A stretch of 24,969 nt of DNA from Promethearchaeota archaeon (GCA_048941285.1 JBHLNS010000045.1:1-24969); one strand, 5' to 3'. Numbered from the stretch's first letter, positions 1 through 24,969 are shown. Made by a program: numbers and translations. Notes: generated from the sequence alone by a model not told the origin.

Positions 1-1353
1 GCAAGTGACGCGGATATTGATAGACTTGGCGATAAATTAAATACTACTATTACTGTTTGGATTAACATTACGGATGACGATGATGAGGGCCCCTTAATTA
101 TAAATGTTAATATTACGAATAATAGAGTTTATGATTATTATGAGTTTATAATCATTGATATTTTAGTTGAAGACAAATCAGGAATTTCTGAACTATTTAT
201 TGAGTTTAATGATACCCGGTTTTATGATGACAACAGAGATAATCAAATTTTAATTGAAAATCCAAGGATTCTTGGGGGTTTAAATTATTTTACTATTGTT
301 GCAATAGATGCTGATAACGATCGCGAAGAAGATCAAAGAATTACTCAACTTATTTATTCCTTTGAAGTTTTCGATGATGATTCTACCCCCCCTAAGATAT
401 ATTTTTATTATGATGGTTTTAATTATCAATTATCCATTGTTGATAATGATGGTTTTGATGATAGTAAAGCTACTGCAGAATTTTTCTTGATTGATGAGGA
501 AGGTATAATTTTACAATCCGGCATCATTTTGCAGGAAGATGTTAATTATACTATAAATGTCCCATTAAAACCGGGTAATTATTATTTAGAAGTATATTCA
601 ACAAATAATGATCTGGAATTTGATGGTGATGAGGAATTTAATAATGAAATATTTTGCATTAGTGTAGATCTTGAAAATTGTTTTCAACGCACAGATAAAT
701 TATTTGAGTATTTAATAGATTATGTTGATGAGAATCTCTTCTTCATAATAGCAGACAATATAAGATTTAAATTATGTTTAGCCAGACAAAATTTAATGAA
801 AGCATATTTGCTAGTTGAAGCCGGAGATATTAATTATGGGGTGTTTAATGAGATTATAGTACAGGCAATTATAGAATTTGTTGAATTCGAGACAGAATTC
901 TATAGTAAAATTAACTTAATTTCTGCCGCTATAAGAGATGAAATGATTTCATTTCTCCATCAAATAAGGAATTTTGTTATATTATTGATAGGAAATTCTG
1001 TTGATTATGTTAAAGGTATTAATTGTGGATATGATATTGCTTCAATTGAAGTTGAGCTTCTGAATCTTGGAGATTTTATTGAAGAACAACTTGGAGACTG
1101 TGGTAGTAAATATTTAGAACATCTAATAAAATTGAGTGCTATGCAGTTAGAACTCGCTATTATTAAGCTTTCCCGTGATATTGACCCAGATACAGCATTA
1201 TCATTAGCTAAGCAATTTATAGACAGGGCTAGGGAAGAAGTACTTAATTTATTAGAGAAAAATAAGATCTCTGAAGATATAGCATCTACAATATTAGAAA
1301 TATTTAATTATTGCTATTTCAAAATTGAGGAAATTTATCTAAATAATAATTAA
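1..1353 (+). CDS. 3' part of a large acidic repeat protein (Ig/cadherin-like beta repeats plus helical C-terminal domain); 5' end lies outside the window
   Basis: Frame 1 is open from base 1 to TAA at 1351-1353, so the 487 start in the ORF track is internal. Motif pairs ASDADIDRLGD...DDDDEGP (nt 1-93) and AIDADNDREED...DDDSTPP (nt 301-393) repeat at 100-aa spacing, with a degenerate third copy STNNDLEFDGD at 598-630. Confidence 0.8.
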   Translation, partial: ASDADIDRLGDKLNTTITVWINITDDDDEGPLIINVNITNNRVYDYYEFIIIDILVEDKSGISELFIEFNDTRFYDDNRDNQILIENPRILGGLNYFTIVAIDADNDREEDQRITQLIYSFEVFDDDSTPPKIYFYYDGFNYQLSIVDNDGFDDSKATAEFFLIDEEGIILQSGIILQEDVNYTINVPLKPGNYYLEVYSTNNDLEFDGDEEFNNEIFCISVDLENCFQRTDKLFEYLIDYVDENLFFIIADNIRFKLCLARQNLMKAYLLVEAGDINYGVFNEIIVQAIIEFVEFETEFYSKINLISAAIRDEMISFLHQIRNFVILLIGNSVDYVKGINCGYDIASIEVELLNLGDFIEEQLGDCGSKYLEHLIKLSAMQLELAIIKLSRDIDPDTALSLAKQFIDRAREEVLNLLEKNKISEDIASTILEIFNYCYFKIEEIYLNNN

Positions 1354-1393
1354 ATTAAAGAATTTTAAATAAAAAATAAGAAAAGGATAAATA

Positions 1394-1585
1394 ATGGCAG
1401 TATACGAAAAAAGTGGAAATTTTGCAGATTATTGCCATAAAATACAAGATTTATGTCGAACTGAATTTGATTCACCTGCATTTACTAAAAAACTAATTGA
1501 AATTCTAAAAAATCTAAATGAAATTAAACAAAAATCGAAGTTAAAGCTTTCTATATATATCATTGAAAAATCTGATGAAATATAA
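1394..1585 (+). CDS. small hypothetical protein (63 aa), possibly a remnant
   Basis: ATG start with AAGGA just upstream; no recognisable motif. Confidence 0.35.
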   Translation: MAVYEKSGNFADYCHKIQDLCRTEFDSPAFTKKLIEILKNLNEIKQKSKLKLSIYIIEKSDEI

Positions 1586-1741
1586 AGCCTAATGAGTCAT
1601 GACATTTGAAAAAGAGCAACTCTAATTCCAAATTGAATCATTTGTTTAAAATTATCTGTTTAAATTAAGCTTGAAATTTTACATTACATAAGTTAATCCT
1701 ATATTTCCGAATAATATAATTAATTTTTTACCTATTGCATA

Positions 1742-1858
1742 AAAAGAATGAGGTTATAAGCGTTTAAATTTCCTAACTTTTTAATTTTTAATCGAATTAT
1801 TATCTTTAAGAAATTTAAGATGATAATTTAAATTATTATCTGAAATAGATGAATCTAT
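1742..1858 (-). pseudogene. decayed winged-helix transcription regulator fragment
   Basis: Minus strand reads IDSSISDNNLNYHLKFLKDNNSIKN*KVRKFKRL*PHSF. This resembles an archaeal wHTH recognition helix and wing (NL.YHL..L....I...K.G.FKR.YP), with in-frame TAA at 1783-1781 and 1756-1754 and no start codon. Confidence 0.4.
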
Positions 1859-1911
1859 AGCTTAATTATTAATATTATATTCACATTTTTAATTAAAATC
1901 ATTCGGCTGAG

Positions 1912-2268
1912 AGTTATTCAGGAGCAGATTTAGCTGGCATATATCGATTTCAATATCCTTAAACTATAAGAATAATATGGATAATACATAATGAAAGAGT
2001 AAATCTCTCTTTCATATTAGAGGTGTTTATGGATATCATTGATGAAATTATTGTAAAAGGCTGTCATATCGGTGATTGTCATTATCTGAAAGGAAATAAA
2101 TTTGCAAGGGATCGATTTAAATGATTTCGTGAAATATTAAAGATATTCAATCTTGTTAAAAGGTTTATGCTTGAAATGGTAAGCATATCTGAAGGAAAAC
2201 GATTTTCTGAGGTTATTACTGAATTTACAGATCAAATTAAAGAACTAGGTCCCTTAAAGCCAATTTAA
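1912..2268 (+). pseudogene. mvhD: mvhD (methyl-viologen-reducing hydrogenase delta subunit) pseudogene
   Basis: Reads SYSGADLAGIYRFQYP*TIRII...GCHIGDCHYLKGN...RFK*FRE...SEGKRFSEVITEFTDQIKELGPLKPI*, co-linear with the intact MvhD at 11791-12225. In-frame TAA at 1960-1962 and TGA at 2122-2124; N-terminal CCNWC and the MCSGR cysteine are lost. Confidence 0.88.
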
Positions 2269-2337
2269 AAAAATGATCATCCTTATAATAAAAATCATCA
2301 CATCTATACTAAATGAAGAAAAAAGTGAATAATTCTC

Positions 2338-3498
2338 ATGAATTCTAAATTTAATAAACCACGACTCCTCTTCCTTGATAATATTAAGGTATTATTCTCA
2401 ATTCTGGTGATATTCCAGCACGCCAGAGTTACTTATGGTGGAACAGGTTGGTGGTATTATATTGAATCTATTCCAGTTGATGATTTCAGTGTTATTTTCT
2501 TTACAACTTTATCCTCAGTAGGAGGTCTCTTTCAAGCCTCACTTATGGGATTATTTTTTCTCTTAGGTGGCTACTTCACCCCAAAAAGTTATGATAGAAA
2601 AGGAGTAGGTTCGTTTTGGAAAGAAAGAATTCTCCGTCTTGGTATTCCTATCTTATTGTATGTCGTAATAATTAATCCTATTATGGTTTATTCACTATCC
2701 GCTTTCGGAATTTATCCATGGCCACTACCGGGATCAATATTAGGTTTTCTAACATTTTGGGGGCCTATGTGGTTTCTCACTGTGTTAATACTATTTACTA
2801 CAGGTTATACTCTTTGGCGGCAGATAACAAAGCTAGACTCAGTACAACGATACATCCCACAAGAATTTTCTATTCCAAAATATGTCTATTTACTTCTTTT
2901 CGCTATTATTTTAGGATGTGTTACTTTTTTACTTCGCATAGTCTCCCCTATAGACCAAACTATATTGGGAATACCGTTTTCTTTTATAATCCTCTATCTC
3001 ATGATGTTCAGTGTGGGTATCATTGCTGTTAGATATGATTGGATTGAAAAGATGACTAAAAATCATGTTAAAGTCTGGATTATTATAATAGCAGCTACGT
3101 TTATCTTATTTTTCCTATATGCAGCCCTTTTTGTGGGGCTGGATTCAGATTTAAGCGTTTTTATGGGAGGTCTCAATCCACATGCTCTTTTATTTGCAGT
3201 GGTAGAAAGTATTATTTGTATGGGAATGATTTTTGTGTTAATTAAAACTTTTTATGCAAAATTCAACAAACAAGGTAAAATGTTACAGAACTTATCATCT
3301 AGCGCATTTTATATATATCTAATTCATCCCCCGGTACTTGTCCTTGTATCCCTATTATTTGCATCAATACCGCTTATTCCTGTTATAAAACTAGCAATTG
3401 TATTTCCTTTAACGGTCATTCTATGTTATCTGTCAAGCCATTTTATCATCGAAAAAATACATTTGATAAAACGCACTAGAGTTGCTCAGAATCGTTAG
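2338..3498 (+). CDS. acyltransferase family 3 (OpgC/MdoC/NolL-like) integral membrane protein
   Basis: RLLFLDNIKV..ILVIFQH, MGLFFLLGGYF, KERILRLGIP, GPMWFL and AFYIYLIHPP motifs; about 10 hydrophobic segments. Confidence 0.88.
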   Translation: MNSKFNKPRLLFLDNIKVLFSILVIFQHARVTYGGTGWWYYIESIPVDDFSVIFFTTLSSVGGLFQASLMGLFFLLGGYFTPKSYDRKGVGSFWKERILRLGIPILLYVVIINPIMVYSLSAFGIYPWPLPGSILGFLTFWGPMWFLTVLILFTTGYTLWRQITKLDSVQRYIPQEFSIPKYVYLLLFAIILGCVTFLLRIVSPIDQTILGIPFSFIILYLMMFSVGIIAVRYDWIEKMTKNHVKVWIIIIAATFILFFLYAALFVGLDSDLSVFMGGLNPHALLFAVVESIICMGMIFVLIKTFYAKFNKQGKMLQNLSSSAFYIYLIHPPVLVLVSLLFASIPLIPVIKLAIVFPLTVILCYLSSHFIIEKIHLIKRTRVAQNR

Positions 3499-3926
3499 AC
3501 GTTATAAAATATTCTAAAAACAAAGAATTATTACGATCTAATGAATATACAAGATCAATATTCAAAAAAGATTCAAGCTTGAATAGTTAAGTGCATTTGA
3601 AGGAAAGAAATTATAGGATATTAGCTTTTCATTAAAATTTTTACCCCATATATAATACATATAATTACAATCAAAATGATATACCAAAAATATAGTTATT
3701 TCAATATGTAATCAATCACATATGAAGTAGATAAAATTTGTATTAATTCAATAATATTTCCTTTTTATCTGCTTGATATCGATCATTATTTATGAGAAAA
3801 TTATCTCAAATATACAAAATGTAGGAAAAACGTAATTATATGAGAAATTGATGTCTAAAATTCAATAGTTTCATAAAAAATTTTCCCATCACGATCTCTT
3901 TCTTATTAAATCCTTAACCTAAAAGT

Positions 3927-3967
3927 ACATAATGTCAATAATGAAAAATAAATAATTGATATTATGT
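3927..3967. promoter_or_regulatory. 13-bp inverted repeat upstream of hdrA (candidate operator or hairpin)
   Basis: ACATAATGTCAAT (3927-3939), 15-nt spacer, ATTGATATTATGT (3955-3967); 12 of 13 positions complementary. Confidence 0.4.
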
Positions 3968-4051
3968 CCAACCACGAAAAACTAACTATAAAATATCGTT
4001 GAGATTGATCATTAGCAATCTATTTTATGTTGGATTATGATCATTTATTAT

Positions 4052-4066
4052 AAAAATGTTTATATA
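4052..4066 (+). promoter_or_regulatory. BRE/TATA promoter of first hdrA
   Basis: AAAAATG then TTTATATA (4059-4066), about 85 nt before ATG 4149; SD-like AGTGAT at 4138-4143. Confidence 0.5.
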
Positions 4067-4148
4067 ATTGCATTGCTTTATTTTTTATTCAATAGTAAAA
4101 AAGATGCTAAAATAACTTTGTATCAATAAAATTGCTAAGTGATAAATT

Positions 4149-7100
4149 ATGGAAGGATCTGTATTAGTTATTGGAGGAGGGATAGCGGGAATACAAACAT
4201 CCTTAGATCTAACTGAATTAGGATTTAAAGTTTATTTAGTAGAAAAAACTCCATCAATAGGAGGTAGAATGGCCCAACTTGATAAAACTTTTCCCACAAA
4301 CGATTGTAGTTTATGTATTCTTGCTCCTAAAATGGTGGAAGTGTTCAGAAATCCCAATATTGAACTAATGACATATCATGAGGTTAAGAAAGTTTCTGGA
4401 AAACCAGGAAATTTTACTGTTTCCGTGCTTAAGAAACCCCGTTATGTTGATGAGACTAGATGTAAAGGATGTGGTGATTGTGCTGCTAAATGTCCAAAGA
4501 TTGAAGTACCTAATTATTTTGACATGTATTTAGGTAATCGGAAATCAATATACATCCCTTTTCCTCAAGCAGTGCCTCCTGTATATTTAATTGATCCTGA
4601 TTTATGTTTAAAACTTACTAAAGGAGTTTGTGGTGTATGCGAGAAGGTTTGTAAAGCAGAAGCTATAAATTACGAACAAAAACCTCAAGAACTCGAATTA
4701 AATGTTGGTGCTATTGTTATAGCTACTGGATTTGATATGTTTAGAAAAGAATTATCTCTTAGATGGGGCTATAATTATAAAAACGTAGTTAATGCTTTAG
4801 AATATGAAAGAATGCTTTCTGCATCTGGACCATTTGAAGGACATATTGTACGCCCAAGTGATAGACAGGAGCCAAAAAAAATTGCATTTATTCAATGTGC
4901 TGGCTCAAGAGATTTACAAGAGGGAGTTCCATATTGTTCAAGTGTATGTTGCATGTATATAGCAAAAGAAGCAATTATTACGAAAGAACATTCAGAAAAC
5001 TCTAAATGTTTCGTTTTTAGACATGATATACGAGCGTTTGGAAAAAATTTCTATGAATTTACTCAAAGGGCTCAGGAGGAATATGGAGTAAAATATTATC
5101 AAACTAAAGTTAGTAAAATCATTGAAGATTCTGAAACAAAGGATTTAATCATACATTATGAAGATCTACAAACTGGAGAATTTAAAGATTTTAAAGCGAA
5201 TTTAGTTGTGTTGGCTACACCCTTAGTTCCATCAAATGGAACAACAGAATTAGCGAAAATTTTAGATGTTGAATTGGATAAATATAATTTTTTCAAAGAG
5301 AAGAATCATTTTGATAAAGCTTTATCCTCTAAAGAAGGAATATTTTTAGCTGGTTTTTGCCAAGGTCCAATGGACATCCCTGAAACTGTTGCTGGAGCTA
5401 GTGGAGTAGCATCTCAGGTAGCAACCTTACTAAAATCTGCTAAATTCACTGAAGTTAAAGAAAAAGTTTTTGAAATTCCTGAGAAGAAAGTGGAAATTAC
5501 TGATGATCCTAGAATCGGTGTACTTATCTGCCACTGTGGGATTAATATCGGGAAATACATTGATATTCCAAATGTTATCGAAAATATCAAAACTTTACCT
5601 AATGTGGTTTTTTGTGAAGATAATTTATATTCTTGTAGTTCTGATTCGCAACAACGGATAAAGGAAGTCATAAACGAGTATAAACTAAATAGATTTATTG
5701 TAGCATCATGTACACCGCGAACACATGAATCCTTATTTCAAGAGACATGTCAAGAAGCAGGATTAAACAAGTACCTTTTTGAAATGGTTAATATTCGTGA
5801 TCAGTGCTCATGGGTTCATATGACTGAGAAGGAACTTGCTACTGAAAAAGCTAAGGATCTAATAAGAATGGGGGTCGCTAAGTCAAGGTTATTGAAGCCA
5901 CAATCAGAAGAAAATCTAAAAATCACTCAAACTGCATTGGTCATTGGGGGTGGTGTTTCTGGAATGACCGCTGCCTTGAATATCGCTAATCAAGGATTCA
6001 AAGTTTATCTAGTAGAAAAGGAGAAATCTTTAGGTGGTAATTTAAAATACTTAAATGTATTATATCCAACTCAAGAAGATGCTTCTATTTTATTAAACGA
6101 AATTATAGAAGAGGTAAGGAGAAATAAAAATATTCAAATTTACCTAAACTCTAAATTAAAAGATCTCAATGGATATATTGGTAATTATAATGTCTCTATC
6201 ATTGATTCGAAAAATCAAATTTATGATTTAGAAATTGGTACGATTATTGTTGCTACTGGTGGTCAAGAATTAAAACCTAGTAATGTCTTTCAATATGAAT
6301 ATAAGAATCATCATGTAATTACTCAGCTGGAATTAGAACAAAAGTTAAAAGTCGAGGATAGGTCCTGGCTTGATGATATTAAGCGAGTTACGGTTATATT
6401 GTGTGTTAATGCCAGGCAAAAAGAAGGTATTACTTACTGTTCCAATATATGTTGTGGGAGTGCTATTAAAAACATTGATATTTTGAAAGAATTAAAAAAT
6501 GACCTTGAATTAGTAGTTCTTTATCGAGATCTTCAGATGAGTAAAAAAGAATTTGAAGAGTATTATCGTAATCGAAGAAAAGATGCTATTTTTTTGAGAT
6601 ATGATTTGGAGAATCCTCCTACTATCAATGAAAAAAAAGGGACATCTGAAAAGTATACGATAAAAGTTTTTGATACTAATCTACAAGATTATATTGAATT
6701 TGAAACAGATTTGATTATATTATCAACCCCCATGATTCCAGCTGATAATTTAGACGAACTTGCGAAAATGCTCAAGGTTCCTATTGATAAAAATGGCTTT
6801 TTTTTGGAAGCTCATGTTAAGTTAAGACCATTAGATTTTGCTACGGATGGGATTTTCTTATGTGGATGCGCTCAGTGGCCTAAAAATATACAAGATTCCA
6901 TTTCACAGGCAAACGGAGCAGCTGGTAGAGCCAGCAGGTTTTTAAGTGCAAAAGAAATTAAAACTTCTGGATTAGTGGCTGAGGTAAATGCAGAATCTTG
7001 CATTGGGTGTGGAACATGCGAGGAAACTTGTGCTTACAATGCAATTGAACTAACGAACATAACTAGAGAATTTGAAGAAGTATGTATAACAATAAAAAAA

Positions 7101-7229
7101 TCTTCAATTAATCCAAACTTATGTAAAGGGTGCGGTACTTGTGCAGCGAATTGCCCAGTTGGGGCAATTTCTGTAAAACACTACGCTTTTGAGCAAATTA
7201 ATGCTTTAATAAGAGCATTAATAATGTAA
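4149..7229 (+). CDS. hdrA: heterodisulfide reductase subunit A-like polyferredoxin flavoprotein with two FAD modules (paralogue 1)
   Basis: GGGIAG and GGGVSG dinucleotide-binding motifs, KTFPTNDCSLC, inserted ferredoxin (CKGCGDCAAKCP), QCAGSRD..YCSSVCC, internal CHCGINI/CTPRTHE/NIRDQCSWVH domain, C-terminal CIGCGTCEETC and CKGCGTCAANCP. Confidence 0.95.
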   Translation: MEGSVLVIGGGIAGIQTSLDLTELGFKVYLVEKTPSIGGRMAQLDKTFPTNDCSLCILAPKMVEVFRNPNIELMTYHEVKKVSGKPGNFTVSVLKKPRYVDETRCKGCGDCAAKCPKIEVPNYFDMYLGNRKSIYIPFPQAVPPVYLIDPDLCLKLTKGVCGVCEKVCKAEAINYEQKPQELELNVGAIVIATGFDMFRKELSLRWGYNYKNVVNALEYERMLSASGPFEGHIVRPSDRQEPKKIAFIQCAGSRDLQEGVPYCSSVCCMYIAKEAIITKEHSENSKCFVFRHDIRAFGKNFYEFTQRAQEEYGVKYYQTKVSKIIEDSETKDLIIHYEDLQTGEFKDFKANLVVLATPLVPSNGTTELAKILDVELDKYNFFKEKNHFDKALSSKEGIFLAGFCQGPMDIPETVAGASGVASQVATLLKSAKFTEVKEKVFEIPEKKVEITDDPRIGVLICHCGINIGKYIDIPNVIENIKTLPNVVFCEDNLYSCSSDSQQRIKEVINEYKLNRFIVASCTPRTHESLFQETCQEAGLNKYLFEMVNIRDQCSWVHMTEKELATEKAKDLIRMGVAKSRLLKPQSEENLKITQTALVIGGGVSGMTAALNIANQGFKVYLVEKEKSLGGNLKYLNVLYPTQEDASILLNEIIEEVRRNKNIQIYLNSKLKDLNGYIGNYNVSIIDSKNQIYDLEIGTIIVATGGQELKPSNVFQYEYKNHHVITQLELEQKLKVEDRSWLDDIKRVTVILCVNARQKEGITYCSNICCGSAIKNIDILKELKNDLELVVLYRDLQMSKKEFEEYYRNRRKDAIFLRYDLENPPTINEKKGTSEKYTIKVFDTNLQDYIEFETDLIILSTPMIPADNLDELAKMLKVPIDKNGFFLEAHVKLRPLDFATDGIFLCGCAQWPKNIQDSISQANGAAGRASRFLSAKEIKTSGLVAEVNAESCIGCGTCEETCAYNAIELTNITREFEEVCITIKKSSINPNLCKGCGTCAANCPVGAISVKHYAFEQINALIRALIM

Positions 7230-7337
7230 AATCTTGAAAAAAGAGAAGATAAAAGCAAATCCTAAACTTTACTCGATATTATTACTCATTTGACATTAGA
7301 ATTATTAAAACTAATCAGAAAAAATAAATTCTTTCTA

Positions 7338-7345
7338 TTTTTTTT
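7338..7345 (+). terminator. T8 tract after hdrA-1 (candidate archaeal terminator)
   Basis: Run of 8 T in the 155-nt gap, followed by TTATAAAT (7353-7360) that could promote the hdrD-hdrA-mvhD unit separately. Confidence 0.35.
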
Positions 7346-7384
7346 CTAATCATTATAAATTCGAATTATTGAAATTTGAATTAA

Positions 7385-8674
7385 TTGAATGAAGTGAAGA
7401 TTATTACTGAGACTAAAAGCACAGACGAATCAGAAGAACTTAGTGATGACATCAATTCTTACCTCGAAAAAGTTTATGAACCTAATATAAGAAAGTTATT
7501 GTATAGATGTTACCAATGTGTTCGTTGTAGTGGTGTCTGTCAACTGAGCAAAGTTCAGAGCTTTGAACCCAGTAGAATAATACAAATGATATTAGAGGGT
7601 TTTGAGAATAAAGTTATTGAAAGTGGAATTTTATGGGATTGCCTTACCTGTAATGCTTGTCTTCAAAATTGTCCTGAGGGGATTAATTTTGCCGATATTG
7701 TTAGAATGGCAAAATATAAAATGCGAATTTTACACAAACAAAATCCCGACGATTTTGTTGCCCATAAGGGTGTTTATACAACCATTTCTGAAATAATGAG
7801 TGAACCTAATATAAAGCCAGATCGATCTCTTGATTGGGTTCCTAAAGATTGTAAGATTTCAGATAAAGGGGAACTTATGTATTATGTAGGGTGTATACCA
7901 TTTTTTAATTTTGAATTTGAAAATTCAGATTCTATTGCAGAAAGTACCTTAAAAATCCTGTGTCAGATTGAAAAGGAGCCAATAGTTGTTCTTAAAGATG
8001 AAATTTGCTGCGGTCATGATTTATATTGGGGTCAGGGAAAGCTTGAAGCTTTTATTAATTTAGCAAAGAAAAATATCAAAAGAATTGAAGAAACAGGGGT
8101 CAAAACTATAATTACTGCGTGTGCAGAATGTTATAGAACATTGAAAGTAGACTATCAAGATCTATTTGATGATTTTAATCAAAAATTTGTTGTAAAACAC
8201 TTAATTGAATATATTTATGATAATTGGAAACAAGGAAAAATAGAATTTAAGAATCCAAATCAAACAGAACAAAAAATTCCATTTACATATCACGATCCAT
8301 GTCGTTTAAGTAGATTTTTACCTAAAGACAGTAATATTATAGAAAATGTTCGTGAGATATTTTCGCATTTAAAAGAAATAGGATATAAATTTACTGAAAT
8401 GGCTCATAATAAAACTGATGCTTTATGTTGTGGAGTGAGCTCTTGGATGAACTGCAACGATCGTTCGAAAGCTTTACGATATAAAAGACTCTTAGAAGCA
8501 AAAGATGCTGGAGAAATAATGGTTACCTCTTGCCCTAAGTGCAAAATGCATTTGACCTGCTTACAAAGTGATTATGAGGATATATCATCAATTGAAATTG
8601 TAGATTTTTCCGAATTCCTAGTAAATTTCATAAATATTATAGATCCTAATGATAAGATGAGGGATAAAAAATAA
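7385..8674 (+). CDS. hdrD: HdrD-like Fe-S oxidoreductase (HdrC-type 2x[4Fe-4S] plus two CCG domains)
   Basis: CYQCVRCSGVC and CLTCNACLQNCP; YVGC..EICCG..TACAECY and YHDPCRL..LCCG..TSCPKC. TTG start is uncertain; stop overlaps the next ATG (TAATG, 8672-8676). Confidence 0.9.
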   Translation: MNEVKIITETKSTDESEELSDDINSYLEKVYEPNIRKLLYRCYQCVRCSGVCQLSKVQSFEPSRIIQMILEGFENKVIESGILWDCLTCNACLQNCPEGINFADIVRMAKYKMRILHKQNPDDFVAHKGVYTTISEIMSEPNIKPDRSLDWVPKDCKISDKGELMYYVGCIPFFNFEFENSDSIAESTLKILCQIEKEPIVVLKDEICCGHDLYWGQGKLEAFINLAKKNIKRIEETGVKTIITACAECYRTLKVDYQDLFDDFNQKFVVKHLIEYIYDNWKQGKIEFKNPNQTEQKIPFTYHDPCRLSRFLPKDSNIIENVREIFSHLKEIGYKFTEMAHNKTDALCCGVSSWMNCNDRSKALRYKRLLEAKDAGEIMVTSCPKCKMHLTCLQSDYEDISSIEIVDFSEFLVNFINIIDPNDKMRDKK

Positions 8675-11600
8675 TGGAAGGTTCAGTGCTAGTTGTTGGT
8701 GGAGGTATAGCAGGTATTCAAATCTCTCTCGACCTTACGGAATTAGGATTTAAAGTATATTTAGTAGAAAAATCGCCCTCCATAGGAGGGAGAATGGCTC
8801 AATTGGATAAGACTTTTCCAACTTTGGATTGCTCTTTATGTATATTAGCTCCAAAGATGGTTGAAGTATTTCGTAATCCTAATGTTGAATTAATGACATA
8901 TCACGAGGTTCTGAAAATTGATGGCAAGCCTGGTGATTTTACAGCAAAAATTTTGAAAAAACCTCGATATATTGATGAGGCAAAATGTAAAGGTTGTGGG
9001 GAGTGTAGTAATAAATGCCCTAAGATAATGGCTCCAAATCCTTTTGAGATGAATATTGGCAAAAGAAAATCAGTATATATTCCTTTTCCTCAAGCTGTGC
9101 CTCCCATTTACTTAATAGATTCAGAAATGTGTCTCTATTTAACAAAAGGTGTATGTCAAATATGCAAGAAAGCTTGTCCTGCGGAGGCTATAGATTTTGA
9201 ACAGAAACCACAAGAATTTGAAATAAAAGTTGGAGCAGTTGTAGTCGCAACTGGTTTTGAGATGCCTGTTGAACAATTATCCTCAAGATGGGGATATAAA
9301 TTTGAAAATGTAATAAGTGCTCTGGAGTATGAAAGGATCCTATGTGCTTCTGGACCATTTGGTGGCCACGTTAAACGTTTAAGTGATGAAAAAGAACCTG
9401 AAGTAATAGCTTTTGTTCAGTGTGCAGGTTCTAGAGATCTTCATGAAAATGTTCCTTTCTGCTCAAGTGTTTGTTGTACTTATACGGCGAAACAAGCAAT
9501 AATTACCCAAGAACATTCGGATAAATCAGAATGTTATGTATTTCGTCATGATATTCGTGCGTATGGTAAAAATTTTTATGAATTCACGCAAAGAGCCCAA
9601 GCAGAATATGGTGTAAAATATTTTCAATCCAAAATAAGTACTATTGAAGAAGATCCCGAAACTAATGATTTAATCATACATTATGAGGATTTAAAGACTG
9701 GTGAATTCGAAGATTTTCGTGCTAACCTGGTTGTTTTAGCATCACCCTTAGTCCCGTCAAAAGGAGTTAAAGAATTAGCAAACTCTTTAGGAATTGAATT
9801 AGATAAATACAACTTTTTCCAAGAAAAATCTTATTTTGATAAATTGAAGTCTTCTAGAGATGGAGTTTACCTATGCGGCTTTTGTCAAGGACCCATGGAT
9901 ATCCCCGAAACTGTAGCTGATGCTAGTGGAGTAGCTGCCCAAATTGCTGATTTATTAAATTCTGTTAAATTTTCTCAAATGAAAGAAAAAATTTTTGACG
10001 TACCAGAAAAAGAAGTTAAAATCACAGATGAACCAAGAATAGGTGTAATGGTTTGCCATTGCGGAATTAATATTGCTAATTATGTAGATGTCCCGAGAGT
10101 TGTAGAATATGTTAAAAAATTGCCGTATGTAGTTGTATGTGAAGCGAATTTATATTCTTGTTCCTCTGACTCTCAAATAAGGATTAAAGAATTAATTGAT
10201 GAATATAACTTAAATCGGTTTATTGTAGCCTCTTGTACACCTCGAACTCATGAATCGTTATTTCAGGAAACTTGTCAAGAAGGTGGTTTAAACAAGTATC
10301 TTTTTGAACTTGTAAATATTAGAGATCAGTGTTCATGGGTTCACATGAGTGAAAAGAAGGCTGCCACTGAAAAGGCTATAGATTTAATCAGAATGCATGT
10401 CGCTAAATCAAAATTACTAAAACCTCAAAAAGAGGATAAAATAGACATTACGCATACTGCATTAGTTATCGGAGGGGGCGTGTCTGGTATGACAGCAGCT
10501 CTGAATATTGCTAATCAAGGATTTAAAACAATTCTCGTAGAAAAAGAAAAAGAATTGGGTGGAAATCTAAAATATCTAAACGTTTTATATCCAGTTCATA
10601 AAAATGCTTCAGAATTATTAGTTGATTTAAAAGAAAAAATAACTAACAATGACAATATTCACGTATTCCTAAACGCTGGAATTAAAAATATAAAAGGGTA
10701 TGTTGGAAATTATGATATAGTAGTAAATGACTTAAATAATAAAGCCCATGATTTTAAAATTGGAACGATAATAGTTGCAACTGGAGGTCAAGAATTAAAA
10801 CCAACTGGTCTTTTTGAATATAATGATAACACTAAAAATGTAATAACTCAATTAGAGTTAGAACAGAAATTAAATAGTAAAGATAATTCATGGCTAGAAA
10901 AAATTAAAAGAGTAACAGTAATTCTATGTGTAAATGCTAGACAAAATGAAGGTATAACATATTGTTCAAATATCTGTTGCGCAACTTCATTAAAAAATGT
11001 TAGAATCTTAAAAGAATTGAAACCTGAGTTAGAGATTGTGGTGATTTACAGAGATTTACAAATGGCAAAGAAAGAGTTTGAGGAGTATTATCGTGAACGG
11101 CGGAAAGATGCGATTTTTCTAAGATATGATTTAGATCAACTTCCAGAAGTAAAAAAGAAAGATGAAAGCCTAGAAAAGTATCAGATAAAAGTTTTTGATA
11201 CTAATTTAAAAGACAACATTGAATTCGAAACGGATTTATTAATACTCTCAACGCCTATGATTCCCGCAGATAACTTGAAGGAATTAGCAATGATGCTAAA
11301 AGTTCCATTAGATAAAAATGGATTTTTCTTAGAAGCACACGTGAAATTAAGACCTTTAGATTTTGCAACAGATGGGATTTTCTTATGCGGCTGTGCTCAA
11401 TGGCCAAAGAATATACAAGATTCAATTGCCCAAGCTAATGGTGCTGCAGGTAGAGCAAGTAGATTTCTCAGTGCAGATAAAATTACTACATCTGGATTGG
11501 TAGCTGAAGTCTCAGAAGAAAAATGTATTGGTTGTGGCAAATGTGAAGATGTTTGTCCTTATAAAGCAATAACGCTTATAGAAATATCTAAAGAGTTTGA

Positions 11601-11781
11601 GGATATTTGTATCAATGTCAAAAAGTCTAACATTAACGCAGCCGTATGTAAGGGATGTGGAACCTGTGCTGCAACATGTCCTGTTGGGGCTATAATGGTA
11701 AAACATTATGATTTTGATCAAATTTCAACTATGATTGATTCTTATTTACTTGAAAAGGAGGAAGTAAAAAACGGATTTTAG
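8674..11781 (+). CDS. hdrA: heterodisulfide reductase subunit A-like polyferredoxin flavoprotein with two FAD modules (paralogue 2)
   Basis: Same motif set and order as 4149-7229 over its whole length; many synonymous differences. Confidence 0.95.
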   Translation: MEGSVLVVGGGIAGIQISLDLTELGFKVYLVEKSPSIGGRMAQLDKTFPTLDCSLCILAPKMVEVFRNPNVELMTYHEVLKIDGKPGDFTAKILKKPRYIDEAKCKGCGECSNKCPKIMAPNPFEMNIGKRKSVYIPFPQAVPPIYLIDSEMCLYLTKGVCQICKKACPAEAIDFEQKPQEFEIKVGAVVVATGFEMPVEQLSSRWGYKFENVISALEYERILCASGPFGGHVKRLSDEKEPEVIAFVQCAGSRDLHENVPFCSSVCCTYTAKQAIITQEHSDKSECYVFRHDIRAYGKNFYEFTQRAQAEYGVKYFQSKISTIEEDPETNDLIIHYEDLKTGEFEDFRANLVVLASPLVPSKGVKELANSLGIELDKYNFFQEKSYFDKLKSSRDGVYLCGFCQGPMDIPETVADASGVAAQIADLLNSVKFSQMKEKIFDVPEKEVKITDEPRIGVMVCHCGINIANYVDVPRVVEYVKKLPYVVVCEANLYSCSSDSQIRIKELIDEYNLNRFIVASCTPRTHESLFQETCQEGGLNKYLFELVNIRDQCSWVHMSEKKAATEKAIDLIRMHVAKSKLLKPQKEDKIDITHTALVIGGGVSGMTAALNIANQGFKTILVEKEKELGGNLKYLNVLYPVHKNASELLVDLKEKITNNDNIHVFLNAGIKNIKGYVGNYDIVVNDLNNKAHDFKIGTIIVATGGQELKPTGLFEYNDNTKNVITQLELEQKLNSKDNSWLEKIKRVTVILCVNARQNEGITYCSNICCATSLKNVRILKELKPELEIVVIYRDLQMAKKEFEEYYRERRKDAIFLRYDLDQLPEVKKKDESLEKYQIKVFDTNLKDNIEFETDLLILSTPMIPADNLKELAMMLKVPLDKNGFFLEAHVKLRPLDFATDGIFLCGCAQWPKNIQDSIAQANGAAGRASRFLSADKITTSGLVAEVSEEKCIGCGKCEDVCPYKAITLIEISKEFEDICINVKKSNINAAVCKGCGTCAATCPVGAIMVKHYDFDQISTMIDSYLLEKEEVKNGF

Positions 11782-11790
11782 GTGATAATC

Positions 11791-12225
11791 ATGTTAAAGA
11801 TGAAAACGAAAAAAAAAAAGGAAGGGTTTGAACCCAATCTTTTAGTTTTTTGTTGTAATTGGTGTAGTTATGCTGGAGCAGATTTAGCTGGTGTTTCTCG
11901 ATTTCAATATCCTCCGAATATTAGAATTATAAGGGTAATGTGTTCTGGACGAGTAGATCCTTCTTTTGTTTTAAAAGCTCTTAAAAATGGTGCTGATGGT
12001 GTCCTTGTAAGTGGATGTCATATTGGTGATTGTCATTATATTACTGGGAATGAATACACTCAGGAGAGATTCGAAAGATTGCATAATATTTTAATTAAAC
12101 AATTAGGAGTAGACCCAAAACGAGTTAGGTTAGAATGGGTAAGTGCCTCTGAAGGAAAGAGATTCGCTGACGTAATTACAGAATTTACTAACCAAATAAA
12201 AGAATTAGGGCCATTCAGGTATTAA
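11791..12225 (+). CDS. mvhD: MvhD/VhuD/FlpD [2Fe-2S] adaptor subunit (all-Cys form)
   Basis: FCCNWCSYAGAD, RVMCSGRVD, GCHIGDCHY, WVSASEG. SD GGTGA at 11781-11785 favours ATG 11791 over GTG 11782. Confidence 0.95.
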   Translation: MLKMKTKKKKEGFEPNLLVFCCNWCSYAGADLAGVSRFQYPPNIRIIRVMCSGRVDPSFVLKALKNGADGVLVSGCHIGDCHYITGNEYTQERFERLHNILIKQLGVDPKRVRLEWVSASEGKRFADVITEFTNQIKELGPFRY

Positions 12226-12246
12226 TTGAAGTTTTAAAGGATAATC

Positions 12247-12504
12247 TTAAATAAGAGTTTCAAAAATACTTAAACGTTTATCCTTCATGTCTTTATATTT
12301 TTTTATAAAATTCTTATCCTGAAGTTTTTTCAAAGCATAGGCCACTGTTCGTTTGGGCAAAAGGGTTTTTTTAATTATATCTTTTTCTTTCAAAGGACCT
12401 CGATGTTTTATCAGATAAAGGATAAATTTACTAGAAGGAGATAATGAAATTAATTCATTTTTTTCTTCATAATCCGAAACTGAATAAAATTCTTCAACAA
12501 TCAT
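12247..12504 (-). CDS. small MarR-like winged-helix DNA-binding protein
   Basis: LSPSSKFILYLI...GPL...DIIKKTLLPKRTVAYALKKL...FI......DKR pattern. Confidence 0.8.
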   Translation of the reverse strand: MIVEEFYSVSDYEEKNELISLSPSSKFILYLIKHRGPLKEKDIIKKTLLPKRTVAYALKKLQDKNFIKKYKDMKDKRLSIFETLI

Positions 12505-12675
12505 ATATTTCTTCTTTTATGAAGTTAAATTTATTTACAAAAATCTTCAGATTATAAAAATATATTCCCTTATATAAGATTATTGGATTTAGATTAATTT
12601 AAACGATTTGATTTGATTCAGTTTCAATTTAATACTCAATTTAAATTAAAGTTTCAATTTTAAACTTAACATTCA

Positions 12676-12689
12676 AAAGTTTAAACTTT
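12676..12689. promoter_or_regulatory. perfect 14-bp palindrome upstream of the MarR-like gene
   Basis: AAAGTTTAAACTTT is its own reverse complement; preceded by two AGTTTCAATTT copies 30 bp apart (12620, 12650). Confidence 0.3.
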
Positions 12690-12743
12690 GTTCGTAGAAT
12701 AAAAAAAAAATAGTTTTCCTAAACGTCAGGAGAAGTTGAACAA

Positions 12744-13604
12744 TTAATTACAACAATTATTTTCATCATTATTTGATGGAATATCTACCCACTCAATATT
12801 TTTTTGATCCTGATCAATAGAAATTTTAGAGCTTTGAATATAATCAATATCCAATCTCTTCTCAAAAAGCTTACGAGCTAAAAGTAAGGCTTGATTTATA
12901 TTTATAATAGTACCCTTCTGAGTTGGATTTTGTTTCTCCCACTTATTAAGATTTTTAATTGAAGTAAAAAATAATGTATTGGCACACTGAGATCCTAAAT
13001 ACGTGATTATATTCTTAGGTTCTTGGAAAGCAATTTTCTCATCTTTAATCTCAATTTTTATCCCTTGTCCAGAAACTGGATCTTTTGATAAAACTATGGC
13101 ATCTTGATTATATGTAAATGGAAGCCCCAAAGCATCGATTACGCATGCTGCTTCAATTGGTTTAAGAGTTCTTCCATCTTTTAAGGTCACTTCATGCTCA
13201 TATCCGATTTTAGAGATTCGGGGTATTATTTTTTCATCACCATTTTTTTTTCTATAAATTACACCTATCTTCTCAAGTTTAACCAAGATTTCTTCTAGAT
13301 GTTGAAATGAGAAATTTAAATTCTTTTTAATCTCATTAATTGTTTGAATAATGTCGTATTTTGAATATTGTTCTATAATATAGTTAAAAACTTCTTCTTG
13401 ATCTTGAGTCATCCCAACCTGAGGAAATCCTCTTTTTACAAATTGTCTAATCAATTTTTCTTCAAGTTGTTCATCGTAATTTAATTTTAAAGCTCGTTTA
13501 GTTTCTTCAATACCTGGAAAATAATGGTGTTGTTTATAATTATTTAGAAGATAGATTAAAATTTTCTTTTCTTCTGGTTTTAACTCTGAATCTATACTTT
13601 TCAT
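12744..13604 (-). CDS. tandem winged-helix (LexA-N-like) plus MerB/alkylmercury-lyase-fold protein with C-terminal Cys-Cys
   Basis: C-terminal half: AACVIDAL (MerB CxxD), SKDPVSGQGIKI, QCANTLFF, W..QNP...G.II....A..LAR. N-terminal half: two similar ~55-aa helical units (LKPEEKKILIYLL..FPGIEE.. and MTQDQEEVFNYII..TINEI..LVKLEKIGVIYR). Ends NNCCN. Confidence 0.75.
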   Translation of the reverse strand: MKSIDSELKPEEKKILIYLLNNYKQHHYFPGIEETKRALKLNYDEQLEEKLIRQFVKRGFPQVGMTQDQEEVFNYIIEQYSKYDIIQTINEIKKNLNFSFQHLEEILVKLEKIGVIYRKKNGDEKIIPRISKIGYEHEVTLKDGRTLKPIEAACVIDALGLPFTYNQDAIVLSKDPVSGQGIKIEIKDEKIAFQEPKNIITYLGSQCANTLFFTSIKNLNKWEKQNPTQKGTIININQALLLARKLFEKRLDIDYIQSSKISIDQDQKNIEWVDIPSNNDENNCCN

Positions 13605-13699
13605 TTAAACAATAATTTTGGAACTCCTAAGTTTGGTATAAGATAACAATTTTACATTTTTATTTTTTTGGTATTACCTATAAAATTATTTTTCAATAT

Positions 13700-13714
13700 A
13701 TGCAAAAATTGCAT
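13700..13714. promoter_or_regulatory. palindromic operator ATGCAA-AAA-TTGCAT (copy 1)
   Basis: Identical to 16442-16456; intergenic; lies between the HTH-MerB gene start and a plus-strand TATA box. Confidence 0.7.
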
Positions 13715-13719
13715 TAAAT

Positions 13720-13727
13720 TTTATATA
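13720..13727 (+). promoter_or_regulatory. TATA box TTTATATA facing the candidate ncRNA
   Basis: 5 nt downstream of the palindrome, same geometry as at the moeB promoter; predicts a start near 13750. Confidence 0.55.
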
Positions 13728-13749
13728 TGATATTCTGCCCATAACTATT

Positions 13750-13867
13750 GAAAAGGAAATTAAATTATTCAATCTTTAAAGAGATTCCGCCCTTAATACT
13801 TACTAAAAAGAAGAAAATTCTCTAACCCTAACCCTAACCCATAATAGAATGAATTTATTTCCTTTTC
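13750..13867 (+). ncRNA. candidate ~118-nt structured non-coding RNA (alternative: inverted-repeat-bounded DNA element)
   Basis: 5' arm GAAAAGGAAATTAAATTATTC (13750-13770) pairs with 3' arm GAATGAATTTATTTCCTTTTC (13847-13867): 11 perfect outer bp, 20 bp with two 1-nt bulges. Internal hairpin AATCTT-TAAA-GAGATT (13771-13786). TATA box upstream; TCCTTTTT (13868-13875) downstream. Confidence 0.5.
13822..13840. repeat. tandem hexamer C(TAACCC)3, complement of the TTAGGG telomeric repeat
   Basis: Sequence reads CTAACCCTAACCCTAACCC directly. Confidence 0.9.
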
Positions 13868-13908
13868 TCCTTTTTACCTTGCAAGATTACATTTAATATT
13901 AATAAGTC

Positions 13909-14859
13909 TTATTTCATAGAATAATGGTTGGGTTCTGGATGCACTTTATTTACGAAAGAAAAGTCAAAAATATCGTCTATTTTAATTATTTCTTTTATAT
14001 ACTTTAGCTTATAAAGAGTTTCCACAAATTTCATTGTAGCTTCTATATACTCATCTGAGAGAGAAATACAATATTTTGGAGAAATTTTTAACACTGCCTC
14101 TGCGTAATTTTTGTCAATTAATTCAAAGGTTTTAGATATTTTCTCTGCTGCTATTGATGGTGAATTTCGCAGCAAACTAGATGCCTTCTTATGTGAATCT
14201 AGAAATCTCAGAATTAGTTCTGGTTCAGTTTGAATAAGCTTTTTATGAGCAAATATGCCATAACTAGGGTTATTTGCCCAGAGGTCATCGGCTTTAATAA
14301 TTAGATGAGATTCTAATATTGTTGCTGCAAAAACCACTAAAGCTGGGGTTCCAACACCTGCTTCTAATATACCCTCTTTCATATCATTAGCGATAAATTC
14401 TGCCTGTTCATAATTTTTTACTTCAATTTCACTTATTAAATTGTATTTCTCCAGATAATAATTTAAAATAACATCATGAATAGAACCTCTACTTGGAACT
14501 CCAATAGCTTTTCCTTTAAATTGACAGAAAGTTTTATTTAGGTTATTATCTAATTGCGTTTTTGTTTTATATTGAATCTTACCAACCATAATAGTTCCTT
14601 CAACATGACCTCCCGCAACACATTTAATCGGAACTCCTTGTTCAATGCCAATAATTGCAGGAGGTAATCCCATATATCCAATGTCCAGTTTTCCTTCTTT
14701 AAATGATTTAATCATTGCAGGTCCTGTCCCAAAAAGAATCCAATTTATATCAGTTTTTAAATTTTTTCTGAATTCCTCGCTTTCCATCAACACATAATTA
14801 GTATGATAAGCTGTTGAGAGATGTCCAATTCTTAATTTTTTTTCTCTAATCAGAAACAC
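13909..14859 (-). CDS. NMT1/SsuA/TauA-type substrate-binding-fold protein without signal peptide or membrane anchor
   Basis: LRIGHLST, FGTGPAMI..F..GKLDIGYMGLPPAI, FKGKAIGVPSRGSIHDVIL, PELILRFL motifs. An in-frame TAA (14877-14875) just upstream of the GTG start excludes an N-terminal extension. Confidence 0.85.
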   Translation of the reverse strand: MFLIREKKLRIGHLSTAYHTNYVLMESEEFRKNLKTDINWILFGTGPAMIKSFKEGKLDIGYMGLPPAIIGIEQGVPIKCVAGGHVEGTIMVGKIQYKTKTQLDNNLNKTFCQFKGKAIGVPSRGSIHDVILNYYLEKYNLISEIEVKNYEQAEFIANDMKEGILEAGVGTPALVVFAATILESHLIIKADDLWANNPSYGIFAHKKLIQTEPELILRFLDSHKKASSLLRNSPSIAAEKISKTFELIDKNYAEAVLKISPKYCISLSDEYIEATMKFVETLYKLKYIKEIIKIDDIFDFSFVNKVHPEPNHYSMK

Positions 14860-14994
14860 CTGACTGAACTTAAATTATCCATAATAATTACATTAAATAT
14901 TAAAATTAATAATCCAAATAAATAAATGCTATATTTTTATAAATACTAATATTAAACTATTGTAATTGAAAATATGATATAAAAAGGTTTTAAC

Positions 14995-15282
14995 GTGATA
15001 AATATTAAAGCTTCATTTCTCTCTTTATTAGTGGATATAATTGGAAAGGAAGAAATATCTTTATCTATTAATGAATACTCAACAATTAAAGATATTTTAA
15101 TGAAACTTAGAAAATTATTAGGTAAAAACTTTGAAAAGAATATTTTTAATATTAAAGATAAATTGAATAAATACATCATCTTGGGGTTAAATGGGAAAGA
15201 TATTCGTAAATTTGATGGTTTAGATACTATTATTAAAGATGGTGATGAGCTTTCTTTTTTACCAGCTATTGCTGGAGGATAA
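14995..15282 (+). CDS. MoaD/ThiS/SAMP-family ubiquitin-like sulfur carrier
   Basis: Beta-grasp size (95 aa); LNGKDIR..DGLDT.IKDGDELSFLPAIAGG with a free C-terminal Gly-Gly. Confidence 0.92.
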   Translation: MINIKASFLSLLVDIIGKEEISLSINEYSTIKDILMKLRKLLGKNFEKNIFNIKDKLNKYIILGLNGKDIRKFDGLDTIIKDGDELSFLPAIAGG

Positions 15283-15298
15283 TCATTCTTTTTATCAA

Positions 15299-15315
15299 AA
15301 GCCTCTTTAAGGCTT
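15299..15315. terminator. hairpin between convergent SAMP and tusA genes
   Basis: AAGCCT-CTTTA-AGGCTT, next to a T-tract (15289-15293). Confidence 0.4.
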
Positions 15316-15551
15316 CAAATTCTTCTTAATATTAATTCATAAACCTCTGCTTTCTTATTTTTTTCTCTTATTTCTATTAACTCTGCTAAACTTTGTCGTT
15401 TACAATTTTCAGGAACATTTTTAATTGCAGGGAGAAAGTCTAATTCTACTTCTAATATATCACCTTTATTTAACTCTTCAAGTGCTAATTTAGTATAGAC
15501 AAAAGTCATCGGGCAAACTTGCCCCTTAATATCAATTTTTTTTTTAGTCAT
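15315..15551 (-). CDS. tusA: TusA/SirA-family sulfurtransferase
   Basis: IDIKGQVCPMTFVYTKLALEELNKGDILEVELD; ATG 15551 (MTKKKID) gives the usual ~78-aa size and avoids overlap with the E1 gene. Confidence 0.88.
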   Translation of the reverse strand: MTKKKIDIKGQVCPMTFVYTKLALEELNKGDILEVELDFLPAIKNVPENCKRQSLAELIEIREKNKKAEVYELILRRI

Positions 15552-15574
15552 GCTTATTCGATTTACAGAGTTTT

Positions 15575-16381
15575 CTATTGACAAAAATCCTCAATCCTAT
15601 AATTGTAGGTTTCAACTAAATCTAAAGCAGTTTCTCCGCACGCGAGACAATTTTCATCCCTATAAATGTCGATAAAATTAAATGTATTCCTTAAAAGATC
15701 AACATACAAAATTTTATTTACAATTAAATCTCCCACTTTTAAAATATATTTAATTGCTTCATTTGCTTCTAGACATCCAAGAATTCCCGGAATGAACCCT
15801 ATGACTCCTGCTTGGGAACATGACATTCCTGTTGGTGTATCAATTACATCACCAAAAAGACAACGATAACAAGCAGTTTTATCTTCTGGGACAACAGTTA
15901 TTATCTGACCATGATATCTTAGAACTCCTGCTATAGTAAAGGGTATCTTTAAATAAATACATGCATCATTAACTAACATCTTAGTAGGGAGATTATCGGA
16001 TCCCTCTATTACAAAATTAGAGTCTTTTAAACATTCTTTAACATTAGCAGGAGTAAGTCTTTCAGAAAATATTTCAATTTTGCAATCAGGATTTAGCTTG
16101 TTAAGTTTTTCAATAGCACTCACTGTTTTCTTTCTATTAATATCTTCAGTGGAATGAAGAATCTGACGATGTAAATTAGATATTTCGACAATATCGTAAT
16201 CTATCACTTTTAGATTACCAATTCCCGCAGCGACTAAGTAATATGCTGCTGGTGAACCCAGAGCTCCTAATCCAACTAATGATATTTTTGAATTTAATAA
16301 TTTTTTTTGACCAATACCTCCAATTTCCTTAAGGACAATTTGACGGGAATATCTATTTATCTGTTCTTCTGTTAAATTCAT
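15575..16381 (-). CDS. moeB: MoeB/ThiF/UbaA-family E1-like adenylyltransferase (no rhodanese domain)
   Basis: RYSRQI, GLGALG, DYDIVEISNLHRQ, GSDN, Zn sites CYRC and CLAC, catalytic-loop Cys in SCSQAGV. Confidence 0.93.
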   Translation of the reverse strand: MNLTEEQINRYSRQIVLKEIGGIGQKKLLNSKISLVGLGALGSPAAYYLVAAGIGNLKVIDYDIVEISNLHRQILHSTEDINRKKTVSAIEKLNKLNPDCKIEIFSERLTPANVKECLKDSNFVIEGSDNLPTKMLVNDACIYLKIPFTIAGVLRYHGQIITVVPEDKTACYRCLFGDVIDTPTGMSCSQAGVIGFIPGILGCLEANEAIKYILKVGDLIVNKILYVDLLRNTFNFIDIYRDENCLACGETALDLVETYNYRIEDFCQ

Positions 16382-16428
16382 TTTCTACTGCTCAGATCAA
16401 AATGTCTAAGATATTAAAACTTACTACT

Positions 16429-16436
16429 TATATAAA
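16429..16436 (-). promoter_or_regulatory. TATA box TTTATATA of the E1-tusA unit
   Basis: Minus-strand TTTATATA about 48 nt before ATG 16381 and 5 nt from the palindrome. Confidence 0.6.
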
Positions 16437-16441
16437 ATAAA

Positions 16442-16456
16442 ATGCAAAAATTGCAT
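16442..16456. promoter_or_regulatory. palindromic operator ATGCAA-AAA-TTGCAT (copy 2)
   Basis: Identical to 13700-13714; overlaps the expected BRE position of the E1 promoter. Confidence 0.7.
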
Positions 16457-16503
16457 AGAATCTAATATAACTTTAGTACAGCTCAAATGAAATAATCTTA
16501 TCA

Positions 16504-16737
16504 TTAAATTCTTAGAATTTTTAAAGCCTTATCAATAGTTAAATGTTTTAATTCATTTGCTTTATCATAATGAGTTTTACAGAACCATTCCGCGTTTGGT
16601 GGGTGTCCTACACCTCCAATCTCTTCCATTCTTTTTTCCCATTCTATGTCGGATGGACGCTTCTTAAAATAGATCAAACCAACACCATTCTTCTCTACTA
16701 ATTCCTTATCACATATGATACAAATAGGAGGTTTCAT
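16504..16737 (-). CDS. small putative zinc-binding protein (CxxC...CxxH)
   Basis: MKPPICIICD...GHPPNAEWFCKTH; 77 aa filling the gap cleanly. Confidence 0.7.
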   Translation of the reverse strand: MKPPICIICDKELVEKNGVGLIYFKKRPSDIEWEKRMEEIGGVGHPPNAEWFCKTHYDKANELKHLTIDKALKILRI

Positions 16738-16849
16738 AATATCAAATTTAATTAAACATTCAAATTATTTATTAACTTTTTATTATTCAAAAACGAAACT
16801 TAAACTAAAATATCCAAATTTTAAATAGTTTCTATTAAAATTAAATAAG

Positions 16850-17596
16850 TTGATAGGTATGGAAAAAAAATATCAATATATAAATATTGAGAGAAAAGGA
16901 AAAATCTCAGTAGTTAATTTTAATCGCCCCGATAAGAAAAATGCACTGAGCAAAGCAATGAGAGCCGAAATAATTGATGCTTTAGATTTTCTTAAAGAAG
17001 AAAAAAGAGTTAAAGCAGTAATTTTCTATGGGGGCGAGGAATTCTTTTCTGCTGGGTTTGATAGAGATGAAGTACAAGCAGTGGTACAAGGAAAGGGAGA
17101 TTATCAGCAATTTATTGCTTCTAATCATCTTTTTCATCAAAAAATTTTTGAATTTCCAAAATTATTAATTGCTGCTGTGAATGGATATGCTCTTGCGGGA
17201 GCATTCGACCTAACTGTTATTTGTCATCTTCGGGTTGCTTCAAAAAATGCTCTTTTTGGGCATCCTGAGATAAGATTTGGAGCATGTCCACTATTTTTTC
17301 CCTATATGACTCTTGTAGGTCGTGGGAAGGCACTAGAAATAACCTTAAATACGGGAACGCGAGAGACATTTCTCACTGCAGAGGAAGCGTATAGATTAAA
17401 TATTATAAATAAAATAGTTGATAATGGGGATGTTTTAAATGAAGCTATTGATATGGCGAAACAAATTAGTTTATCACCTGAATATGTTGTAAGGCAGTTA
17501 ATTCAAGTCAATAATGTATTTTTTAACCAAGTGGATAAATTTGATACTGAGATAAATACAATCTTAGAAAGTATGAGAACTTTATTAGGAATTTAA
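16850..17596 (+). CDS. enoyl-CoA hydratase/isomerase (crotonase) family protein
   Basis: FNRPDKKNALS, FFSAGFD, IAAVNGYALAGAFDL, FGHPEIRFG, AEEAYRLNIINKIV; start could be ATG 16859. Confidence 0.92.
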   Translation: MIGMEKKYQYINIERKGKISVVNFNRPDKKNALSKAMRAEIIDALDFLKEEKRVKAVIFYGGEEFFSAGFDRDEVQAVVQGKGDYQQFIASNHLFHQKIFEFPKLLIAAVNGYALAGAFDLTVICHLRVASKNALFGHPEIRFGACPLFFPYMTLVGRGKALEITLNTGTRETFLTAEEAYRLNIINKIVDNGDVLNEAIDMAKQISLSPEYVVRQLIQVNNVFFNQVDKFDTEINTILESMRTLLGI

Positions 17597-17692
17597 AACT
17601 TTTTTTAAATAATTCTTTCAAATTTGCATAAAGTATTTTATTTTTCTTAAATAATTGATATAAAAGGATGAATAATTGGGGATGATTATTCT

Positions 17693-18676
17693 ATTAAAGC
17701 AGCAGTAATTGAAGATATTAAAAAAATTGTATTTAGAGAAGATTATCCTAAACCAACTCCCGGACCTGATGAAGCTTTAGTTAAAGTCCATTATTGTGGA
17801 ATTTGTGGAAGCGATATAACAAATTTTAAGTATAAAATGTATAATTTTCCATTAATAATGGGTCATGAAATCACTGGTGTCGTAGAGGAAATTGGGGAAA
17901 ATATTTCAAATGTAAAAGTGGGAGACAGAGTTATATGTGTGAATGTATCACTTGATGTCAGTCAAGGAGAATTAAAAGGGATGGGAATGTTTCAAAATGG
18001 GGGATTCGCTGAATATGTAATAGTCCCAAAAATATCTCTATTCTCAATACCAGAAAAAGTTGCAATTAAAGATGCTGTAATGGTAGAAACCTTTGCTTTA
18101 ATGATGAGAGCTTTTAAACTCTCGAAAATTGAGAAAAGAGAAAACATAATTATTATAGGAGGGGGCAATGTTGGTTTAGCAGCACTCAAAGCATTATTAC
18201 TCGAAAAAGATCCTAATTATGTTGTTGTAGTTGAGCCGAATGAGTTTTTAAGGAAAAAAGCTATAGATTTAGGAGCAACCGATGCAGTTGGTACAAGTAG
18301 AGCTAAAGTAAAAAAAGTTACTAAAGAATTAGGTGCTCCGAGTTTCATTTTTGATTGTGTTGGTAATGAAGAAACAATATCTAACGCTATTAATTTTATT
18401 AAAAAAGGTGGTACTATTCTACTAGAGGGAATCCATAAAGGAAGCATCACATTCCCTTTATTTATGTTAAATTCTAAAGAAGTCACTTTGAAAGGATGTC
18501 TTGGTCATGATCAAGAAGATATATTAGCTGCTATAGAATTATTTGCAAAAGGGAAAGTAAATGCTAATGAATTTATTTCGGAAGTAATTTGTTTAGAGGA
18601 TATGCAACAAACTTTTGAAAGGTTTCTTGAACCTCTGGAGAGGAAATTTATAAAAATTTTAGTTGAAATTAAGTAA
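17693..18676 (+). CDS. zinc-dependent medium-chain dehydrogenase (sorbitol/threonine DH-like); probable ATT start
   Basis: Frame is open 48 codons upstream of ATG 17837 and encodes (I)KAAVIED...PKPTPGPDEALVKVHYCGICGSD. GHE, GDRV, GGFAEY and GGGNVG motifs follow. No in-frame ATG/GTG/TTG between TGA 17669-17671 and 17837. Confidence 0.88.
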   Translation: MKAAVIEDIKKIVFREDYPKPTPGPDEALVKVHYCGICGSDITNFKYKMYNFPLIMGHEITGVVEEIGENISNVKVGDRVICVNVSLDVSQGELKGMGMFQNGGFAEYVIVPKISLFSIPEKVAIKDAVMVETFALMMRAFKLSKIEKRENIIIIGGGNVGLAALKALLLEKDPNYVVVVEPNEFLRKKAIDLGATDAVGTSRAKVKKVTKELGAPSFIFDCVGNEETISNAINFIKKGGTILLEGIHKGSITFPLFMLNSKEVTLKGCLGHDQEDILAAIELFAKGKVNANEFISEVICLEDMQQTFERFLEPLERKFIKILVEIK

Positions 18677-18766
18677 ATTTTTAACTCAAATTATTTTTTT
18701 TATTCTTTTAAAGATTAAATCTTCAATCTAAAGTTTAAAATATATAAAAAAAAAATAGATTTTGGG

Positions 18767-19855
18767 TTATTCTCTCTTAAACATTGTTTTTATTTCGTTT
18801 TCTGAAAAGAATAAAGCAATAGCAATTGGAAATCCAAACACAATCAAGTAAGCAGAAGCTATAATAGCCATATATCGACAAAAATTCACTTTAAACATAG
18901 TACCTATAGAACCGATTAAAAGAGTTAATGATACAACAAGGTAATAGATCCCCATTATTGAAATTGCAAACTTTTCTTCAGCAGTGGGAGTCCCAGGATA
19001 TAGATCAGCTACAAAATCTACCATTAATATTGCAATTAATGAATATAATATTAGAAATGTCGCAAAAATTATTGAAACGATTGAAACTATTTTTAAAGCA
19101 GAAGTTCGCTTAATTTTTGGAACATCGGGCGTTTCTATTGGATGGTCTTGTACGTTGCGAGTTACATACACAAGCAGCATAAGAGGTAATAATATATACA
19201 ATGCAATCTCAAACATCACCGCAAATTCGTGCTCAGCATAAAAAACTAATGGCGTTAATACAAACATCAATAAAAGTGATAAACCACTAGCAATCAAAAA
19301 CAGTTTGAAAGTATCTTTATATCCTTTTTTTAGAAAGTAAAAAGAAAGTAGAAGTATAACGACTACAAGGGCATCACCAATTAAATAAACAGGACTTAGT
19401 GTGTGTTGTGGTATCCATGTCCAGTTGAGTATATCTACGTGAGGTATTTTAAGTTCGAACCATAAACTATCCCATAAATTCATTTCTAGTTCAGTATGAA
19501 AAAATTGATCTATAAAAAAATGAGTAAACCCTCCAGCAGCTACAAGACAATAAGCATTTTTCCAATTTACTTCTCTAATTCCACTATCTTCAAATTTGAA
19601 TGGAAAACCTTTTTTTGATCGGATTAATGAAAATCTTGAAGAATAGGTCCAAACCAAAGAATATGGAATGGCTAGTATAAGAAATCCAAGAATTGAATGA
19701 AATGGTGTTACAAAGAAAAGGTTGACTATATCAGGCCCCCATAAATTATTAATGAAGAATATTATCGCTACTTTATAGCTAAATTTGTCTTTCATTAAAT
19801 ACATTAAGGGGATTAAAAGGGAAAAACCAAAAAATAGGTGTCCAAAGGTTGGCAT
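18767..19855 (-). CDS. YdjM-like membrane-bound metal-dependent hydrolase
   Basis: Spaced MPTFGH, GPD, FHS and THFFID motifs among many hydrophobic helices. Confidence 0.65.
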   Translation of the reverse strand: MPTFGHLFFGFSLLIPLMYLMKDKFSYKVAIIFFINNLWGPDIVNLFFVTPFHSILGFLILAIPYSLVWTYSSRFSLIRSKKGFPFKFEDSGIREVNWKNAYCLVAAGGFTHFFIDQFFHTELEMNLWDSLWFELKIPHVDILNWTWIPQHTLSPVYLIGDALVVVILLLSFYFLKKGYKDTFKLFLIASGLSLLLMFVLTPLVFYAEHEFAVMFEIALYILLPLMLLVYVTRNVQDHPIETPDVPKIKRTSALKIVSIVSIIFATFLILYSLIAILMVDFVADLYPGTPTAEEKFAISIMGIYYLVVSLTLLIGSIGTMFKVNFCRYMAIIASAYLIVFGFPIAIALFFSENEIKTMFKRE

Positions 19856-20027
19856 ATATTAACACTAAATTTATATTAAATTAATATTAAGGATACTTCG
19901 AGTAAGTCATATATATAGTTTAATATATTGGTGAAAAACTATATCTAGATTAAAAAAGAAGCAATTATTTCTGTAAAATATTGCTTAATATACATATTAT
20001 TAAGGTCAACCTCCTTACAAAATTATT

Positions 20028-20984
20028 ATGTCATTTAAAGGGATTAAGAACGCTTATAAGAGAATTAATTTATATACGAATAAGACTCCTATAATGACTT
20101 CTAATACGTTAAATGAATTAACGAATGCTAAAATCTATTTTAAATGTGAGAACTTTCAAAAAGTCGGTGCTTTTAAGTTTCGTGGAGCTTTAAATGCATT
20201 AAGTCTACTTTCAGAAGAAAAAAAGAAACAAGGGGTAATAACACATTCTAGTGGAAATCATGCTCAAGCCGTTGCTTTAGCAGCTTCAAATTTAGGGATT
20301 AAAGCCACTATTGTAATGCCAAAAAACGCTCCGAAAAATAAGGTTGATGCTACTAAAGGATATGGTGCTGAAATTGAGTTTTGTGAGAATACTCTTGAAG
20401 CAAGAGTTCAGAAAACAGAAGAAATAATGAAGAAGAAAAATAAAATTTTAATTCATCCATATGATAATGATGATATAATTAATGGTCAAGGAACTGCTGC
20501 TTATGAATTTATTAAAGAGATTGGTAAATTAGATGTCGTTATTGTTCCTCTTGGAGGAGGTGGATTACTGAGTGGTACCGCTATCGCTACAAAAAATTTA
20601 TGCCCAGATGCACAAGTTATTGGTATTGAACCATCATTGGCAGATGATGCCCTTAGATCACTTAAAGCAGGTTACATTATACCAAGCACATATCCAGACA
20701 CTATTGCTGATGGATTGCGAACTTCTTTATGTGAAAGAACTTTCAATATCATCCAAAAATATGTTGATGATGTAATTTCCGTTTCGGAAATAGAAATACT
20801 CGAAGCAATGAGATTTTTATGGGAACGTATGAAAATTGTTGTTGAACCTTCTGGAGCAGTTCCATTAGCTGCTATAATATCAAAAAAAGTTAAGGTAGAA
20901 AATAAAAAGATAGGTGTGATTTTAAGTGGGGGTAATATTGATGTTACTCCGTTTTTTCAAATATTAGAAAAAAAAGTTGTATGA
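20028..20984 (+). CDS. PLP-dependent serine racemase / serine-threonine dehydratase family enzyme (no ACT domain)
   Basis: FKCENFQKVGAFKFRGA (PLP lysine), THSSGNHAQA, PLGGGGL, IEPSLADD, TIADGL, VEPSGA, SGGN. Confidence 0.92.
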   Translation: MSFKGIKNAYKRINLYTNKTPIMTSNTLNELTNAKIYFKCENFQKVGAFKFRGALNALSLLSEEKKKQGVITHSSGNHAQAVALAASNLGIKATIVMPKNAPKNKVDATKGYGAEIEFCENTLEARVQKTEEIMKKKNKILIHPYDNDDIINGQGTAAYEFIKEIGKLDVVIVPLGGGGLLSGTAIATKNLCPDAQVIGIEPSLADDALRSLKAGYIIPSTYPDTIADGLRTSLCERTFNIIQKYVDDVISVSEIEILEAMRFLWERMKIVVEPSGAVPLAAIISKKVKVENKKIGVILSGGNIDVTPFFQILEKKVV

Positions 20985-20987
20985 TTT

Positions 20988-22262
20988 ATGATAGATTCTC
21001 TAAATAAATTATTTAATAGCATAAGTCTTTCTTGGATTGATTCGGTAGATAATATTGAAAATTCTAAAGAATTTATTGCTCTTTTAACAATATTTCCCAA
21101 CTTAAAGAGAATTTTTCAAGATGCTATTAAGAAGAATAGAGCTGAAATTCAAAGGACAGTAAGGCATATATTTAGATCGTATAAAATTTTTTTTTTGATA
21201 AAGAGTGGTGAGTTCTTTCATGAGACTCTTTCAACAGAAGCTATAGGTAAAATCCAAGAAAAGGTATTGAACCAGCATGCTAAAAATCAATTATTTATCC
21301 CTATAGTTTTAATGTATCATGATATTGGCAGATATATAGATAATAAAGAACACCCATATCAGAGTTATAATCTTATATCAAGTATGGATTTGCTTAAACC
21401 TTTTGAGTTTTCAGATATTGATAAATTACTTATCAAAAAAATAATTCACTATCACTTACTTATTGCTACGATATATACAGGAGAATCGACTTTTTATGGA
21501 ATCTATTCATTATTTAATGATCTAGACTTCATAAAACTAATTTCATATGATGATATTGTTGATAAATTCATCGATCTTTTAGAAGTATTTACATATATTG
21601 ATATTCTCGGTTATTATTACACTAAAATATTTGACCATTACGTCAAGTATTATGCTGAAATCAGTTCAAAATTAAAAAATCTTCTTAGTTTTTGGCAAGA
21701 TAAAGAATTGGCTTTAAAGAAAGCTAAAGAATATTCACAAGAATGGTTGGAATGGAGATTAGCCGGTGCTCTTAGAATCTTCCAATTTGTTGAAACAAAG
21801 CCACATTTAACCAAAGAATTTTATTATAACAAATTAAAAGAAAGTGTTGTTGGTAGTGATAATCCGATACTTAGTAAACTTAATTGGGATACATTAAAAA
21901 GTCAATTCTTAAGGTATTCTTATAAAATCCAAATGAGGTATTCTCTAGCTCTATTAATGATTTTAGCATTTGGTAGCTTTCAACGTATGGGATTAAAAAT
22001 TAATACTGGTGTTTCATATAAATTAATTTTATTCTGGACTCTGCTTTCCAAAGAAGTAAAATTAAGATCCAGAAGTAATTTTAAACCTCTGTGGAACATA
22101 TTTTTAGACGGTATGCCTCATTGGTCAAAACTTAACCAGTCCTTTATTGAAAAAATAACTGACAAAAAGATTGAATTCATTATTCATAACGCTAAACATG
22201 AATATGATGATAAGAAAAAAGAGTTTACTCTCCATCTGGATTTGAATCAAATTAAAAAATAG
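20988..22262 (+). CDS. HD-domain-like protein of unknown substrate
   Basis: VRH...MYHDIGR....HPYQS...IIHYHLL...TYIDI spacing typical of HD phosphohydrolases; starts 3 nt after the upstream stop. Confidence 0.6.
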   Translation: MIDSLNKLFNSISLSWIDSVDNIENSKEFIALLTIFPNLKRIFQDAIKKNRAEIQRTVRHIFRSYKIFFLIKSGEFFHETLSTEAIGKIQEKVLNQHAKNQLFIPIVLMYHDIGRYIDNKEHPYQSYNLISSMDLLKPFEFSDIDKLLIKKIIHYHLLIATIYTGESTFYGIYSLFNDLDFIKLISYDDIVDKFIDLLEVFTYIDILGYYYTKIFDHYVKYYAEISSKLKNLLSFWQDKELALKKAKEYSQEWLEWRLAGALRIFQFVETKPHLTKEFYYNKLKESVVGSDNPILSKLNWDTLKSQFLRYSYKIQMRYSLALLMILAFGSFQRMGLKINTGVSYKLILFWTLLSKEVKLRSRSNFKPLWNIFLDGMPHWSKLNQSFIEKITDKKIEFIIHNAKHEYDDKKKEFTLHLDLNQIKK

Positions 22263-22433
22263 ATAATCATACTTTTCAAAATTACTTAAATTCCAATGAG
22301 ATAATGCCCATCCATCTATCCCTTCATCTGTTATTAAATTTGTATAAAGCCCAGTTGCTTTAAATCTAGGCATAGAGCCAATTTTAATCTTAAAATCAAG
22401 CTCTAATAAATAAGTCTTAACATCAGTAATCAA
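22263..22433 (-). pseudogene. N-terminal fragment of a mandelate racemase/muconate lactonising (enolase superfamily) enzyme
   Basis: (K)LITDVKTYLL...LITDEGIDGWA matches the capping-domain start of this family; similarity ends where the frame enters the convergent HD gene, and no TIM barrel follows. Confidence 0.6.
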
Positions 22434-22709
22434 CTTGAGTCTTCAATAAAAATATACTATTTAAAAATGTTAAGTTTAAGAGTGGCGAAACGGTTCTCTG
22501 TAGTTGATATGGTGATAGCTTATTGCATCTAGCTTGAGTCTAGCTTTATTATAAAAATCCTAAAATTTTAAGGTAAAGGCTTAAAACGGAGCATTTTATC
22601 TGATCAATTTAAAGATAATTTACTTTTTTTTCTAGTTAAATTTTTAGAATAAGAAGAATATTCTTCACTTGTATAAGGAATAATAAATTTCTTTAGAATT
22701 GCTCCCGGA

Positions 22710-23759
22710 TTGGTCTCTGTGTCAGATATTTTTACTAGAAAAGTGGAAAAAAACCCGAAGGAGGATTTATGTGTAGTTTATGTACTTTATTTTGATGAGA
22801 AAAAGGGACAAATTCCACTACTGATGTATCCTGATGATAGACTTAGAAATGATAAGAGATACATGCGGCCAATAAACTTTCATCCAGTTTGGTTTTTAGA
22901 AACTGAAGATCTTGACCATATCGATTTAGAATATAAAGGATATACTTTTTTCGGGAAAAAAATCCAAACAAAATCAAATAGGGAAAAAAGAAGAGCAGGA
23001 CTAGAAGATGAAACTCCAGAAACTATCGTAATTATTGTTTCTTTACCTTCTGAGTTAGACATCTTTGGTGATGAACTTGTTAAAAGATTAACTGATGAAT
23101 TAAAGAATCAATTTGAGGATAAGTTATATGAAGTTATTGAAAGTGAAATAGCTTTAGATAGTGTGATAAAAACACCTAAAGTTAACGAACTTATTTCTGT
23201 AGGAAAAAAAATAAGAGTTTTCATGAGACAATTAATCGATAAGACCGTTAAAGATTACTTTTCAAAGGCAATTGAAAAAAGAGCAGATTCTCCTTCTCTT
23301 AAAACTCAAAAAGCAATTTCCTATTTCGCACTAAAAGGATTTGAATTCTCTCCACTTAGTAATTTAAAGGGAGAAAAAGATTTTATAAATGTTGACATCT
23401 TTGATCAATCAAAAATGGCATTTAAAACAATTGCTCCGAGACCTCAGCTTTCAATTACTCATCTCAATTTTATTGAAAATAGTAAAGAGATTGAAATTAC
23501 TATCCAGAATAGCACAGAAAATGAATTAAAGAATATCACAATTACTATAACCCACGTAAAAGAGTACTTTGAAAAAGAAATAATGAACCAAGAAGTTGAA
23601 TTATGGTTCCCTCAAGAGGAACTCTTATTTGTGTCTCCAATAGTTCCTTATATTAATGAATATTTGTTTTCCGTTAAAAAAGTAGATGGTGGTGGTAATA
23701 TTCAAAATTTATTCACCCATAGAATTGATTTAAACAAAATTAATAAAATTACCAGTTAA
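22710..23759 (+). CDS. uDENN/longin-like domain protein with C-terminal Ig-like beta-sandwich
   Basis: VVYVLYFDEKKGQIPLLMYP and GYTFF...KRRAG...TIVIIVSLP resemble DENND6/Avl9-type motifs as I recall them; C-terminal EIEITIQNSTENELKNITITI is typical of Ig-like folds. Confidence 0.6.
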   Translation: MVSVSDIFTRKVEKNPKEDLCVVYVLYFDEKKGQIPLLMYPDDRLRNDKRYMRPINFHPVWFLETEDLDHIDLEYKGYTFFGKKIQTKSNREKRRAGLEDETPETIVIIVSLPSELDIFGDELVKRLTDELKNQFEDKLYEVIESEIALDSVIKTPKVNELISVGKKIRVFMRQLIDKTVKDYFSKAIEKRADSPSLKTQKAISYFALKGFEFSPLSNLKGEKDFINVDIFDQSKMAFKTIAPRPQLSITHLNFIENSKEIEITIQNSTENELKNITITITHVKEYFEKEIMNQEVELWFPQEELLFVSPIVPYINEYLFSVKKVDGGGNIQNLFTHRIDLNKINKITS

Positions 23760-23773
23760 AGATAGGAATTATT

Positions 23774-24250
23774 ATGTCAAAACATGATATTAAAGAAGAG
23801 GATATAATTATTCGTAATTATCGAACTTCTGATTATGAAGCAACCTTGGAAATATTGCAAGAATTAAATGAAATGCTAGATATTGGGTTTAATGAAACAC
23901 AATGGAGAGAGTCATCAGGTTTAAGACAATTTAAGCCAAACCTTAAGCGAATCACGTTAATCGCAGAATTGAAATCAACTGGCCAAGTTGTAAGTATGGG
24001 AATGATTGAAGCTGTAAAAAATACTCTTGGACGATATATCGGATATTTAGATAATTGGGCAACTAAAAAAGAGTTTATAGGGAAAGGTGTTGGTAAACTC
24101 TTAGCAGAAAGAGCGATACAAATTCTCGAATCCTGGGGTACTGACTCAATACGCATTAACCTTGCTTATACTACGGATAAAAAATTACTAGATGTATTTG
24201 CTAAGACTGGATTTCAACCTGTTATTACCGTCCTTGAAAAAAGACTTTAA
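23774..24250 (+). CDS. GNAT-family N-acetyltransferase
   Basis: IIIRNYRTSDY start, motif A (LDNWATKKEFIGKGVGKLL), F.KTGF near the end; 14 nt after the DENN-like gene, with AGGA SD. Confidence 0.85.
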   Translation: MSKHDIKEEDIIIRNYRTSDYEATLEILQELNEMLDIGFNETQWRESSGLRQFKPNLKRITLIAELKSTGQVVSMGMIEAVKNTLGRYIGYLDNWATKKEFIGKGVGKLLAERAIQILESWGTDSIRINLAYTTDKKLLDVFAKTGFQPVITVLEKRL

Positions 24251-24313
24251 ATAAGTCTAAGGATAAAGATTTCCAATATTGTAATATCGATAATGTTAAT
24301 TTCTTTTTATATG

Positions 24314-24969
24314 CTATTTTTTATCAATAACGATATTCCCGTTATTGTCAACATTTATTAAGTGATTGAATGTAATATATAAGAAGATCCTAAAATTTCT
24401 CAGATTTATTAATTTCAATTTAAATTCACTAAGATATAATACTGCTCTGCTTAGAATATTAACTATAAGAATGATCATGAGATAGACAATACCAAATAAT
24501 AAGAAATCATTGGGTAATATGAAATGTAAATTAGCAACTAACATACATGATACAAATGAAATTAGACCAATACCTACGTTAAACTTACGAGATTTTCGAG
24601 AATATTGGGTTATCATTAACCCCTTAACTATAGCAGAGATACTAATAATACAGAATGGAAAATTAATTAAGTTTAGTATATTTACGTGGGTGACAATAGG
24701 TCTTGTTAAAATAAAAGTCAAAATTAGGCATGCAAATATAATAGCAAAAATCCCCTTTATAATTTTGAGAATTTTGAGTTTGGTCCTCTTTTTAAAACCA
24801 TTAATAATGGTCAAAGCCCCAAATACTAATAATGAAAAATGTAGATAAATTATTACAGACATAACGCCTTCTCTTCTGTAAGCAAAAATACTAAAATATA
24901 AGTATCCAAAAAGACCAATAATAAAAATATTCTTTTCAGCTCGCAGTTTTTGGTCGCTATTAATATTTA
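24314..24969 (-). CDS. multi-pass membrane protein (DUF308/HdeD-like repeats); 5' end outside the window
   Basis: Frame remains open from ATG 24862 to the window edge (NINSDQKLRAEKNIFIIGLFG...); repeated G...II.G...R....I..G hydrophobic hairpins. Confidence 0.6.
   Translation of the reverse strand, partial: NINSDQKLRAEKNIFIIGLFGYLYFSIFAYRREGVMSVIIYLHFSLLVFGALTIINGFKKRTKLKILKIIKGIFAIIFACLILTFILTRPIVTHVNILNLINFPFCIISISAIVKGLMITQYSRKSRKFNVGIGLISFVSCMLVANLHFILPNDFLLFGIVYLMIILIVNILSRAVLYLSEFKLKLINLRNFRIFLYITFNHLINVDNNGNIVIDKK

Follow-up and report, generated by a model that had tools for sequence, protein, structure and literature searches.

A structurally conserved, multi-copy small RNA family of one Asgard archaeal family, with a paralogue in a sulfur-relay gene cluster

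The locus and the RNA gene

The window analysed here is a whole stretch of 24,969 nucleotides from a Promethearchaeota archaeon (GCA_048941285.1, JBHLNS010000045.1:1-24969). The host genome comprises 3.55 Mb in 101 contigs, with 29.7% G+C and 94% completeness. Its relatives with a gene for the neighbouring protein are metagenome-assembled genomes that bear the title Promethearchaeota or Promethearchaeia, except that one is labelled Hodarchaeota. The RNA element that is the subject of this work occupies the gap that separates two ORFs of the minus strand, 12744-13604 and 13909-14859, which code for a candidate regulator and a substrate-binding protein, respectively; beyond the latter lie the genes for a ubiquitin-fold sulfur carrier, a sulfurtransferase and an E1-like adenylyltransferase (Table 1). 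A 75-aa ORF on the minus strand, 14952-15179, is probably a shadow of the MoaD/SAMP-like gene. Elsewhere in the window, the plus strand (8674-12225) carries a gene for an HdrA-like flavoprotein of 1035 aa that contains ferredoxin domains, and an MvhD/FlpD-like gene comes next.

Because the host is an Asgard archaeon, a stand-alone RNA gene is expected to be preceded, at about 25-30 nt, by a TATA box and to end in a T-run terminator. The earlier note on this DNA had placed a TATA box, a terminal stem, an inner hairpin, a weak hairpin, three CTAACC units and a T-tract on the plus strand of this gap; all of these features were found again at their coordinates by direct reading of the sequence, with the weak hairpin read as 13809-13821. 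Both ends of the RNA gene are predictions: the TATA spacing sets the 5' end, and the T-run marks the 3' end. The long closing helix P1 joins the two ends of the RNA: its outer part consists of 11 bp of perfect complementarity between 13750-13760 (GAAAAGGAAAT) and 13857-13867, and pairing continues, with bulges, up to 13770/13847.

Table 1 Features of the window and additional copies of the RNA family.
Feature	Position	Strand	Details and basis
Winged-helix HTH plus MerB-like (weakly SaoL-like) protein, candidate regulator	12744..13604	-	Pfam, NCBIfam; divergent from the RNA
Putative operator	13700..13714	no strand	Inverted repeat ATGCAA-AAA-TTGCAT, with the TATA box 5 nt downstream; kept 5' of orthologous RNA genes
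Archaeal-type TATA box of the RNA gene	13720..13727	+	TTTATATA; begins 31 nt ahead of the first paired base
Small RNA gene, ~125 nt	13750..13875	+	R1, 118 bits; R2, 95.7 bits; orthologues 72-77% identical
P1, 5' strand of the long closing helix	13750..13770	+	Fold; family-wide, 15/15 closing-helix pairs (helices 1-3) with compensatory changes
P2 hairpin	13771..13786	+	Minimum-energy fold
Motif A, unpaired C-rich segment	13785..13797	+	UUCCGCCCUUAAU in the window copy, UUCGCCCUCUAUU in most paralogues; nearly invariant in alignments
Weak 4-bp hairpin at the position of family helix P3	13809..13821	+	Minimum-energy fold
Start of motif B	13816..13823	+	AAUUCUCU in the window copy, AAUUCUCUCCCU in most paralogues; interrupted by the repeat in the window copy
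CTAACC x3 plus C, microsatellite in the variable linker	13822..13840	+	Unique in the genome
P1, 3' strand	13847..13867	+	Sequence, fold, family covariation
T5 run, archaeal-type terminator signal	13871..13875	+	CUCC then T5 directly after the stem (13867-13875)
SsuA/NMT1-like substrate-binding protein	13909..14859	-	Pfam, NCBIfam; convergent with the RNA
MoaD/SAMP/ThiS-like ubiquitin-fold sulfur carrier	14995..15282	+	GTG start; Pfam ThiS, 3.2e-11; NCBIfam moaD_arch, 55.4 bits (cutoff 49.5)
TusA/YedF-like sulfurtransferase	15315..15584	-	Pfam, NCBIfam
ThiF/MoeB/UbaA-like E1 adenylyltransferase	15575..16381	-	Pfam, NCBIfam
Second 15-mer inverted repeat	16442..16456	no strand	Located 4-5 nt from the TATA-like box that precedes the E1 gene on the minus strand
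Family copy in this genome (L079)	G000 C30:76104-76280		177 nt; ~50-nt insert at the P2 position
Family copy in this genome (L080)	G000 C14:29103-29205		103 nt; without P3
Tandem copies, L053	117-242 and 1501-1618
Tandem copies, L072	132-257 and 417-544
Tandem copies, L116	3001-3126 and 3306-3432
Tandem copies, L112 and L113			Two copies each

Several lines of evidence bear on the strand. Folding of both strands, a check suggested by the earlier note, sets the plus strand apart: its folding energy is -19.5 kcal/mol (z = -3.1, with one of 200 shuffles as good), and the minus strand shows no exceptional fold (z = -0.8, with 38 of 200 as good). Among the copies of the RNA family described below, 75 of 106 have a TATA-like octamer that starts between -40 and -26 from the first paired base in the sense orientation, versus 27 of 104 in the antisense orientation; the best TATA-like match most often falls at -32 to -29. 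A run of at least four Ts lies no more than 16 nt past P1 in 78 of 105 copies in the sense orientation versus 14 of 106 in the antisense orientation; for runs of at least five Ts, the counts are 49 and 9. The G-U pairs of the RNA fall on the plus strand which, as with the TATA and T-run bias, points to this strand as the one that would be transcribed into the RNA.

The proposal that this gap harbors a small RNA is thus strongly supported by the conserved orthologues, the family-wide covariance model, the compensatory changes and the sense-specific promoter and terminator signals. We consider it highly probable that the segment 13750-13875 on the plus strand is a real structured RNA gene that belongs to a conserved family. 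The archaeal TATA box at 13720 would drive transcription of this stand-alone gene of about 125 nt, and the T-run directly behind the long closing helix would terminate it.

Range, covariation and common design of the RNA family

A DNA search of 41 genomes (this genome, G000, and 40 relatives) yielded matches at E <= 0.001 in 15, with long matches, of 188-257 nt and 72-77% identity, confined to five (G011, G015, G016, G014 and G007). In these five genomes, all from the same genus, the element lies between the same two genes, with conservation extending over the inverted repeat, TATA box and RNA body. Four further orthologues were found later (G092, G069, G090 and G083). A covariance model built from six orthologues, R1, has matches in 28 of the 135 genomes from the same taxonomic family, which represent 4 of its 13 genera. 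The broader model R2, built from the 32 matches, detects the RNA in 114 of the 131 genomes of this Asgard (Promethearchaeota) family, denoted f1, and in none of the 19 genomes from the other three families of the same order. At the scale of the phylum, R2 matches 22 of 25 f1 genomes and none of 125 genomes from 26 other families. Within f1, genus g12 lacks R2 matches (0 of 5 and 0 of 3 genomes); in two g12 genomes, the gene that normally precedes the RNA is directly trailed by another coding gene.

The RNA-bearing genomes carry from one to seven copies, in some cases in tandem, a few hundred bases apart (Table 1). This genome carries three, only one of which is seen by blastn; the two copies outside the window are diverged paralogues that score 56 and 51 bits with R2. 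No known RNA class was detected at this locus: Rfam 15 gave no match in the whole window at gathering thresholds and, at E up to 10, a single chance-level match for the window copy (E = 9.9) and chance-level matches only for two paralogues, and ARAGORN found no tRNA. Exact matches to the 19-nt core were not found in viral contigs. Full-text literature searches returned no description of the family, although catalogues of non-coding RNAs in supplements could list it, and term look-ups in two 2026 preprints on prokaryotic non-coding elements likewise gave nothing on this RNA. Taken together, these searches delineate a structurally conserved, multi-copy family of small RNAs that is confined to one Asgard archaeal family and was apparently undescribed before.

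The cross-genome comparison that the earlier note had called for showed that the stem is kept across the family, with compensatory changes. We aligned 106 copies, namely, the earlier loci and 60 of the more than 260 R2 matches in f1. In this alignment, 23 of the 26 model pairs are changed on both sides, and 86.2% of the cells are standard pairs versus 69.4% in shuffles (none of 500 reaches the observed value) and at most 56.2% in a control with slid partners; for the first 32 copies, two-sided changes were seen in 21 of the 26 pairs, with 91.1% paired, both sets of counts coming from model-fitted alignments that are biased towards the structure of the model. Independently of the model, MAFFT and RNAalifold applied to 25 copies recovered P1 and P3, with compensatory changes in 9 of 23 pairs, seven of these in inner P1. 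P2 is the weakest helix across the family, with 71.6% of the cells paired and mostly one-sided changes. P3, which is only a short hairpin in the window copy, is a covarying helix of 6-9 bp in the paralogues.

The family members share a common design in which the long P1 that joins the ends encloses, in this order, an optional P2 or a larger insert, the nearly invariant unpaired C-rich motif A, P3, the likewise almost invariant pyrimidine motif B and a variable, mostly U-rich linker, with a U-rich tail following the 3' strand of P1. Motif A is unpaired in all variants. In the window copy, the CTAACC repeat starts within motif B and takes the place of the linker. Motifs A and B, located on either side of P3, are near-mirror pyrimidine tracts, CCCUCU and UCUCCC. 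The length of the G-run in P1 tracks that of the C-run in motif B, with equal runs of two or three in 68 of 106 copies; this correlation was discounted as evidence because the pattern follows the subfamilies. No pseudoknot is evident by eye, and the folding tools employed here do not predict pseudoknots.

Gene neighbourhoods and the shared putative operator

The copies of the RNA are found in several distinct genomic neighbourhoods. A 'primary' locus with a conserved gene order accounts for 31 of the 106 copies (for example, L092, L096, L104 and L142): an Eco57I-like gene, a gene for a Ras-family small GTPase and one for a 267-aa, weakly RNase Z-like MBL-fold protein are followed by the RNA and by convergent genes for MFS and EamA transporters. 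Five other copies adjoin a gene for a beta-CASP-type MBL protein. In the sulfur-relay neighbourhood represented by the window, the HTH-MerB-like gene is located about 145 nt upstream of the RNA, on the opposite strand, for 7 of 32 copies (6 in the clustering of the 106 copies), and, at 12 loci representing three genera, an SsuA-like gene converges on the RNA with a spacing of 9-49 nt. At L053, two RNA copies flank an NcsA-like tRNA 2-thiolation gene. Other paralogues have different neighbours and different upstream motifs. Upstream of the copies at L054, L057, L061, L065 and L072, a TGTTTGTTGCGATAACACGG-like motif is present in place of the ATGCAA inverted repeat, which, judging from sequence, suggests a different regulator.

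The exact 15-mer that forms the putative operator occurs three times in the genome: two occurrences are intergenic, both in the window, and an ORF on another contig contains the third. Across the genus, the 15-mer has 36 exact matches in 28 of 54 genomes, versus none for the reversed control; several of these matches immediately precede an RNA copy or share a contig with one at a distance of no more than about 6 kb. In this genome, no RNA copy follows the second of the inverted repeats (16442), even in a search with filters off; three other genomes have the repeat located between an RNA copy and the E1 gene. Because the same 15-bp repeat adjoins both TATA boxes, it seems likely that one factor co-regulates the RNA and the E1 gene; under this scenario, a single transcription factor would control both promoters. 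From the shared putative operator, we judge it probable, if well short of certain, that the window RNA is co-regulated with the sulfur-relay cluster. The linkage of the RNA to this cluster could, instead of shared function, reflect inherited synteny.

Function and competing explanations

As the best overall explanation, we favor a gene for a trans-acting regulatory sRNA, with the window copy being the paralogue that resides in the sulfur-relay cluster, and consider this explanation more likely than not. The RNA would act in trans as a regulator, through the unpaired motifs A and B, which may pair with purine-rich sites in mRNAs, such as ribosome-binding sites, or else hold a protein. The genome does use Shine-Dalgarno sequences: upstream of starts, pieces of AGGAGGTGAT show a 5-12-fold enrichment, and the 3' end of 16S rRNA is seen. 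(The assembly contains hardly any rRNA genes: of 16S, it has no more than the final ~60 nt, at the end of contig C34, and the Rfam SSU and LSU models match nothing in the assembly and only fragments in three relatives.) Motif A pairs at or below -9 kcal/mol with the start regions of 7.0% of 800 genes, versus 3.8 +/- 0.9% for 40 shuffles and 2.0% in upstream control windows; by mean pairing, 4 of 40 shuffles are as good. Motif B gains nothing at start regions over composition-matched shuffles (37 of 40 at least as good), and the repeat segment falls below its shuffles (40 of 40). Among the local genes, RNAduplex identified no strong target (the best-ranked, at the 2.6th percentile, is a candidate start of the SsuA-like gene), and genome-wide, exact 11-13-mer complements of the motifs amount to little beyond the RNA genes themselves. 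Of the more conservative readings offered in the earlier note, a C-rich anti-Shine-Dalgarno or protein-binding sRNA tentatively stands as the best functional guess; at starts, the enrichment of motif A is weak and that of motif B absent. Base pairing in trans, as the specific mechanism, we propose tentatively and at somewhat less than even chances.

The mixed enrichment at start regions and the lack of a standout local target make a protein-binding role a serious rival, even if a distinctly less probable one. Under this alternative, the RNA is a protein-bound scaffold or a part of a lineage-specific RNP, with motifs A and B serving as the protein platform and the U-rich linker and tail as a site for an Sm-like protein. 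The near-invariance of these motifs across genera, while the helices covary freely, is compatible with such a role and can be explained by protein binding or a tertiary motif just as readily as by a seed. The presence of at least one copy in 114 of 131 family genomes, the U-rich linker beside a helix in most paralogues, and the location of the primary-locus copies directly downstream of the weakly RNase Z-like MBL-fold gene, together with the five copies beside the beta-CASP-type gene, point in the same direction. However, the adjacency to MBL-fold genes may be inherited synteny, and genus g12 has the MBL-fold gene but no RNA there. Moreover, the promoters of the paralogues differ and are apparently regulated, which better suits regulators than a housekeeping RNP, and the window copy has no U-rich linker.

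A more far-reaching possibility is that the family represents a functional class of structured RNAs not seen before and restricted to a single Asgard lineage. It would then be an RNP or sensor RNA, with differently wired paralogues in separate regulons and the window copy as the RNA arm of the ubiquitin-like SAMP/UbaA sulfur relay; a purine-rich strand would be clamped by the two mirror-like pyrimidine motifs on either side of P3. This is a speculative proposal that we consider unlikely. If true, the window RNA might couple tRNA thiolation or sulfur supply to gene expression.

Still less probable is a role in cis, as an antisense RNA or a bidirectional terminator for the convergent SsuA-like gene, the 3' UTR of which would enter the RNA gene. 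The close convergence of the two genes at the 12 loci is in line with this possibility, and the first minus-strand T-run past the SsuA-like stop codon, at ~13805-13822, is located inside the RNA gene, so that the transcripts would overlap. But copies of the same subfamily also occur on the far side of the cluster, in divergent orientation to the E1 gene, the neighbours of most family members are unrelated, and a simple antisense RNA requires neither a conserved structure nor invariant unpaired motifs. Only for this subfamily is a cis-antisense effect on the convergent gene conceivable.

A riboswitch-like leader that regulates a downstream gene on the same strand is very improbable. Some copies do lie 100-450 nt upstream of same-strand genes, those for NcsA-like, enoyl-CoA hydratase, ThrRS editing domain and beta-CASP proteins. 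However, the window copy is not followed by any plus-strand gene before 14995, with the convergent gene intervening, the 31 primary-locus copies are mostly trailed by convergent genes, and across the 106 copies the downstream genes are heterogeneous and often convergent; furthermore, the T-runs come directly after P1.

The CTAACC repeat had raised the prospect, explicitly speculative in the earlier note, of a telomerase-like or other reverse transcriptase template RNA. The resemblance to the telomerase RNAs of ciliates and vertebrates is limited to one strain and consists of the closing helix combined with a C-rich repeat that looks like a template. The array, which would be expected to be conserved alongside the stem, is absent from all nine orthologues examined, the five with long matches and the four found later, and hence is not conserved even within the genus; all nine carry in its place an unrelated pyrimidine-rich sequence, which in the five long-match orthologues is five bases shorter. 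A contig from another study (254 nt, depth 2.6, seven other differences) has a 6-nt deletion at 13820 that leaves two units, and a second outside contig (327 nt, three differences) retains three, a strain difference that, coming from single low-depth contigs, is weak evidence. This variation in the number of units fits slippage, the origin that the earlier note had allowed for. Perfect hexamer trimers are rare in the genome, nine in all, and a search of both strands of the 3.55-Mb assembly found the 13-mer of the repeat only within the element itself, with zero occurrences on the reverse strand. The recommended search for reverse transcriptases and telomeric arrays in the genome yielded neither: there are no TTAGGG arrays in the assembly, which consists of ordinary prokaryotic contigs, and no matches to RVT_1 (PF00078) in this 94% complete genome, whereas control genomes were detected. 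Because the repeat is not conserved, its units vary, and there are neither arrays nor RVT_1, the telomerase reading is rejected as having a negligible probability. We read the array as a recent, strain-level slippage expansion in the variable linker, without a role as a template.

A MITE or another non-autonomous mobile element, a reading suggested by the ~20 bp terminal inverted repeat, is similarly dismissed because blastn of the element against its own genome returns only itself (the next match is 35 nt long, E = 0.007); the other two family copies are diverged paralogues, the position is syntenic across species, and the helix arms covary instead of being copied.

Returning to the preferred explanation, a trans-acting regulatory sRNA, the closest parallels come from bacteria and from other archaea. 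The bacterial 'sibling' sRNAs of the RsaE/RoxS type contain unpaired C-rich motifs. The Asgard RNAs resemble them in being small and stand-alone, in having conserved unpaired C-rich motifs, in the placement of paralogues with the same motifs under different promoters, and in the terminator-like helix with a U tail; they differ in the archaeal host, the TATA-box promoter, the closing helix that joins the 5' and 3' ends, and the lack of any relation by sequence or Rfam. Archaeal regulatory sRNAs are known from Methanosarcina, Haloferax and Sulfolobus. With these, the family shares an intergenic gene with its own promoter and a U-tract terminator, and presumed action in trans, but not homology; unlike them, the Asgard family covaries strongly, is near-universal in one family, and is present in 1-7 copies per genome.

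Three other RNA classes were considered and rejected. Y RNAs, which associate with Ro60, are similar in size (~100-130 nt), in the pairing of the ends in a long bulged helix, in the pyrimidine-rich internal loop and in the U tail, but the genome contains no match to the Ro60 domain (TROVE, PF05731), and there is no Rfam Y_RNA match. C/D-box sRNAs fall in a similar size range, and the best Rfam alignments of one paralogue are to C/D snoRNAs, with insignificant E-values of 3.8 and 8.6; however, strings resembling the C and D boxes are present in some paralogues only, misplaced relative to the closing helix, and are not conserved across 30 distinct copies from the primary locus. The element has no match to 5S rRNA either; a separate full-length 5S candidate, the only one in the assembly, is located at C87:2722-2840 (30.3 bits, cutoff 38).

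Asgard archaea are the closest known relatives of eukaryotes, and full-text literature searches turned up no paper on a conserved structured small RNA in these organisms. The family newly defined here is supported by covariation, near-universal in one Asgard family, and equipped with a promoter and a terminator, and its paralogues carry different regulatory sites, with one of them linked to a cluster for a ubiquitin-like sulfur carrier. The analysis removes a tempting 'archaeal telomerase RNA' lead and, with the putative operator, the candidate regulators and the invariant motifs, provides handles for the study of RNA-based regulation in Asgard archaea.
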